64,000 nucleotides of DNA, from the IMG/VR virus record IMGVR_UViG_3300042879_004569. One strand, given 5' to 3'. Of the stretch, positions 1 through 64,000 are shown piece after piece. Under the pieces are notes generated by a model. It was not told where the DNA came from. It saw only the letters and a program-made list of their open reading frames with translations, and did not search any database. A program made the translations under genes and the position numbers. Each line of letters opens with the position of its first letter. The first letter of the stretch is position 1. The stretch comes from an uncultured virus (IMG/VR IMGVR_UViG_3300042879_004569) (lineage: Duplodnaviria; Heunggongvirae; Uroviricota; Caudoviricetes).

Positions 1-2
1 TT

Positions 3-131
3 TCTCCAGAAGCGACTGCTCTTTTCCAGCGAGAAAAGAAAGCAGCTTTAAATCAGGCTTTGGTTGAACGCCAGGCCGCAATGGCTGGTATGTTTGGCCC
101 AACTAAAACATTTGCCAAGGCTTTTGGCTGA
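3..131 (+). CDS. 3' end of hypothetical protein (partial)
   Basis: Open frame SPEATALFQREKK...AKAFG ending TGA at 131. Confidence 0.6.
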   Translation, partial: SPEATALFQREKKAALNQALVERQAAMAGMFGPTKTFAKAFG

Positions 132-175
132 TTTATTGTGAACTCGAATAAAATACATTTATTAGGATTTTAACT

Positions 176-1066
176 ATGGGCAGCGGCGGAACTACAGTTA
201 ATTATCCCGGCCCTTCGGCCGAGGAAAAAGCGTATTACAAGATTCTTACGGATCAAACCAATTACGCCATTGAAGAAAAAAAGACTGCCTCTAAAGCTGA
301 TACAGCTCGCAAAGAAGCTGCTGCTCGGGCGGGACAAGCCAATTGGAGTTCTTATTTAAAGAACTTGCAGTCTGGCTATTCGCAAGGTCTTTATGGCATC
401 AAGGATATCGAAGATGCTGCTTCCAAATTTGAAAAGGATTATGGCCTTGATATTGGCTATACAGCTGGTGAAGTTTCTAAATTGCGGGCGCAATATACAA
501 AAGACATTGATAAAAAACGCGATGTAAAAATTAATTCTGCGTTTAAAGATCTTCTTGGCCGCGATGCCACGTCACAGGAAATTCAACGTTATCAACAAGA
601 GTTTGATGCAGGCGATTACACCAGTAGTGATCTTTTAAACAGCATTAAATCTTCGTCTGATTACACAAGTCAACTTTCAGACAGTTACCTGGAGGCTTAC
701 CACGATGAGCTGTACGGTAAAAAAATAACCAAACAAGAGGGCGGCAAGCCCGTCAAAACAGATCAACGTGCGTTCACGTTCCTTCAGGGATTTGAACCCA
801 GTTACGCTGGTGATCTCAAAGCAGATACAGGACTTGCTTTTGGTGCTGCACCTACAACAGTAACCGGAACCATTGGTCAAATTGAAGAAGCTATTCAGTC
901 TTCCAGACAAAAACGTCAATTCATGTATGACTCTGGGTTAACAAAACTTCAAGGTCAAATTGATAAAGATGTGCAAAAAATTAAAAACGAAGGTGGCAAA
1001 GAAGTGGCTAAGATTCAAGCCAAATCTTCGTTGTATGGACAACTGCTGGGCGGGTTTACTTTCTAA
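176..1066 (+). CDS. hypothetical protein, possibly virion-associated
   Basis: 296-aa ORF; contains FKDLLGRDATSQEI helical motif; upstream TAAAAT box. Confidence 0.6.
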   Translation: MGSGGTTVNYPGPSAEEKAYYKILTDQTNYAIEEKKTASKADTARKEAAARAGQANWSSYLKNLQSGYSQGLYGIKDIEDAASKFEKDYGLDIGYTAGEVSKLRAQYTKDIDKKRDVKINSAFKDLLGRDATSQEIQRYQQEFDAGDYTSSDLLNSIKSSSDYTSQLSDSYLEAYHDELYGKKITKQEGGKPVKTDQRAFTFLQGFEPSYAGDLKADTGLAFGAAPTTVTGTIGQIEEAIQSSRQKRQFMYDSGLTKLQGQIDKDVQKIKNEGGKEVAKIQAKSSLYGQLLGGFTF

Positions 1067-1269
1067 TGAAACTCGACCGACCTGCCCCAACTTCGTCGGC
1101 ACCTGATGCCACGATAAAAACGAATACAAACAAAGGTTTGCCAGAAGGCCCTTCTACTGGAACCGATGCCTTTTCTGGTTATTCGTTAAAAGATTTTGAT
1201 TCATTGTTAAATGAATTAGAATCACAAAAGAGACAGAATGTAAAACTGCGCTCTTCAAGCCTTTCTTAA
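1066..1269 (+). CDS. hypothetical protein
   Basis: TAATG-coupled to the previous ORF; C-terminal motif shared with the next ORF. Confidence 0.55.
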   Translation: MKLDRPAPTSSAPDATIKTNTNKGLPEGPSTGTDAFSGYSLKDFDSLLNELESQKRQNVKLRSSSLS

Positions 1270-1303
1270 TTTGGTAAGGCTATAATTTTTTTAGACGGAT
1301 TTT

Positions 1304-1612
1304 TTGAACATGTCGTATTCAAGCGCCGCTTATTACAAGGCTCTTCAAGAACTTGCTAGTGGAGCCTTAAAGCCTAGCCAAAGCGCCAAAAACTTAGGTC
1401 TCACTCAGGCTGAAGCCCAGAAAAAAATTCAGGATATTGAATCTGAGCGTTTTCAATCTGAATATGCTCCTTCCGATTTCAAAATGAATGAGTTTGAAGG
1501 TCTCTTGAGTCGCCTGGAGTCTTCCAAAATGCGTCAAACTGGTCAGCGCGGCGAAATTGAAGGTCGTAACATTTATCGCCAAGGCTTGGCGAACATGATG
1601 ACCAATTTCTGA
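1304..1612 (+). CDS. hypothetical protein (ATG at 1310 likely)
   Basis: ORF with upstream TATAAT. Confidence 0.6.
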   Translation: MNMSYSSAAYYKALQELASGALKPSQSAKNLGLTQAEAQKKIQDIESERFQSEYAPSDFKMNEFEGLLSRLESSKMRQTGQRGEIEGRNIYRQGLANMMTNF

Positions 1613-1755
1613 TGACAATGAAACCGGAAGAACAACAACAAAATAAGATTGCTGATTCCGGTTTAAATCGTTATAAGCAAGCTGTTGACGTTGCTTATAA
1701 TTTTTTAAAGAAAAAACGCCAAACTGAAACAGCTCCTTCTGAGTCTCCCGCGTAA
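1612..1755 (+). CDS. small hypothetical protein (47 aa)
   Basis: TGATG coupling; MTMKPEEQQQ...SESPA fills the gap. Confidence 0.5.
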   Translation: MTMKPEEQQQNKIADSGLNRYKQAVDVAYNFLKKKRQTETAPSESPA

Positions 1756-1760
1756 CAATA

Positions 1761-2084
1761 ATGGCAACTACTTATTACACTAAAGACGACGACACAGGGC
1801 TTTATTCAGAGGCTGATCCGTTTGGTGATTTTGAATCTTCTGGAACCGCAACTTCTTCTTCTGGTTCTGGCTCTTCTACATCGTCTTCTTCTTCTTCCCA
1901 AACACAAGATACGGCAGAAGATTTATTTGACGTTGAAAAAGCCAAAAAAGCAACAGAAGCTGCTAAGCTTTATGCAGGCGTAGCTGTTGGTGCTTCTAAA
2001 GAAAAAGCACAACAACTGCAAGAGTTTAAACAGCAAGATGAAGCAAGGGACTACCTCCAAGCTCAAAGAGCTTATCGTTACTGA
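1761..2084 (+). CDS. hypothetical protein with Ser-rich linker
   Basis: 107-aa ORF in operon context. Confidence 0.6.
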   Translation: MATTYYTKDDDTGLYSEADPFGDFESSGTATSSSGSGSSTSSSSSSQTQDTAEDLFDVEKAKKATEAAKLYAGVAVGASKEKAQQLQEFKQQDEARDYLQAQRAYRY

Positions 2085-2571
2085 TTCATTTGCGGAGTGG
2101 GTGCGTTTTTTAGATGACGCCACCCAAGAATCTTTCTGTTCGTTTTGCTCTGAAAATTATTCCGTAATTGAATGCTTTTTGTATGCCCGATTTTTGGGAT
2201 ATACAGGGAGTATAACCATTTGTGAAGACTGGGTTAAAGTTCGTTACAAAAAACCCGATCATCGTAAAAAACTTCTTTACGAGATCGAAGAAATGCAAGA
2301 AGATATTCGCAAGCTGCGAGAAGCGGTAGAGGATGGAACTGTAAAAAGGGACGCCGGTGTTGCACGAATTGCATCTATGCAAAAAGAATTGCGCGGCACT
2401 ATTGCCCAAGTGGAAGAGTTTACTTCCAATAAAGATCGTAAAGGATTACTTATGGCTGGAGCAGATAGAGCCATTCGTGAGTTGATGTTTATTTTTAAAG
2501 ACGATCCAATTGAATCACCTCTACATGAAGCTTCAATGAGCGTTTGGGCTCGAATGCAATTAGAAGAATAG
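2038..2571 (+). CDS. hypothetical protein, candidate terminase small subunit
   Basis: Helical/coiled-coil ORF just upstream of TerL; function by position only. Confidence 0.4.
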   Translation: MKQGTTSKLKELIVTDSFAEWVRFLDDATQESFCSFCSENYSVIECFLYARFLGYTGSITICEDWVKVRYKKPDHRKKLLYEIEEMQEDIRKLREAVEDGTVKRDAGVARIASMQKELRGTIAQVEEFTSNKDRKGLLMAGADRAIRELMFIFKDDPIESPLHEASMSVWARMQLEE

Positions 2572-2608
2572 ACTGTTAAAATATTTTTATAAAACTAAAA
2601 TTAGTGTC

Positions 2609-2884
2609 ATGGGTTCGGCAGCAGGTAAAATTCCAGCAGGACAGCAAGAAGGTTATATGAATGCGTTAAAGCAAAAAGCCCAGTCTGGTCAAAAACCGGG
2701 CGCTGTTCGCCTCGCTGGTAATGCTCCAACTGCTCCCACTCTTCCCAAGCGTGAAGACTTTGAGGCTTATCGCCAACTGAAAGAAACTGCAACCGCTGCT
2801 CGTTCGGCTGCTGCCGAACGTACAAAAACTCCTCAACGCTCAGGTATTTCCATGGGTCCTGGCACAGCGGGCCGCACATTCTGA
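2609..2884 (+). CDS. hypothetical basic protein
   Basis: 91-aa ORF; TAAAAT 7 nt upstream of ATG. Confidence 0.55.
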   Translation: MGSAAGKIPAGQQEGYMNALKQKAQSGQKPGAVRLAGNAPTAPTLPKREDFEAYRQLKETATAARSAAAERTKTPQRSGISMGPGTAGRTF

Positions 2885-3036
2885 TGACTGCCAACAAGAT
2901 GCCCCCAGCTTTGCTGGCCCACTTCAAAAAGAAAGAAGCCAAAAAAGAAGATGGGACGGAAATGTCCGACAAAGAAAAACATAAAGCAGCTTTAGAAAAA
3001 GCAAAACAATATCAAAAAAACAAGAAAGACAAATAA
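2884..3036 (+). CDS. small Lys-rich protein (50 aa)
   Basis: TGATG coupling; MTANKMPPALLAHFKKKE... Confidence 0.55.
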   Translation: MTANKMPPALLAHFKKKEAKKEDGTEMSDKEKHKAALEKAKQYQKNKKDK

Positions 3037-3071
3037 TTCAGCTAGTATTCAAGTACGTTTGAGTACTTACT

Positions 3072-4598
3072 GTGCCTTCTTATATTCACCTTGCTCACCG
3101 TCGCAACGCTCGCGCTGCTTCTAAGAATTACAAAATTAAAGATACTAAAAACTACGACTTAATTAAAAAGGCGAAAGAAGATTTTGGTTATTTTTGTGAG
3201 TATGTAGCAGATAAACCTCCGGCCGACCACCATAAAAATTGGCACAAACATTTTGTTACAGAACGAGATAGTAGTTGTTTAATCAAAATTGCTGGCCCGA
3301 ATATTGATTTGTTGGCTCCACGGGGGTCGGCTAAATCCACAGTATTAGGCTTGCTTACTGCTTGGGCTATTGGAATTCATACAGAAGCAAAGCGTCCTTT
3401 GCAGGTTCTTTATCTTTCTTATACCGTTGACATTGCTCGTTCTAAGTCAGCAACAATTAAACGTATTATTGAAAGCAAACGTTACCAGGAAGTTTTTCCA
3501 AGTGTTCGTCTTTTAAAGAATGTAACAAGTAACGAGTACTGGTCTATCGACCACAAGTTTGCTGGTATTGACGTTACAGGTGATGAACAATTTACGCTTT
3601 GCGCTGCAGGCTTAAAAGGTTCAGTGACATCCAAGCGTTCTCACCTTGTAATGATTGATGACGCTATTAAATCAGCCGCAGACATTGCAAACCCTGACAT
3701 CAGGAAAATGATGCAGGACAACTGGAACGCAGTTATTGCGCCCACTATGTTTGAAGGTGGAAGAGCCATTTGTCTTGGTACTCGTTTTCGACACGACGAT
3801 ATTCATGCCACTACTTTTAATGAACAAAATAACTGGACTCAAATTGTTCTCTCTGCAATTCAAAATGATTTAAAAACAGGAGAGGAATTGTCCTATTGGC
3901 CAGATATGTGGTCATTGGATTATTTAAAAGAAAAGAAAAGACAAGCTCCAATTGCTTTTTCTTTTCAGTACATGAATCAAATTGTGCGTCAAAACGAATT
4001 GTCTTTGGCGCCCGAACTGATTGTTAAAGCGGAAATTGCAACAGAGTTTGATACTCTTGGAATCGGTGTTGACTTATCTGCTGGCACCAAAGAAAAAAAC
4101 GACTATACAGTAATGATTCTTGGTGGTCGCATTGAAGATCGAATTCATATTATTGATTACAGGCGCATTCGAGTCATGGGTAATCTTGAAAAACTAGATG
4201 CCTTAAAAGAATTGCTTAATGACTGGTCAGTGATTGGACGTGATGATAATGGAAATTATTTTCCAACTTATTCGACTTGCGACATTTGGTCAGAAGCTGT
4301 CCAGTATCAGGCCTCCCTGGAAGCCGACTTCAAGCGCGTATGTCTCAATAATGAAGGTCTCTATAATTTGATCTGGCATCCAGTCAAAGGTTTCAGAGCG
4401 GATAAGCTGGCACGTTTCCGTGGAATCATGGGTATGTTTGAAGACCGAAAAATCGTCTTCAATCGTTTCCGTAATTTCACTACTCTTTTCGATGAACTCA
4501 CAAACTTCGGTGTAAGTGGTCATGATGATTGTGTAGACGCTCTTGTCTGGTTAGTCACTGGATTAGCGAGAAAAGGACAGCTTCAGATTGATTACTGA
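3072..4598 (+). CDS. terL: terminase large subunit
   Basis: Walker A APRGSAKST, Walker B VMIDD, GTRF, RNase H-like GVDLS...NDYT, C-terminal HDDCVDA. Confidence 0.93.
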   Translation: MPSYIHLAHRRNARAASKNYKIKDTKNYDLIKKAKEDFGYFCEYVADKPPADHHKNWHKHFVTERDSSCLIKIAGPNIDLLAPRGSAKSTVLGLLTAWAIGIHTEAKRPLQVLYLSYTVDIARSKSATIKRIIESKRYQEVFPSVRLLKNVTSNEYWSIDHKFAGIDVTGDEQFTLCAAGLKGSVTSKRSHLVMIDDAIKSAADIANPDIRKMMQDNWNAVIAPTMFEGGRAICLGTRFRHDDIHATTFNEQNNWTQIVLSAIQNDLKTGEELSYWPDMWSLDYLKEKKRQAPIAFSFQYMNQIVRQNELSLAPELIVKAEIATEFDTLGIGVDLSAGTKEKNDYTVMILGGRIEDRIHIIDYRRIRVMGNLEKLDALKELLNDWSVIGRDDNGNYFPTYSTCDIWSEAVQYQASLEADFKRVCLNNEGLYNLIWHPVKGFRADKLARFRGIMGMFEDRKIVFNRFRNFTTLFDELTNFGVSGHDDCVDALVWLVTGLARKGQLQIDY

Positions 4599-4628
4599 AT
4601 TTAAAATAGTAAAAACGTTTTTAAATTT

Positions 4629-4922
4629 GTGGGCCCAGAATACATTGCTGTTGGCTTAAGTGCAGTTATTTCCGCAACCATGGGCGGAAGCTGGGTAGCT
4701 AACAAAATTTTAAGCAGGTCACATGATCGTGTCAGGCAAGTCCATGATCTTCTAGATGTGCAGGAAAATCGTTTGAATTCTCTTGAGAATCAACTTAATC
4801 GTCTTCCTCTGGAATATGTTTTAAAAGTTGATTTCTTAAGAGAAATTCAAGAAATGCACGACAACTTTAAACAGATCAATACTAAGCTTGATAAACTGAT
4901 GGAAAAGATTTTGAGCAAATGA
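4629..4922 (+). CDS. membrane protein with coiled coil
   Basis: N-terminal hydrophobic segment followed by heptad pattern. Confidence 0.6.
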   Translation: MGPEYIAVGLSAVISATMGGSWVANKILSRSHDRVRQVHDLLDVQENRLNSLENQLNRLPLEYVLKVDFLREIQEMHDNFKQINTKLDKLMEKILSK

Positions 4923-5101
4923 GCTACATTTTAGAAGTTCAAGAAGACGAAAACGGTGATCAATATATTGTTTTACCCGACGAAGTAATTGAAGATCTTG
5001 GTTGGCAAGAAGGAGACGTATTAAATTGGGATGTACGAGGAGAAGGTATTGTTATTTCAAAAGTTAATGATCCTTCTGGATACGAGATTTTAGAAGAGTA
5101 A
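4919..5101 (+). CDS. AbrB/MazE/SpoVT-like DNA-binding protein
   Basis: IVLPDEVIEDLGWQEGDVL swapped-hairpin signature. Confidence 0.75.
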   Translation: MSYILEVQEDENGDQYIVLPDEVIEDLGWQEGDVLNWDVRGEGIVISKVNDPSGYEILEE

Positions 5102-5123
5102 AATACAAAAAAACGATAAAGAA

Positions 5124-5453
5124 ATGCGTTACTACGGTATGTCTAATGTTCCTGGTGCGCCAGGGGTTTTTGTGGCTGGCAGCCCCGGATACTTTATGCC
5201 TGAAAAGGAGATTCAAGATCGTCTTTTTCGATACGGCATGGATAATACTCCTGCTGGACAACAGCTTCAGCAACGCATTCAAGAGATACGTCAGCGCTAT
5301 CCAAATGTCTTTGCTCCCCAAGCTTCAACTCAAATGAATGGGTCGAGCAATCTGCCAAACGCGATTAATAATATGCAAGATTTTAATTCGCGCCCTTCCG
5401 CTGTTGCGCCGTTAAATGTCCCCCCTGGATTTCAAAATAAATTCGTTTCTTAA
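5124..5453 (+). CDS. hypothetical protein
   Basis: 109-aa ORF between terL and portal. Confidence 0.55.
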   Translation: MRYYGMSNVPGAPGVFVAGSPGYFMPEKEIQDRLFRYGMDNTPAGQQLQQRIQEIRQRYPNVFAPQASTQMNGSSNLPNAINNMQDFNSRPSAVAPLNVPPGFQNKFVS

Positions 5454-5504
5454 ATCGACATCTTAAAATAACTGTTAAACTGAAAATAAGATTAGGTATT
5501 GTGA

Positions 5505-7808
5505 ATGGCTTCCGACGTTAAAGCCAGGCTTCAAGAAATTGTCAATGCAACCATTGAAAAAGATGGTACTGGCAACGTCGATACCATGGTTGTTGGGTCT
5601 CATTTGGCCCAGATGAAAATGTTTGGCATCCGTCAGGGTGTTGAGTTTTTTCCCGGCCAAGACAACTTTGGAAACCAAAGAAAAGATTTTTTAGATCGCG
5701 TTATTAAATATAATCAAATTGATATTCGCTTAGATTCTATCTGGGAGTATTTTCTTTGCGATGGAAAAGGTCTTTTTTATATTCGACCAACTAAAAAAAA
5801 TTATCGTCTTTATTATTTTCGCGAACACGAATATCGCACTTTTTACGATATTGACGGCGAGCTAGAAGAAGTAATCATCATTTATAGCTATAAAGTTCGT
5901 AATGGCTACGGCTTTGGCGATTCAATTAACGTCCAAAGTGTTACAGGAGCTGCAACACTTGGAGACCGTGGTTCTAAACGTTATATTCGACTTTCGATTA
6001 AACGTAAAACAATTGAAGAAACGCATTCAGAAGGTGAAATGTCTTTTGAAATGCCAAATTATGCAGTCCCCGGCAAAACAAAAACTTTTAAAAACACATT
6101 AGGTTTTATTCCTTGTGTTGAAATCTTTAACAACCCTAAGGGTTTTTCAACAGAAGGGACAGGGGAGTTTGATTCCATGGCCAGCCATATCGTCATTCAT
6201 GATGACATGGTTCGCACCATGCGGAAGAACGTGCAGTTCTTTGGTAATCCAACACTTCTTTCGTCACGTCCAAAAACCGATCTTATTGAAGCTGGTGGCG
6301 ATGCTGTTGTTCAGCGACCATCCATTGCGGCAAACTCCGGTTTTACCGGATTAAATTCGTTAAGCAGATCCACGTTTAAATCGGACCCCATTAATCGTGG
6401 TGTTGACGGGCAAATCCGTGTTCCGCGAGTAATTGCAAACCTGGAACCAAATGATCGAGTTGGGTACATTGTCCCAGATGCCATTACGGGTGATCAAAAT
6501 GCGTTTGCAAAACAATACAGGGAAGAGATTAGAACCGCTCTTGGCGGTGTAGATGAACTTGGCATTTCCGCTGGTATTACCGCAACAGAGTACAAATCTT
6601 TATTTGGCCGTGTTGCTGCTACTTCTCGCAAAAAAGCAACTGCTATTTACACTTACGGTATTTGTCGTTGCTTGGAATTAATTCTCTTCCAGGAAGAAAA
6701 ACTTTTCCGCGAATCATTAGCGGCTATTGCAGGATTTGAAAAACCAATCGAACCCATTAGTGGCGCAACTGAGGAAGAATTGAATGCATATGAAGAAGCG
6801 ATGGATATGTTTAACGATCAAGTCAAACGTTTAATGATGGCTTGCGTTGAAACCAAAATGATTCCACCAGGAGTTATTGGTTTAATTCCCGATGGAGACG
6901 TAACTGTCTTGTGGCGCTGGACTGGACCTGTTTACGACGACACTACGCAAGATATTTTGAACAGTTCAATTGTTGTTCGAAATTTACAAGAATTAGGTGT
7001 TGATAGCATTGAAGCACTGAAATACCTCTTTCCGGCTAAAACGGATGAGGAGCGGGCCGAGATGTTATCTGGGTTCCCGTTCAGGATGGTGGGTGAATTG
7101 CAGAATGCATATTCTCAATTTGCTCGCTTAGTGGGGGGCATGATGCAGACTCCTCACCCGCAATCACCGGATTTACCGATGGCTGCGGATCCCAGGCTGG
7201 ATTTAACTCCATATCTGTATCGAACTCTCGAAGCTTTACAAAAGGAGATGAGTTATGCAGGACGCTACCGTCCAATCGATCCCACAGACGAGCCAAGCAC
7301 CTACAGCAGTAGCTCCCAGCAGCTACGTGGTGGCAGCACCGGCTCCGACAGCGGTTCCAACACCGGTTTATCAGCAGGCGGTTCAAGCGCCAACGTACCA
7401 ACCGGCTATCAGCTACCCCCAAGCGACACCTCAGGCGAGCCCCAATTACCAATCCGCCCCTACGCAGTACGCCCCCCAATTCCAATCGGAAGCGCCGAAC
7501 AGCAATCCTTGGGAATCGGCGTTCAACAAGGTGGTGAATCTCCTGAGCGCACCAGTCCAATCCCCATTCCAGGGTCAACCGTCAGCGCCGACCAGCTACA
7601 GCCCGGCGAACTACGGAATGCCCAGCAGCCCAGCTACGCAACCATCGGAGACGCAGACTTGGTCTCCCAGCCCGGCCTACTCGCCCAGCTCTTCCCCAAC
7701 TTCCTCGAATCCATCCTTAACGGACCTCGCGGATTACGTCGGCCTGAGCCAGGAAAGCCGCCAGGTGGTGGACGCGTTCGGAATCGAAGCACCCGCAATC
7801 CTAAATAA
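5505..7808 (+). CDS. portal protein with long C-terminal extension overlapping the scaffold gene
   Basis: Position between terL and scaffold/MCP; LGFIPCVEIFNNP and SEQ-size typical of portals. Confidence 0.72.
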   Translation: MASDVKARLQEIVNATIEKDGTGNVDTMVVGSHLAQMKMFGIRQGVEFFPGQDNFGNQRKDFLDRVIKYNQIDIRLDSIWEYFLCDGKGLFYIRPTKKNYRLYYFREHEYRTFYDIDGELEEVIIIYSYKVRNGYGFGDSINVQSVTGAATLGDRGSKRYIRLSIKRKTIEETHSEGEMSFEMPNYAVPGKTKTFKNTLGFIPCVEIFNNPKGFSTEGTGEFDSMASHIVIHDDMVRTMRKNVQFFGNPTLLSSRPKTDLIEAGGDAVVQRPSIAANSGFTGLNSLSRSTFKSDPINRGVDGQIRVPRVIANLEPNDRVGYIVPDAITGDQNAFAKQYREEIRTALGGVDELGISAGITATEYKSLFGRVAATSRKKATAIYTYGICRCLELILFQEEKLFRESLAAIAGFEKPIEPISGATEEELNAYEEAMDMFNDQVKRLMMACVETKMIPPGVIGLIPDGDVTVLWRWTGPVYDDTTQDILNSSIVVRNLQELGVDSIEALKYLFPAKTDEERAEMLSGFPFRMVGELQNAYSQFARLVGGMMQTPHPQSPDLPMAADPRLDLTPYLYRTLEALQKEMSYAGRYRPIDPTDEPSTYSSSSQQLRGGSTGSDSGSNTGLSAGGSSANVPTGYQLPPSDTSGEPQLPIRPYAVRPPIPIGSAEQQSLGIGVQQGGESPERTSPIPIPGSTVSADQLQPGELRNAQQPSYATIGDADLVSQPGLLAQLFPNFLESILNGPRGLRRPEPGKPPGGGRVRNRSTRNPK

Positions 7809-8232
7809 CTATGCCGTCCAACTGGAAGGCATGCTGGATAGCGCCGTTCAGTGGGGCGCTGAAGCCCAGGGTTTAATTCAGCGTTACGCTCAGTTTGCTG
7901 TTAATGAGCATCAAGAGAATCTGGCTTATAACGAGATTCTTACTAATCCTGACGTACTCAGTGATTACACGCTGAAGTTCTTTGGTCCTGAAGGTCCATA
8001 TCCTGTTTACGAAAGTGAGCGGCAACTGGAAACCCCTGGCTATCGCACAGCCCCGACTCAAACCAACATGAGCGAGTTTCCTGCTCCTCCTGCTGCCGAA
8101 GGTCAACAACAACCAGAAAACTTCTGGGGGACCTTTAGTGAAATGATGGCTCGCGATCCTCAAAACGCCTGGCGTGTTTTGAATAACGCTCAGCCAGCCA
8201 CTGTGGCAAGTAAATTATTTGTCATGGAATGA
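7255..8232 (+). CDS. capsid scaffolding-like protein
   Basis: SD AAGGAG 7 nt before ATG; P/Q/A/S-rich N-terminus, helical C-terminus; directly before MCP. Confidence 0.7.
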   Translation: MQDATVQSIPQTSQAPTAVAPSSYVVAAPAPTAVPTPVYQQAVQAPTYQPAISYPQATPQASPNYQSAPTQYAPQFQSEAPNSNPWESAFNKVVNLLSAPVQSPFQGQPSAPTSYSPANYGMPSSPATQPSETQTWSPSPAYSPSSSPTSSNPSLTDLADYVGLSQESRQVVDAFGIEAPAILNNYAVQLEGMLDSAVQWGAEAQGLIQRYAQFAVNEHQENLAYNEILTNPDVLSDYTLKFFGPEGPYPVYESERQLETPGYRTAPTQTNMSEFPAPPAAEGQQQPENFWGTFSEMMARDPQNAWRVLNNAQPATVASKLFVME

Positions 8233-8346
8233 TAAGTAATTTGTATAAATTACCAACTGCTAAAATTTGTGTTAGATAAGACATTTTGTCTGAATCTTTC
8301 ACCCGATAAAAAACACATTTCCTGCGAAATTGGAGGATAAAAGAAA

Positions 8347-9510
8347 GTGTTTCTTGATAACGATTTCCCAAAGATCTTAGGTGCGGAACTTTACCGTCCC
8401 CACCCTGGTTATATTGCTGAAATGGCCGTGGAGCCTGTGGTTGTCCACGACTTCACCCGTCAGCCTGGTCAAACTGTTCAGCTTGATCGCTACAAGTTCT
8501 GGGGTAGCCCTGGTACTAAGGACAGCCGCGAGCGTGTGGCTGACCAGACCATCGGTACCGCCAACAGCCGCAACATCACCAAAGAGAAGGTGCTTGTTGT
8601 TCTGAAGGAGTACACCGGTCCTGCTGACCCGGGCGATCCGACCCAGCCCAGCACTTTCAAGATTGCTCGTGAAACTCTGATTACCGCCCAGCGTCTCTTG
8701 CTGGATACCGGTAACTTGAATATGTTCCACCAGTCGATCGGTAGCCTGACGCTGCTTGACGACTATCGCCGTTGGCGTGACCGCGTCTTCATTGACGAAC
8801 TTGCCAAAGCCGAAGCTAATGGTGCTGCCTCGACCACTCAAGGCGGTTATTATTTCCCTGGTGCCAAAACCAAAGACTCGTCCGGGCGTATTAAGTACGA
8901 CAGCACTGAGTATGGCAATGAAGTTCAGCAGTTCCAGGTTCGTACCGACCTGCTGACCATTGTGAAGGACCTGCGTAAGCGCAACGTGCCGACCTATGCT
9001 GATGGTCTGTATCGCTGCATTTGCGATCCTACCTTCATGATGCACCTGCGTCGTGATCCTGACTTCCGTGAAATTGCCCGCTACGCTGGCAATCCTGGTC
9101 AGGGCATGTATATGGGCAACCCTGCGATGCCTAACAACGCATCGTTCTACATGGGTCCCCAAGCTGGCCAAGGTTATTTCCTTGCCGGTGAGCCCGTCAT
9201 GCCGACCGGTGTTCAGTTTGAAGGCGTGAAGTTCTTCGAGTCGACCAACTTCCCGACTAAGAACATTACCGCTTCTTTTGACAACGGTTCCAGCTACTCC
9301 GCCAAGGAAGTTGCTCAGGGTTACTTCTTCGGCCCTCAGGCTATCGGCGTTGGTATTGGTGGCCCCAATGCTCAAGTGCTGATTAATAATAACGATGATT
9401 TCAGCCGTTTCATCATTCTGATTTGGCAACTGTACGCCGGTTTTGAAATCCTGAACAAGGATTTTGTTACCACTGCTTATAGCTTTATTCAGGACGACGG
9501 TACTGTCTGA
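8347..9510 (+). CDS. major capsid protein
   Basis: 387 aa, GGAGG SD, strong codon bias, PGQTVQLDRY N-terminal motif, position after scaffold. Confidence 0.82.
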   Translation: MFLDNDFPKILGAELYRPHPGYIAEMAVEPVVVHDFTRQPGQTVQLDRYKFWGSPGTKDSRERVADQTIGTANSRNITKEKVLVVLKEYTGPADPGDPTQPSTFKIARETLITAQRLLLDTGNLNMFHQSIGSLTLLDDYRRWRDRVFIDELAKAEANGAASTTQGGYYFPGAKTKDSSGRIKYDSTEYGNEVQQFQVRTDLLTIVKDLRKRNVPTYADGLYRCICDPTFMMHLRRDPDFREIARYAGNPGQGMYMGNPAMPNNASFYMGPQAGQGYFLAGEPVMPTGVQFEGVKFFESTNFPTKNITASFDNGSSYSAKEVAQGYFFGPQAIGVGIGGPNAQVLINNNDDFSRFIILIWQLYAGFEILNKDFVTTAYSFIQDDGTV

Positions 9511-9544
9511 TAATCAAACCAATACATAAACAAGGGAAAAATAA

Positions 9545-10345
9545 ATGACTTATTTGTCCGCTAAGAAAATCTACCCAGGTAACTGGGCTGAGCCCCTCAA
9601 CGGCTGGTACAAGAACATTGATACCAACGATGACGGCGTAACTAACGCGACCAAGGGTGGCCCCACTTCGGTGCTGGCCATCCCTGGCTATCGCTATTTC
9701 CAGCAGCGTGGTTATGTCCCCGTGACAGCAACCTCCGGTGCTGGTGCCGTTGCCACTGGTAATGTTATTGTTCCTTCGCCGTATCGCAACGACGACACCC
9801 GTACCGACATCACCGGCATGGTGATCTCTGGTAACTCGACCCTGCCCGCTTACGTTTATCGCGCTACCATCTCGGTTGCTGCTGGCTGGGGCGATGGCCG
9901 TGTTGCTTCTGGCGTGTACGCTGCCACTGGCAACGTGATCTCCTTCTGTCGTGACAGCAGCGGCCCTGTTGCTTCCACTGGCGTGGGCGAAGCTGTGTCG
10001 CAGGCCAACCTGGCCAGCACAGTTTCTGGTACTCAGGAAAACGAAATCTATTTTGCTGGTGGCACCGCTGCTTACAGCACCGTCCCCGTCCTGACCGCTA
10101 CTGGCGCCGCTGGCGTTATTGCTTCTGGTATTTACCGCACCACCTCTAGTGCTGAAACCTTTAAGGTGTTTGCTCGCGCTACCACCACTGGTACAGCCAC
10201 TTCTGGCGGTTGGTATATCTCCAGTGGCGATGCCTCTGCTAACCGCACCGGCTATTTCGTGGTTGAGGTTTGTTACCTCCAGGCTGATGAAGCCCCTGGC
10301 TACGAAGATATTGACGGCTACCTGACCGGTCGCACAGTCAGCTGA
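9545..10345 (+). CDS. abundant virion protein (capsid decoration or tail tube)
   Basis: Same high-expression codon bias as MCP; G/T/S/A-rich beta composition. Confidence 0.6.
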   Translation: MTYLSAKKIYPGNWAEPLNGWYKNIDTNDDGVTNATKGGPTSVLAIPGYRYFQQRGYVPVTATSGAGAVATGNVIVPSPYRNDDTRTDITGMVISGNSTLPAYVYRATISVAAGWGDGRVASGVYAATGNVISFCRDSSGPVASTGVGEAVSQANLASTVSGTQENEIYFAGGTAAYSTVPVLTATGAAGVIASGIYRTTSSAETFKVFARATTTGTATSGGWYISSGDASANRTGYFVVEVCYLQADEAPGYEDIDGYLTGRTVS

Positions 10346-10383
10346 TTAAGGTAAACTAGGACCAGGAGTTACTTCTGGTCCTT

Positions 10384-10794
10384 ATGCTTTATCAACACAA
10401 AAAAACAGGTGCTCGTGTAAAAATTGTTAGTGAGTGGGATCACGGCGAATGGTTCATGGTCGAAGACCAAGACGGTCGTCTTTATACCGCTTACAAACAA
10501 GAGCTTGAGCCTGATGAAGCAGCAACAAAAAAAGTTGTTGCTTTACAAGTAAAAGATAAAGCCTCTAGAGAAGAGCCCCGAGCTTTTCCACCCGATAATC
10601 GGTTGAATATCAATTCTGCAACTCCGCAAATGATTGCAGACCATATTAAAGGTATTGGTCTTAAAACTGCTCGAGAGATTAAAGATCTTCAGATGTCCTT
10701 ATCGGGTGAACGATTTAACAACCTTGAGCAGTTGAAGCAAATCAAACGAGTTGATTGGGACGCCGTAATTTCAGCCGATCTAGTCCGCGTTTAA
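10384..10794 (+). CDS. helix-hairpin-helix (ComEA-like) DNA-binding protein
   Basis: RLNINSAT...IKGIGLKTAREI...FNNLEQLKQI. Confidence 0.78.
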   Translation: MLYQHKKTGARVKIVSEWDHGEWFMVEDQDGRLYTAYKQELEPDEAATKKVVALQVKDKASREEPRAFPPDNRLNINSATPQMIADHIKGIGLKTAREIKDLQMSLSGERFNNLEQLKQIKRVDWDAVISADLVRV

Positions 10795-10812
10795 CTCCTC
10801 CTCTTGTTAACA

Positions 10813-10837
10813 GCCCCTGGGAGACCAGGGGTTTTTT
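10813..10837 (+). terminator. intrinsic terminator
   Basis: GCCCCTGG-GAGA-CCAGGGGT stem followed by T-run. Confidence 0.85.
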
Positions 10838-10854
10838 AGTTTTAAAATATAAAT

Positions 10855-11583
10855 ATGGCAAAGATTACATACCTGGGACAGCTTGGTTCTACTGGTGTAT
10901 CCAGGGGTTCACATTTACATGCGTATGTTAAAAATCTTGCTACCGGCGAATACGAAGACCCAGGTATTCATCGGAGTAAATTTTTAAACGTTCGTGTTGG
11001 ACAAAATCGCGTACCTAAATATATTCCAAATAATACCGCTGGTTTGATGTTAAACCCAGCGGCAGGTTTGACAATGACATCCCCTTGGGGACCGCGTAAC
11101 ACTGGTATTCCGGGAGCAAGTACTGATCACAAGGGCCGTGATTACGCAGGCGCAGAAGGGACTCCAATTTTTGTAGAAGGCGACGTTAAATTCACTCCAC
11201 GTTCAAATGTAGGTGGTTACGGAAATTTGGCTACCTGGACCACACCAGATCAGAAGTATGAACTAGGATACGGACACATGAAAACGTTGGGAGAAGCCAG
11301 TGATTTAATGGGGTCTTCATCCGCCCCTGCGCTTGGCATTCCTTATGGTGAATCACAAGAAAGAACAAAAGATATCCTGGAAGCTTTTATGTATGGAACA
11401 CAATATGATTTAAACGCTAAAGAACAAAAATCTACCGGTTCTGATTTATTGGGTGATTTAAAAGGACAGCTTGTCGCTTCTTTATTACAAGGAAAAACAG
11501 GTAAATCTTCGTCTAATTTTTTAAGTAAGTATCTTGATAATTCTCAGCTGCAAGAGCAGTACCAACAGGCTATTTTTGGTTAA
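10855..11583 (+). CDS. M23-family peptidase, circularly permuted
   Basis: GQLGSTG...HLH at N-terminus; HKGRD, GGYGN and YGHM later. Confidence 0.75.
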   Translation: MAKITYLGQLGSTGVSRGSHLHAYVKNLATGEYEDPGIHRSKFLNVRVGQNRVPKYIPNNTAGLMLNPAAGLTMTSPWGPRNTGIPGASTDHKGRDYAGAEGTPIFVEGDVKFTPRSNVGGYGNLATWTTPDQKYELGYGHMKTLGEASDLMGSSSAPALGIPYGESQERTKDILEAFMYGTQYDLNAKEQKSTGSDLLGDLKGQLVASLLQGKTGKSSSNFLSKYLDNSQLQEQYQQAIFG

Positions 11584-11622
11584 GTCTTTTAAGTTTATAA
11601 TTAAAAATAATGTCTTAGGTTA

Positions 11623-12084
11623 GTGCAATTATCTGACTTCGACAAAAGCAGGGTCAGGTATCACCTGGGCTATTTCACTGTTTCAGTGCCAGCGGGTGAC
11701 TATGCCCGTTTGGAAGAAGCAATGAATACAGTTCCTGATTCGTTTTTTTATGACAAAATTACGATTCAGATCGGTCGTTGTGATACGGCTGAAAAGAAAA
11801 CAGAAGTTGCCAGCAGTCCCTCAACAAGGATTGAAAGCATCATTGGTGACGTGGATCGTACCATTCGTTCCAGCAACGCCAAAGAGGCGTTGAAAGTTTG
11901 GGACGAAATTTATTTGTACGAAACAAATCGTTTGGCGCATATTTTATATGTTCCAAACTATAAAGACCCTCTTCAAGCTCGTTACCGCTATGAGCGTTCT
12001 GGTGCTGAATTTATTCAGGCACTGCCAGGTCCAGCCGATACCTCAATCGGTTCACGCATTTACTTAATGGAGAATTGGCGCTGA
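11623..12084 (+). CDS. putative head-tail connector/virion protein
   Basis: 153 aa; DKSRVRYHLG start resembles adaptor proteins; position. Confidence 0.45.
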   Translation: MQLSDFDKSRVRYHLGYFTVSVPAGDYARLEEAMNTVPDSFFYDKITIQIGRCDTAEKKTEVASSPSTRIESIIGDVDRTIRSSNAKEALKVWDEIYLYETNRLAHILYVPNYKDPLQARYRYERSGAEFIQALPGPADTSIGSRIYLMENWR

Positions 12085-12941
12085 TGGCACCCTTTAATTT
12101 CGGACAAGTTGGTAGCTTACTGTCTAAATTACCTAACGCAGCAAAGTGGGCTCTTGGTGGAACAGGAGGGACTGTATTATCTCTTTTGCAGTTAGAAGGG
12201 GATGCGCCTCAGCGCACAATGACAAGTCGCAATCCGTATACAGACACTAGACGCGGCCTGGCAAATCTTCCGCCAACCTATCGAGGGGATGAGTTACAAA
12301 TGGCTGCAGCAGCTCGTGCCGCAGGCGGAGCAAGTGCAGGTGGTGGCATTGGCGGTGGCAATATGGCGAGCTACATTCCTGCAAGTCAACCATCTACATT
12401 TGGCGCTGTTTCTCCTCAGCTTGAGCGGGCATATCAAGACGAAAAGCGTCGCGCAACTCAACTTTCAGAACAAGATCCGCTATTCAAAAAATATCAAGTT
12501 GCCGATTTAACAAAGGCTTATAACGCTGCTAAAACACCAGAAGAAAAAGAAAGGCTTGGTCTTCAGATTTGGGCAACAACCAATCCTCAGCTTGCTCAAA
12601 AACTTAAGCCTGGCCAGCTTGGTTACAGCGAAGCTAACACTGCATTCCAGGCGATTAGTCCTCTTGGCCAGTTCAAACAAGCTACGGGCGACATGGAATA
12701 TGCAAATAAGATTCCTGAAATGCAGGCAAATATGGCTGCGTTTAATTTAGAGACGCCATTAACTGGTGTTCAGCTTCCTCCTACTAATCAAATTGGTGTG
12801 GCAGAACAATTTGCAAGTGCAAAGCCGTTACCAGGGACAATGGAAGTGTTTACGAATCCACTTCAGTTTTTTGCACCAGATAAATCAAGCCAGACTCAGC
12901 AAGCCTTAATTAAACGTGCCTTCGAAGAAAGGTTAAAATAA
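12084..12941 (+). CDS. hypothetical protein, possibly internal virion protein
   Basis: TGATG coupling; Ala/Gly/Gln-rich. Confidence 0.55.
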   Translation: MAPFNFGQVGSLLSKLPNAAKWALGGTGGTVLSLLQLEGDAPQRTMTSRNPYTDTRRGLANLPPTYRGDELQMAAAARAAGGASAGGGIGGGNMASYIPASQPSTFGAVSPQLERAYQDEKRRATQLSEQDPLFKKYQVADLTKAYNAAKTPEEKERLGLQIWATTNPQLAQKLKPGQLGYSEANTAFQAISPLGQFKQATGDMEYANKIPEMQANMAAFNLETPLTGVQLPPTNQIGVAEQFASAKPLPGTMEVFTNPLQFFAPDKSSQTQQALIKRAFEERLK

Positions 12942-13045
12942 CCCTTTGTTAAACTGATTTTATTGGCTGTGTTTATCGCGTAAGTCCAACCTACTGGATA
13001 ACTGATCTTTTGATCTACGGAGGCCAGTGTTGTTGCTTTAGTTTC

Positions 13046-13162
13046 ATGATTCTTTGCCCTAATTTTGTTCGTCGTCTTGTTGCCAAATTAAGCGTAATCC
13101 TTGCTCTTCAAGCAGTATTCGCCCCTTGTCTTAAAGCCGAGTCAAATTGGGTAGGAGAATAA
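13046..13162 (+). CDS. 38-aa signal-peptide-like ORF
   Basis: MILCPNFVRRLVAKLSVILALQAVFAPCLKAESNWVGE. Confidence 0.35.
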   Translation: MILCPNFVRRLVAKLSVILALQAVFAPCLKAESNWVGE

Positions 13163-13181
13163 AAACGGTAAAATAATAAAC

Positions 13182-13853
13182 ATGACAGATAAAACCGCTC
13201 GTTATCGAAAATTACTTCAACAGCCTCAAGTTAGGGCGTTGTTGAATACGATTAGCTATGCGGAAGGAACTCCGGGCGAATCTGGCTATCGTACCAAATT
13301 TGGAGGCGGTAAGTTTTCGGATTTGAGCCGACATCCTAATGAAGTTGTTAAGTCTGGTAGATACAGTAGCGACGCCGCAGGAAAGTATCAATTTCTGTCT
13401 GGTACTTGGCAAGGTGTGGCCAACGAACTGGGCTTAAAACGTTTTGGTCCTGAAGAGCAAGATATCGCTGCGCTTCGGTTGATTGAACGAAGGGGTGCCT
13501 TGAATCCCTTTTTAAAAGGTGCCAAGTTTGGCACGGTGATGGATAAACTTGCTCCCGAATGGGCTTCTTTGCCTACGGCTGCAGGACAAAGTTATTACGG
13601 CCAGCCAGTCAAAAGCCTGGGTGATCTTTACAAGGTTTATGAAGAACAAAAGAAATTAGCGGTTCCGACTCAAGTTGTTGCAGCGGCTCCAGGCCCTAAA
13701 AGCTCTGTGCCTCAGTTGCTTACGGGTTTATTAGGATTGAACTTAGTTAATGACCAACCAACGCCAGCAGAAAATTTTGCGGGTGAATACAAAAAAGAAA
13801 TCATTAAGAATCTGTTTCCCAATGGTTTGTTTGGTGTTTTAGGAATTATTTGA
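13182..13853 (+). CDS. lambda-R-like lysozyme/transglycosylase (GH104-like)
   Basis: ALLNTISYAEGT, FSDLSRHP, AAGKYQFL..TW, EWASLP...YYGQ. Confidence 0.88.
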   Translation: MTDKTARYRKLLQQPQVRALLNTISYAEGTPGESGYRTKFGGGKFSDLSRHPNEVVKSGRYSSDAAGKYQFLSGTWQGVANELGLKRFGPEEQDIAALRLIERRGALNPFLKGAKFGTVMDKLAPEWASLPTAAGQSYYGQPVKSLGDLYKVYEEQKKLAVPTQVVAAAPGPKSSVPQLLTGLLGLNLVNDQPTPAENFAGEYKKEIIKNLFPNGLFGVLGII

Positions 13854-13854
13854 C

Positions 13855-14127
13855 ATGAATTCTTTTGCAGACATTTTTGATGGATACCTACCTGGTGAGG
13901 CTAATCTCGCCCGGTATGGTAAACGTAATGTGAACTTGTCTGCAAAAGTTAATTCTTATCGTCGTCAGTTGCAACAGTTCAACATGCTTCCCCAAGAAGA
14001 TTTAAGACTTCTTCCTTCGGAACGTTTTCAAGACTTCATGGCTTTACAGGCTAACCCAGAAGCGTTAGCGCAATCACGTATGCGTTTACCACAGCTTCCC
14101 TTTGGGTCCATGCAGCAATTCCTTTAA
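13855..14127 (+). CDS. hypothetical protein
   Basis: 90-aa ORF in operon. Confidence 0.55.
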   Translation: MNSFADIFDGYLPGEANLARYGKRNVNLSAKVNSYRRQLQQFNMLPQEDLRLLPSERFQDFMALQANPEALAQSRMRLPQLPFGSMQQFL

Positions 14128-14176
14128 TTGATGAATTAAATCATCGGTTATAATAAACAAAAAGCTGGTATAGAGC

Positions 14177-14959
14177 GTGGCTTCTACTTCAACTAATAAA
14201 CAACCTCTTTTGGTTGATAGGCCGTTATTTGACACGGTAAGAGTGACCACGCAGGTTGTAGGCAGCGCTAGTGCAAACACAATTTTTGTACAAGGCGGGC
14301 AAACGCCATCCATTCTTGTTGACATGGATGCTGCGTTGACGGAAGACAATAATAATGGTGGTGTCGTTGATTCAATTAAAATTGTTCGAAACGATTTTTA
14401 TCGTAATGCTGATTACTCGGTAAGCGCATCTACTTCTGGCACCGTTATTTCTTTGGTTAGCGGTCAGATTGTGAATGTCACGGCTACTGGCATCCTTACT
14501 GGTAGTGGCGCGGCAAGTGGCGTTGGTTATTACACATACACAGGCGTTACTACTCTTACCGGAGTTAATACAGCAATTCATTATTCTGGTGGTTTAGCCA
14601 ATGGTTTTAGTTTCACTAACGTCAGCTACGGTCAACTTCCAGCGGTATCTTTTGTTTTTTACCATACTCGTGGCACAACAATTCCCATCCCTGGCAATGG
14701 CGATTATCGGATTTTGTTTGTAAAAACAATTCCGGCTAATACACAAGAGGTTGACTGTTCTGACGTGCTGCCGGTTCTTGCGGCACCTGTGGCCAATGCT
14801 GGCAATACTACTGGTCTAGGTAACACGGCTCCCTTACGCAATAAAGGTATTTATCTTGAGCGGGGAGACCGTATTTACGTTGGTGTGTTTCCAGATGGAC
14901 CTAATATTTCTGGTTATACCCCAGGGGCCCATGTGATAGCGCAGGGCGGCTTCTTCTGA
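14177..14959 (+). CDS. putative virion structural protein
   Basis: G/T/S/V-rich beta protein in structural module. Confidence 0.55.
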   Translation: MASTSTNKQPLLVDRPLFDTVRVTTQVVGSASANTIFVQGGQTPSILVDMDAALTEDNNNGGVVDSIKIVRNDFYRNADYSVSASTSGTVISLVSGQIVNVTATGILTGSGAASGVGYYTYTGVTTLTGVNTAIHYSGGLANGFSFTNVSYGQLPAVSFVFYHTRGTTIPIPGNGDYRILFVKTIPANTQEVDCSDVLPVLAAPVANAGNTTGLGNTAPLRNKGIYLERGDRIYVGVFPDGPNISGYTPGAHVIAQGGFF

Positions 14960-14960
14960 T

Positions 14961-16514
14961 ATGGCGAAAAGAGGCGGAGATGTCTTTGGTTCTTTTCAAA
15001 AAGACACAGCCTACCAGCCAATTAAAGTAAAACCAATAGGTACTGAATTTTCACGCGGAAGCGTTCCGGGATCTCTTTACAGCGTTAACAGGGAGGCCGC
15101 CTGGACAAGGTGGCGCCGTGGGTACGAGATTGCTACATCAACAAGTTACGATAACGATTATGAATATCAATTTAAATACACAATTTCAGGTCAAACCACA
15201 AGCGGAGTAAATCCCAACCCTGTTATTTCAGGTTCTTTTCATGGCTTTCCAACCCGTAACAAAGAACTTGGAATGCACTGGGCCGTTCGACGATTTGCGG
15301 GATCAATACGAACTGATTACTATATTGATCCAGTGAGTGCTAATCGTTTATATATTGAATCAATTACAGAAGACACTAATTATTGGTATGTAAAATTAGC
15401 GGGAACTTGGTCAGCTGGAAATCCATTGCCGTCTCCTTTTTATATTCCAGTTTCAGGAGAACCAAACGGTTTGAAGCCTGCAAACACGGAAATTTTTGAG
15501 GACCGGGTATTAACTGTCAGTGGTGAAATTATTACTCAAGATACTATTAATCCTTTAACGCAAAAAAAATATGGTTACGTTCAGGCTGTGGTAGTTAATA
15601 TTGATCAGAATACAGGCGTTTTAATTTTTAAAAAAAGCGGATCAATTTATGCAACTCCAGACGGCGCTTTGATTTCTCCTTCTCCGGTAGCGTTTGAACC
15701 GGGACGCTTTCTTGTCACTGGTTCTCGTTATTGTTGTACATGTCAAGATTTTACGCACAGAGACTATGCATTTGCCGCAACAAATGGATCGAGCAATAAA
15801 AAACAATTTCCACGTAGTAGTGTAGCCTCAATTAAACCGGGGCGATACGAATTAACTACAACCGGAGGTCTTCCCGATAACAATATTATGAGCAGTGCAG
15901 TTGTTAATAAGACAGTTGAGGTTTTTGCTCCATCTGGTTATCTATTGGACTATACAGTTACCCAAGAGTCCAAGCTTGATAATCAAGCAACGCGTGATTA
16001 TCCAGGGGTTTACAGAGAGTTTGGCTCAATTTATAAAAGAAGTAATACAAACATTAACTTGCCAGGTTCAAGCCCAGACGGCATGCCTGTATATGATGAT
16101 TACTTTGCAACCAATATCCAAACGGATGCAAACTCTATTGAGCAAAAAGTTATTACAGAAATTTCTGATAACTGGACACCTCTCTTGGACGAGCTTCGTT
16201 ATTGCAAACATATTTACGCCCTTAAATTTAAAGACCGCGTATTTCCTCCTGAGCCATCTGATTTTCCAGTACAAATAGAAAGCATGGCGCAATGGGAACA
16301 ACAACTGGTTGATGAAAGCATGAAAGACAAAACTGAATATTCAAATTTTGAAGAAACAAAAAAAGCACTTGCTTTGATGGACGTTCCTCCGTATAACTGT
16401 CAATCTCCGGCATTATTTCCAATGCTTCAAAAACTGTTCAACATTGCGACAGATCGGATTACAATTTCAAATTTCACAATGATTGACAAGAATGGCCAAG
16501 AGTATACGCCATAA
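14961..16514 (+). CDS. protein with split SWIM-type zinc finger
   Basis: YCCTCQDF ... YCKHIYAL. Confidence 0.6.
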   Translation: MAKRGGDVFGSFQKDTAYQPIKVKPIGTEFSRGSVPGSLYSVNREAAWTRWRRGYEIATSTSYDNDYEYQFKYTISGQTTSGVNPNPVISGSFHGFPTRNKELGMHWAVRRFAGSIRTDYYIDPVSANRLYIESITEDTNYWYVKLAGTWSAGNPLPSPFYIPVSGEPNGLKPANTEIFEDRVLTVSGEIITQDTINPLTQKKYGYVQAVVVNIDQNTGVLIFKKSGSIYATPDGALISPSPVAFEPGRFLVTGSRYCCTCQDFTHRDYAFAATNGSSNKKQFPRSSVASIKPGRYELTTTGGLPDNNIMSSAVVNKTVEVFAPSGYLLDYTVTQESKLDNQATRDYPGVYREFGSIYKRSNTNINLPGSSPDGMPVYDDYFATNIQTDANSIEQKVITEISDNWTPLLDELRYCKHIYALKFKDRVFPPEPSDFPVQIESMAQWEQQLVDESMKDKTEYSNFEETKKALALMDVPPYNCQSPALFPMLQKLFNIATDRITISNFTMIDKNGQEYTP

Positions 16515-16639
16515 CTTTTGTTTATAATTACATACTGTATATTTATATAAAGCTTATCAAAGCTTGTAAAGACTTTAAAAAACTTGGTTTGCGCTCCTCG
16601 CCAAGGCTAAGGTTTTGGTATAGCAGGTCATTTAATTTA

Positions 16640-17077
16640 ATGGAAAACACAACAACGCTCCCTACCGACCAGCAGATTGTTGATTGTTATTTTGCACTCC
16701 AACGGTCCAGGGGTTTTTCCAAAGCCTGCTGGGCGTATGGAATGCTGGCAACATATGGCATAAGCCTGGATGACTTATCTAGCTTTACTTGGAACCTGGA
16801 TTTAAGTATTAAAATCTTTTCTCAAAAACAAAAAATATATCCATTACATCCTCAATGGATATATTTATTTCAGTTAAAAGAAAAGCAGCCCTCTAATATT
16901 GAGAGCTGCTTTCGTTGTATGCGGGAAAAATTAACTGAAGCAATTAGTACAAAGAAAACTACTTTGAATTTAACTGATCTTCAGTTTTCTTACCGACTCA
17001 GAAAGGCTTACTACCGGCGGCAACAAGCGGATCGGAAAAAGAAATGCCTTTCTTCCGAAGCTCTTTCCGTACATTGA
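16640..17077 (+). CDS. degenerate tyrosine-recombinase-like protein
   Basis: WAYGMLATYG, YPLHPQW and YRLRKAY resemble cyanobacterial integrase catalytic domain; catalytic Arg absent; short. Confidence 0.5.
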   Translation: MENTTTLPTDQQIVDCYFALQRSRGFSKACWAYGMLATYGISLDDLSSFTWNLDLSIKIFSQKQKIYPLHPQWIYLFQLKEKQPSNIESCFRCMREKLTEAISTKKTTLNLTDLQFSYRLRKAYYRRQQADRKKKCLSSEALSVH

Positions 17078-17243
17078 CGATGTTCCAGCGATAAGAGTCG
17101 CGGGAGAACGTGTCCTTAAAGGCTGCGAAATGAGGCCCAAGGCGCAGGGTGCCGTTGTCTCGCATCCTGAATAAAGACGTTTTGTCAATACCAAGGAGTT
17201 CGCATGTCTTGTTAGCCGTTAGCCAACCAGTGGTAGCCGCCAT
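16998..17243 (-). CDS. excisionase/MerR-like HTH protein
   Basis: WLTANKTCELLGIDKTSLFRMRDNG.L..GPHF. Confidence 0.7.
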   Translation of the reverse strand: MAATTGWLTANKTCELLGIDKTSLFRMRDNGTLRLGPHFAAFKDTFSRDSYRWNIVNVRKELRKKGISFSDPLVAAGSKPF

Positions 17244-17367
17244 GAAAAAAGTAGGGCGTGTTCTGACCAAGGGTACCGATCAAATAGGCGCCGTCAAGAA
17301 ATAGTTGCAAAAGTTCACCGACTCATTGAGTTGGGGATTTTAAAATTAGATAACAGCAATTGAAGAG

Positions 17368-17715
17368 ATGTTTAGTAGCGCAAACGAACCGCTTGCACTG
17401 CTGATTGAATTAACTCCTAAGCTGGCCAAAAAACGTTATCGAGAATCTATTTATCAAGCCTGGAATCATTGTTGCGCGTACTGCACAGAGAGTGCCACAA
17501 CATTAGACCATATTATTCCGCGTTTTAAATCAGGATCTAGCAATCGCAATAATTTAGTTCCTGCGTGTCGACGCTGCAATACGTCAAAAGCCAGTATTAA
17601 AATGGAAGACTGGTATCAAAAGCAATCTTTTTTTGAACAAAAAAGATTAGATGAACTTAAAAAATGGATGAGCCAAGAAGTTATTGATATAGTTAATTAT
17701 CAGCAAAATATTTAA
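17368..17715 (+). CDS. HNH endonuclease
   Basis: CAYC...TLDHIIPRFKSG....NNLVPACRRCNTSK. Confidence 0.9.
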   Translation: MFSSANEPLALLIELTPKLAKKRYRESIYQAWNHCCAYCTESATTLDHIIPRFKSGSSNRNNLVPACRRCNTSKASIKMEDWYQKQSFFEQKRLDELKKWMSQEVIDIVNYQQNI

Positions 17716-17722
17716 TACAGAT

Positions 17723-20700
17723 ATGGCTTACACTTACGATCCAAAAAAGAAATCTTGGAGTGCCAAGGTACTTGAAAAGACAACTTACAATCCAAAGGCT
17801 TATAAAACGGAGTACAACGAAGAGCCAACATATTCGTACACGGTATCTGTACCCAGGACAACAACTAATTGGGTGATGACACCAGTTACTTACACCACAC
17901 CAAACGGCCCTCAAACAATATATGAAAGCAGACCGGTAACAACAACAGAGTATGTGGCTGAAAACAGAATTGCAATAGATGAGAAGAAAGCCAAAGAAGC
18001 TAAAGAAGCTAATCGATTGGGACGCATTGGAAACGCAGCAAATAACGCTAGAAACAAAATTAACGGTCAAATTAATAGTCTTTATAACAAAATTGAATCA
18101 ATTGTTTCTCAATTAAAAGCAAATAAATACACAACAAAAAATCCATATTTAACGGCAAAAGGAGAGATTGAAAAAATCGGAGCTAATTTAAAAAAGATCT
18201 TAGAAGAACAAAAAAATTTAATTAAAGCTGCAGGAGCGACTGACGCAGAGATTGCAAAAGAAATTTCTGATAATTTTCCGGATCAAATTATCAACAAATA
18301 CGTTGATAAGGCTGGATATTTTAGAACATATTACGCCACCGAAAAAGTAACCCCTTGGGACACTGCTCTTGGGGCGGATACGCCAGGGGCGTTGCTAAAA
18401 GATAAAAACGGTAATTCCTTAGATAGTTTTGATGCTGATTACTACTTAAACAAAACGGCTTCTGGCAAAGCAGCAGACGCAGCTTATGATGCAGCAGTTA
18501 ATAACGACAACCTGGATATCCTGGCGAGGTACGACAGGAACTCTTATGCCCTATGGAGCTACACGTACGTTGGCAAGCCTGCAGGAGAGCGCGGCAGCCC
18601 TGTAAGTGCTTCAGCAGAAGCAGCCGTAGAGAAAACGAAAGACTATAAAGAAGAAGTTCCAGGGAAAACGGACACTATTTATACAAACGTCAGAGATAAA
18701 GTTTTAGGTCTTGAAGAGGATGTTGAAAAGAATAAAGTTTCAGAAAATGCAAGAAACTATTATTTAAGAGACCTGGATTCAAAAATTGATAGTTTTGTAA
18801 AAGACAACTCCAGTATCAAAGAACAATGGGAGGCTGCCAAACGTCAGCTTCTTTACTCCCAACAATTTCCTAACGAACCAAAGGGAGGGTGGATTCAATT
18901 AACAGAAGCCTTAAAGCTTAATCCCAAAAAACTTTCCGATGCCACATACTTTGGAAAAGTACTTGCCTGGTCCCTGGTTAAACCGGATTACCTTTCGGAT
19001 GCAGAGTATAAAACCATAACAGCGCAAAACAAAGAACTCATTAATACATTAAATCAATTCAAATCACAAGTTCAAAAAATCTCGGAGGATATTTCTGTTT
19101 ACCAAACTGATGTTGAAAAAACCATCTTAGATGTAACAGGCGAGGAAGAAAAAGAACGAGTAAGCAAGTTTGGGGAAATGCGTAAAGAAGTTCTTCTTGA
19201 AGCCAAGAAGAAACTCATTGCAGCGCAAGAAAAAGAAAGCAGCCTTGCATTAATGAAAAACCTTTCAGGCCTAAATGAACTGGAAAATATACAAACAAAT
19301 CTTCAGAATTCAATTCTTGGAGATTTTGATATTGGAGGCATGTATAGCCTCGGCGGCAAAAAAGAAACAGAAAATCCTTTTAAACAATTTTTAAAAGTTG
19401 ACTTAGGAATTGATTCAGTTTTTGGCACTAAAAACGGATTGATCTACAATTGGGAAGACTGGTTTTATAAGGAAATTGAGAAAAAATATTCAGGCGGAAT
19501 GGATATTCCAGATGATTATGTATCTCCAACTTATAGGACAAAAGCTCGTGGATACATAGATAAAGCAACACTTGATAAATGGAAAAAATATGATGATGCA
19601 TATATCAAATTAAAAACAGATCCTAACAATACTGAGGCAAAAAACCTTTTAAAATCTTTACCAAAAGATTACGTCAAAGCTGAAGAAAGGCAAGAAGTTA
19701 AACAAAGCTGGTTAGATTTTGAAGCTGCGCGACTTGCGGCGGGATTTGTTGATAGTAAAACTGCTACAGCCTGGGAGGAGTATGACAAAGCCTATGACAT
19801 TATCAATTCAAAAACCGTAAACAAAAATAGCGAAGAATACAAGGCGGCCGTCAAGGCCTACAACTCTCGTCCTTCTAATTATGTTGCGCCTAATAAAAGA
19901 GTCAGCTTTGAAATTCAATTAGCACAAAACTTCTTCACTGATTATTTAAAACCAAGGTTTGATGAATCAAAATCATTAAGCGAATTTCAAAGTTATCTTG
20001 ACGTACAAAAAGGAGAAGAAAACATTTTCCAAACGGAAGATCGCATGACTGCATTAAAACGTGCAGCACAAACAACCATTACAACATGGTTCTCCAATCT
20101 CCAAAAGCTAGGAGCCAGTACTTTTAATTCGGACTTTTATAAAGATCCAATTGGATATTACAAAAAATACGGGGTGCGAGATAATAAGCAAATCATTTTG
20201 GACTCTACAAAATTTCAAAACTATGTTTCGGATAAATATACAAAACAAAAAAACAGTTACGACCAGGCCTGGACAGCAGCAAAAGCAAATAAGACATCTA
20301 AAGACTTTGAAGGCAAAGATATTAATTGGAACGCCTGGGCGTACTATTACAACTTAGACATCACAAAAGAATCTAACTTTGCCTACTTACATTATTTAGT
20401 ACTTGGACGCAATGCTCCAAAGCTTGATGCGAATGGAAATATCATGAAAGACGCAAATGGAAACGTAATTAAAGATTCTTACGATCCGGCGCCAGATGTT
20501 TTTGGTACAGAAATAAACAAGATATTTCTTCAACAAGTATTGACTCCATTTTTAAAGAAGAAAATGGATCAGATTGGATCTGTTTTTGGCGAGTTTGTAA
20601 GGCCGGAAGAATTTGTCGATTCGTTTTTTGACAACCTTGATCTGAGTAAAAATAAAGAGGAACTGTCAAAGCTGTTTGATTTATACGGATTAAAAGAAAC

Positions 20701-21346
20701 CGCTGATTTAACTGAGCTTAAAGAGTTAATGATTGAAGGCTTAAGTGGATCCGAAGGGCAAGATATTAGGGATAAGATTGATCAGGTTCTTCAAGAAAAC
20801 GGAAAACCAACGCAGACGCAAATTGGTGTTGATTACATTCAGCGGGACAAAGAAACGGGAAGTGGAAAGGCGGCTAAAGATACTGCGGCTGGTCTTTACG
20901 GCATCTTTAAAAATGCAGGTTACCAAGGAACCGAAGATGAGTTCTATCAAGAATTTATGCCAGACGCTACCACGGAAGATATTGAACTGTATTCCATGGT
21001 CACCAACCCCGAAAAAATGAAAGATATATACAAAGTCGATCTTTCTCAAGGACCCGAAAAAGTCCTGGGACAAGTTTACAGTTTGATGGGAGAAGAACAA
21101 GAAGACATTTACTCAATGGATGCAGAAGAAGAAATTGGTACTATCCTGTCAAAGATGAAAGAGAAAGCGCGACCCTCTACAGCTTCTTTGAAAAAAGAAT
21201 CAAAGATTGATTTTGGTTCTTTATTTAAATTAGAACTTCCCGAAGAAAGAGAAGAAACGTTCTCAAGTAAAATAAAAACAGGTTCCGACTTTTTAAACGA
21301 ATACAAAAAGGCTGGTTCTAGTCAGTTCTCTAATGCTTTTGCGTAA
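17723..21346 (+). CDS. large (1207 aa) probable internal virion/ejection protein
   Basis: Long helical ORF in structural region with internal repeats (FDADYY/FNSDFY; WKKYDDAY/WEEYDKAY). Confidence 0.5.
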   Translation: MAYTYDPKKKSWSAKVLEKTTYNPKAYKTEYNEEPTYSYTVSVPRTTTNWVMTPVTYTTPNGPQTIYESRPVTTTEYVAENRIAIDEKKAKEAKEANRLGRIGNAANNARNKINGQINSLYNKIESIVSQLKANKYTTKNPYLTAKGEIEKIGANLKKILEEQKNLIKAAGATDAEIAKEISDNFPDQIINKYVDKAGYFRTYYATEKVTPWDTALGADTPGALLKDKNGNSLDSFDADYYLNKTASGKAADAAYDAAVNNDNLDILARYDRNSYALWSYTYVGKPAGERGSPVSASAEAAVEKTKDYKEEVPGKTDTIYTNVRDKVLGLEEDVEKNKVSENARNYYLRDLDSKIDSFVKDNSSIKEQWEAAKRQLLYSQQFPNEPKGGWIQLTEALKLNPKKLSDATYFGKVLAWSLVKPDYLSDAEYKTITAQNKELINTLNQFKSQVQKISEDISVYQTDVEKTILDVTGEEEKERVSKFGEMRKEVLLEAKKKLIAAQEKESSLALMKNLSGLNELENIQTNLQNSILGDFDIGGMYSLGGKKETENPFKQFLKVDLGIDSVFGTKNGLIYNWEDWFYKEIEKKYSGGMDIPDDYVSPTYRTKARGYIDKATLDKWKKYDDAYIKLKTDPNNTEAKNLLKSLPKDYVKAEERQEVKQSWLDFEAARLAAGFVDSKTATAWEEYDKAYDIINSKTVNKNSEEYKAAVKAYNSRPSNYVAPNKRVSFEIQLAQNFFTDYLKPRFDESKSLSEFQSYLDVQKGEENIFQTEDRMTALKRAAQTTITTWFSNLQKLGASTFNSDFYKDPIGYYKKYGVRDNKQIILDSTKFQNYVSDKYTKQKNSYDQAWTAAKANKTSKDFEGKDINWNAWAYYYNLDITKESNFAYLHYLVLGRNAPKLDANGNIMKDANGNVIKDSYDPAPDVFGTEINKIFLQQVLTPFLKKKMDQIGSVFGEFVRPEEFVDSFFDNLDLSKNKEELSKLFDLYGLKETADLTELKELMIEGLSGSEGQDIRDKIDQVLQENGKPTQTQIGVDYIQRDKETGSGKAAKDTAAGLYGIFKNAGYQGTEDEFYQEFMPDATTEDIELYSMVTNPEKMKDIYKVDLSQGPEKVLGQVYSLMGEEQEDIYSMDAEEEIGTILSKMKEKARPSTASLKKESKIDFGSLFKLELPEEREETFSSKIKTGSDFLNEYKKAGSSQFSNAFA

Positions 21347-21348
21347 TC

Positions 21349-21651
21349 ATGTCAGATAAACATAGAAAAGCTGCCGGGGCGGCGAAGAGATATCAAAAAG
21401 ATAAAATGCAATGCAACAAGCCTCAGCGAACTCCAAGTCATCCAACCAAAAGCCATGTTGTAAAAGCCTGCGCCAATGGTGAAGAAAAAATTATTCGTTT
21501 TGGTCAGCAGGGTGTTCAAGGCGCAGGTAAGAATCCGACAAGCGAAAAAGATAAAGCCCGACGCAAATCTTATTACGCCAGACACAATGCGCAAGATTCC
21601 AGTCCCTCAAAACTTTCCGCCAGGTACTGGTCAAATAAGGTAAAGTGGTAG
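21349..21651 (+). CDS. conserved basic phage protein
   Basis: KSHVVKAC...IIRFGQQG...ARRKSYYARH...ARYWS.KVKW. Confidence 0.7.
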   Translation: MSDKHRKAAGAAKRYQKDKMQCNKPQRTPSHPTKSHVVKACANGEEKIIRFGQQGVQGAGKNPTSEKDKARRKSYYARHNAQDSSPSKLSARYWSNKVKW

Positions 21652-21669
21652 CGCCAAACTTTCTTTCCC

Positions 21670-21795
21670 ATGGCACGACCCAAATCCAGCTCAACCATCA
21701 AAATTGAGTCTCATCCTAAAAAAACACGTCAAGGACAAGGACTGCATTCAAAGCCTAACCATGGGCGTAAAAAAACACGCGGACAAGGTAAATAA
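21670..21795 (+). CDS. small basic protein (41 aa)
   Basis: MARPKS...KKTRQGQG...KKTRGQGK. Confidence 0.6.
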   Translation: MARPKSSSTIKIESHPKKTRQGQGLHSKPNHGRKKTRGQGK

Positions 21796-21830
21796 ATTGT
21801 GTATGATTGGAGGTAATACTTGTTACTTTC

Positions 21831-22490
21831 ATGTCGGATTTTGCATCTGCAATTACTTTAATTTGCAAGTACGAAGGCTTTAATGAAAAAGCCTATCCAG
21901 ATCCGACGACAGGTGCTGAACCCTATACCATTGGGTTTGGCACCCAATTTTATCCAGATGGCTCTCCTGTCAAAAAAGGACAATGTTGTAGTAAAACAAA
22001 AGCTTTGGAATACTTATTCCACGAAACGCAAGTCATTGATACTCAACTGACAAAATTAAATCTGGGGCTGGATGATTACATGCGCCAAGCCTTGATTTCT
22101 TTTATTCATTCAATTGGGTGGGAAGCTTTTCTTTACAGTTCAATCGTTGATGACATTGAACGAGAAGACCTCAAAAACGCCACCCTGGAAATTGGCAATT
22201 GGATTTTTGACGAGCACCATCAAGTTGTTGGTGGCTTACTGGATCGGCGCCGAGAAGAGATCAGTTTGTTCCTGTCGGAAGTAGAAGTCAATCCCTGGGC
22301 CTCCACTGAAATTCTTTTGAGTGCATTCCGCAACTATACCGCAGCTCCTCATGAGGTAAGAGCAATTCGCACCTTGGAAGAAAAGCTGAACCCATACCTT
22401 TTAACTGAGTTTGCAAATAATTTTTGCATCAACGAAAGCTCTTGGATTTACGCTGATACAGATGAATTTGATTTCATCTATAACGCTTAG
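21831..22490 (+). CDS. GH24 (T4/P21-like) lysozyme with C-terminal extension
   Basis: KYEGF..KAYPD....PYTIGFG and GLLDRRREE. Confidence 0.85.
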   Translation: MSDFASAITLICKYEGFNEKAYPDPTTGAEPYTIGFGTQFYPDGSPVKKGQCCSKTKALEYLFHETQVIDTQLTKLNLGLDDYMRQALISFIHSIGWEAFLYSSIVDDIEREDLKNATLEIGNWIFDEHHQVVGGLLDRRREEISLFLSEVEVNPWASTEILLSAFRNYTAAPHEVRAIRTLEEKLNPYLLTEFANNFCINESSWIYADTDEFDFIYNA

Positions 22491-22522
22491 GCTTAGAATA
22501 AAAGCATTAGCCGCAGAAAACC

Positions 22523-22816
22523 ATGGAGCGTTCAGTCCAGCCAAAAGAGTTTGAACTCCCCTTGGAATTACAATTTTCAATGCGCAAGGCTGAGCTTGTC
22601 GCCAAGGAAATGACTTGGGATCAGCTTTATAATACGCTGTTAATGCTGTACCAACAAAGAATTCTGGAATGGCAAGCTGTCAAAGATTTAATGGCAAATG
22701 AAAATATTGACATAGACTTTGGTTTTCCAACCGATTTAGAACTGGAAGAACTTGCGGCAGCTTGTGGGTTTGACTATGAAGATGATGAAGACGAGGACAA
22801 TCTTCAACCGTTTTGA
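22523..22816 (+). CDS. nblA: NblA-like phycobilisome degradation protein
   Basis: LPLELQFSMR...KEMTWDQL...LLMLYQQ...VKDLM matches the NblA helix-loop-helix pattern. Confidence 0.6.
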   Translation: MERSVQPKEFELPLELQFSMRKAELVAKEMTWDQLYNTLLMLYQQRILEWQAVKDLMANENIDIDFGFPTDLELEELAAACGFDYEDDEDEDNLQPF

Positions 22817-23334
22817 GCTTTATCTAATTCGATAAGACGCTCTAGATACCAGTTAGCTTTTTCAAGGGATTCAATACCGCCTTTATGGCGTTCACGCCAC
22901 AGATACTTTGCAATACATCCCTTTAAGTAACCACGAAACTCTTCGAGGGTTTGCTGTGCTTCAATTGCTTCAATGCATTCGATGCTTCCGCCAGCCGTGT
23001 AGTGTGGCGGATGATTGACAACGTCAATTTCTTTTTTTTGAGTTTGATCAGAAATAAGCCAGGGGACAGTACATACTCCCCCTGGGCAATCTTGAATTAT
23101 TTCAGAGTCTTCAAGCGCTTCGCTTGAATCTACCGGAGTAAACCACGGCGCTTTTGTGACATCTCGATCTCCTCCCGTGGCAATTGGTTCCCCAAGCTGA
23201 TCACCAGTTTTTGGGGACGGGGCAGCGTCGATGGGTACTTCTCCAGGGCATCCTCCATCGAGGGAATATACCCAGTCATTCCGGAACGTGGACCCTCTAT
23301 CTCCAAACTTTGCCGAGGACGATCTTTCTGACAT
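22804..23334 (-). CDS. DUF3310-domain protein
   Basis: VNHPPHYT..GSIECIEAI...GYLKG...KYLWR..HKGG.ESLEKANWYL. Confidence 0.8.
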   Translation of the reverse strand: MSERSSSAKFGDRGSTFRNDWVYSLDGGCPGEVPIDAAPSPKTGDQLGEPIATGGDRDVTKAPWFTPVDSSEALEDSEIIQDCPGGVCTVPWLISDQTQKKEIDVVNHPPHYTAGGSIECIEAIEAQQTLEEFRGYLKGCIAKYLWRERHKGGIESLEKANWYLERLIELDKAQNG

Positions 23335-23495
23335 GCCACTAAGCCTCTGTTGTATTGATCATACAACGGAACGTCATTCTCTTCGTTGTCTAGGGGCTGA
23401 CCAAACGTTTCAATCCCAAGACAACGGCATAAAACTTCATCCTGAACAAATCGATCTAAAAAATGATCTGAATCAGAAATCATATTCATATGCAT
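23130..23495 (-). CDS. hypothetical protein
   Basis: 121-aa ORF; overlaps the DUF3310 ORF. Confidence 0.5.
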   Translation of the reverse strand: MHMNMISDSDHFLDRFVQDEVLCRCLGIETFGQPLDNEENDVPLYDQYNRGLVACQKDRPRQSLEIEGPRSGMTGYIPSMEDALEKYPSTLPRPQKLVISLGNQLPREEIEMSQKRRGLLR

Positions 23496-23528
23496 AGCCT
23501 ACTGTATTGCCTCGCTTACAATGTTAAC

Positions 23529-23981
23529 ATGGCAAGATTTTATACAGGACCACAGCCGTTTCAAGACACTCCTGTAAGGGATGTGTATGACCCCTATGTG
23601 GACAGTGGTTCCTCAGGGGGAGAAGTAACAGACTTAACGCCAGAACGTAGTTACGATACGGATATTCGGCGCCTGGATAACGACGAGCAGGCAATTGCAA
23701 ATCGTGCTGATACAAGGAACACCGAGATGCAACAACGCATCTCCAAGTTCACAAAAGCAGCCAAAAGTGCTGCAGCTTATAAACAAAGGCGTTCTATTGA
23801 TGAGCCCACAATTGACGGGAAAACTCCAGAGCGCCCGGTAAACATCAACCCAGTTTCCCCTGGACCCTTTCCTGCGTACACTGCAATTGAAACCCCAAGT
23901 AAGGGTGACAAGCAGGGTCCAGTTGGATCAGTTAATTATGCAAGAAAACCATCGATTAGTTTTGGCCGAGGATTTGGCTAA
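23529..23981 (+). CDS. hypothetical protein
   Basis: ATG 6 nt after TACAAT box. Confidence 0.6.
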   Translation: MARFYTGPQPFQDTPVRDVYDPYVDSGSSGGEVTDLTPERSYDTDIRRLDNDEQAIANRADTRNTEMQQRISKFTKAAKSAAAYKQRRSIDEPTIDGKTPERPVNINPVSPGPFPAYTAIETPSKGDKQGPVGSVNYARKPSISFGRGFG

Positions 23982-24196
23982 AAATCTTGGTTTTGCATGG
24001 AATAGTATTCAAGGTCCAAGGCATCTTGTAATTGGTCAAAAGTGTAAGACAACATGTTCAAAAGCCACTGAACATTATCTGACCTAAAAGCCCCCAGGCG
24101 CCTGGAGATCTCTTCGTTTTCCTGATGGATCACAGATCGATTCAGGATTTCGAGGATGTCCATGCGTTCTTCAAGATCTTGTTCTGTAGTCATCAT
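23978..24196 (-). CDS. hypothetical protein
   Basis: Coupled to dcd stop. Confidence 0.55.
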   Translation of the reverse strand: MMTTEQDLEERMDILEILNRSVIHQENEEISRRLGAFRSDNVQWLLNMLSYTFDQLQDALDLEYYSMQNQDF

Positions 24197-24780
24197 GCCC
24201 TCGAATACACGACTTCTTGTTCTTGATTTTGATACTTACCGGCTCGATCCTGATAGGTCACCTTGCACGGGTTGCCGCGCAAAAAGAGAAGCTGAATAAT
24301 TCCTTCATTGACATAAATGCGATTAAAGAGGCCTGTCGCATTACTGATCTCCAAGGTTAAATAGCCTTCCCAGCCAGCTTCCGCAGGTGTGATATTTGCA
24401 ATGATGCCAGACCTGGCGTAGGTGCTCTTCCCGAGCGCAATAACAGTTACGTCATTTGGAAGTTTCAGACGTTCTTCTGCCACCGCCAAACAATAGCCAT
24501 ATGGTGGCAAAAGAAAATACTGACCCTTTTCATCTTCAAGCAACTCAGAAGCATGAAGGATCTGAGGGTTAAAATCCTTTGGATCTGAGTCGCCAGACTG
24601 GACGCGACCAAAAATCAGACATTGCTTGGGAGACAACCGGATGTCGTATCCGTAAGAGCTCAGGCCGTAGCTGAGAACTTTTTTACCGTTCTCTTCTCTG
24701 ACCAGATGATCCGTAAAGGGCGCAATCATCCCCTGGGACTCTGCCAGCTCTTTAATTTCTTGATCGCAAAGGATGCTCAT
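24193..24780 (-). CDS. dcd: dCTP deaminase
   Basis: SYGLSSYGYDIRL, GKSTYARSG, TPAEAGWEGYLTLEISN, KYQNQ. Confidence 0.93.
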   Translation of the reverse strand: MSILCDQEIKELAESQGMIAPFTDHLVREENGKKVLSYGLSSYGYDIRLSPKQCLIFGRVQSGDSDPKDFNPQILHASELLEDEKGQYFLLPPYGYCLAVAEERLKLPNDVTVIALGKSTYARSGIIANITPAEAGWEGYLTLEISNATGLFNRIYVNEGIIQLLFLRGNPCKVTYQDRAGKYQNQEQEVVYSRA

Positions 24781-24813
24781 GGAGTGCGTTAAATCCTTTT
24801 CAGTATAAAGGGT

Positions 24814-25401
24814 TTAACAAAGAACTCGCCCCTTAGGGGAGTAAATATCAATAAATTTTTCAATTGCGTTTTCGGTGTTTTGAGAAGGCGGCAGGTATAC
24901 CAACAAAGAAGTGCATGTCTTATGTGAGCTGATGCCTTCGCTTGTATTGCGCAGTAATGTGGGCGCTGTTTTCAAAATACAAACAGGCAAATCAAAAATC
25001 TTTTGTTCATACCGGATCATGTCCGGGCAGTTGGAAAAATATAACCCTTGCTTTACGTCGCGTTTGTACCAGGATTTATACAGTTTCCTAAACCAAACGG
25101 CATGAGAAGAAACCAAGGAAGGAGAAGAAGCCCTGGTCATTTTCCACCGCTCATTTTTTTTATCAAAGAAATAAGCGCCATTTGGCGGAAACAAATAAAC
25201 CCTCCCGTACCAATCTTGGACGTTTAAACCATCATCCATTGGAGTAAAGTATTTTTCCGCCTGCACATATTCATTTGCTACCTTAGAGCTGGCCACATCC
25301 AGTTCAATGCCGCCCAAAAGAGCATGTGCAGACGCAATCAAATCGTAATTGGTAATTAACTCTTGGTCTTCTTTTCTTTTTCTAATATCATGTATTGGCA
25401 T
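24814..25401 (-). CDS. phage Dam-like DNA methyltransferase homolog with altered catalytic motif
   Basis: LGGIELDVASS..AN...A..YFT..DDGL...W.G.VYLFPP; NPPY position reads FPPN. Confidence 0.6.
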   Translation of the reverse strand: MPIHDIRKRKEDQELITNYDLIASAHALLGGIELDVASSKVANEYVQAEKYFTPMDDGLNVQDWYGRVYLFPPNGAYFFDKKNERWKMTRASSPSLVSSHAVWFRKLYKSWYKRDVKQGLYFSNCPDMIRYEQKIFDLPVCILKTAPTLLRNTSEGISSHKTCTSLLVYLPPSQNTENAIEKFIDIYSPKGRVLC

Positions 25402-25784
25402 CAGCTTTCGGCGGCCTTATTGTAATCAATTTCCAAATAACGGATGCCGTCTTTATCATTGATAATGTATCCAGCTTTTTCTGCGGGATCAATTTTTTGA
25501 GCAGCACTTAAAATGCGACGGAACGTTTCAGCAAGGTCGCCATTATTATCGCGTTCGCATTGCTCTTGCGCTGCATTTAATTCTTTTAACGTTAAGAAAA
25601 ACATGGTCCGGTCGCTATCAGGCTGCATGCACATGACACCTGGACCTTCTGATTCCCAAAACTTGCAGTAATGTTGCCCCATGTCACCAAGAATTAACTT
25701 AATGGTGGCATCAAGCATCTTAGCCTTGGTCTCATCAAGGTCAGGGCCAATGGCAGATGCCAATAATTTTTCACGCCTATTCAT
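25401..25784 (-). CDS. hypothetical protein
   Basis: 127-aa ORF in coupled operon. Confidence 0.6.
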   Translation of the reverse strand: MNRREKLLASAIGPDLDETKAKMLDATIKLILGDMGQHYCKFWESEGPGVMCMQPDSDRTMFFLTLKELNAAQEQCERDNNGDLAETFRRILSAAQKIDPAEKAGYIINDKDGIRYLEIDYNKAAES

Positions 25785-26238
25785 GATTGAGCAATCTTTG
25801 TTTGTGGAGCGCTTCTAAAAGCTTGGGAAGGGGCTGGTAAATCACGACTAATTTACCAAGGTTCCCGCGTTTTTTAATTAGTTTTCCGTTTTCGTCTTTT
25901 AACTTATCAAATTCTCCAGATCGAATCAAATATTCAGCAACGCATCTCAAACGTCTTTTTAGCGGAAGCTCTGCCGCCGGGAATTTGCCACAAATTGTAT
26001 CTGGTTTCAGATCTGCAAATGCAAGTCTTAACCTATTCGCCAAAGTCATGTTTGAATTAGCGTCTTCCTCTTCATACGTTTTTATATTTTCTAAATACCG
26101 CCGCAGACAAGGCGTGTCAAAAGAGCCGTCCGGGGGAAGAAACATTTTTACCTGTGCTGCTAACGAGGTCGAAAGCAGCTCTTCATAGTTCTCAACTGTG
26201 ACTTGAGAAATGTCAATTGCGTAAAACCTATAAGCCAT
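25777..26238 (-). CDS. hypothetical protein
   Basis: 153-aa ORF in coupled operon. Confidence 0.6.
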   Translation of the reverse strand: MAYRFYAIDISQVTVENYEELLSTSLAAQVKMFLPPDGSFDTPCLRRYLENIKTYEEEDANSNMTLANRLRLAFADLKPDTICGKFPAAELPLKRRLRCVAEYLIRSGEFDKLKDENGKLIKKRGNLGKLVVIYQPLPKLLEALHKQRLLNHE

Positions 26239-26240
26239 TC

Positions 26241-26648
26241 TTACAATTTCCCTTCAGTAGTCGTTACATATAATCTGGTTTTATATGTATCGTCATCCTC
26301 GATTGGACGATTTTTGGCAAAAGATTGAACAATATAATTCCAAGGAATGCGAATCACAGCTTTTTTGTTTCCATCGGGATTGATATTGACGTAATGAATC
26401 CCCTCGGTCCAACCTTTCTCCTTGTTTTTTCGGCCCATGGCAATCCAATTTCTGATCGTCTGATCTGAAACCTGGAGCCTACGGGCAGCCTCCTCTGTGG
26501 AAATGTATTCGTCAGAGAAAGACAGGGGATTCAGCAGGTCGGTCTCTCCTGATTGATAGCGGCTGTGCCACATGGCGGACAAGATATTTTTAATGCCTTT
26601 GAGCTCCCAGGCAATATCTTCAAGTCCTTTTCGCAATCCGTGATTCAT
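26241..26648 (-). CDS. HTH DNA-binding protein
   Basis: YISTEEAARRLQVSDQTIRNWI...W.EGIHY. Confidence 0.78.
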   Translation of the reverse strand: MNHGLRKGLEDIAWELKGIKNILSAMWHSRYQSGETDLLNPLSFSDEYISTEEAARRLQVSDQTIRNWIAMGRKNKEKGWTEGIHYVNINPDGNKKAVIRIPWNYIVQSFAKNRPIEDDDTYKTRLYVTTTEGKL

Positions 26649-26702
26649 GGCAACACTTTACTTGATTAGATGCTAGTCTTTTTTTAATTGTTTTGCTTAA
26701 TT

Positions 26703-27071
26703 GTGGAAGAACAAATTTCGACGGGAGCCCCTTCGCAGGCCGGAGTCCCTGGTTCCAGTATCCCTCCCACCCAGGTGATGGCACAGCCTTCCGTCCCACC
26801 GGCATTTACCGATGTCGAGGCCATGAAGCAACGGGCTCGTGAACTTGCAATTGCTCAGTACATGGCTCAGCAAAAACCCCAGGAATCCGCTCCAGTTCCC
26901 GAGTTCAGCCCTCAAGTACCGACTCAGATTGTTTATGTAAAAAGAAATTTGACCGTAGCTGAGTTGATTTTATTTTTTGTGCTTTCGGTCGGAATTTGGA
27001 CAGGCGTCCAGTTCACCTGGAATTTTGCCGTCAATTCTCTTCCTAAAATTGAAGTAAATATTAGAAAATAA
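26703..27071 (+). CDS. Pro-rich membrane protein
   Basis: C-terminal hydrophobic helix LILFFVLSVGIWTGV. Confidence 0.55.
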   Translation: MEEQISTGAPSQAGVPGSSIPPTQVMAQPSVPPAFTDVEAMKQRARELAIAQYMAQQKPQESAPVPEFSPQVPTQIVYVKRNLTVAELILFFVLSVGIWTGVQFTWNFAVNSLPKIEVNIRK

Positions 27072-27107
27072 GAAAGCTATAATCAAGTATAGGCATTGAA
27101 ACCGTAA

Positions 27108-27674
27108 GTGGCAAATAGACGAATTACAGAGCTGCCCTCAATTTTGGGAGCAGATTTATCAGAGCAGGATCTTCTGACTTTGGTAAAAGTCTTTGAGGTT
27201 GATCCGACTTTAAAAAATAAGAAGATTACTTTAGAAGAATTTAATAATTATTTAGAAACCAAGTACCTTCCTTATACCGGCGGCGTAATTACAGGCCCCA
27301 TTACAATCCAAAGCGGCCAACTAATCAATAGCGTTTCTGGCACTTTTTCAAATTTATCCGGAACAATTATCAGTGGAGTCAGTGGTTACTTCACAACTTT
27401 CCAGGCAACCAACGTTCTTTACTCTGGAAATAATATTTTTTCCGGAGACACAAGAACGCTTGGTTCCGGTTATTTTAGTTCCGGAATCAATGTAACAGGC
27501 ACTGTTTCAGGCCAAACATTTACAGGACAAACGGCGCAATTCACTGATATTACGGGAAGCACATTAACAGTCACTCTTCCCTCTGGATCAGGAGTAGCAA
27601 TCAACGTCTCCGGTTTAATTTCTGGAGGTGTGTCGGGTATTATTGTTAAAGGACCGTTTATTATTCTGCCATAA
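27108..27674 (+). CDS. tail fibre-related protein
   Basis: MANRRITELP N-terminus; SG/TG repeats. Confidence 0.65.
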   Translation: MANRRITELPSILGADLSEQDLLTLVKVFEVDPTLKNKKITLEEFNNYLETKYLPYTGGVITGPITIQSGQLINSVSGTFSNLSGTIISGVSGYFTTFQATNVLYSGNNIFSGDTRTLGSGYFSSGINVTGTVSGQTFTGQTAQFTDITGSTLTVTLPSGSGVAINVSGLISGGVSGIIVKGPFIILP

Positions 27675-27683
27675 TTTAGTACA

Positions 27684-28736
27684 ATGCCGTACGGTTCTTT
27701 AAAAATTGATCGTATTATCTTTACCAGGGGCGGAACAGATTATTCAATTACTGTTTCTGGTTTAGCAGAAGCGACAACAGGAAGCACTACTTACACCGGA
27801 AACGTCTCCGGCCAGATCGCAAATTTTATTGATGTTAATAGCACAAGCACAATATCTGGTAATTTAATCACTGGTAATACTGTTCAATTTACAAATATTA
27901 CCGGGGTATCGGGAACATTTACAAGCCGACTTTCTGGAAACACCGTAACAGGAGATACGCTATTAATTTCTAACGCAACTGGAGTTTCTGGCACGTTCAC
28001 AACACATATTTCTGGCGCAACAGTAACCGGAAATACGGCACAATTCACAACATTAACCGGTGGTACAGGTGTTTTCACATCTACACTTTCTGGTTTGTTG
28101 ATCACGGGTAATACCGGTCAATTTACAAACATTACCGGCGTAAGTGGCGTACTTTCATTTGTTACCGGAACCACGGGGCAATTTGGAACGATTACTGTCA
28201 GCACAGGCACATTTACTGCTTTTCTTTCCGGCGCTACTGTTACAGGTAACACAGGTCAATTTACAACACTTACAGGAAATGGAGCAGGTTTTACTACGCT
28301 TACAGGGACCACTACTTCAGGCGCAACGGCAAATTTTGTAAGCGGTGTTTATAGCAAAGGAATTGGAATTGGGCAGACAGCTGTTAGTACAATTACTGGT
28401 GTTAATTCCTTTTTAGATCTAAATGGAATTTATGTTCAAAATGTGTCCGCAGTAGCCGCATTAAATATTGATTGCAGCAGCGGAAACTATTATACAAAAA
28501 CAATTACAAGCAATAGCACTTTCACAGTTAGCAATGTCCCAGTCTCTGGAAGAAGCTATGCATTCACAATTGAATTAACAGTCACCTCTGGAAACGTAAC
28601 TTGGTTCGGCAACGTACAATGGCCTGGGGGCACAGCGCCGACTTTAATCACAGGGCGCACCCACTTGGTTTCTTTTATTACTGATGACGGAGGCAGCCGC
28701 TGGCGCGGTTCAAGCCTGACAAATTACACGACATAA
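27684..28736 (+). CDS. tail fibre protein with Thr/Gly repeats
   Basis: Repeated SG.T(V/I)TGNTGQFT.(L/I)TG; C-terminal V.WPGGTAPTL domain. Confidence 0.72.
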   Translation: MPYGSLKIDRIIFTRGGTDYSITVSGLAEATTGSTTYTGNVSGQIANFIDVNSTSTISGNLITGNTVQFTNITGVSGTFTSRLSGNTVTGDTLLISNATGVSGTFTTHISGATVTGNTAQFTTLTGGTGVFTSTLSGLLITGNTGQFTNITGVSGVLSFVTGTTGQFGTITVSTGTFTAFLSGATVTGNTGQFTTLTGNGAGFTTLTGTTTSGATANFVSGVYSKGIGIGQTAVSTITGVNSFLDLNGIYVQNVSAVAALNIDCSSGNYYTKTITSNSTFTVSNVPVSGRSYAFTIELTVTSGNVTWFGNVQWPGGTAPTLITGRTHLVSFITDDGGSRWRGSSLTNYTT

Positions 28737-28737
28737 T

Positions 28738-30207
28738 ATGAACCCGATTACAGCACAGTTTGTTTTTAATTCGTCTGAATCACCCAAAAACTTCTTTTTT
28801 AGCCTTGTCGGAAGACCAGATCCGACAACCGCTCCAAATTTTGCGGGTTACTTTGCGGTTAATTCAGTTGCTATAGGACCAAATGGAAATATAGTTCATG
28901 CTGGTGGTGTTTATCCAAATGCAGGAGGACAGTCTGCCGGTTATGTTTATAACAACAGAAACGATGGCAGCGTTAATTGGCAACGAGTATTAAGTACAAC
29001 TTTCACAGAACCCTTGCAGTTTCAGCAGGTATCTATTGATAGCGCCAACAATGTGTATATCGCTGGATCGCTTGGCTATGTAAATGCAAGTGGATTTGGT
29101 GGTACTGAACTTTGTTTTTATAAATACGATTCAAATGGAACTTTACAATTTCAACGCAGCCTTAGAGACACAACTTTTTTTGATGGACAAAGCCCAACTA
29201 TTACTCCTTGGAATTCCAAAATAGATAAAAACGACAATATTTATGTAGTTGGAGATATTTTAACAATTAACACAACTGATTTTACAAGGGCTCTTGTTTT
29301 AAAATACAATACCGCTGGCGTCCTTCAATGGCAAAGAACAATCAGGGGCCAGGGAACAACTTCTCAAGAATGTGCTGCGTATTGTCTTACGATTGATACC
29401 AGTGGAGACGTATACGTGGGAGGAAAATATGCTACTGCGGGTTTTGATACTATCGGGTATATTACCAAATACAATACAAGCGGAACAATTCAGTGGCAAC
29501 GATATCTATATGACACGCCTGGGGTTTACGGTGATGTATCAGCCATGACCAATGATGCTCAAAACAATATCATTGTTGGCATGATTAACTATAGCGATCG
29601 AATGCATGTAGTTAAATATAATTCTGCGGGAACTCTTCTTTGGTCTAGAAAGTTAACAGCGCCCGCTTTTAGCGTGGGATCTGGAGAATATCCCGTGGTC
29701 ACTGTTGGCGCAATAACCTGCATTACCGGAGATGGATCCACGATTGTAGTTGGAAATGTCGGTTATTCAACCCCTGGGGCCAGTGGATTAGCTGAAGATA
29801 ACTATACTTGGACGGCCAAATATAGCGCAAATGGAGTTTTAGAGTACCAACGTTCTATAAAAACGTACGCAAACGCAAGTGGCTGGGATACATTCACGTA
29901 TGACGCAGTTTTAGACCCAAGCAGCAATGTAATTTATCATGTGACAGATATAAGTCTTGATGATTTAGCAACAAATTACAGTAGTCTTTTAAAAGGGTTA
30001 AGAACAAACGGAGGCAATCTGGGCACTTTCCCTCTTATCACCAGCAATATTACTGTTACAATAGCAACAGGCGTATTTACAGAGGCCACGGGGGCGATAA
30101 CAGCCGGAACTGTTACACTTACCGGATTAACACCTACTTACACAACAGGAACCACAACCCTTGGAACCGGGTTTGCCTCTGGGACAACTTCTTTAACTGT
30201 GTTATAA
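28738..30207 (+). CDS. beta-propeller repeat protein (putative receptor binding)
   Basis: Repeated KY(N/D)..G.LQWQR and D...NVY..G blades. Confidence 0.72.
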   Translation: MNPITAQFVFNSSESPKNFFFSLVGRPDPTTAPNFAGYFAVNSVAIGPNGNIVHAGGVYPNAGGQSAGYVYNNRNDGSVNWQRVLSTTFTEPLQFQQVSIDSANNVYIAGSLGYVNASGFGGTELCFYKYDSNGTLQFQRSLRDTTFFDGQSPTITPWNSKIDKNDNIYVVGDILTINTTDFTRALVLKYNTAGVLQWQRTIRGQGTTSQECAAYCLTIDTSGDVYVGGKYATAGFDTIGYITKYNTSGTIQWQRYLYDTPGVYGDVSAMTNDAQNNIIVGMINYSDRMHVVKYNSAGTLLWSRKLTAPAFSVGSGEYPVVTVGAITCITGDGSTIVVGNVGYSTPGASGLAEDNYTWTAKYSANGVLEYQRSIKTYANASGWDTFTYDAVLDPSSNVIYHVTDISLDDLATNYSSLLKGLRTNGGNLGTFPLITSNITVTIATGVFTEATGAITAGTVTLTGLTPTYTTGTTTLGTGFASGTTSLTVL

Positions 30208-30211
30208 ATAC

Positions 30212-30655
30212 ATGGCTTACGCAAGAATTGAAAATAATGAAATTGTTGAATACCCGTTGTATAGCACGGATATTCAACTTAGATTTCCTGAAACAAGTTT
30301 TTCTGTTCCATTCAGTCCCCCTGAAGGTTTTATTGAAGTACTTGATTCAGCGCCGCCCGAAATTAATATTTACAAACAAAGAGTCGAAGAAGACTGGCCT
30401 GAATTTAAAAATAATTTTTATCACCGAACCTGGAAAGTTATTGAGCTATCAGAAAAAGAAATTAATTTTAAAACGCAATCTTTGATTACTGAAATCAAAG
30501 GCAAGCGAACAAGATTATTGATGAATTCCGATTGGACTCAATTACCAGATGCGCCAGTAGATCAGGCAGCCTGGGCCGAATACCGCCAAAAACTTAGAAA
30601 TTTAACACTTCAAGAAGGCTTTCCCTTTGATTTTGAATGGCCTGAAGCCCCATAA
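30212..30655 (+). CDS. tail fibre assembly chaperone-like protein
   Basis: R..LL..SDWTQLPDAP.....WAEYRQKLR.L.....FP....WP..P. Confidence 0.82.
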   Translation: MAYARIENNEIVEYPLYSTDIQLRFPETSFSVPFSPPEGFIEVLDSAPPEINIYKQRVEEDWPEFKNNFYHRTWKVIELSEKEINFKTQSLITEIKGKRTRLLMNSDWTQLPDAPVDQAAWAEYRQKLRNLTLQEGFPFDFEWPEAP

Positions 30656-30698
30656 AGAATAGCCATTTTATAGTAGAAAAAAGCTTTGATTTATAAAT

Positions 30699-31934
30699 AT
30701 GACATATTCGTACGGGGAGGCACGATTTGACACAATAACTTTTACCAACTCTGGCGTTAATCAATCCGTCAACGTTTCCGGTTTTGTACGAAACCCGATC
30801 ATCAGTGGAAACATGAATGTTACCGGTACTATTACCGGAACAACTATTACAGGCACAACGGCAAACGTAACCACAATCAACGCGGTTACTGGTAACTACA
30901 CCACCAGGGTTTCTGGCGACACTGTTACAGGTAACACCGGACAATTCACAACCTTAACCGGTGATACAGCAGGCTTTACAACAGTCACCGGAACCACAAT
31001 AACGGGAACTACCGTTAATGCCGCAATTGGAAATATTTCCACAGTCACTGGCGTTTCCGGTACATTCACGACACGCTTGTCTGGTGCAACAATTACGGGT
31101 GACAACGGTCAATATGCCAACATTACAGGTGTTTCTGGTGTTTTTACCGCGAATCTTTCCGGAACAGTAATCACAGGAAATACCGGAAGATTCACCGATG
31201 TAACAGGTGTCGATATTGTTGGCACGACCGAAGTCAGTGGATTGGTAGTCACCGGTAATACGGGTCGTTTTACAACTGTCACGGGCGACACAGCAACGTT
31301 TACAACCAGTGTCTCCGGCACCACAATCACTGGAAACACTGGGCGGTTCACAACGTTAACCGGGGGTACAGCAGGTTTTACTACTGTTACAGGCACAACA
31401 GTTACCGGAGTTGCCGGATTGTTTACCGCTATAACGGGACAAACGGTATCAGGTGTGTTATTGCATACCTTAAGTGGAGTTACATTTCCCGCTGCAGAGA
31501 CATCCTCGGCAAACGCAAATACGTTAGATGATTACGAAGAAGGAACTTTCACTCCAAGAATCATCGGTACAACTGCATCTGGTACTGGAACGTACAGTGT
31601 ACAAGTTGGAAGGTACACAAAAGTGGGAGACACTGTTTTTATCTTGGCCATTCTTGTTTGGAGCGCCCATACAGGCACTGGAAATATGAGGGTTGGTAAT
31701 TTTCCGTTTGTAACAGATCCAACTGCAAATAATGTGCCGCCTGTAAATGTTGTTTGTAACAACATGACCACAACATCTGGTCATTTAGTACAAGCATTAA
31801 TTGCAGCTGGTACAACCTATGCAGATCTTTATTCCACTTTAGTTACAGGCGTTGCACAGACTTTAGTTGCTAAAGCAATTGATACAGCCGCCTCTCTGTA
31901 TGTCCAGTGTTTTTATGAAGCTTCAGGATTCTAA
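30699..31934 (+). CDS. second tail fibre protein with Thr/Gly repeats
   Basis: Same repeats as 27684-28736; C-terminal ANTLDDYEEGTFTP...GRYTKVG domain. Confidence 0.75.
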   Translation: MTYSYGEARFDTITFTNSGVNQSVNVSGFVRNPIISGNMNVTGTITGTTITGTTANVTTINAVTGNYTTRVSGDTVTGNTGQFTTLTGDTAGFTTVTGTTITGTTVNAAIGNISTVTGVSGTFTTRLSGATITGDNGQYANITGVSGVFTANLSGTVITGNTGRFTDVTGVDIVGTTEVSGLVVTGNTGRFTTVTGDTATFTTSVSGTTITGNTGRFTTLTGGTAGFTTVTGTTVTGVAGLFTAITGQTVSGVLLHTLSGVTFPAAETSSANANTLDDYEEGTFTPRIIGTTASGTGTYSVQVGRYTKVGDTVFILAILVWSAHTGTGNMRVGNFPFVTDPTANNVPPVNVVCNNMTTTSGHLVQALIAAGTTYADLYSTLVTGVAQTLVAKAIDTAASLYVQCFYEASGF

Positions 31935-31959
31935 ACTAGAAAAATAACTAAAATTTAAA

Positions 31960-32232
31960 ATGGCAACTTTCACCGAGCGTCACGAGCACCAAGTTCAAGT
32001 TCTTCCACCTTTCTATATTCTGCAATGCCGACGTTCGGATATTGTCGAGAAAGATGGAGTAGAGATTTCTCGTACATACATCCGCCACGTAAAAGCTCCA
32101 GGTGACGACATGACCGATGAATGTCATGAAATGAAAAAAATTGCTGAGGCGTTATGGACGCCAGAAGTAATCAGTGCTTATAAAGCTTACATAGAAGAAA
32201 AGCCTTCGGCAATTGACGCTTTGTTTGGTTAA
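31960..32232 (+). CDS. conserved small protein following tail fibre
   Basis: DGVEISR..IRHV..PG.D...E....IAEALWTPEV. Confidence 0.65.
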   Translation: MATFTERHEHQVQVLPPFYILQCRRSDIVEKDGVEISRTYIRHVKAPGDDMTDECHEMKKIAEALWTPEVISAYKAYIEEKPSAIDALFG

Positions 32233-32283
32233 TTAAATTAAAACAAGTAATTTATAGTAGTAGAGAAGAGATATTTAAAATAA

Positions 32284-33306
32284 ATGACAATTAATCTTTT
32301 AGATGCCGCCACGTATTTCCGTGGTCTTGATGGTCAAGTAAAGGCTTTTCGCTGGTTGAATTCAATCCTGACAGAAGAACAAAAAGAAGAGTTTGCCAAG
32401 CAGTACCGAGAAGACCAACTGTCTCAAGCCAAGCCTGATATTAATACCTGGAATGGTGTTTTACTGAAAGCTAAAGAAGCAGGGGCAAAGTTTCCTGAAG
32501 TTGTAGCCGCTCAATGGGCCTTAGAAAGCTCATGGGGCAAAGCTTTTTCAGGTAAGTGGAATGCTTTCGGATTGAAAGGTAATGGCACCAGTGCCGGAAC
32601 CAAGGAATTCATTAATGGTAAATGGGTAGAAATTACTGCTGGTTTTCTTGATTTTCCTGATCTAGAAACAGCTATTCAATATTTAATTGACCGGTGGTAC
32701 AAAGACTTCGAAACTTATAAGGGCGTCAACCGCGCCAAAAATCGCAATGAATGCGCCGAGCTTTTGGTGACAGAAAAATATGCAACAGATCCAGGGTACG
32801 CAACTAAATTAATTCAGATCATGGATCGCCAGATTGGAACAACAACTAGCGTAACAAATAAAAAAGATCCGGTTGCTGCCGCAAGGCCTTTCACTCCTAA
32901 AAGTCCTTTTGAATACAAGATTACTCCTAATATTGCTTATGGGGAACTGTGTTTGAATCAGGAAGGACGGCGCTTTACTTCTCAGCACCAATGTGAAACA
33001 GCAATTGAACTTTGCCGATTCCTTGAAAAAGCAAGAACTGCTTTTGGAAATAAGCCACTTATCATAACTAGTGGACACAGGCCACCGTCCATTAATAAAG
33101 CAGTTGGCGGAGCCAGTGGATCTGAGCATTTATATAGTGTTGCAAATGAAGGCGCTGTTGATTTTTATGTGAAGGGCGCGGATATTTATGAAGTTCAAAA
33201 ATATTGCGACAAAAATTGGCCTTATTCTGTGGGATACGGCGCTCAAAAAGGATTTGTACATTTAGGTATTAGACGCACAAAACAACGCATCAGGTGGGAC
33301 TATTGA
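32284..33306 (+). CDS. endolysin: GH73 glucosaminidase plus peptidase M15
   Basis: AAQWALESSWG..NAFGLKG, YATDPGY; ITSGHRP...N..VGGASGSEH...AVDF...FVHLG. Confidence 0.88.
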   Translation: MTINLLDAATYFRGLDGQVKAFRWLNSILTEEQKEEFAKQYREDQLSQAKPDINTWNGVLLKAKEAGAKFPEVVAAQWALESSWGKAFSGKWNAFGLKGNGTSAGTKEFINGKWVEITAGFLDFPDLETAIQYLIDRWYKDFETYKGVNRAKNRNECAELLVTEKYATDPGYATKLIQIMDRQIGTTTSVTNKKDPVAAARPFTPKSPFEYKITPNIAYGELCLNQEGRRFTSQHQCETAIELCRFLEKARTAFGNKPLIITSGHRPPSINKAVGGASGSEHLYSVANEGAVDFYVKGADIYEVQKYCDKNWPYSVGYGAQKGFVHLGIRRTKQRIRWDY

Positions 33307-33309
33307 AAA

Positions 33310-33468
33310 ATGAAAATAAAAAAGGACCCATTTATTAGGGTCCATATATGTTGGGAAGTTGGAGAAGAAAGGAAGTGTGCAACTATTTCTAAAGAAGAAG
33401 CGTATACAACGCGTAATTGGGTGGAAAAAAATAAAGGAGTTGTTTGGTGGTTTCAAGCAGTTAATTAA
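33310..33468 (+). CDS. small hypothetical protein (52 aa)
   Basis: ATG 3 nt after endolysin stop; MKIKKDPFIRVHICWE... Confidence 0.5.
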   Translation: MKIKKDPFIRVHICWEVGEERKCATISKEEAYTTRNWVEKNKGVVWWFQAVN

Positions 33469-33629
33469 CGCTGCTTCGCCCGACCAATAACAAGCGCACC
33501 AATTTCAATTAAACGATAAGCCTTTCGAACAAACGCATCGTCTTTTGGTGTAGGAGTCAAAGCGCAAATAGCGGAACAAGCTGCGTGAACAGCAAGAGCG
33601 ACTTCCAAATACTCATTAAGTTTGTGCAT
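33465..33629 (-). CDS. holin-like small membrane protein (54 aa)
   Basis: GGAGG SD; hydrophobic helix followed by LTPTPKDD; adjacent to endolysin. Confidence 0.55.
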   Translation of the reverse strand: MHKLNEYLEVALAVHAACSAICALTPTPKDDAFVRKAYRLIEIGALVIGRAKQR

Positions 33630-33646
33630 AAAACCTCCGGTTTTTA

Positions 33647-34087
33647 TTATTCTAATACTGGTTTTTTGTGAATAAAAACACTTTTAAATTCAGGTGCGGT
33701 TGAAATTGTGTAGTCACGCAAATGACGAGCCAACCACTTATACCAAATCAGAAACTGACGATCTGGATCTGCTGATTCACATCTAAAAGTAATTAAATCG
33801 TAATCAGGTATTTCCTTGAGCCATGCTTTTAATTGCTTCATTGTATAAGCATGTGCAACAATCCCTACTTTACCGGTCAAATATAAACTCAAACGACGCG
33901 CTGATCTTGATTTTCTTTTGTTCATCCAATCGTTTATTTGTCTTTTCGAATGGGATATCGCCATTGAAGCGAGCCAGATACACACTCCGCGATCCTTCAG
34001 GAAAGGAATCAAACGAATCTTCAAAAAAGATTGATTGCTCAACCGGATTACTTTTACTCTCTTCTTTCTCTTGGCTCTCAAAGACAT
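33647..34087 (-). CDS. hypothetical protein
   Basis: 146-aa ORF. Confidence 0.5.
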   Translation of the reverse strand: MSLRAKRKKRVKVIRLSNQSFLKIRLIPFLKDRGVCIWLASMAISHSKRQINDWMNKRKSRSARRLSLYLTGKVGIVAHAYTMKQLKAWLKEIPDYDLITFRCESADPDRQFLIWYKWLARHLRDYTISTAPEFKSVFIHKKPVLE

Positions 34088-34092
34088 TCATT

Positions 34093-35040
34093 TTACGGAA
34101 TAGTGGTTAAAGGAATAAATAACTCCGGGAAAGGACTTTGATCCCCAAATTCGTTTCTCCAAGAATCCTGCCATTCTAATAAAGAATGTTCATGATCTTG
34201 TTTTTGTAAATCATAATTCTCTCCAATATCAATTAAGATCGTATTTTTAGGATCTTCCCCAGCAGGAAAAGGATCTCCAATATACCAAGTTGCGGGATCT
34301 GGGATAACAACAGTAATTAAATCATTGATCGTTGCCTCTGTTTCCGTAAAGGCATTAAATCCAGTCGGCAAAGTAAAATTGACAACAAATACAGGGCCGA
34401 TGTCTACAGTATTTGTAGAATCAAGACCATCTTCCAAAGCAATCTTGTCGTCTGACAGGTCTTCAAGCAAGAGATATAATTCATCAGCAGAAAACTCAAC
34501 TACTAATCCAACGTAATAATCAATAGGCTCATTTCTTGTTGTAGAAATACAAATTAAATATGTCCCAGGATTTAAAGGAAAATAGCGAGAATCATTTAAC
34601 TGAACGCGATTAGTAGTAAATAAGTTATACAAAGCAGACTGCGATCCCATTGCATGTCCGACATACGGATAGTAAACTCGATCTTTTTCATCAAAAAGAA
34701 AATCCCCTGGAATACTATCCGCTTCAAATAAATCACGCCCTTCGATTGGAGTTATATTTACATTAAAAATAGAAGTGTTGATATATTGAGATCTTTCACC
34801 TGCTTTTGTAATAATAATCCAGCCATAATCAAGTAGATTTACAGAAAACCAATGATTATAAGTACCTCCGCCAAAACCACCATTCGAAGTTTGGTTCGTA
34901 TCTTTATACCCAACAACTTCATTTTTTGGCCCCAAAGAACCGCGCAAATACCGCAATGAAGTGGAGTCAAACGAACCCAAATTCAATGGGTTGTTCTGAG
35001 TTCTTTGACGTTGTGGTGTAGCAGAACCAGAGCGAGACAT
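34093..35040 (-). CDS. hypothetical protein, possibly structural
   Basis: 315-aa beta-rich ORF (LNPGTYLICIS). Confidence 0.6.
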   Translation of the reverse strand: MSRSGSATPQRQRTQNNPLNLGSFDSTSLRYLRGSLGPKNEVVGYKDTNQTSNGGFGGGTYNHWFSVNLLDYGWIIITKAGERSQYINTSIFNVNITPIEGRDLFEADSIPGDFLFDEKDRVYYPYVGHAMGSQSALYNLFTTNRVQLNDSRYFPLNPGTYLICISTTRNEPIDYYVGLVVEFSADELYLLLEDLSDDKIALEDGLDSTNTVDIGPVFVVNFTLPTGFNAFTETEATINDLITVVIPDPATWYIGDPFPAGEDPKNTILIDIGENYDLQKQDHEHSLLEWQDSWRNEFGDQSPFPELFIPLTTIP

Positions 35041-35078
35041 TATATTTAAACCTTTCCTCTATTGTAAATCTCTTGGAT

Positions 35079-35750
35079 TTACGCTTCATGTTCTTCCGGT
35101 GGATCATTTGCTTCCATAGGATGAGCAATGGTGTGTTTGTACTCCGCCCGAACATAGTTCTCTGTCTTGTCCTGTGCTGAAAGCTTTGCATACTGCATCA
35201 ACTTTTCAGCTTTAAAGTCAACCTCAAAGGGAATTATTTTTTCAGGAAGAATGATTCGATTCCAAGTGGAGATTAAATGAAGAGGATTGCAACAGTTTTT
35301 ATTTTTACAAATCCTTGTTACAACCATTGATCCCACATCCCCCCAGGCGCACTGATAAATTGCTTTGTGAAAAGTAACATTCTCAGATTTCTGGTTGGCA
35401 TAAAATGAACGATAAGAAGCAATGCAAATACGCTTTGAAGCAGAGCGCGTCTCCCAGCAATCTTCAAAATTTGTTATTTGGATTTTCTTCCAGAGTGAAG
35501 CGTATTTATGTTTGTAATTAGGATGTAAGTAATTAACATCAAAGCCGCAAACATTGTTTTTAATTTTTTGAACGCAAAAATAACACCAATGTGAATCCAC
35601 GTCACGAATCACATGACCGTGACCACACGGGTATCCCCGGTAATAACCTTTCTTTTCAAGCAGCTTATCGCTTAAAGATTCAATGTTTTGGATGTAACGA
35701 AAATTAGTTTGAACCGCAAGTTTTTTAACTTGGCTGCCGAGGTTTGCCAT
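35079..35750 (-). CDS. Zn-finger plus degenerate HNH-like protein
   Basis: PCGHGH...CYFC; CWE...CKNKNCCNPLHL. Confidence 0.65.
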   Translation of the reverse strand: MANLGSQVKKLAVQTNFRYIQNIESLSDKLLEKKGYYRGYPCGHGHVIRDVDSHWCYFCVQKIKNNVCGFDVNYLHPNYKHKYASLWKKIQITNFEDCWETRSASKRICIASYRSFYANQKSENVTFHKAIYQCAWGDVGSMVVTRICKNKNCCNPLHLISTWNRIILPEKIIPFEVDFKAEKLMQYAKLSAQDKTENYVRAEYKHTIAHPMEANDPPEEHEA

Positions 35751-35754
35751 GAAT

Positions 35755-36126
35755 TTAAAAATCAGTGTGTAGTTTGGAATCTCTGCGGTATTTGTTCGGC
35801 GCACGGTTTGAATGCGATTTCCGTTGCGTCAAGAACAAAACCTGCCGGTTGTCTTTTGTCTCATTACCAGACTCATGTAAGACATCTGAATCTTCTGGAT
35901 CTTGCCTGTGTCTTAGGTAATACACCAACCTATGGGCCTGGTACTGGTCCCCGTCAAATCTCACCAAGTAGAACCCGGTCGATGGAACGTGCTTCCCAGC
36001 CATCTCCCCCTCCTTCCGCCAGCCGTTCGTTTCCCTCCACTGCAGACCACTGGAATAACGGTCAGACAGCTCCAAGAGAGCTTCTATCCGCCATAGAGGA
36101 GGCATACGCTTGTACTGCCTGGCCAT
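35755..36126 (-). CDS. HNH-like protein
   Basis: SGLQW...GEMAG....G.Y.V...G..Y.AHRLVYYL...DVLH.....KDNR. Confidence 0.65.
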   Translation of the reverse strand: MARQYKRMPPLWRIEALLELSDRYSSGLQWRETNGWRKEGEMAGKHVPSTGFYLVRFDGDQYQAHRLVYYLRHRQDPEDSDVLHESGNETKDNRQVLFLTQRKSHSNRAPNKYRRDSKLHTDF

Positions 36127-36129
36127 AAA

Positions 36130-36395
36130 CCCCGATCTCAGGTGGGTGGAAAATCCGATAATACAGTGTTTTTATCTTTTATAAGATCCAAATGACACTT
36201 TTCGACAAAGTGTCATTATTTGCGTCAGCTGTCCCAAATGAGACTCATAAAGAAACCATAAGGATAACAACCGTCTCATATGCGTCTCAAAACGGACAAA
36301 TAATTACACTGTTCACCAAAGTGTCATTTGCGTCACGTAAAAGTTAAATATGCGGTATTATCGGATTTTGCGCCCTGCAGGCCCGGTGATCGGGG
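36130..36395. repeat. long imperfect nested inverted repeat, candidate replication origin
   Basis: 36130-36137/36388-36395, 36150-36164/36355-36369 and 36189-36201/36318-36330 are exact reverse complements. Confidence 0.8.
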
Positions 36396-36434
36396 CACAA
36401 AAGGGACTCAGTATGAGACTCATGTGAGATCAAT

Positions 36435-36458
36435 AAAAAATCCCCCTTTTCAGGGGGA
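36435..36458 (-). terminator. intrinsic terminator
   Basis: TCCCCCT-GAAA-AGGGGGA plus T-run after the glycosyltransferase gene. Confidence 0.82.
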
Positions 36459-36476
36459 CATATGAACTATCCGATC

Positions 36477-37748
36477 TCAGGCCAGAGCCTTTTCAGGATC
36501 TTTGGAAACTTTACGTTTCTTTTTCTTTGTTAAAGCGATCACCTCTTCGAGGGTCTCTTCGTTCGGCTCCTGCAGGCAACCTTGGAAAAGCTCGTCGAAC
36601 TGCTTCGCAACTGTGTCCCAGTCAAATTTTTCTTCCGTTGCACGCTGATAGCACGCTTCAGCAACGCGATCCAGCTCTTCCCGGTCTTCGTATAACTCGT
36701 TAAGAATATCCGTCAGACCCTGTGGGGAAGGGCAGGGAAGTTCGCGACCGAAGTTCAAGTCCACATCAATGTGCTCGTTGGGAATGAGCTTGCCAAAACC
36801 ATCAAAAATTTCCTTACACGACGTATGATCAGGCACCACTTGGGCCACACGGCAAGCGGCATGCTCGAAGTTGACAAGTCCCCAGCCCTCACCTTTGCAG
36901 GTATTAACGCCCACGTCCACAGCGTTATAGATGGTATTGAGAACCTCAACCGAGACATTTGGCGGATGTTGGGTGGGAGCAGTCATAATGATGCGGTTGT
37001 TTGGGTCCAAGCCAACACGAGTCATTTCCCGACCAAACAAATCCATGACATCCCAGCCCTGATCTTTAAGTCCCATATGGAGATAGAGCTGTGCGTCAGG
37101 TTTGCCAATAGCAAACTCAGCAAAAGCACGGATAGTAATGTCAATCCTTTTGCGGAATTGATTGCGGTTGCCATTGAAAACGATGAAGGAATCTTCCTTC
37201 AATCCGAGTTCTTTACGGCATTTCTTCTTGTCCATTGGATGGAACTGACCAGGGGTTACCCCATGGGGCACTACTGCAATAGGCTTCCTGATCCCACCTT
37301 TAATAAATTCGTAGGCACCGAACTCGGTGTAGCAAATCACCTGGTCCCAGTCATTGGCCGTATCCCCAAGGCAACCAATCCAGTTATAGGAATCCATTGG
37401 CGCGTAACCAACGAATCTGAACTTCTTCTGTTGGTGCAGATCTTGAATGCGCCTGTACTGCTCATTAATGATCCACATGTCATTAATGGTGAATACCAGG
37501 TCTGGTTTTTCACCTTCCACGATTTCCCGCAGACGTTCTTCACCAAATGGGGCTTGCTGGAAGCGATTGGACGAGGGGAACATTTTGTAATGCTGTTGCT
37601 GTTCACAAGGATCTCCCCACCAGTTGTTACCCAAAACCAAGATTTCATACTTATCTCGAATCCTGGACAGCACGTTTTCAGTAACACGCGCAAACCCGGT
37701 CATGGCAACAATATCGCCACACCATAAAAGCTTGGGTTTTTTAGACAT
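36477..37748 (-). CDS. GT-B (GT4-like) glycosyltransferase
   Basis: TGFARV, PHGV...F, NRNQFRKRID, GEGWGLVNFEHAAC. Confidence 0.88.
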   Translation of the reverse strand: MSKKPKLLWCGDIVAMTGFARVTENVLSRIRDKYEILVLGNNWWGDPCEQQQHYKMFPSSNRFQQAPFGEERLREIVEGEKPDLVFTINDMWIINEQYRRIQDLHQQKKFRFVGYAPMDSYNWIGCLGDTANDWDQVICYTEFGAYEFIKGGIRKPIAVVPHGVTPGQFHPMDKKKCRKELGLKEDSFIVFNGNRNQFRKRIDITIRAFAEFAIGKPDAQLYLHMGLKDQGWDVMDLFGREMTRVGLDPNNRIIMTAPTQHPPNVSVEVLNTIYNAVDVGVNTCKGEGWGLVNFEHAACRVAQVVPDHTSCKEIFDGFGKLIPNEHIDVDLNFGRELPCPSPQGLTDILNELYEDREELDRVAEACYQRATEEKFDWDTVAKQFDELFQGCLQEPNEETLEEVIALTKKKKRKVSKDPEKALA

Positions 37749-37772
37749 CTAGAGTCAAATTATCTGGATTAA

Positions 37773-38132
37773 CTATACACAATTTAAAGGTTCAGTGGAT
37801 CTAATTAATTCTTTTTCTTCTGTGCTTGTGGCTTTTAATTTTTTACTTAAAAACTCTGCTGCTTTATGCGTTTGCGTCGTATCACCACAAGTATAAAGAT
37901 CGATTGCCGCATACCCGACCTCCGGCCAAGTGTGAATAGATGCGTGCGATTCCGCCAAAAGGGCCAGTAACGTAACCCCCTGCGGCTCAAATTTTTCACC
38001 AATAATCCGCAAGATATTAGCTTTTGCCATGACAAGAGAAGACTCCAGCAAACGCTGAAGCTCCTCATAATCATCCAAAATTCCTGGATCGCACCCGTAT
38101 AAATCCAGAATTAAATGACGACCTCGTGCCAT
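37773..38132 (-). CDS. speD: S-adenosylmethionine decarboxylase proenzyme homolog
   Basis: GRHLILDLYGC, FEPQGVT...LAESHASIHTWPE, DLYTCG. Confidence 0.92.
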   Translation of the reverse strand: MARGRHLILDLYGCDPGILDDYEELQRLLESSLVMAKANILRIIGEKFEPQGVTLLALLAESHASIHTWPEVGYAAIDLYTCGDTTQTHKAAEFLSKKLKATSTEEKELIRSTEPLNCV

Positions 38133-40759
38133 GGATCACTTGTAATATCTTCTATTCTCTCATTGTTAGCCGGGGCTTCACCTTTTCCGTATAAATAAGC
38201 GTAATTATCCCGGTTCGAAGATAGTTCAACGATTGAGGGGAAGTTTTCATAACGTGTTGGACTGGACTCCCGGACTGCAATCCCAACCACCAAAAGTCCT
38301 TTCTTGCTCCGTTCAGAGCGCACTTTCAGTTTTAACTGGTGATTGCAAATATCCAGGAATAGTGGTTCAAACCGACCACGAGACATGATTCCAATGTTGC
38401 AGTTTCGGCAGAATTCGGCATAGCTGGCATACAACCACTGATGTGAGTTGGAATAAAACGTGCTACCACCTGCAACAATCTTGCAGAATCCCACTTGAGT
38501 ACGAGCTTCTGGATCGTAAACAACTTTGTGCTCCATCCAGTCAAGCAGTGGGTTGGACCGCAGGCTTTGAATCTTCTCGTAAGTTTGGAAGAAGTTGACA
38601 TTCTTACCAGTTTCCATCAAGTAAGACCGCATCTCCTCATTAGACATATCCAAGAGCCAGTTCACCAAACCACCAAGCAGTGGGGCAAACACACCCTGCG
38701 GGTAACCTTTGTTATCAAATTTGATCAACTCCTTTTGTTCCGCTTGACCACCTTCAAATGGACGATCGAACGGAATTGTAAGGCGGCGACGAGCGAGACC
38801 AGAAGTGTAGTCGGTAGACTGAATAGCTTCGTTGGCGGTGATCATCACCATCCCGTGATACTGAAATGGATCTTGCTGTTCCGTCTGATACTTGCGCTCT
38901 GAACGAATCCAGTCGTTACCTGTAATCGCCTTCAGCTTGGAAACAGAACCACCCCAACGGTCAGCATCCTGGAAGAGCAACAGCTTTTTGCCCATGTAAC
39001 TGGCGGCTTCAAACCTGTTCTTCTCCAGGTTCTCAAAGTCAGTGGAGTAAGTGTTCTGTTTACCAACCAGCGCTACGGCCAAGTTGGCGTAGGTTGATTT
39101 ACCGGATTTACCGGGCCCCACAATTTCAACAAACTTTTGCGTTTCGTAACAACCCAAGAGGGTAGCTCGCAACCATGCTCGCAGAACCTGAGTACGATCC
39201 CAGCTTCCGTGTTGGATGTGCTTCAGCCATTTAACAATCTCCTCACAAGTAGCAAAGGGATCGTAGTCATAGGGCATTTGCTGCAAGAAGTACAGCTGAC
39301 GGCCGAACGGCAGAAGCTCCCTGGTATCAATGTCCAACACCCCGTTGGTGAACAGCAGATACTCTTTGCCGTCATACCAATCGTCAAAAGGAAGCAGTGC
39401 CTGAAGCTGCATGTAAACATCGTTCATCAGGTTGGAACTGAATCCTTTTGGTAAAGAATTACCCAAGGCTTTCAGTTTTGCCCTGATATCACCCATCATT
39501 TCAACCTTGGTCAGCGGCGACCACAGGCCTTTGCTTTCTTTTTCGTAAAAATAAAACTGCCCATGGGGTTGACTAAAGACCAAATTACCGCTATACATCT
39601 CCAGCAACCAGTCGGTCACCACGTCAGATGAAGGATTTCTGGTTTTACCCTCTTCTTCTGTGTCCGCTTTGCGTGACACCTTCTTACGCAATCCAGTTTT
39701 TACCAATGGTGGGGCCTCAGCCACCGATGCTTCTCGATGTACTTCCAGGTCCTGTTCGATCTCCTGAAGCCTTTTTGACATGTGCTCTAGGGTTTGATCA
39801 GACACGTTCATAGCCTTGTGATCCTGGGAGGGCTGCCAACCCATTTCTTTTGCGACATGCAATAAAGATCCAAGGCCACGGCCCCCACCTTTATTGAAAG
39901 AGAGCCAACGGCGATGGCATTCACCTTCCCGGTATTTATCTGATTGCCTGGACCACTCATCCCAAACATCAAGCAGGGATTCATCCAACTGATGTAACGT
40001 TTGCCCAACAGTGATCCAGATGTCGTAATCATCGGCTGCCTCTGGCGGCATACCCCAAGTTGCTTCCGTAGCGAGCTTGATGTCTCGGTCAAGGTCAACG
40101 ACACAATTGATAGCAAAACCAGGGCCTACAATCCTGGTTGTTTCTTTTGCAGGAACTCCTTGCTTGACATTTTTATTAATGATTGAATTTAAAATCCAGT
40201 CCGGTAGCTCCGGCAGAGTTTGAACCCATTCAAAACCTTGACCTTCAACCGTGAAATAACCGTCAGTCTCAGGGTGTAAGCCCATGAGAACGCCTTGATG
40301 ACGCTTCCAAAGAATTTCAAGTTTCTCTTTGTTTTCTTCGCCGTGCCAAGTGTATTTGTTTCGAACAAAATGCTTGTGTTTGTCTTTGGCTAATTTATAC
40401 AGTTTCCTTTCTCTGCCAATCTTTCCGCTGAAAATAGTCAGAGTGGCAGGTAGTGCTTCAATTAACGGAAGTTCCGACAGCTCTTCAACAAGTTTGTAAA
40501 CGCTTGGGCCGTCAACATCAACCCAAACCAAACCATATGGATGGTTGTAGACAGGACCGCCAAACAAACCAATAGCTTTACAGTTCCCAGACAGTAATTC
40601 CGTTTCAATATCCTTGACACTGAACGGTTTGTTCTGCCAGTTCTGCACGTATGGATTTTTTGACGGACCTAAAGGTGTCAGAGGCCAGTCAAAAGGTACA
40701 AAATCCAGGCGGATTTCACCAGGCCGAAGATTGAAGTTTTTGCTATCCGCCATGCTCAT
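38111..40759 (-). CDS. primase-polymerase / PriCT-2 / D5-like SF3 helicase
   Basis: VDVDG prim-pol motif; DYDIWITVG...WDEWS...C..RW.SF PriCT-2; GPGKSGKST Walker A; LKAITGND. Confidence 0.9.
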   Translation of the reverse strand: MSMADSKNFNLRPGEIRLDFVPFDWPLTPLGPSKNPYVQNWQNKPFSVKDIETELLSGNCKAIGLFGGPVYNHPYGLVWVDVDGPSVYKLVEELSELPLIEALPATLTIFSGKIGRERKLYKLAKDKHKHFVRNKYTWHGEENKEKLEILWKRHQGVLMGLHPETDGYFTVEGQGFEWVQTLPELPDWILNSIINKNVKQGVPAKETTRIVGPGFAINCVVDLDRDIKLATEATWGMPPEAADDYDIWITVGQTLHQLDESLLDVWDEWSRQSDKYREGECHRRWLSFNKGGGRGLGSLLHVAKEMGWQPSQDHKAMNVSDQTLEHMSKRLQEIEQDLEVHREASVAEAPPLVKTGLRKKVSRKADTEEEGKTRNPSSDVVTDWLLEMYSGNLVFSQPHGQFYFYEKESKGLWSPLTKVEMMGDIRAKLKALGNSLPKGFSSNLMNDVYMQLQALLPFDDWYDGKEYLLFTNGVLDIDTRELLPFGRQLYFLQQMPYDYDPFATCEEIVKWLKHIQHGSWDRTQVLRAWLRATLLGCYETQKFVEIVGPGKSGKSTYANLAVALVGKQNTYSTDFENLEKNRFEAASYMGKKLLLFQDADRWGGSVSKLKAITGNDWIRSERKYQTEQQDPFQYHGMVMITANEAIQSTDYTSGLARRRLTIPFDRPFEGGQAEQKELIKFDNKGYPQGVFAPLLGGLVNWLLDMSNEEMRSYLMETGKNVNFFQTYEKIQSLRSNPLLDWMEHKVVYDPEARTQVGFCKIVAGGSTFYSNSHQWLYASYAEFCRNCNIGIMSRGRFEPLFLDICNHQLKLKVRSERSKKGLLVVGIAVRESSPTRYENFPSIVELSSNRDNYAYLYGKGEAPANNERIEDITSDPWHEVVI

Positions 40760-40935
40760 ACTGTGTGAATGACTTCTACTTTAAAATCCCTCTCAGGAAA
40801 ATTCTGTTCTTTCAGAATGTTATATGCATGAAGATGCATGTCGGTGGGCAGATAAAAAGAATCCCCATCAACCGCATTTGCCATGAGGTCCTGGAGGGTA
40901 TTCATCCACGCACCAACGGAAACATGAATTTCCAC
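40756..40935 (-). CDS. small hypothetical protein (59 aa)
   Basis: GTG start; ATGA-coupled to primase start. Confidence 0.45.
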   Translation of the reverse strand: MEIHVSVGAWMNTLQDLMANAVDGDSFYLPTDMHLHAYNILKEQNFPERDFKVEVIHTV

Positions 40936-41004
40936 GGGCGTTTGCTTGGTGTTTTCTTATCCTACGCCTTCCAATCCAGGTAACCTCTTATGAATTTCTG
41001 AAGA

Positions 41005-41169
41005 TTAAATAGTCTTATAAGACTCATCGCCAGAATCGACATTAAACGACTTTATTAAACGTTCATAGACATCCAGAAACTCCCCTTTGTTTTGACTTAC
41101 TGACTCAACCGCAATTTGCCAAGCGAGGCGCTTGCGTTTCTCCTCATTGGAATTGGGATCCCATGTCAT
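41005..41169 (-). CDS. small hypothetical protein (54 aa)
   Basis: MTWDPNSNEEKRKRLAWQ...; ATG just after exonuclease stop. Confidence 0.45.
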   Translation of the reverse strand: MTWDPNSNEEKRKRLAWQIAVESVSQNKGEFLDVYERLIKSFNVDSGDESYKTI

Positions 41170-41171
41170 TT

Positions 41172-42005
41172 TCAAATGAGATCAGGGTCATACGCTCCGC
41201 CTTCTTCAACTTGCTTGTAATATTCCTCAACAATTTTGTACCAATCCTCGTGCAAAACATTCAAAAAATTCCTGGAGATCTTGAAAATCTGAGTCCGAAC
41301 AGGCGTCGAAACTAAAATTGCCGCTTGCTGGACGGTCATTCCTAAAGTCTGCTGAATGGCAATGTCATATGCAGCCAACTGTTTGCAGGTTTTTTTGAAT
41401 TTCATGTGGCCGCCCAAAAGATCTCGCCATTCAGGCGAACCTTTTTCTAAGTCTTTGGGCCACTTGCGACTATAAGGTTTGACGCTGGTTTTCAAGTCAG
41501 CAAGAGTAAGCTTGTTATTAACCACGCCAATGATGTCAGGAGCACCAGCCCAGGCACGTCCTTCATCATCGCAACCCCACACACGAGCCACGTCATCGGC
41601 ACCAATAGTAAAATTAAATTTCTCAAGTACAGGTGATTCGGCCCAAAGGACCTCCTGGAATTGATCAAGTATCGGCGGCATGCCCGACCAAAAATCCTTG
41701 TAATCATCTGGGATCTCAGGGTTTTTATTACCTTTAAGGTATTGCTCCATACCATAGTGAATTGCGGTGCCGCGTTCAGCAGCTGCCTCTTTCACCCCTG
41801 GGTTATTCTTTGACCACATCTCCAACTTTCGTTTGTTGGCTTCTGATGCGGTTTCAGAAATAATAGTCGTTACTGATGCGGCAGGACCACATGGCAAAGG
41901 CGTTGTATAGTGCCTCTTGCCGTTTATGGTTATCCGAACTGGACCTTGATTCAGTTCGCGAAGTTTATTTTGCCACTGATCCCTATTGAAGCAGGTCATC
42001 CACAA
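41172..42005 (-). CDS. PD-(D/E)xK exonuclease
   Basis: SVTTII, RGTAIH...E, AGAPD, ADLKTS, QLAAY. Confidence 0.85.
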   Translation of the reverse strand: MWMTCFNRDQWQNKLRELNQGPVRITINGKRHYTTPLPCGPAASVTTIISETASEANKRKLEMWSKNNPGVKEAAAERGTAIHYGMEQYLKGNKNPEIPDDYKDFWSGMPPILDQFQEVLWAESPVLEKFNFTIGADDVARVWGCDDEGRAWAGAPDIIGVVNNKLTLADLKTSVKPYSRKWPKDLEKGSPEWRDLLGGHMKFKKTCKQLAAYDIAIQQTLGMTVQQAAILVSTPVRTQIFKISRNFLNVLHEDWYKIVEEYYKQVEEGGAYDPDLI

Positions 42006-42163
42006 CCTGGTTTATTAGCTATATTTTAAACATATTTAAATATAAATATGGAAATGGAAGAGTTCAAATCCCTCGTGATGCTGATTCTTGTGTCCATGTT
42101 TATTGCTACTGTTTCGGATATCATTCTTTTGCACGGCTTGGTTAAATAAAGCAAACACTCCAC

Positions 42164-42328
42164 ATGACTTCTAATATCACGCGGTTTTACTATGATGAGC
42201 TGACTTCCGATCAAAAAAAATCCGAAGTAGGCGGCAGGGTCTTTGAAGATTTAAATCGAGACGAGGCCGACTGCCACGAAAAATTCTTACAGTCCAAAAA
42301 CATCGAGTACGTTCGTATTGATTTGTAA
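42164..42328 (+). CDS. small hypothetical protein (54 aa)
   Basis: TAATG-coupled to downstream glycosyltransferase. Confidence 0.5.
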   Translation: MTSNITRFYYDELTSDQKKSEVGGRVFEDLNRDEADCHEKFLQSKNIEYVRIDL

Positions 42329-43170
42329 TGGAAACCAAAACCTTAGCTGTGATTTCCCTTTGGCGGAACAGTGAATCTTATATCGAACGCTCTCTGTCTC
42401 AGTTTGATCAAATGCACAAGCACCTTAAAAAGCAAGGCATTCATATTGTGTATGGTTTTTTTGAGAACGACTCCACAGACAGCACCGCACAAATTCTTCA
42501 AGCGTGGCTCAGGACAAAGTTTGGCTTTGTTATTTCCGAAACCATTGGTGCCCCCAAGTGGGGAAGTGTTCCTTCTTTAAAGCGCGTCAAGTACCAAGCC
42601 CGTTATCGCAATATTGTTCTTGACTACTTGAACAATCATTACAGCTATGACTATCTGCTGATTGCAGATAGTGATGTCTACTGGGAGCCAAGCCTTATCA
42701 AAGGCATGATTTCTCGTTTAGACGAAAACGCATCCTGGGGCATGGTATCTCCCAATACGCTTCAAAATGTAAAAGATTACGTGGAAGAAACGGAACGAGA
42801 ATCTTATTACGACAGCTGGTCTTTGGTTGATTCAGCAGGACAGCAGTGCTTGACTTTTGCTGCCAACCCCTTTCTCCAAAAAGAAGACAGAGAAAACTGG
42901 GAGAATAAAAAACCGGTTAGTTGCAACAGCGCCTTTGGTTCCATTGCGATGACAAAAGCTGAAGCGATGGAAGACGTTGAGTGGGACGTTATTGATGGCG
43001 TTGAACACTGGGAGTTTTGCCGTGGGATTCGCGACAACGGCTATCTGGTAATTGCAGATCCCACCTTAGAAGCTATTGTTGCCCACGAAAAAACTGTTGT
43101 TCCCTTCCCAGAAGTTGTTGAACACCATCAAAAACGTCTCAAAGAATCGCAAGATAAATACACAATTTAA
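42328..43170 (+). CDS. GT-A fold glycosyltransferase
   Basis: FFENDSTDST, ARYRN, IADSDV (DxD), YYDSW, SAFG, VEHWEFC. Confidence 0.8.
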   Translation: METKTLAVISLWRNSESYIERSLSQFDQMHKHLKKQGIHIVYGFFENDSTDSTAQILQAWLRTKFGFVISETIGAPKWGSVPSLKRVKYQARYRNIVLDYLNNHYSYDYLLIADSDVYWEPSLIKGMISRLDENASWGMVSPNTLQNVKDYVEETERESYYDSWSLVDSAGQQCLTFAANPFLQKEDRENWENKKPVSCNSAFGSIAMTKAEAMEDVEWDVIDGVEHWEFCRGIRDNGYLVIADPTLEAIVAHEKTVVPFPEVVEHHQKRLKESQDKYTI

Positions 43171-44201
43171 TTTTGTTGCCACCATTTGAGGTCTTCTTCT
43201 ACCATTTCAAAAACCAGCTCATTGAGCGAAGTTTTGGGCTCCCAATTCAAAACTTCTTTTGCTTTCTGTGGGTTACCAAGAAGAGTATCGACTTCTGCTG
43301 GACGATAAAAATCAGGATTAATTTTGATTACTTCTTTACCAAGTCGGTTGCAATAACCAATTTCCTCTACGCCATCGCCGCGCCATTCAAGGTCAAGATT
43401 AGCTGCCTTAAATGCTTTTTCACAGAATGTCCTAACGCTAGTTTGAGTGCCAGTGGCGATAACGTAATCATCGGGACCAAGATCTGATTGAAGCATTAAG
43501 TGCATAGCCTCAACGTAGTCCCGTGCATGACCCCAGTCACGACAAGCATCTAGATTGCCCAACTCAATCCAACCTTGCGTCCCAGACAGGATGCCTGCAA
43601 CACCTTTTGTAATTTTCCGTGTCACAAACTCTTCGCCACGAATGGGTGATTCATGGTTAAAAAGAATGCCGTTGCAACCAAAAAGACCGTAACTTTCTCG
43701 ATAGTTTACGGTCAGCCAATAACCAAATAGTTTGGCAACACCATATGGACTGCGCGGATAGAAATAAGTTGTCTCAACCTGGGGAACCTCCCGAACTTTA
43801 CCAAACATTTCAGACGTAGATGCTTGGTAAAACTTAGGCATCCACTTTGTATTACGACAAGCTTCCAAAATATTAAGTACCCCAATTGCGTTAGTATGCG
43901 CCGTGCTCCCAGGTGATTTAAAACTGACGCCAACATGGCTTTGTGCCGCAAGATTGTACACCTCATCTGGCTGGAAACTATCCACCAACCGATGCATGGA
44001 CGTGGCATCGGTCATATCTGAGTATTCAAACCGAACTTCCTGCGGGATTTGGCCGCCAAAAATCCACTTCAATTTATTTTTCTTGCCTGCGTTTGCATTG
44101 TTTCGCACCAATCCCATTACCTCATAGTCATTTTCGACCAGATGTTTCGCCAAATAAGCGCCATCTTGGCCGGTAATTCCTGTGATCAGTGCTTTTTTCA
44201 T
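43167..44201 (-). CDS. gmd: GDP-mannose 4,6-dehydratase
   Basis: ALITGITGQDGAYLA, YNLAAQSHV, QASTSE, PRSPYGVAK, FNHESP, RDWGHA. Confidence 0.96.
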   Translation of the reverse strand: MKKALITGITGQDGAYLAKHLVENDYEVMGLVRNNANAGKKNKLKWIFGGQIPQEVRFEYSDMTDATSMHRLVDSFQPDEVYNLAAQSHVGVSFKSPGSTAHTNAIGVLNILEACRNTKWMPKFYQASTSEMFGKVREVPQVETTYFYPRSPYGVAKLFGYWLTVNYRESYGLFGCNGILFNHESPIRGEEFVTRKITKGVAGILSGTQGWIELGNLDACRDWGHARDYVEAMHLMLQSDLGPDDYVIATGTQTSVRTFCEKAFKAANLDLEWRGDGVEEIGYCNRLGKEVIKINPDFYRPAEVDTLLGNPQKAKEVLNWEPKTSLNELVFEMVEEDLKWWQQN

Positions 44202-44252
44202 CGTGATTATTCTTTATACTGACACTATAACTAATAATTTATTTGCCGCAGG

Positions 44253-45455
44253 ATGTCAAAAAACATTATTTCGACGCACAAAAACGCTACTTTCAACTGG
44301 CCTTTGCAAAAAAACACGATTGGCCTGCAAGAAAAACTGGCACTAATTGGGTTCATTTTAAAAAGCGATCGTTTTACAAACGGTCCCCAATGCCTGGACT
44401 TTGAAAAGGCATGGACCAAATGGCAAGGCCGAAAATATTCTTTATTTGTTAGCAGCGGCACCACAGCCAACACCTTGCTTTTGGATGCTGTCCGCGATTT
44501 ATATTTCAGCAAAAAAACAAAGTTAAAAATCTTATGCCCCGCCGTAAATTGGGCTACCAATATCTCCACGTTCAAACAGCAGGGTCACGATATTTTCTTT
44601 TATGACATCGATTACAACACCTACTCCCCGACCTATTCGTCTCTAAAACGTTATTACCAAGTTGGCTTAAAGCCAGACATTATCTATGCAACCCACATTA
44701 TGGGCTTTGCCAACGACTTGCGCGAGGTGAAAAAGTATTGGCCTGAAGCCATAGTCCTTGAAGATTGTTGCGAGTCTCATGGCGCTTTAACACGGGACAA
44801 ACACAAAGTCGGCAACGAAGGACTTGGCTCAACCTTCTCGTTTTACTTTGGGCATCACATGACCACAATTGAAGGTGGCATGGTTTCAACTGACGACGAA
44901 GACTTGTACAACTTAATGCGTGCTAAACGTTCTCACGGGATGGCTCGAGAGATGACGTTGAATTATCGACAGCTTGAAGAACGCCTTGCACCAGATATTG
45001 ACCCCATGTTCCTGTTCCCGACCGAAGGTTATAATTTTCGCAACACAGAACTAGGAGCTGTACTGGGACTTGTACAACTCAAAAAACTTGATTCATTCAT
45101 TAAACAACGCAAAGAAAACTATTGTGTCTTTTTAAGCACAATGATTGGACACCCCTGGATCAAAAGTCTGCCAGATCCCACAGGAAACAGCGCAATGACC
45201 CTACCTTTTCATTGTGTGTCACCCGAAAAAAAACAAATTCTTAAAGACAGGCTCATTAAACTCGGCGTTGAAACACGCCCGTTCCTTGTTGGTAATTTGC
45301 TCAAGCAACCCTTCATGAGCGATTTCAAACAAAAACCCTATCTGCCAAACAGTGAAGAAATTCACACCCATGCTTTTTACATTGGCAACAACCATTTTGT
45401 TACCGAAGAACAAATTTACAAATTAAGCAAGGAGCTCCACAAATGCGCTGCTTGA
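44253..45455 (+). CDS. PLP-dependent DegT-family enzyme, ColD/E1-type 3-dehydratase
   Basis: VSSGTTAN, EDCCESHGA, FSFYFGHHMTTIEGGM (His at the usual Lys position), GYNFR. Confidence 0.82.
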   Translation: MSKNIISTHKNATFNWPLQKNTIGLQEKLALIGFILKSDRFTNGPQCLDFEKAWTKWQGRKYSLFVSSGTTANTLLLDAVRDLYFSKKTKLKILCPAVNWATNISTFKQQGHDIFFYDIDYNTYSPTYSSLKRYYQVGLKPDIIYATHIMGFANDLREVKKYWPEAIVLEDCCESHGALTRDKHKVGNEGLGSTFSFYFGHHMTTIEGGMVSTDDEDLYNLMRAKRSHGMAREMTLNYRQLEERLAPDIDPMFLFPTEGYNFRNTELGAVLGLVQLKKLDSFIKQRKENYCVFLSTMIGHPWIKSLPDPTGNSAMTLPFHCVSPEKKQILKDRLIKLGVETRPFLVGNLLKQPFMSDFKQKPYLPNSEEIHTHAFYIGNNHFVTEEQIYKLSKELHKCAA

Positions 45456-46177
45456 TTTCAACTATTATCCGCAACCGAGGAATTCATGTACCTCAGTGGA
45501 CAGAGCAACTCATCCACCTGGCAAAAGCAAATCCCGACGTACAGTTTGACCTCTTCTTATTTGAAAACGATTCAACAGACAACACCAGACAAGTCCTGGG
45601 CCTAATCCAAAAACGCCTTGAGCCTTACTTTCCAGTTCTTTCGTTTGACCTACAAGACTGCGGTTGGCCTTACTTTGGTTCCATCAAAGATGAAGAACGG
45701 GTGCGTTACTTAGCAACCGCCCGGAATAAAACCATTGATAAGGCAAACGAAATCATTGGCCTGGAGAATTACGACAAGGTGATTTCCATTGAGCCAGATG
45801 TCACATATGAAGCAAAAAAGATAAGTGAACTTTTGTATACAGATTTTGATATTGTTTCCGGATGCAGCGTTTTACCCGAAGGACTTGGCGTAAAAGATTG
45901 GATTTACGACAGCTGGGCAACGCGTGTAAATGAATATGATTCCGAGTACTTCGGTCCGCACGTCTCGGAACTTCCTCAGTTTTTACCCGTAGCTTCTACG
46001 TTTAATTGTTTTTGCGTTTATAAAGCCACTCCTTTTGCAGAAGGCATCAGGTTTTCGGACATCAACCCCTTAACTCAATCTTGGGATTGCGATACCACAA
46101 ATATCTGCTTTGCTTTTTCTAAGTACGGTTATTCCAACATCGCGATGTCAAATATTCCAGTTTTACACAAACTGTAA
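45443..46177 (+). CDS. GT-A fold glycosyltransferase (paralog of 42328-43170)
   Basis: LFENDSTDNT, LATARN, IEPDV, IYDSWA, STFN. Confidence 0.78.
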   Translation: MRCLISTIIRNRGIHVPQWTEQLIHLAKANPDVQFDLFLFENDSTDNTRQVLGLIQKRLEPYFPVLSFDLQDCGWPYFGSIKDEERVRYLATARNKTIDKANEIIGLENYDKVISIEPDVTYEAKKISELLYTDFDIVSGCSVLPEGLGVKDWIYDSWATRVNEYDSEYFGPHVSELPQFLPVASTFNCFCVYKATPFAEGIRFSDINPLTQSWDCDTTNICFAFSKYGYSNIAMSNIPVLHKL

Positions 46178-46322
46178 ACGGTAAATACGACTAATATGGT
46201 TAGGTTAACCGTCTGAAATTAAGGCATGAACTTGCAAGAATATCAAGATAGTGATGCTGATCGGCAAAATTTTTTGCATCAACATTCACAACTTCTTGAT
46301 AGTTTGACGTTATCCAAACAAA

Positions 46323-46574
46323 ATGCTTCTAATCAGTCCTATAGTGAGAACACCGAAGGAATCGGAAATGAGTCTGTCGAACCAAGTTAAAGAATCTGTC
46401 GATCAAGCAGCAGGAACTTTGCGAGAAGCACTTGCTTTTGCAGCTCGTACTGAGCACCCAATTGTTATTAGCAACCTAACCGACATTCTTGTTCGTCTTG
46501 AATCCATGGAACACATGGAAGAATTGATGGAGAGGTACGGCAAACCACGCGATATCCCAACTTCACTTGGGTGA
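46323..46574 (+). CDS. hypothetical protein (true start probably later, MSLSNQV)
   Basis: LREALAFAARTEHP helical ORF. Confidence 0.55.
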   Translation: MLLISPIVRTPKESEMSLSNQVKESVDQAAGTLREALAFAARTEHPIVISNLTDILVRLESMEHMEELMERYGKPRDIPTSLG

Positions 46575-46773
46575 CTTTAGGCAATTTACTGACGAAGAAC
46601 GACTAGAGCGTTACTTCATGGAGCTGGAGCGAGCCATTCCCAATCCCTCTCATGGTTGGGAAAAGAATGTTCGCCCGTGTAAATGGGCAGCTATACTAAA
46701 GGAAAGGGACAATAACCATGGCGGAAAAAAAGAAACCAGCAGGCCTGTACGCAAACATTCACGCAAAACGTGA
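46567..46773 (+). CDS. hypothetical protein
   Basis: 68-aa ORF coupled to the previous one. Confidence 0.4.
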   Translation: MGDFRQFTDEERLERYFMELERAIPNPSHGWEKNVRPCKWAAILKERDNNHGGKKETSRPVRKHSRKT

Positions 46774-46888
46774 AAGGATCAGCAAGGGCAGCGGCGAGCA
46801 GATGCGTAAGCCCGGTGAAAAGGGCGCCCCAACTGCTAAGGCATTTAAAGAATCCGCCAAGACCGCAAAAAAACCAAAGAAAAAGTAG
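46718..46888 (+). CDS. conserved small basic phage protein (56 aa)
   Basis: GLYANIHAKRERI..GSGEQMRKPG.KGAPTA..FK.SAKTAK. Confidence 0.75.
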   Translation: MAEKKKPAGLYANIHAKRERISKGSGEQMRKPGEKGAPTAKAFKESAKTAKKPKKK

Positions 46889-46957
46889 TTATAGTTACAT
46901 TGATCGCCTCTTGAACGCTCCTAAGCCTCTCAACGATGCTCAAACCTGGGGCCAACT

Positions 46958-47059
46958 CGTCTGTTGCGAACCAATAGGATAGGGCGGCCCCCTGCTTGGG
47001 TACTGGACGCAGTATTTTTAGTAGGATTGGCGGTGCGGGTTCGAATCCCGTGCAGACGA
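46958..47059 (+). ncRNA. tRNA-like element, possibly degenerate tRNA-Ser(GCT)
   Basis: 7-bp acceptor stem CGTCTGT/GCAGACG, T arm GCGGG-TTCGAAT-CCCGT, CTGCT loop; anticodon and D stems poor. Confidence 0.5.
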
Positions 47060-47072
47060 TTTATTTAAAACA

Positions 47073-47615
47073 ATGTCAAACATCTTTGTCACCGCAGACA
47101 CGCACTTCGGTCATGCAAAGAGTTTGTCTTTTTTAAAACCAAACGGCACTAAACTTCGCCCATTTGAATCCTTGGAGGAAATGGACGAAACACTTGTAAA
47201 CAACTGGAACAAAACTGTTGGCAAACACGATACCATTTACCACCTTGGCGATGTTGTTATCCCAAGGCCAAGTCTCAAATTACTGAATCGTTTAAACGGC
47301 AGAAAGATTTTGATTCGTGGCAATCATGACCACGGCCGCCTTAAAGATTTTTCTGAGTATTTTGAAGATGTGCGAGGTGCTTTCTTCTTTAAGCCCGGCT
47401 CAGACTTTCTCGGCGGGCTAGTCTTTACACACGTCCCCGTACATCCATCCTGCTTATCTGGTCACTATAAAGGCAACGTCCATGGCCATACACACTGCCA
47501 CTTGGTAATGGATGGCGACACGGTTGATGGGCGTTATTACAATGCCTGCGTGGAAAACAATAACTTCACACCCATCCCCCTAGAAACGATTAAAAAATAC
47601 TTTTCGCCTGTATGA
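47073..47615 (+). CDS. calcineurin-like metallophosphoesterase
   Basis: ADTHFGH, HLGDV, RGNHD, THVP, HGHTH. Confidence 0.9.
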   Translation: MSNIFVTADTHFGHAKSLSFLKPNGTKLRPFESLEEMDETLVNNWNKTVGKHDTIYHLGDVVIPRPSLKLLNRLNGRKILIRGNHDHGRLKDFSEYFEDVRGAFFFKPGSDFLGGLVFTHVPVHPSCLSGHYKGNVHGHTHCHLVMDGDTVDGRYYNACVENNNFTPIPLETIKKYFSPV

Positions 47616-47719
47616 TGAAAAAGTTCCAGATGTAGCGCAGTTTGATCGTCGGCGGACACTCTCGCCCAATATTATTAACTCCTAATTTGGAGTAAATTAA
47701 GAGATCATTAGGAGATAAC

Positions 47720-48388
47720 ATGACTACCCTGGTTGCAAACGTACCTCCTGTCAAAGTCTGGGTGCGTCGTGAATACTTGCGTGACTTAAAGGATGGCCAT
47801 GGTGAGTACACCCCTGGTTACTGGGTGACCTGTAAGTCTCTTACTGGACGAGCTTTATATTTTGAAACGTATTTAACTGAGTACGGCGCACTGTACGACA
47901 AACTTCCCATCAGTGCGTTCCTGTCTTGGGACCCCAACCATCCGGAAAAACCAGAAAGTCCAACCCCAGATTTGGAGCTGACAGACCTTCAGTTCTGGAA
48001 TGGGTTTGATCACGGGCTTACGGTGGTTGAAAAAAACTTGATCTTTAACATGCGTTTTGAAGTCATGACAAGAAGCGCTGGTGTAATCGGCGGCACATAT
48101 TTATTTACGATTGATAACTACCATGCACATCGGAATGAACCCGACTTTTACTTTGCGGAGTTTCCTGATGAACACAAATCTCATAACATCGTTGCTTTGG
48201 ACAACGGTCAAATTGGCGCTTATCCCAATAATCGCTGTCGAATGGTTGATCCATCACTAACCAACCACGACCTTAAGACGCCTGACTTTAAAGTTTCTAC
48301 ACGATACTTTGATGTTGAATGCGCCCCCAAATGGGGTCGCCTTGGAGAATGTGATGATTACTTTTGGAAAACTCCAAACGAAGAATAG
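47720..48388 (+). CDS. conserved hypothetical phage protein
   Basis: GGAG SD; YDKLPISAF, EHKSHN...NGQ..AYPNNR. Confidence 0.7.
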   Translation: MTTLVANVPPVKVWVRREYLRDLKDGHGEYTPGYWVTCKSLTGRALYFETYLTEYGALYDKLPISAFLSWDPNHPEKPESPTPDLELTDLQFWNGFDHGLTVVEKNLIFNMRFEVMTRSAGVIGGTYLFTIDNYHAHRNEPDFYFAEFPDEHKSHNIVALDNGQIGAYPNNRCRMVDPSLTNHDLKTPDFKVSTRYFDVECAPKWGRLGECDDYFWKTPNEE

Positions 48389-48418
48389 CTGTTATATTTA
48401 CAACAGCTATTTACCAGC

Positions 48419-48670
48419 TTGGTGCCCACTTCCAAGCCAAAACTTCAAGAGAATCGAAATAAGTTTTTGGAGTACAAAAAGACTTTGTCCTGCAAGAAGT
48501 GTGGCATAAACGATCATCGTGTCCTTGAGTTTCACCATATCGGTGATAAGGATCACAACATATCAAATATGGTTAATCATGGATACGGCTGGCGCCGTAT
48601 CGAAGAAGAAATAAGTAAGTGTATTCCGCTTTGCTGCAACTGCCACAGACTTGAGCACTGGAATGATTAA
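48419..48670 (+). CDS. HNH endonuclease-like protein
   Basis: CKKCG....VLEFHH....K...EISKC..LC.NCHRLEH. Confidence 0.75.
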   Translation: MVPTSKPKLQENRNKFLEYKKTLSCKKCGINDHRVLEFHHIGDKDHNISNMVNHGYGWRRIEEEISKCIPLCCNCHRLEHWND

Positions 48671-50754
48671 CGTCCAATAATACTTCCAGCATTAAAACGG
48701 TTTAATGCATCTTCAAATTTAGATCCAACAACATCCCACCAGGGGCGACCAACCTTTTTAGTTCCAGCAACAGAACCATAGGGTACTTCCACCGATTTAC
48801 CACCAAGAATTGCAGTGCCCATGCGTGGTTGAATTGTAGGTGTTGGACCAGCATATGCTGGGTAAGCAGAAGGAACTTGATTTCTATTTACAAAATCTTT
48901 TCCTGTGCGCGATTTATAAGCACGATTTAAAGCTTTACCAGTTTCAACTAAACTTTGACCAGCGAGCAAACCACCAGCTAGTGGCAAAACACTGCCGACC
49001 ATAGCAGCAGGACGAGCATAACCAGCGGCCTGAAGAGCCTGCAGTCCTTTTGCTGTAACACCACCAACGGCGGATCCAATAGCAGTATTTAACGCAGCAG
49101 TTGTTCCAGCCTGTTGGTAATCACCACGAGATAGTGCATCTACAACAGCAGGATCCATTGCCGTTGCGATACCACCAGCGGCAAGACCACCAAGCCCCAA
49201 TCCTCGAACTGGTTTTGATTGTTCAATTAAATTTTCGACAGTTTTATTTAAAAGTTTATTTGCAGCTTGAGGGCGAAGCTTGTCTCTTGAAATAATTAAT
49301 TCACTTAAACCTTCTTCCGCTTCACCAAAAGGATCAAGTGGATCTATCGGTGTTGAATATGTATCAAGTAATTGAGTATTACTTGCACTATAACGAGGAT
49401 ATATGTATTTAAATAGTTTATCTAACTCATCTACATTGAAAGCTTTGTAAGTAGCTTTATCAGAAGGCGGAAGAATGCCAATTTGCCTCAAAGAAGTTTT
49501 AGCTGCAAAGCCACCGAAAGGACTTGCTATTTGTCCTTCTAAAGGAAATGTTCCTTGGCTTCCAATCACAGCAGGCGTTGGAGGAGTTAAAGACCCCCCT
49601 GCATTTGGCACTAAACGTGCAAAACGTTCAATAGTTTGAGCAGTACTTATACCTTCTGCATCAGCCAATTTTTGTAAATTTTCTTTTAAAATATTTCCCG
49701 GCTTTTTAATTGGTCGCGATTCATTATAACTTTGATAAGCAAAAGGTAACTTACGTTCAGCAAGAAGTGCTTGTAAATCGCCAACAGTTAATTCCCCCCT
49801 GGCACCGATCAAATCTTTTCTAAAACTAATATCTTTATTTGATTCGTTAATGCCCCAAGACGGTCCAGTCCCAGGACCAAGATCTTCATATTGCTTAAAA
49901 CGTACACGAGGCTCTTTATATGGGATAGTTAAAATATCTCCCGTATACAAATACTTTGCTTCTTTTGAGGGATCCGCATTAACACGCGATAAATATATTG
50001 CAGGATTTGAACCAGCTTCTTTTTGTCCTAATCCCCAATTACCTTCTGCATAACTATACTGCGGTTTTTCAACATTACCCCAAACATAACCAGCTGTCCC
50101 CGGTGTTTTATTTCCAAGAATATCAATTTTACGCTCTAATCTATTTGCTTCTTTAATTATTTCTGGTCCGTAATTTGAATGATAAGGACCCCAAGGAGCA
50201 AGAAATTGCTCGTATTGAATATGTGCTTTACCTAATTTATCCGCTAATACTTCAGCATAATCTTTAGCAAAACGACTTGGATTAGGAGCAGGTGTTACTG
50301 TAATCGCTTGAATATCACCTTCTGGAAATACTGTTTTGTCACCAATAGCTGCAGCATACGAACCAAGCTCAGGACTTGGAGCACCTGGTTGAGAACTTAA
50401 ATAAGTAGGAAATGATTTTTCGCCACGATATAAATTCTTTGGGTTTAACAAAGAACTATTTGAAATGTTTTGATTAAATACACGACTGCTTGCAATATCT
50501 TGATCCAAAGGAATAGTCGGAACAAGAAATTTGCCTGCCAATACACCACCACGGGTGTAATCAAACATGTTGGGATCAGCTTGCGGAAACATCCGTATAG
50601 CTTCCTGTTTTTTAATTTTTAATTTATCTTGATCACTTAGTAAACTTTGAAAAGGAAGAATAGCCCCTACTGGAGCAGCAACCGTAAACGCCCCTAACGC
50701 TCCAACAGTTTGAAGAGCTTGTTTTTGTTCTGGCGTTAATGGTTTATCAGCCAT
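48667..50754 (-). CDS. large hypothetical protein
   Basis: 695-aa ORF with Gly/Ala-rich hydrophobic C-terminal part. Confidence 0.65.
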   Translation of the reverse strand: MADKPLTPEQKQALQTVGALGAFTVAAPVGAILPFQSLLSDQDKLKIKKQEAIRMFPQADPNMFDYTRGGVLAGKFLVPTIPLDQDIASSRVFNQNISNSSLLNPKNLYRGEKSFPTYLSSQPGAPSPELGSYAAAIGDKTVFPEGDIQAITVTPAPNPSRFAKDYAEVLADKLGKAHIQYEQFLAPWGPYHSNYGPEIIKEANRLERKIDILGNKTPGTAGYVWGNVEKPQYSYAEGNWGLGQKEAGSNPAIYLSRVNADPSKEAKYLYTGDILTIPYKEPRVRFKQYEDLGPGTGPSWGINESNKDISFRKDLIGARGELTVGDLQALLAERKLPFAYQSYNESRPIKKPGNILKENLQKLADAEGISTAQTIERFARLVPNAGGSLTPPTPAVIGSQGTFPLEGQIASPFGGFAAKTSLRQIGILPPSDKATYKAFNVDELDKLFKYIYPRYSASNTQLLDTYSTPIDPLDPFGEAEEGLSELIISRDKLRPQAANKLLNKTVENLIEQSKPVRGLGLGGLAAGGIATAMDPAVVDALSRGDYQQAGTTAALNTAIGSAVGGVTAKGLQALQAAGYARPAAMVGSVLPLAGGLLAGQSLVETGKALNRAYKSRTGKDFVNRNQVPSAYPAYAGPTPTIQPRMGTAILGGKSVEVPYGSVAGTKKVGRPWWDVVGSKFEDALNRFNAGSIIGR

Positions 50755-51298
50755 TTCTCAGGCTCGCTTTAATTTGCCAAGCCGCTTTAAATGCTTCACC
50801 ACACAACTCAGCCATGTAGTTCTGAATATCAATGGCACCAACCTTGGCAGCAATGGGCTCTAACTTTTTAGTTTTCATGCCCAGCTCCTCAAGGTTTTTA
50901 TAGTACACACCTAACATCTCAGTTGCTTTATAGCTGGTGCAGTGCTTAAACTCTGGGCTTGCTTCCATTAAACCGTCATGGCACATAGGAAGCAGATAGT
51001 CCATACTGCGGATAAATTCCCCAAGCTTGTCAAACTGTTCGATGTGTGTTTCATATTGTTTACCAAGAAACTTGTGTACACCTAAAAAGTTTCCTGCCTC
51101 ATAGTTGAAATGAATCAAATGACTTTGCACCTGGAGCTGGTGTACATAAGCCATCAGTGAAATTAACTGTTGGATAAAAGAACCAACGTCCCCACCTCTA
51201 GATTTACCAGGTGCTTTAGGTTTTTCTTGTGCTTGAGGAACCGCTTGAAGGGGAGGGGTTTGCGGCTCTTGCACCAGTTGAGGACCGGGGGTATACAT
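50747..51298 (-). CDS. Dps/ferritin-like protein
   Basis: SHLIHFNYEAGNFLGVHKFL..QY..H.EQFD.LGEFIR. Confidence 0.75.
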   Translation of the reverse strand: MYTPGPQLVQEPQTPPLQAVPQAQEKPKAPGKSRGGDVGSFIQQLISLMAYVHQLQVQSHLIHFNYEAGNFLGVHKFLGKQYETHIEQFDKLGEFIRSMDYLLPMCHDGLMEASPEFKHCTSYKATEMLGVYYKNLEELGMKTKKLEPIAAKVGAIDIQNYMAELCGEAFKAAWQIKASLRNG

Positions 51299-51324
51299 AA
51301 TCTTTAGTCGGTAGTTCCAGTTTA

Positions 51325-52641
51325 TCAGCGACTAATTTCTTCGAAGTCAATTGCACCATAAACATCATCACCAGCAACTTTACTTTCAACAAGTAATGAA
51401 AATTCTTCTGGTGTATTTGTCAAACCATTACGCCTAAGTTGAAATTGGAACAGTGCTTCTTTCAAAATATCTAATGAGTTAGCTCCTTGAGTAGTAGAAG
51501 AAATATATCCTTTAGCTAAGGTATCCCCTCCACTGGTACTAGACCCACTTAAATTGTATTCCACAGAAGAGTTGTCACCAGCACTAGCCCAAGTACCACC
51601 TGAAGTTGTTCCTCCTCTTTGAAGACGCCATTCAAAAAACGCATTATTACCATCACCCAAAATACTAATAGCTGTGGGAATAACAATACCATCTAACCGA
51701 TCAGGGCTAGCCTTTAATCGAATAGATACAACTGGATACAATACTCCTGTAGCAGTTAAATCACGAGGTGCAGAAACTGGCGTACCAACAGCATTTTGTG
51801 CGCCTCTTAATTCGTAACCACCCTCAGAAATAACAGTTGAACAAACTTGTTTTAATGTACTGTTACTTGCTGTTGTATTTAAGTTAATAATTTCATATCG
51901 CAATGGAAGACTTGCTGTAGTGATATAGGTAGAAGTAATCAAATTTGCATGATGAAAAGAATGGCAGTGAATAAAGAGACCATCAATTACAAATCCAAGA
52001 CGCACAGTACCCAGACCAAGCCATTCAATATCTGCCCAAAAAATTTGCGCTTTAGCAATGTCAAGTATCCTACCAGATGGCCCGTTGCCGTCTAGTTTAT
52101 CTACGTTCCAATTAGCTTGTGCAACTTTACTTTCAGTTACAGAGCCAGTCACTGAACTACGCTCAACAAAACTAAGTGTGGCTCCATCTAATTCAATATA
52201 GATACCATTAGCAGCATTAAAATAACCAACACGCTGACGCAGGTTGGTCTTGGCTGGTGCCATTACAAAGGTATTAAGCGTTAAAAGTGATTTCCCCGGT
52301 TGATAAGAAAAAACTTGAGTAGTTTCTCTAGTTACATATCCACCAGATGTAGTTGTTACATTAAGATTTATTAACCCTTCATTTGCACTAAACGTAGCAT
52401 CTGAACTTACACCAGTAGCAGTCGCCCACAAGCCATTATCAGCAAAACGATGACTGGAATCAAATAGTGTAAGTGGTTGTGAGATACGTAATCGCCCAAA
52501 AGCATCCCCTGCTGTAGAAGCTGCTTGAATCGAAATGGAAGCACCACTGGAAGTAAAAATTTCCAGTGGCTGTCCGCTACAAGTTTGGACTTTTACAACT
52601 TCGTATAAATTAATACCACCTGATTCGCGATAAACTGGCAT
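51325..52641 (-). CDS. putative virion structural protein
   Basis: DAFGRLRISQPLTLFDS, YQPGKS, EWLGLG.VR.G motifs; beta-rich. Confidence 0.65.
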   Translation of the reverse strand: MPVYRESGGINLYEVVKVQTCSGQPLEIFTSSGASISIQAASTAGDAFGRLRISQPLTLFDSSHRFADNGLWATATGVSSDATFSANEGLINLNVTTTSGGYVTRETTQVFSYQPGKSLLTLNTFVMAPAKTNLRQRVGYFNAANGIYIELDGATLSFVERSSVTGSVTESKVAQANWNVDKLDGNGPSGRILDIAKAQIFWADIEWLGLGTVRLGFVIDGLFIHCHSFHHANLITSTYITTASLPLRYEIINLNTTASNSTLKQVCSTVISEGGYELRGAQNAVGTPVSAPRDLTATGVLYPVVSIRLKASPDRLDGIVIPTAISILGDGNNAFFEWRLQRGGTTSGGTWASAGDNSSVEYNLSGSSTSGGDTLAKGYISSTTQGANSLDILKEALFQFQLRRNGLTNTPEEFSLLVESKVAGDDVYGAIDFEEISR

Positions 52642-52667
52642 GACTTAAATCCAAAATAATATCTATT

Positions 52668-52928
52668 CTAAGCTGCATGCTTTTCCCACTCATTAATTAA
52701 ATGACCATAATCCCTTGGTTCAGTAACAGGAACATCTTTTGTTTTACAAACATCACATTGACCCATGCTGTAAGTAGCACAATGGTGAGCTGGATGTTGA
52801 GCACCCGTTTGCCACCATTTTCCGTAATGTGTACCGCAATAATCACAAATCCAAGTTGGATATTGAACTTTTGTTTTAGCCATTGTTTTCATCCATAACA
52901 TTGCCAGACAATAACTGATACACCTCAA
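52668..52928 (-). CDS. small Cys-rich (Zn-binding) protein
   Basis: WICDYCG...CDVC...VTEPRDYG; true start probably later. Confidence 0.55.
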   Translation of the reverse strand: MRCISYCLAMLWMKTMAKTKVQYPTWICDYCGTHYGKWWQTGAQHPAHHCATYSMGQCDVCKTKDVPVTEPRDYGHLINEWEKHAA

Positions 52929-53235
52929 GAGCCTTTAAATATTCTTTTTTTGTATAGTCCAGATTTTCTTTTGTTGCTTGAACTATTAATTCATACAACC
53001 GAGCGCCGGAAAGCCGTTCTAACCCTTGAACTAAAGTGTCACCCATCCATTCCAAAATTTCTTTTTCTGCTCTGTTGACAAGATCTGCGTCAGTCATGGT
53101 TGAAAAAATTTGTTTTGTGTTATGAAGATTTTCTCGGCTGTCTTTTGTTTTAAGTGGCTTGTTTAATTCAGCCACTCCCTGGTGATTACTATACCATTCA
53201 TGCCAACTTTCCAAAGCCTCCATGGGATTAGACAT
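52876..53235 (-). CDS. hypothetical protein
   Basis: ORF starting MSNPMEAL after terminator. Confidence 0.5.
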   Translation of the reverse strand: MSNPMEALESWHEWYSNHQGVAELNKPLKTKDSRENLHNTKQIFSTMTDADLVNRAEKEILEWMGDTLVQGLERLSGARLYELIVQATKENLDYTKKEYLKALEVYQLLSGNVMDENNG

Positions 53236-53239
53236 ACAT

Positions 53240-53275
53240 AAAAAAATTGGACACACCCATAATAGGCGCGTCCAA
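53240..53275 (-). terminator. intrinsic terminator
   Basis: TTGGACGCGCC...GGTGTGTCCAA stem plus T-run. Confidence 0.7.
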
Positions 53276-53308
53276 AAACAAAAGAGTAATTTAAATATTA
53301 TGAAACAA

Positions 53309-53602
53309 TTACAGCATGACAGGTTGTAGCTTGCCTTCTTTGTGTAATCGAACAGCTTCTAGCATTTCAAAATACTGATCTCTCATAATTGGCCCGGCTT
53401 CTGTAATGCAAAAATTGTGCCACAAACCAGTATACAGACCATGCATAGGGTGAGCCGGATCTTTACGCCCCGAACAGTTGTACATGTGTTCCATGAAGTC
53501 AATTTTTTGTTGTTCTCTAACAACGCTCCAAGTATTCAAAATAGCTTGGTAGTTAAACCCTTCAGTCATCAGATCCAATGGAGGTAATAGAAATAAAGAC
53601 AT
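53309..53602 (-). CDS. hypothetical protein
   Basis: MY..SGR.DP.HPMHGLYTGL motif; start uncertain. Confidence 0.55.
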   Translation of the reverse strand: MSLFLLPPLDLMTEGFNYQAILNTWSVVREQQKIDFMEHMYNCSGRKDPAHPMHGLYTGLWHNFCITEAGPIMRDQYFEMLEAVRLHKEGKLQPVML

Positions 53603-53771
53603 TTGCTACAGATGGACTTGCTTCATACAGAAGGTTGTCAATTTCATCTTGCAAAGCAATCGCAATATCTTTTGGCGTTTTACCACCAAAAGAATCGTAA
53701 TTAAGTTCGATGTCAACAGCAAAAGAAACTGTTAGTTTTGGAGCGGCGATAACTTCCATTTCTGGAATCAA
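53562..53771 (-). CDS. hypothetical protein
   Basis: 69-aa ORF. Confidence 0.5.
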   Translation of the reverse strand: MIPEMEVIAAPKLTVSFAVDIELNYDSFGGKTPKDIAIALQDEIDNLLYEASPSVANVFISITSIGSDD

Positions 53772-53827
53772 GTGCTTAAACAGTTTACCAACAAATATTT
53801 GAAAAAAATGTTTATTAGTGAAGGTGA

Positions 53828-54055
53828 CTACCGAGCTTGAAGCTCGTCAGCAACCGCATAAATGTCATGACTATAAATAATTCCCTGTCCGTTTTGACAT
53901 TGATTGATCATTTCGCGTAAAGCGGCGGCAACCATTTCATTAAGAGAAACTTCTTTGTCAAGATTGTCGGCCAGTGTGTAAGCAGCTTCCTCAATAGAAT
54001 CTACTGCTTTTTTAAGCTGTGCTCTTGCAGCGCGGGACACCCAGTCTTCAGTCAT
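53828..54055 (-). CDS. hypothetical protein
   Basis: 75 aa, ends IADEL-type motif; stop is part of the TAGTC motif. Confidence 0.55.
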   Translation of the reverse strand: MTEDWVSRAARAQLKKAVDSIEEAAYTLADNLDKEVSLNEMVAAALREMINQCQNGQGIIYSHDIYAVADELQAR

Positions 54056-54336
54056 CTTAAACTTCCAATAAAAATACCATCAAGAAATGTTGCAAAAACA
54101 AGAGTTGCAATTTCAAATACAGACATAGAAGTGTGGAAGCGACTAATGCCATTCAAGCTTGGTCAGGAAAAAAGCTCCTGGAAGGAGCAAAAAGGGTTCG
54201 GTTGATTGCCTGTTGCCTACGGGTAGCAATAGCCTGTGTGGCCAAAAAGAGCCTGATAGAGGCAGAACGCTAGAAATAGCGCAGATGCCACCTTTTTGGT
54301 GATGTCAACAAAATGGTTTTTCACAAGTGATGTTGA

Positions 54337-54684
54337 CTAATCGGGCAGAGATTCAAGAGCTTGGCGAATAGTGTTTGCTGCATCTTGTTCAAACGAAGCA
54401 ATAGAAATATCATTTAATGCTTTTAACGCCTGCTCCTTCAAGCTCGGTGGCTTGGGGCGGCGATAATTATAAAACTCAATTACATCTTCTTCCTCCCACG
54501 CAGCGCACTGCTTAAGGTAATTTCCACAAGCTAGTAACTCTTTATCGGCGCCCCACTGGGCGGCGCGGGTGGCGACAAAATAAGTAAATCCGTTTCCGTT
54601 TGTATTGCCGGAACAATGCCAGTCAGCTTCCCACTGCTCTACCAGATCCGGCGGCGGGGTGATGGGGTGTTGTTGGTCAGTCAT
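54337..54684 (-). CDS. HPITPPP/WGADQEL family protein, copy 1
   Basis: MTDQQHPITPPPDL...AAQWGADKEL...RRPKPPSLKEQAL...TIRQALESL. Confidence 0.7.
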   Translation of the reverse strand: MTDQQHPITPPPDLVEQWEADWHCSGNTNGNGFTYFVATRAAQWGADKELLACGNYLKQCAAWEEEDVIEFYNYRRPKPPSLKEQALKALNDISIASFEQDAANTIRQALESLPD

Positions 54685-55060
54685 TGATCGACTCCAGTGC
54701 GCGGCGGACAACGTTAGCAACATCTGCTGACAGGCGATCATCAGCAACAGCGGTGTCAATCGCCAGCAACGCCTGATCCTTCAAGCTCGGCGGCTTGGGG
54801 CGGCGGGCGTCGCGGAGTTTCTCACTCCAGAACCCGTCATTCAAATTATCCAATACTTCACAACACGCCTCCAGCTCCTGGTCGGCGCCCGCTTGGAACG
54901 CTTGGCGGGCAACGTTCTTGAGCCGGTTGGTGGTGATGGTGATGACAGCTTGCTCCGAGGGGTCCCACGGGTAGCCATCGTCGATCAGCCATTCGCCCAC
55001 TTGCTCATCGCTCAGCTCTGGCGGTGGGGTGATGGGATGCCTGTAATCTTCTTGGGTCAT
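54677..55060 (-). CDS. HPITPPP/WGADQEL family protein, copy 2
   Basis: HPITPPPEL...GADQELEACC...RRPKPPSLKDQAL...VRRALES. Confidence 0.7.
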   Translation of the reverse strand: MTQEDYRHPITPPPELSDEQVGEWLIDDGYPWDPSEQAVITITTNRLKNVARQAFQAGADQELEACCEVLDNLNDGFWSEKLRDARRPKPPSLKDQALLAIDTAVADDRLSADVANVVRRALESIND

Positions 55061-55124
55061 GGTTTCTAGGGAACTGTGGCCGGGGCAGGAGCCGCAAACT
55101 CGCTGCCTTATCACTATACGCCAG

Positions 55125-55271
55125 TCAACGGCGCTGGGCGATGCGGCGATACTCTTCGAGGAACTCCTCGCCCATCAACTCCACCAGTTGCTCGTGGGTG
55201 ACGTTGTTGATCAGGCGAAGACATTCCCTGAAGCGCCGCTCGTTTTCCTCCGGTGTGATTTTGTCAGCCAT
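55125..55271 (-). CDS. small hypothetical protein (48 aa)
   Basis: MADKITPEENERRFRECLRLINNVTHEQLVELMGEEFLEEYRRIAQRR. Confidence 0.5.
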   Translation of the reverse strand: MADKITPEENERRFRECLRLINNVTHEQLVELMGEEFLEEYRRIAQRR

Positions 55272-55300
55272 CGAGTTGCTCCAGGGCGCGGCGGATGGTG

Positions 55301-55558
55301 TCACTGAATAAGACGCTCTAAAGAATGAGCTTGATGTTGTTGGTAGTACCCAAGTCGCTCTTGAATAATGTTGTAATAGTTAATAGCGGCGTCAACCATT
55401 TCTTCGGCTGACATTTGAGCAGCTAGGTTTTCATTGGAAATCATGGCCGCTGTTAATACAACGGTACCCCATTCCAATTTGGAACCCACTAATGCAGAAA
55501 GAGGAGTTCCATCCTGCGTGAACCCAGCCATTAAGTGGACAAGGTTTTCGTCAGACAT
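55301..55558 (-). CDS. hypothetical protein
   Basis: AGGAG SD and TAAAAT upstream. Confidence 0.6.
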   Translation of the reverse strand: MSDENLVHLMAGFTQDGTPLSALVGSKLEWGTVVLTAAMISNENLAAQMSAEEMVDAAINYYNIIQERLGYYQQHQAHSLERLIQ

Positions 55559-55592
55559 GGAACTCCTAACAGTGTTTCTTTATTTTATCCCA

Positions 55593-56057
55593 TTACTTTT
55601 TGGAGCCTACACGTTGCAGCCAATACCAATAAGCATTGGTTGCGTTTTGATGAAACCGTTTACCCAAAAAAAGTTTTAGTTTCTTTTGCTCCAGGTCTTC
55701 CATTTTGCTTTCGTTGTAAGGCAAAACCTCACCTTTATCCCTTAAGAAATTCATCTCCAGATCATTCATTTGAATTTGCAAATCAAAATCAGTAACTGCG
55801 TGTTGATGGCAATTCATTTTGATTCGAGCATCTTCTGAATCAACTGGAGCATCAATCTTTTGGTAAAAGTTGTCTTGGATACTCGGATGCTTCCAATTCC
55901 ACATGGGAGGTACTGTAGATTCGTTTTGAGCGGATACCATATTCTTGGTTGACTTTGACTCCATGCGGTAAGTGGCGGCCATTGGTGTATGCGTTGCGGA
56001 TAGCGTCAAGGTTCGGAACAATTTTTTTAGTTGTTTTAGGTTCAGTTCTTTCTTCAA
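55593..56057 (-). CDS. hypothetical protein (true start probably near 55904)
   Basis: C-terminal part fills the intergenic gap. Confidence 0.5.
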   Translation of the reverse strand: MKKELNLKQLKKLFRTLTLSATHTPMAATYRMESKSTKNMVSAQNESTVPPMWNWKHPSIQDNFYQKIDAPVDSEDARIKMNCHQHAVTDFDLQIQMNDLEMNFLRDKGEVLPYNESKMEDLEQKKLKLFLGKRFHQNATNAYWYWLQRVGSKK

Positions 56058-56553
56058 GAACTTCCCCCGTTAAAGACCGTAGCACAACTTTTTTCGTTGT
56101 GTTGATTTCTTCTTCAACACAATAAAGCAAACGATCTTTCTCCTCCCAGGCATCTGGCTCAGAAGAGATTTCAACTGTTAGCTCACGTTTTTTAACAAGA
56201 ATGAATTGATAATTCTTGCCCGTGATGTTGTTTGTGTCAACCGGCAATGCCCGCTTAAGCCAATTAAGCAATCCCTTTAGTTGTTTTACTTGAGACTCAT
56301 GATGTTTTTTAGCCTGGGCAATAAGCTCCCCTTCTTTTTTAATGCGCTCTAACGCATCTTCATGAGAAGCCAAGGCATAGTAAATCCGATCTACTTTTTC
56401 GGATCTAAGCATTGCACAGTTTTCCAGCTCAGCCTTTGCCAGTTCTTGGGATTCAACAGTGAGAAGAGGCAGAGACTTTTCGAGAGCAGCATAATGCTCA
56501 TACAACTGAAGAACGTTTAGTTTATTGAGTTTTGTTTGAGTAATTTGAGACAT
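55852..56553 (-). CDS. siphovirus Gp157-like coiled-coil protein
   Basis: EKVD.IYY......E....KKE.......K.......LK.LL; PNLDAI......G..LP.GVKV. Confidence 0.6.
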   Translation of the reverse strand: MSQITQTKLNKLNVLQLYEHYAALEKSLPLLTVESQELAKAELENCAMLRSEKVDRIYYALASHEDALERIKKEGELIAQAKKHHESQVKQLKGLLNWLKRALPVDTNNITGKNYQFILVKKRELTVEISSEPDAWEEKDRLLYCVEEEINTTKKVVLRSLTGEVLEERTEPKTTKKIVPNLDAIRNAYTNGRHLPHGVKVNQEYGIRSKRIYSTSHVELEASEYPRQLLPKD

Positions 56554-56586
56554 AGCTTGGGCCAGAATGAATTGAATTAATAAAAA

Positions 56587-56709
56587 TTAAGCTGCTTGCC
56601 ACAATTTATTTCCAATGTAGGCCAGCATTGCTGCGCATGCTGTCCACATAAGATCAGTCAACAACTCCGAAAGCTTGGGGAAAATAACAGAAGAAATGAA
56701 TTCAAACAT
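56587..56709 (-). CDS. 40-aa hydrophobic peptide
   Basis: MFEFISSVIFPKLSELLTDLMWTACAAMLAYIGNKLWQAA, 21 nt after pseudoknot motif. Confidence 0.55.
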   Translation of the reverse strand: MFEFISSVIFPKLSELLTDLMWTACAAMLAYIGNKLWQAA

Positions 56710-56730
56710 GATTGAAATGAGTTAAAAGGT

Positions 56731-56759
56731 CTGGGCAGTTTAACGTCTTACCCAGGACG
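56731..56759 (-). promoter_or_regulatory. pseudoknot-like leader motif, copy 1
   Basis: CGTC-CTGGGTAA-GACG-TTAAAC-TGCCCAG. Confidence 0.65.
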
Positions 56760-56777
56760 ATCAGTCTATCAGGTCTG

Positions 56778-57227
56778 TCAACCCCCTTCGTTAAGTTTGG
56801 TTACCGTGTTTTCCCCTGGAAAATTTGAGTCTCGATCTTCTGCAAGAAAACCGTTTTTATTTTGTTCGACAAACGTTTTCATGTAGTCAACCAAGGCTTC
56901 AATTTTTACATCCACGGATTTAATTTCCTCCATCATTTCCTCCCGTGTTGGGATAATTCCATAGTCGTAACTATGTTCTTTAATGGCTTCAGGATCATTT
57001 TTCTTTTGATGAACCCGAGCAACATCTTCAGCACGGTATCCAACATCTTGGAAAAAATCCCAAAGAAGTTTGTCCGTGTAACGATCAAACTTTAAACCCC
57101 TGGTTTCAGCTCGAAGCTGCACCGCCAAAAATAAATCGGCAAGTTTTTCAGCTTCTTCTAAAACAATTTTTTTAAACTGTTCGTCAGACAATCCGTAAGA
57201 ATCAAAAGCCATGGAATCAAATTTCAT
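56778..57227 (-). CDS. hypothetical protein
   Basis: 149-aa ORF. Confidence 0.6.
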   Translation of the reverse strand: MKFDSMAFDSYGLSDEQFKKIVLEEAEKLADLFLAVQLRAETRGLKFDRYTDKLLWDFFQDVGYRAEDVARVHQKKNDPEAIKEHSYDYGIIPTREEMMEEIKSVDVKIEALVDYMKTFVEQNKNGFLAEDRDSNFPGENTVTKLNEGG

Positions 57228-57423
57228 TAGTGGAATACTTTTCGATAGCTTTGGTTAAAGCATCAAGAATAAATTTTTCTTGACCTTCTTTACCCAAAGA
57301 ATTCCAATAGTCAAGCTCGGGATCTGTTTCATCCCATTCAATGTTGATGGACATGGATCCATCTTCTTCGTCAATGCATTCAATCGTTAGCTTTTCGATC
57401 CAGTTGCTGTTCAACATGGCCAA
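57217..57423 (-). CDS. hypothetical protein
   Basis: EDGSMSINIEWDETDP motif. Confidence 0.55.
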   Translation of the reverse strand: MAMLNSNWIEKLTIECIDEEDGSMSINIEWDETDPELDYWNSLGKEGQEKFILDALTKAIEKYSTNEI

Positions 57424-57589
57424 TCAGAACGTTTTGGGCGTAGTTTTCGTGGTGCATTCTAAGGTCAGCAGCGAGTTTTACAAGCTCCCAGTGAACATCT
57501 TCTGGAAGCTCAAGATCATAGCGCGTGTGGCTAGCCATGTGATTTTGAGTTGCAAGTTGACGTGCGTATTCAAGAATGTCATCAGTCAT
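57380..57589 (-). CDS. hypothetical protein, possibly ribbon-helix-helix
   Basis: YDLELPEDVHWELVKLAA pattern. Confidence 0.45.
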   Translation of the reverse strand: MTDDILEYARQLATQNHMASHTRYDLELPEDVHWELVKLAADLRMHHENYAQNVLIGHVEQQLDRKAND

Positions 57590-57816
57590 TTGTCCAGTGA
57601 TATCACAGGGCGTCGGGCGGTGCGGAGTTGTTTACTCCAATATCCATCATTAAGATTGTCTAACGCCTCACAACACGCCTCTAACTCTTGGTCAGCGCCC
57701 CACTGTGCGGCTTGAGCAGCAACTTGAGGAAACATCGGCTCGTTGTGATTTGATTCTTTTTGCCATTCTTTCACTAGTTTTAATGGTGGAATAAATAAAG
57801 TTTGTTGAGCAGTCAT
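57586..57816 (-). CDS. HPITPPP/WGADQEL family protein, copy 3 (shortened)
   Basis: PPLKLVKEW...AAQWGADQELEACCEALDNLNDG.WS..LR.ARRP. Confidence 0.65.
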   Translation of the reverse strand: MTAQQTLFIPPLKLVKEWQKESNHNEPMFPQVAAQAAQWGADQELEACCEALDNLNDGYWSKQLRTARRPVISLDK

Positions 57817-58773
57817 TTACTTTTTAGAAAAAGCAGAAAGTTGTGGCAGCGCGGTACCTGGGAAAGGAACATAGTCCGCAGCCATCATATTGAAAAACAA
57901 ATCCCAGGCATCTTTTTGTGTGAATACTTCAGATTGTTTGTAGGTTCGCCAATGAGTCAACGGAGCCTGGGCCCCATATTTTGTATGTAGCAAAACAAAT
58001 CGCCCATCACTAGTGGCATCAGCAGGAGGTGCATACCACCAAGCAACGCACTTGTCAGGAGCTTGACCACGGCAACTAGAGCGAACACGAGCGCGTTCAC
58101 ACAGCAATTCTCTGTACTTGGCAAACCAAGTTAAGTGAATACAAAACGGTTTGTAACCCTGGATTTCTTTTTGAAAATCTTCAAGATTGTTTAACTGTCT
58201 TTGAAAAGATCCGCATGAGCAATACGGTTCCATTTTCGGTAATTCCTGGTGGCCACCAGGCTTAATATCTTCGCCCATTTCAGGAGCATCAAAATCAATG
58301 GTGTTATTAATCTCTTGGATACCATCTGGGGCAACCAAATGTCCAAGATCAGTTTGCTCTGAATGTAGCAATGATATGAGTTTAGAACGATCAGATAGAT
58401 GAATGAATTTATCAATCCACGCACGTTGAAGTTGCGCAGATGGAAGCCGATGACTGAGTTGGTGTTGGTAGTGCCACCCTTTGAAAATGATGTAAGAATT
58501 ACTGTGCCAAATGGATGGGCCACGGTAGTTAGGTCCTAAGTATGAGAAGAAGTCTTTAAGACGTTTTGTGTAGGAGACGAAGGCGTCTTTGATGGGCTGT
58601 GTGGGAAATACACGCTCTGCACCATCGCGATACACCACAACACAAGAATCAGATCGGAGAGTAATGGCGGCGATATCTGAATCGTCAAAATCCTGGAACG
58701 CACGACGGATATTAGTTCGCGAATAAATAAGAGCTTGCGCATTGTTAAGTTGCGTAATCGTTTGAGTTGTCAT
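57817..58773 (-). CDS. SWIM zinc-finger protein
   Basis: YCSCGSF...FCIHL. Confidence 0.65.
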   Translation of the reverse strand: MTTQTITQLNNAQALIYSRTNIRRAFQDFDDSDIAAITLRSDSCVVVYRDGAERVFPTQPIKDAFVSYTKRLKDFFSYLGPNYRGPSIWHSNSYIIFKGWHYQHQLSHRLPSAQLQRAWIDKFIHLSDRSKLISLLHSEQTDLGHLVAPDGIQEINNTIDFDAPEMGEDIKPGGHQELPKMEPYCSCGSFQRQLNNLEDFQKEIQGYKPFCIHLTWFAKYRELLCERARVRSSCRGQAPDKCVAWWYAPPADATSDGRFVLLHTKYGAQAPLTHWRTYKQSEVFTQKDAWDLFFNMMAADYVPFPGTALPQLSAFSKK

Positions 58774-58796
58774 GATTTGAAAACAATTGAGATGAA

Positions 58797-59003
58797 TTAA
58801 ATGAAGAGTTGATCTTCTTCTTTGGTTACATAGGTTGCACCTTGCTGTCGGTCAACCATTTTCTTAGCAATCTTGCCAACCTTGTAAGAGGCATAGACGC
58901 CAAGCACCAAGTATAAAGGACTGGCCGCCAGCCCGGCAACCACCCCGCCAACCAGGCCAACAGCACTGGAAGCAAGCAGTGAAGTTTTAGTTGCTTTGTC
59001 CAT
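58797..59003 (-). CDS. small membrane protein
   Basis: Gly/Ala/Val hydrophobic segment. Confidence 0.55.
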   Translation of the reverse strand: MDKATKTSLLASSAVGLVGGVVAGLAASPLYLVLGVYASYKVGKIAKKMVDRQQGATYVTKEEDQLFI

Positions 59004-59069
59004 TGTGTTTGTTAATACAATCCGTAAATTGAATTTACTTTTAACTGTGTAAGTAAAATAGATTAAACA

Positions 59070-59345
59070 TTGGATCTATCCATGGAAGAAATAAAATACG
59101 TTCCGTTAAATAAATTTCAAATTGAACCAACGCTTGATGACAAGTTTTGGCTTGAGAAAATTAAACGTTCCATTGAAGATTGCAATTCAGTTAGCGCCTT
59201 AAAAGAGATGGCGACCTTGCTTGCGCAGATCGCCACCAACAGACAAGGAGTAATTAGAGGGCTGGTTCAAGATATGTTCATCTTTAATAATGTTGCCATT
59301 AATCAAGATGACATTGCCAACCCTCAAATTCCCGCTAAGGAATAA
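59070..59345 (+). CDS. hypothetical protein, weakly NblA-like
   Basis: PTLDDKFWLEKI...SALKEMATLL...RQGVIRGLV; lone + gene with TAAAAT box. Confidence 0.45.
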   Translation: MDLSMEEIKYVPLNKFQIEPTLDDKFWLEKIKRSIEDCNSVSALKEMATLLAQIATNRQGVIRGLVQDMFIFNNVAINQDDIANPQIPAKE

Positions 59346-59348
59346 TCA

Positions 59349-60449
59349 TCAGAACGACATATCTTCTCCAGTTGTTTCATCCCGAGCGGGAAGAGCTTTT
59401 ACATCAACAGGATCAGCAGTCCTGGAGACAGGCAGAATTTCAACACCTGCTTTGATTCCGTAGGCACCGTTGAGCTTTTCAGCATCTTGACGGGCGTGCT
59501 GGTTGATGTAATCGTTGAACATTTCCTGGTACTTCCAGGTTGATTCACGATCTTCATCAGGAATCGACAGACGATTCAATGATTCGACTGCGTCTTCTTG
59601 ACTGCTGTAATCAGGGATGTTAAAAGATTCAATTGCGCAGATCTCAACGTTGTTGGCTCCACGCATTTCGTTGGCAAGTACCGGAGCAAAAACGGTAGTG
59701 GCGTAGAACTTTTCATTAAACGCAAGCGGCACTTCTGAATCCAAAGCCTTGCTCAGACACTTGGACATTTCCTTTTCGTACATGCGTACTTTTTCGGAGA
59801 TGTCAGTGCCATTCAGTCCTTTCAACGTCAGCACCATTGGGATCTTGTGAGCCCGTTTGTTTTCCTGCGTCAAGATATACACCAGGTATTTGGTGCGAAC
59901 GCTGTACTTACGCTTGTACATCTCACCTTTGCTGTTGGCAAGATCAGATGCAAGCTTGTCGGCTTCAAATAATTCTTTGACATCAGGATTGTCAAAGGTA
60001 CCAATCGTTTGCCTCATCCCTGAGGTTTCTTCCACCATAAGTGGGGAACGCAAAAGGATTTGAATTCGAGGCTCAACAAAATTAAGTCCTTCTTCCACTG
60101 AAGTGTTGGGAGCCATGCCGAAAGTTTGCTTGTAGTTCCAAATGACTGAACCTTTAGCAAAGTCACTTTCAGTGGCGTTCCATCCACAAGTGTCAAGGTC
60201 TGAGTTCCGCACGAACCAACCTCGTGTCTTGGACTTGTTGAGAGGTTGAATGGTGACGAGATTTTGGTAGCCGGACACAAACTTTTTATCTTGGAAAAGT
60301 TTGAAGGAATCCAAGCCACGGGTAGCAAGAGCAGAGGTCTTTTTCACAGTCATGGTCGTAGTAGTTTTTGCAGAAGGTTTGGATTGAGTGATTGCCTCGA
60401 TGTTATCCATCTGGGCATCACTTGTCATGTCAGTCAGAGTTGCTGTCAT
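59349..60449 (-). CDS. DUF5895-like protein, candidate DNA-metabolism protein
   Basis: PRIQILLRSPL, RTKYLVYIL...N...H.IP.VLTLKG; high-expression codon usage; acidic tail ending in F. Confidence 0.5.
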   Translation of the reverse strand: MTATLTDMTSDAQMDNIEAITQSKPSAKTTTTMTVKKTSALATRGLDSFKLFQDKKFVSGYQNLVTIQPLNKSKTRGWFVRNSDLDTCGWNATESDFAKGSVIWNYKQTFGMAPNTSVEEGLNFVEPRIQILLRSPLMVEETSGMRQTIGTFDNPDVKELFEADKLASDLANSKGEMYKRKYSVRTKYLVYILTQENKRAHKIPMVLTLKGLNGTDISEKVRMYEKEMSKCLSKALDSEVPLAFNEKFYATTVFAPVLANEMRGANNVEICAIESFNIPDYSSQEDAVESLNRLSIPDEDRESTWKYQEMFNDYINQHARQDAEKLNGAYGIKAGVEILPVSRTADPVDVKALPARDETTGEDMSF

Positions 60450-60471
60450 GGTTAGTTCATAATGGAACGGC

Positions 60472-60498
60472 GGATGCTTTTAACGTCATCCCAGGACG
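60472..60498 (-). promoter_or_regulatory. pseudoknot-like leader motif, copy 2
   Basis: CGTC-CTGGGAT-GACG-TTAAAAGC-ATCC. Confidence 0.6.
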
Positions 60499-60503
60499 TA
60501 CCA

Positions 60504-60737
60504 TTAAGCTACTTCCATTGCCAATTCCAACTTGTAGTCTGGTTTGTTTTGTAAGTAATCTTCATGTTCGTCTACAATGGTTTGCATTGCAGAATGAATA
60601 CTTTCCCTGGCGTAACCCATCGAAAGTAAAAAACAAACAAAGTGGTTCATTACTTCATCAGTAGTAATACCAAAAGATTCATAAATAATTTTTGAATCTT
60701 GATCTTGATAATTAAAAACAACTTTGTGTTCAGTCAT
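60504..60737 (-). CDS. hypothetical protein
   Basis: 77-aa ORF (F..FLLSMGY). Confidence 0.55.
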   Translation of the reverse strand: MTEHKVVFNYQDQDSKIIYESFGITTDEVMNHFVCFLLSMGYARESIHSAMQTIVDEHEDYLQNKPDYKLELAMEVA

Positions 60738-60945
60738 TATTTTTTTGCTTTGAGTTGTCGTGTTCTTCTTTAATAGCTACAAACAAATCAGCAATAGCAA
60801 AAGCTGCTTTTCCGATAGCAGTAGCATCCTCTACAAGATTGGCTTCAGAATTAGGAACACTATCAATGTATTTTGAAATGTTGTCTAAGAAAATTTCTGA
60901 AGCAACATAATCTCTGTAAGAATTTTCAGTAATGAAATGATTCAT
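60730..60945 (-). CDS. hypothetical protein
   Basis: RDY.A...AFAIAD motif. Confidence 0.55.
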   Translation of the reverse strand: MNHFITENSYRDYVASEIFLDNISKYIDSVPNSEANLVEDATAIGKAAFAIADLFVAIKEEHDNSKQKNND

Positions 60946-60951
60946 GGTGAA

Positions 60952-61746
60952 TTAAAAAGGTGCGTTTTCAAGATCAGGTGCAGAGCCATAATTTCCAGGA
61001 AGATCAGGCAGTCCGCCATCATTCCACGGATTGTCATCTAAAGTTTTACCACCCCAAAGAGAAGTGACCTTACTTCCCTCTTGTACTGTTGTTTGAGGTG
61101 TAATCTCTTTCCCAGGCAATGAAGGCTTGGGAGCCAGAGTCATATTAATAAGTTGAATTTTGGTTGCATGCTTACGTTCTTTGGTAGTGGAATCAGTCCA
61201 CTCGTCTGTAACCAAGCGACCATTAATAGTTAAGCCAACACCTTTGCGTGTAAAGTTTACAAGCAACTCAGCATTGTTTAATTTATCTTTATTTGTATTG
61301 ATTGCGTAGAAATTAAATAAATCCGCTTGATTTCTTCCTGTGTTAACAGAAAGAGTTTGATTACAAATCATCAAGCCATCGGCCGTTGTTTTAAATGCCC
61401 GCTCGTCTTCACGATGGATATCTTTAACGCAGCGGCCGCTGAGGATGACTGTATTAAACAAAGGGAATGTTTCATCAACCTTTGCGATAACGCCTCCATG
61501 GAGCGAAAACGTTCTGGTGTCAAGGTCGTACCGTAGCTTGGAACCATGAATAAAAATCAAAGAGTTTTTAGGAAGTCCTGAAATTTTTTCACCGGCCTTG
61601 CCGTAGATGTTAAGTTCAATTGGAGTTGCAGCTTTGTTACCTACGGGAGGCAACAAAAGATTACAACGCAATGCAGTGGAAGTGGCGCTGACATAAACCT
61701 CGCGAGGCGCTTCGGTTGTCTGTGCGCAAACGCTAACAAAGTTCAT
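60952..61746 (-). CDS. ssb: single-stranded DNA-binding protein (tandem OB folds)
   Basis: NTVILSGR..KD, KG..LTINGRL....WTD......H, acidic tail ending APF; N-terminal second OB-like unit. Confidence 0.78.
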   Translation of the reverse strand: MNFVSVCAQTTEAPREVYVSATSTALRCNLLLPPVGNKAATPIELNIYGKAGEKISGLPKNSLIFIHGSKLRYDLDTRTFSLHGGVIAKVDETFPLFNTVILSGRCVKDIHREDERAFKTTADGLMICNQTLSVNTGRNQADLFNFYAINTNKDKLNNAELLVNFTRKGVGLTINGRLVTDEWTDSTTKERKHATKIQLINMTLAPKPSLPGKEITPQTTVQEGSKVTSLWGGKTLDDNPWNDGGLPDLPGNYGSAPDLENAPF

Positions 61747-61765
61747 AAATCAAAAGTAGGGTAGA

Positions 61766-61792
61766 AGGCAGTTTAACGTCATGCCTGGGACG
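61766..61792 (-). promoter_or_regulatory. pseudoknot-like leader motif, copy 3
   Basis: CGTC-CCAGGCAT-GACG-TTAAAC-TGCCT. Confidence 0.65.
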
Positions 61793-61800
61793 ACGCAAGT

Positions 61801-62403
61801 TTAATCTTCCAGTTGAGCAGCGTCTTTTTTTGTAAAGGGTTTGTCACTAATCTCAGCGTTTCCAAAAGCCACTTTGTCTAAGTGATTAGGACCCATTACC
61901 TTTCCGTTCCAATCGGTTCCAACGGAAGACGGCTCAACACCATTCAACCAATGTTGAATTGATAAGAACACTGCCCCATTCTTTTCCCCTGAAAAACCAC
62001 CATGGATATCATTGGGTCTAACCCTTGTACATGAACCACGCAGCAATGCTGTCTTAAAAGTGCTATTAGGATTTTCGCAAATAAATTCTTCGGGTTGAAT
62101 TAGTTTCCCACTGTGCGACAAACGTAATTCTCCGCCTACATAAACTTCAATACTGTCAACGTTTGGATGCGTATGTTCAGGGACAATAACCCCTGGTGGA
62201 CCCATAAACAATTGAGTTTGAAATGGTGGTCGTCTATGCACAACCAAAGAAACAATATTCTCAACACTCCAAAATGGATTTTGAAAAGGAACAAAACCAA
62301 TCAAAGGAACTTCATTTAAAACCCAAAGAGCATAACGCTCCAGTTCATCCATTTCATCTAATGGAGTCCCTGGTGAAATGTAATTAACAAATTCTTTGTT
62401 CAT
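61801..62403 (-). CDS. cupin-fold protein
   Basis: PEHTHPNVDSIE...GG and P...HG metal-binding cupin motifs. Confidence 0.65.
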   Translation of the reverse strand: MNKEFVNYISPGTPLDEMDELERYALWVLNEVPLIGFVPFQNPFWSVENIVSLVVHRRPPFQTQLFMGPPGVIVPEHTHPNVDSIEVYVGGELRLSHSGKLIQPEEFICENPNSTFKTALLRGSCTRVRPNDIHGGFSGEKNGAVFLSIQHWLNGVEPSSVGTDWNGKVMGPNHLDKVAFGNAEISDKPFTKKDAAQLED

Positions 62404-62407
62404 AGTA

Positions 62408-64000
62408 TTAATGTGTTTCAGCCCATGTCGATCCTACGTGGGCATCGCCTTCAATTGGACACTGGAAACCAAAAAATTTCTGTGCCTTTGGAAACGAATC
62501 CAACGCCGTTTGTTTCAACGTTTCAACCATGGAGTGTGGGCAAGAGATTTGGATTTCATCATGGATCATGGCGTGTTGTTGCCAATCCATTCCATAAACA
62601 AAACTTTTTTCATCCATTGCTTTATGTAGTTCAATAACTACTTGTTTCATAATCAATGCACCAGATGATTGTAATAAAACATTTAAACCTTTGAATTCGG
62701 AACGGCAGTAAAGAATACGCCCGTCTAATCCTTTTAAATAATTCCTATCTTGAATGGTACCCTCAAGCATACGCTTTAATTGACGCAGAGCAGGCACACC
62801 ATTCATGAATGAATTAATAGCGTTACTTCCCATTGAACGTAGAACTTCTTGATCTTTTTCATTCGGATCAATAATTGTGCCAGCTTTTAATGCACCACAG
62901 CCATACAACAATCCATACAACAAACGTTTACTAATGTCTCTGGTAGCCACACCAAAACGTTCTTGATTGTATGTATGGATATCAATGTTTTCGTTTGTAA
63001 CAATTGAAGCGTATTCACCTTGATCCCAGAACGCCAGATATCCTGCAAGGCAACGAAGTTCTAATGCCTTTGCATCAACACCGATTAAAACTGATCCTTG
63101 CGGCGCGTGAAAAAGATTCCGGCATTCTTTTCCGTAAGGCGAATAAGACGCTGGAACTTGACCCATATTTGGATTACGATGTGCGCAGCGCCCAGTAATG
63201 CAACCGTTAGTAATAAGGTCGCCATGAATACATAGATCGTCATTGTTGACAAGCTTGAGCCAGGCGTTGTTTCCATCTGCTATTTGGCCAAGTCTTTTCT
63301 CAACGAGCATGTATTCCGCAAGGGACTTTGCCTCAGGATATGGAAGTGCTTCAAGTACATCGTCATTAAGAACCGGGTTGCCTTTATCAGTAGTTTTTTC
63401 TGGAGTCCACCCGTACTTCGACTGTAAACGTTCAACAATTTGCGTGCGAGAACCAGGATTAAATTCCCGATATGCAACTTTAGTGAAGGGTTGGCCTTTA
63501 ATATATCCACGTTTTGAGTTGTTAACCTTTGGTACAAATATAGTTTCATTTTTAATAGGTGGAAATAATTCTTTTAAATGGGCTTCAAGTTCTTTTTGTT
63601 TTGCTCTGAGATCATCCACCAAATCAAGACATGCATCAATATCAAAAGGAAAACCTGTTCTAATTTGTTGGTCAATTGCCAGAGCAAAGTCGTGCTCAAG
63701 TTTGAGAGCGGATTCACCATAGTTTTCTTTTTGGATGAGCTGGAATAATTTGTGAGTGACGTTGACATCCTGGACGCAGTAGTCCAACATTTCCTGCGAG
63801 TACTCTGTGAAATCTTTAAATTCAATTTTGTGATCAGCCAAGCGATACCCCCATGCCTTAAGGCTCGCGGACCCCTTAAGCTTCGGTGGAATATCCGAAT
63901 ATTGTTCATTGTCAAGGTCATTTAGAATCTCCTTGGGCCAGATGAGTCGAGTACAAATGAGTGTGTCGATAATTCGTGCGGCACGAAATGTATAAAACGG
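62408..64000 (-). CDS. polA: DNA polymerase family A (T7-like), 5' end outside window
   Basis: Frame open to window end; SLKAWGYRL, YCVQDV, TGRCAH..PN, DAKALELR, RDISKRLLYGLLYG, IHDE. Confidence 0.95.
   Translation of the reverse strand, partial: PFYTFRAARIIDTLICTRLIWPKEILNDLDNEQYSDIPPKLKGSASLKAWGYRLADHKIEFKDFTEYSQEMLDYCVQDVNVTHKLFQLIQKENYGESALKLEHDFALAIDQQIRTGFPFDIDACLDLVDDLRAKQKELEAHLKELFPPIKNETIFVPKVNNSKRGYIKGQPFTKVAYREFNPGSRTQIVERLQSKYGWTPEKTTDKGNPVLNDDVLEALPYPEAKSLAEYMLVEKRLGQIADGNNAWLKLVNNDDLCIHGDLITNGCITGRCAHRNPNMGQVPASYSPYGKECRNLFHAPQGSVLIGVDAKALELRCLAGYLAFWDQGEYASIVTNENIDIHTYNQERFGVATRDISKRLLYGLLYGCGALKAGTIIDPNEKDQEVLRSMGSNAINSFMNGVPALRQLKRMLEGTIQDRNYLKGLDGRILYCRSEFKGLNVLLQSSGALIMKQVVIELHKAMDEKSFVYGMDWQQHAMIHDEIQISCPHSMVETLKQTALDSFPKAQKFFGFQCPIEGDAHVGSTWAETH

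What the first reader, a model, noticed from the sequence alone, without database searches (positions are those of the whole stretch)
56731..61792. Three-copy covarying pseudoknot leader before SSB and other DNA-metabolism genes
Seen: three minus-strand copies (56731-56759, 60472-60498, 61766-61792) of CGTC-N7/8-GACG-TTAAA-N, each ending 19-22 nt before an ATG. Stem 1 (CGTC/GACG) is invariant. The loop pairs with the 3' tail, with compensatory changes: CTGGGTA/TGCCCAG, GGAT/ATCC, AGGCA/TGCCT. That is an H-type pseudoknot pattern. The downstream genes are ssb, the DUF5895-like gene, and a 40-aa peptide leading into the Gp157-like gene. Known: T4 gp32 represses its own translation through a leader pseudoknot. 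Inference: this is a post-transcriptional regulon, possibly read by the phage SSB, or a translation enhancer or nuclease-blocking structure. I cannot name an RNA family for it.
Basis: partly seen in the sequence, partly recalled or inferred. Interest (0 to 1): 0.85.

Follow-up and report, generated by a model that had tools for sequence, protein, structure and literature searches.

The report
Coremin-like RNA knot between phage genes
Three gene boundaries of this freshwater cyanophage carry a tiny knotted RNA fold that closely resembles a plant-virus RNA known to stop message-degrading enzymes, so phages probably use it as a roadblock that shields the message behind it, though nobody has tested this in bacteria.

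Summary
The three copies are real (3 found, 0.01 expected). They form an H-type RNA pseudoknot whose two stems both covary in hundreds of relatives; stem 1 is not invariant family-wide. The window is a relative of Synechococcus phage S-EIV1, and the knot precedes ssb in 72 of 72 relatives. It is not an SSB regulon: elsewhere it precedes capsid scaffold genes, tRNAs, CRISPR-like repeats and terminators. No Rfam family matches. Its core shares sequence and pairing register with the plant-virus coremin RNA (xrRNA_C), which stalls Xrn1 and ribosomes, but it lacks coremin's loop G and required second hairpin, so it is a variant, not a member. Three tests bear on function. It piles up exactly 5 nt behind stop codons. 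It is found in 18 of 300 Bacillota genomes against 1 of 300 each in two groups where RNase J was not found. In cyanophages it sits 25-30 nt before SD-less start codons. Best reading (0.5): an RNase J roadblock that stabilises downstream messages. Rivals: ribosome insulator or initiation aid, or 3'-end cap. No RNA ends were observed. This scan reported the same family and the coremin reading before on other genomes.

The parts
61766..61792 (-). Pseudoknot copy A: stem 1 61792-61789 with 61780-61777; loop 61788-61781; UUAAA linker 61776-61772; stem 2 = loop positions 3-7 with 61770-61766. 8 nt behind the stop of ORF 61801-62403; 25 nt from linker end to the ssb ATG
60471..60498 (-). Pseudoknot copy B: 7-nt loop, A.G apposition and a bulged stem 2; 5 nt behind the stop of ORF 60504-60737; 29 nt from linker end to the DUF5895 ATG (a 2-codon ATG-AAC-TAA frame lies at 60460-60452)
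56731..56759 (-). Pseudoknot copy C: 8-nt loop, 6-7 bp stem 2; 18 nt behind the stop of ORF 56778-57227; 29 nt from linker end to the ATG of the 40-aa ORF
61747..61765 (-). Unstructured, G-poor spacer without Shine-Dalgarno sequence before ssb (like spacers at 60450-60470 and 56710-56730)
   Evidence: MFE 0 to -2.3 kcal/mol in the three copies; 5% G and 1 SD-like word in 234 homologous spacers
60952..61746 (-). ssb gene, 264 aa
   Evidence: PF00436 E 1e-7; phrog_44; 66% identical to S-EIV1 ssDNA-binding protein
59349..60449 (-). DUF5895 gene, 366 aa
   Evidence: PF19247 E 3e-12
56587..56709 (-). 40-aa ORF, conserved behind the motif in relatives
   Evidence: cluster of 55
55852..56553 (-). Gp157-like gene, 233 aa, second cistron behind copy C
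   Evidence: PF05565 E 3.5e-6, just under cut-off

Best explanation
A 27-29 nt H-type RNA pseudoknot works as a mechanical roadblock at cistron boundaries of a long phage transcript. SHOWN: the fold (both stems covary), that it lies on the sense strand as RNA, its spacing, its host skew and its likeness to coremin. INFERRED: the A-rich linker packs on stem 1 as proposed for coremin. After a host endonuclease cuts upstream, RNase J chews 5'->3' and halts at the knot. The downstream cistron (ssb, DUF5895, 40-aa ORF plus Gp157-like) is left on a stable message that begins with the knot, followed by about 20 nt of unstructured, SD-less leader, roughly the room a 30S subunit needs. The 5-nt gap behind stop codons is read as the least room a terminating ribosome needs to reach the stop without opening the knot. 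The result is more protein from selected genes of one operon, with no regulator protein needed.
For: Fold: 151 cells with changes on both sides against 38 +/- 13 in shuffles, 0 of 500 as high, slid controls at most 47; 135 of 140 and 101 of 111 hits found by stem 2 alone have 3 or more stem-1 pairs, against 0 of 26 for a control with broken stem 2. RNA and strand: 226 of 226 hits on the ssb strand; G-U 27% against A-C 2% at one stem-2 position. Coremin likeness: the motif GUCCGAAGACGUUAAACUAC (PMC10520033) shares stem 1, linker and CU. Residues needed for Xrn1 resistance (first loop pyrimidine, penultimate loop A, AAA, CU) are kept in 236, 236, 236 (by pattern) and 213 of 236 phage copies. Linker variants UAAAA and CUAAA occur in both. 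A Watson-Crick coremin variant also resists Xrn1 (PMC10321173). A flavivirus xrRNA blocks RNase J1 (PMC5760640). Synechocystis RNase J is a robust 5' exonuclease in vitro (PMC7283877). Host skew: 18 of 300 Bacillota genomes, 1 of 300 in the class of a Gammaproteobacteria-titled genome, 1 of 300 in the phylum of a Bacteroidales-titled genome (p 6e-5, or 0.04 if counted as 8 independent contexts). RNase J (TIGR00649) over cut-off: 0 of 81, 0 of 61, and 28 of 41 Cyanobacteriota. Among Proteobacteria, cultured-phage hits were mostly alphaproteobacterial: Roseobacter, Lentibacter, Celeribacter, Paracoccus. Tie to the downstream gene: before ssb in 72 of 72 loci while upstream genes vary; 188 of 234 lie 25-30 nt from the ATG.
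Against: No RNA 5' end was seen: the only RNA run held 6% of the words and exists as contigs. Coremin needs a second hairpin and a G at loop position 2. The cyanophage copies have G there in 0 of 236, and only 9% of 233 have downstream folding of -3 kcal/mol or better. In the wider family the tight spacing is to the upstream stop (76 of 232 at 4-6 nt) while the downstream distance is broad or there is no ORF. In Bacillota 54% of 63 and 70% of 23 copies are followed by a U-run. About 17 of 135 loci have a tRNA directly behind the knot, where RNase P would leave it on the upstream RNA's 3' end. Intact copies occur in a Vibrio phage clade and a 3-bp-stem copy in crAss-like cr7_1, whose host groups showed no RNase J in my samples. 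The genome pattern was designed from cyanophage and Bacillota copies, which biases the host test. RNase J prevalence in the Bacillota sample itself was not measured (only the B. subtilis and L. lactis controls ring). In 16 of 230 copies the nearest long ORF ends inside the knot.
Confidence: 0.5

Rival explanations
1. Ribosome device. The knot sits at the mRNA entrance of a ribosome ending the upstream gene and blocks run-on scanning or coupling, and/or it helps load the 30S subunit on the SD-less leader behind it, so the downstream gene is translated independently and strongly.
For: Sharp edge at 5 nt behind stop codons: 93 of 230 at 5 nt and 2 at 0-4 nt in S-EIV1-like phages; 46 at 5, 25 at 6, 5 at 4 and 2 at 0-3 of 232 in the two stem-1-free sets. 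Fixed 25-30 nt to the ATG with 1 SD-like word in 234. Coremin stalls scanning eukaryotic ribosomes.
Against: Does not explain copies before tRNAs, CRISPR-like repeats, a hammerhead-like RNA or terminators, or variable 18 to over 200 nt distances before SD-bearing genes. Genome compaction against ribosome footprints on both sides would give the same spacing. It does not predict the host skew.
Confidence: 0.2
2. 3'-end element. The knot caps the upstream message against 3'->5' exonucleases after a cut behind it, or with a U-run acts as a pseudoknot-based pause or terminator.
For: Tight spacing to the upstream stop family-wide; U-runs behind Bacillota copies; copies directly before tRNAs (Nostoc phage NMeng1; Molivia, between ssb stop and tRNA-Gly); chromosomal copies followed by a promoter-like region or no gene.
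Against: In S-EIV1-like phages only 6% of 195 copies have a U-run, the knot travels with the downstream gene, and termination there would cut off ssb. 3' exonucleases are general in bacteria (my knowledge), so the scarcity in two large groups is unexplained. It may hold for Bacillota and pre-tRNA copies and still not for this window; a two-way barrier is possible.
Confidence: 0.17
3. SSB autoregulation as in T4 gene 32: phage SSB nucleates on the knot and covers the leader, repressing ssb and partner genes.
For: Always before ssb in relatives (72 of 72). T4's operator is a pseudoknot followed by unstructured RNA with UUAA(A) repeats (PMC3014915).
Against: T4's knot lies 67 nt upstream with the repeats 3' of it; here UUAAA is the linker inside the knot and the spacer is about 20 nt. 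This SSB is PF00436/phrog_44, not called gp32. The motif occurs before unrelated genes and non-coding RNAs in many phyla, and after ssb in Molivia.
Confidence: 0.05
4. DNA-level promoter or protein-binding palindrome, with TAAACT as a -10 box.
For: Some Staphylococcus phage records annotate the site as a BPROM-predicted promoter.
Against: Both stems covary while their sequences drift; G-U exceeds A-C on the sense strand; copy B and many others read TAAAAG; no sigma-70-like site falls on any of the three copies; the edge relative to stop codons points to ribosomes on RNA.
Confidence: 0.03
5. Stop-codon readthrough or -1 frameshift stimulator fusing adjacent genes.
For: Coremin promotes -1 frameshifting in vitro; the 5-nt spacing resembles recoding spacers (recalled).
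Against: Stop-to-ATG gaps fall equally in the three phases (60, 56, 61 of 177), only 22 are in frame and open, and 2 have a slippery heptamer.
Confidence: 0.02
6. Small-molecule riboswitch aptamer of preQ1-like size.
For: Compact H-type fold with invariant unpaired residues.
Against: No Rfam match even at E 10; downstream genes share no metabolic theme; no SD or terminator to switch in cyanophage copies.
Confidence: 0.03

Closest known systems
Coremin motif, xrRNA_C, of beny-, cucumo- and other eukaryotic RNA viruses (PMC6546385, PMC10520033)
   Same: 4-bp stem 1 closed by C-G; first loop base a pyrimidine, penultimate A; UUAAA linker with essential AAA and tolerated U-to-A or U-to-C variants; CU after the linker; loops of up to 8 nt tolerated; often near stop codons or between genes.
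   Different: In DNA phages, prophages and bacterial chromosomes. Loop position 2 is U or C, never G (0 of 236). A canonical 5-7 bp stem 2 replaces the non-canonical contact. No second hairpin in cyanophage copies. Function untested.
Watson-Crick coremin, xrRNA_WCC (PMC10321173)
   Same: Same stem 1 and linker, with a canonical loop-tail stem beginning behind AAA.
   Different: xrRNA_WCC has a 4-nt loop starting with an essential G, a 3-bp stem 2 that includes the last loop base, and still needs hairpin 2. Here the loop has 7-10 nt and starts with C, and the last loop base usually faces C unpaired (147 U.C of 192).
T4/T2 gene 32 translational operator (PMC3014915)
   Same: H-type pseudoknot in the leader of an SSB gene, unstructured RNA behind it.
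   Different: 67 nt upstream, single target, UUAA(A) repeats outside the knot. This motif is multi-copy and general.
Class 3 xrRNA (dianthovirus/polerovirus type, PMC12397905) and flavivirus xrRNA (PMC5760640)
   Same: Pseudoknot-dependent block of 5'->3' exonucleases; the flavivirus RNA also blocks RNase J1; class 3 elements often lie in intergenic regions.
   Different: Larger folds (54 nt for ST9a, with T-loop and ring); no sequence likeness seen.
STAXI (RF01728), GUCCY-hairpin, GP20-b (RF03003)
   Same: STAXI: pseudoknots near SSB genes. GP20-b: in the same scaffold-gene leader in one prophage.
   Different: STAXI and GUCCY alignments show other sequences. GP20-b matched 20 nt downstream of the motif, not on it.
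Chloroplast PPR-protein roadblocks against RNase J (PMC3799425, search listing and start of abstract only)
   Same: A barrier between cistrons defines mRNA 5' ends by stopping RNase J.
   Different: A protein does it there; here it would be RNA alone.

Membership tests
Coremin / xrRNA_C | Hairpin 1 of about 4 bp closed by a 5' pyrimidine-3' purine pair | tested here: met
   C-G closing pair in 133 of 135 stem-1-free hits and in all three copies
Coremin / xrRNA_C | Loop consensus YG...AD | tested here: not met
   Y 236 of 236, penultimate A 236, last D 211, but G at position 2 in 0 of 236 (first C and hairpin fixed by the search pattern)
Coremin / xrRNA_C | Spacer with AAA followed by CUAC | tested here: inconclusive
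   AAA-CU in 213 of 236, including copies A and C; copy B has AAA-AG; the next bases vary with stem 2
Coremin / xrRNA_C | Second hairpin directly behind the spacer, required for resistance | tested here: not met
   MFE of the next 30 nt 0, -2.3 and -0.9 kcal/mol in the three copies; -3 or better in 9% of 233 homologues
Coremin / xrRNA_C | Stalls a 5'->3' exoribonuclease | not testable with these tools
   The single RNA run was uninformative
xrRNA_WCC | Canonical antiparallel loop-tail stem | tested here: met
   Six pairs, 91% paired, four with changes on both sides
xrRNA_WCC | 4-nt loop beginning with an essential G, plus hairpin 2 | tested here: not met
   Loops of 7-10 nt beginning with C; no hairpin 2
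T4 gene 32 operator | Pseudoknot in the ssb leader | tested here: met
   72 of 72 loci
T4 gene 32 operator | Long A+U-rich stretch with UUAA(A) repeats 3' of the knot; specific to the ssb gene | tested here: not met
   About 20 nt spacer, C- and A-rich; at least 18 downstream protein clusters; criteria
T4 gene 32 operator | SSB binds and represses | not testable with these tools
   needs bench work
Any Rfam 15 family (STAXI, GP20-a/b, preQ1 and others) | Score at or above the gathering threshold on the motif | tested here: not met
   No hit on the motif in the window or in 60 loci
Intrinsic terminator | Stem directly followed by a U-run | tested here: not met
   No terminator-like site at the three copies; 6% of 195 S-EIV1-like copies have 5 or more U in 8 nt, against 54-70% in Bacillota

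The most novel reading that the evidence does not exclude
Bacteria and their phages have a protein-free, 27-nt exoribonuclease-resistant RNA, of one lineage or design with plant-virus coremin. It is used across several RNase J-bearing phyla to carve stable mRNAs and non-coding RNAs out of long transcripts, and is placed by a ribosome-footprint rule 5 nt behind stop codons. Its covariation also supplies the loop-tail register that coremin studies could not resolve.
Probability: 0.5. Interest if true: 0.85.

Novelty: new variant of a known kind. Interest (0 to 1): 0.72.

Why it matters
Exoribonuclease-resistant RNAs are described from eukaryotic RNA viruses; the papers I searched on coremin do not mention phages or bacteria. 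If this knot stops RNase J, it is a bacterial counterpart, far smaller than flavivirus xrRNAs, in at least 6% of sampled Bacillota genomes and in many phages. It would explain how phages with one long transcript set different protein levels, would give a minimal part for stabilising messages in cyanobacteria and Gram-positive hosts, and would offer a crystallisable Watson-Crick version of a fold with no solved structure as of the 2023 papers. The test is cheap: a 60-nt RNA and purified RNase J.

Tried and rejected
No whole genome is held; the nearest record G001 (26 kb) has no copy, so copies beyond the window edge are unknown (S-EIV1 has 7 against 1 for the control pattern, relatives 3-8). 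RNA evidence: one run, share 0.06, contigs only; no ends or levels. Single-strand folding cannot show pseudoknots and gave z of -0.8 to -1.4. The tree of 74 short rows is unresolved and served only for phylum labels. The Fisher test used 16 genomes, a miscount; the script's rule passes 18 (one, G452, is weak), redone; eight of them share one chromosomal context and three or four another. BLAST hits in Pseudomonas phage Peetri and E. coli phage ST32 lack a full stem 1; 1 of 5426 E. coli genomes gave a weak hit that I did not inspect. Class 3 xrRNA, STAXI and GUCCY were read and rejected. Recoding was rejected. No covariance model was built, because Infernal cannot hold the pseudoknot and 29 nt carry little signal. 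The genome searches did not report completeness. Supplements not seen: Weinberg 2017, Gezelle 2025, and three of the files of Fremin 2023, whose catalogue of over ten thousand viral RNA candidates may include this motif unnamed.


Full report
OBSERVATION. The pattern CGTC-N6-10-GACGTTAAA occurs three times in the window, all on the minus strand, against 0.01 expected. The genes behind the copies are ssb (PF00436), DUF5895 and a 40-aa ORF followed by a Gp157-like gene just under the Pfam cut-off. The only match of the SSB among 50,697 phage records is Synechococcus phage S-EIV1, 66% identical, which carries 7 copies on one strand. No whole genome is held for the window.

THE FOLD IS REAL. I fetched 75 viral loci by the SSB protein, not by the motif. 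Three were cut off at the gene start. Of the other 72, 66 matched a regular expression and the remaining 6 (5 distinct) show by eye the same element with a CUAAA linker. A relaxed pattern gave 236 distinct copies in these loci, S-EIV1 and the window; all 226 in the 75 loci lie on the ssb strand. Mutual information between loop and tail lies on the anti-diagonal, and G-U pairs exceed A-C (27% against 2% at one position), which fits RNA of the sense strand. On 129 distinct 8-nt-loop copies, 94.8% of cells pair, with 151 changes on both sides against 38 in shuffles and at most 47 in slid controls; relatedness inflates these counts. A cleaner test fixed loop and tail and left stem 1 free. Of 140 hits, 135 have 3 or more stem-1 pairs in dozens of sequence types; of 26 hits for a control with broken stem 2, none do. 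A second loop type gave 101 of 111.

ANATOMY. Stem 1 has 3-5 bp and closes with C-G. The loop is C-(5-7 nt)-A-H. The linker is usually 2 nt plus AAA. The tail starts CU (213 of 236) or AG (21). The penultimate loop A faces tail position 2, the last loop base usually faces C unpaired, and 4-6 further pairs complete stem 2. In S-EIV1-like phages 234 of 236 copies have an ORF within 80 nt, 188 of them at 25-30 nt from the linker. The spacer has 5% G, 1 of 234 has an SD-like word, and there is no second hairpin. The downstream proteins form 18 clusters; ssb, the 40-aa peptide and DUF5895 account for 55, 55 and 49. On the 5' side, 93 of 230 copies start exactly 5 nt behind a stop codon, 15 at 6 nt, 2 at 0-4 nt; in 16 the nearest long ORF ends inside the knot. 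The five bases vary freely and 11 upstream gene clusters have their mode at 5. The two stem-1-free sets, from a broad mix of viral contigs, repeat this: of 232, 46 at 5 nt, 25 at 6, 5 at 4, 2 at 0-3, 7 inside. From my own knowledge of ribosome geometry, this puts the first base of the knot at about the mRNA entrance when the stop is decoded. Fusion by recoding is not supported.

WIDER SPREAD. A strict pattern found 84 stretches in 71 organisms among 185,579 species genomes: 48 Bacillota, 6 Saccharimonadota, 3 Cyanobacteriota, 2 each of Pseudomonadota, Bacteroidota and Chloroflexota, 5 single phyla and 3 unlabelled. One Pseudomonadota hit precedes a cyanophage-like ssb and is probably misbinned. 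In these genomes the knot lies 18 to over 200 nt before SD-bearing genes, often phage scaffold-like genes, and also before CRISPR-like repeats, a hammerhead-like RNA (both judged by eye), a tRNA and terminator-like hairpins. Cultured phages with intergenic copies that I read include those of Staphylococcus, Nostoc, Synechococcus, Arthrobacter, Rhodococcus, Corynebacterium, Microbacterium, Paracoccus and Roseobacter, and a microvirus. In even samples with one pattern and one rule (stem 1 of 3 or more, stem 2 of 4 of 5; seed genomes left out), 18 of 300 Bacillota genomes pass, against 1 of 300 and 1 of 300 in the groups around a Gammaproteobacteria-titled and a Bacteroidales-titled genome. RNase J passed its cut-off in 0 of 81 and 0 of 61 genomes of those two groups and in 28 of 41 Cyanobacteriota; the 13 misses are genomes of 1.6-2.2 Mb. 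Against this: an intact copy in a Vibrio phage clade, a 3-bp copy in crAss-like cr7_1, non-independence of the Bacillota hits, and a pattern built from Bacillota and cyanophage copies. Bacillota copies are mostly followed by a U-run (54% of 63; 70% of 23), cyanophage copies are not (6% of 195). About 17 of 135 loci have a tRNA directly behind the knot, 14 of them tRNA-Asp, probably from related phages.

WHAT IT RESEMBLES. Rfam 15 has nothing on the motif. A full-text search for the core led to the coremin papers. What I saw: PMC10520033, parts 1-4 of 6; PMC10321173 and PMC6546385, passages; PMC12397905, abstract, passages and Results; PMC5760640, PMC7283877, PMC3014915, PMC12370729, PMC5737381 and PMC10690425, passages; PMC2864571, passages and supplement hits; PMC3799425, listing only. 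Coremin is a 4-bp hairpin with a YGAD or YGNNAD loop, the spacer UUAAACUAC and a required second hairpin. It stalls Xrn1 one base upstream, slows scanning ribosomes and promotes frameshifting; a pseudoknot was proposed but not resolved. The phage element keeps the same stem, linker and most of the critical residues, and shows a long canonical stem 2. It fails two defining features (loop G, hairpin 2), so it works like coremin by inference but is not filed as a member. 'Phage' and 'bacteri' do not occur in PMC6546385 or PMC10321173. Searches for coremin, xrRNA, RNase J, phage and pseudoknot listed no paper on such an element in phages or bacteria. The library lacks most subscription papers, and the supplements of Weinberg 2017 and much of Fremin 2023 could not be read.

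MECHANISM. I put 0.5 on an RNase J roadblock protecting the downstream cistron. It explains the coremin residues, the tie to the downstream gene in cyanophages and the host skew, and it is feasible: a flavivirus xrRNA blocks RNase J1 and cyanobacterial RNase J is a 5' exonuclease. The longer stem 2, or the ribosome loading 20 nt behind it, may stand in for hairpin 2 (inference). A ribosome insulator or initiation aid (0.2) and a 3'-end cap or terminator (0.17) explain the spacing and the Bacillota and tRNA contexts as well or better, and one knot may serve as a barrier both ways. SSB autoregulation (0.05), a promoter (0.03), a riboswitch (0.03) and recoding (0.02) fit poorly. No step of the function is shown: the one RNA run was uninformative.

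EARLIER NOTES OF THIS SCAN. I reached the coremin reading, before looking. The look-up showed eight notes on other genomes with the same reading, and one with the 3'-cap reading before tRNAs. They are unchecked notes and are not counted as support.

VERDICT. A real, very widespread, uncatalogued RNA pseudoknot; a new variant of a known kind; interest 0.72.

Noticed in passing
window 46917-46953 (+): Rfam abiF RNA match (45.4 bits, gathering 37), followed at about 47000-47060 by a tRNA-like stretch ending in a T-loop-like hairpin that ARAGORN does not call, just before a phosphoesterase gene.
   Followed up: no
window 21923-22012 (-): Single tRNA-Lys(TTT) call.
   Followed up: no
L482-L485, L488, L489, L493, L495 (Bacillota genomes): Eight chromosomal copies overlap the stop codon of a conserved ORF of about 20 codons with a strong SD and an H-C-x-x-G-like core, usually followed by a hairpin or U-run (read by eye). 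Possibly a leader peptide or small RiPP-like gene whose ribosome opens the knot; it breaks the 5-nt rule.
   Followed up: partly
L257-L259: Several copies in one Firmicutes contig lie a few bases before what looks like a type III hammerhead ribozyme (by eye); Rfam gave no hit on L259.
   Followed up: partly
L205, L236: The knot sits directly before CRISPR-like repeat arrays in Bradymonadales- and Calditrichia-titled bins (by eye).
   Followed up: no
L286 (Nostoc phage NMeng1), L287 (Arthrobacter phage Molivia), L302-L420: Knot directly before tRNA genes; tRNA-Asp dominates one set.
   Followed up: partly
L201, L217, L223, L238, L246, L268, L272, L284: Scaffold-gene (GP20-like) leaders of Bacillota prophages chain the knot, a U-run and further small hairpins each followed by an A-run; one of these is Rfam GP20-b. 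These may be related mini-pseudoknots.
   Followed up: partly
L024, L041, L044, L071, L085, L087, L095: IMG/VR contigs with six-nt-loop motifs that fit the YGNNAD coremin rule, some with a strong second hairpin; whether they are RNA viruses was not checked.
   Followed up: no
genomes G153-G189 (13 small genomes in the Cyanobacteriota sample): No RNase J match in genomes of 1.6-2.2 Mb; identity of the group not known here.
   Followed up: no
window 54337-55114, 57586-57816 (-): Three or more small ORFs share a repeated stretch (HPITPP...; AAQWGADQELEACCE...RRPKPPSLK), a paralogous family in this arm.
   Followed up: no
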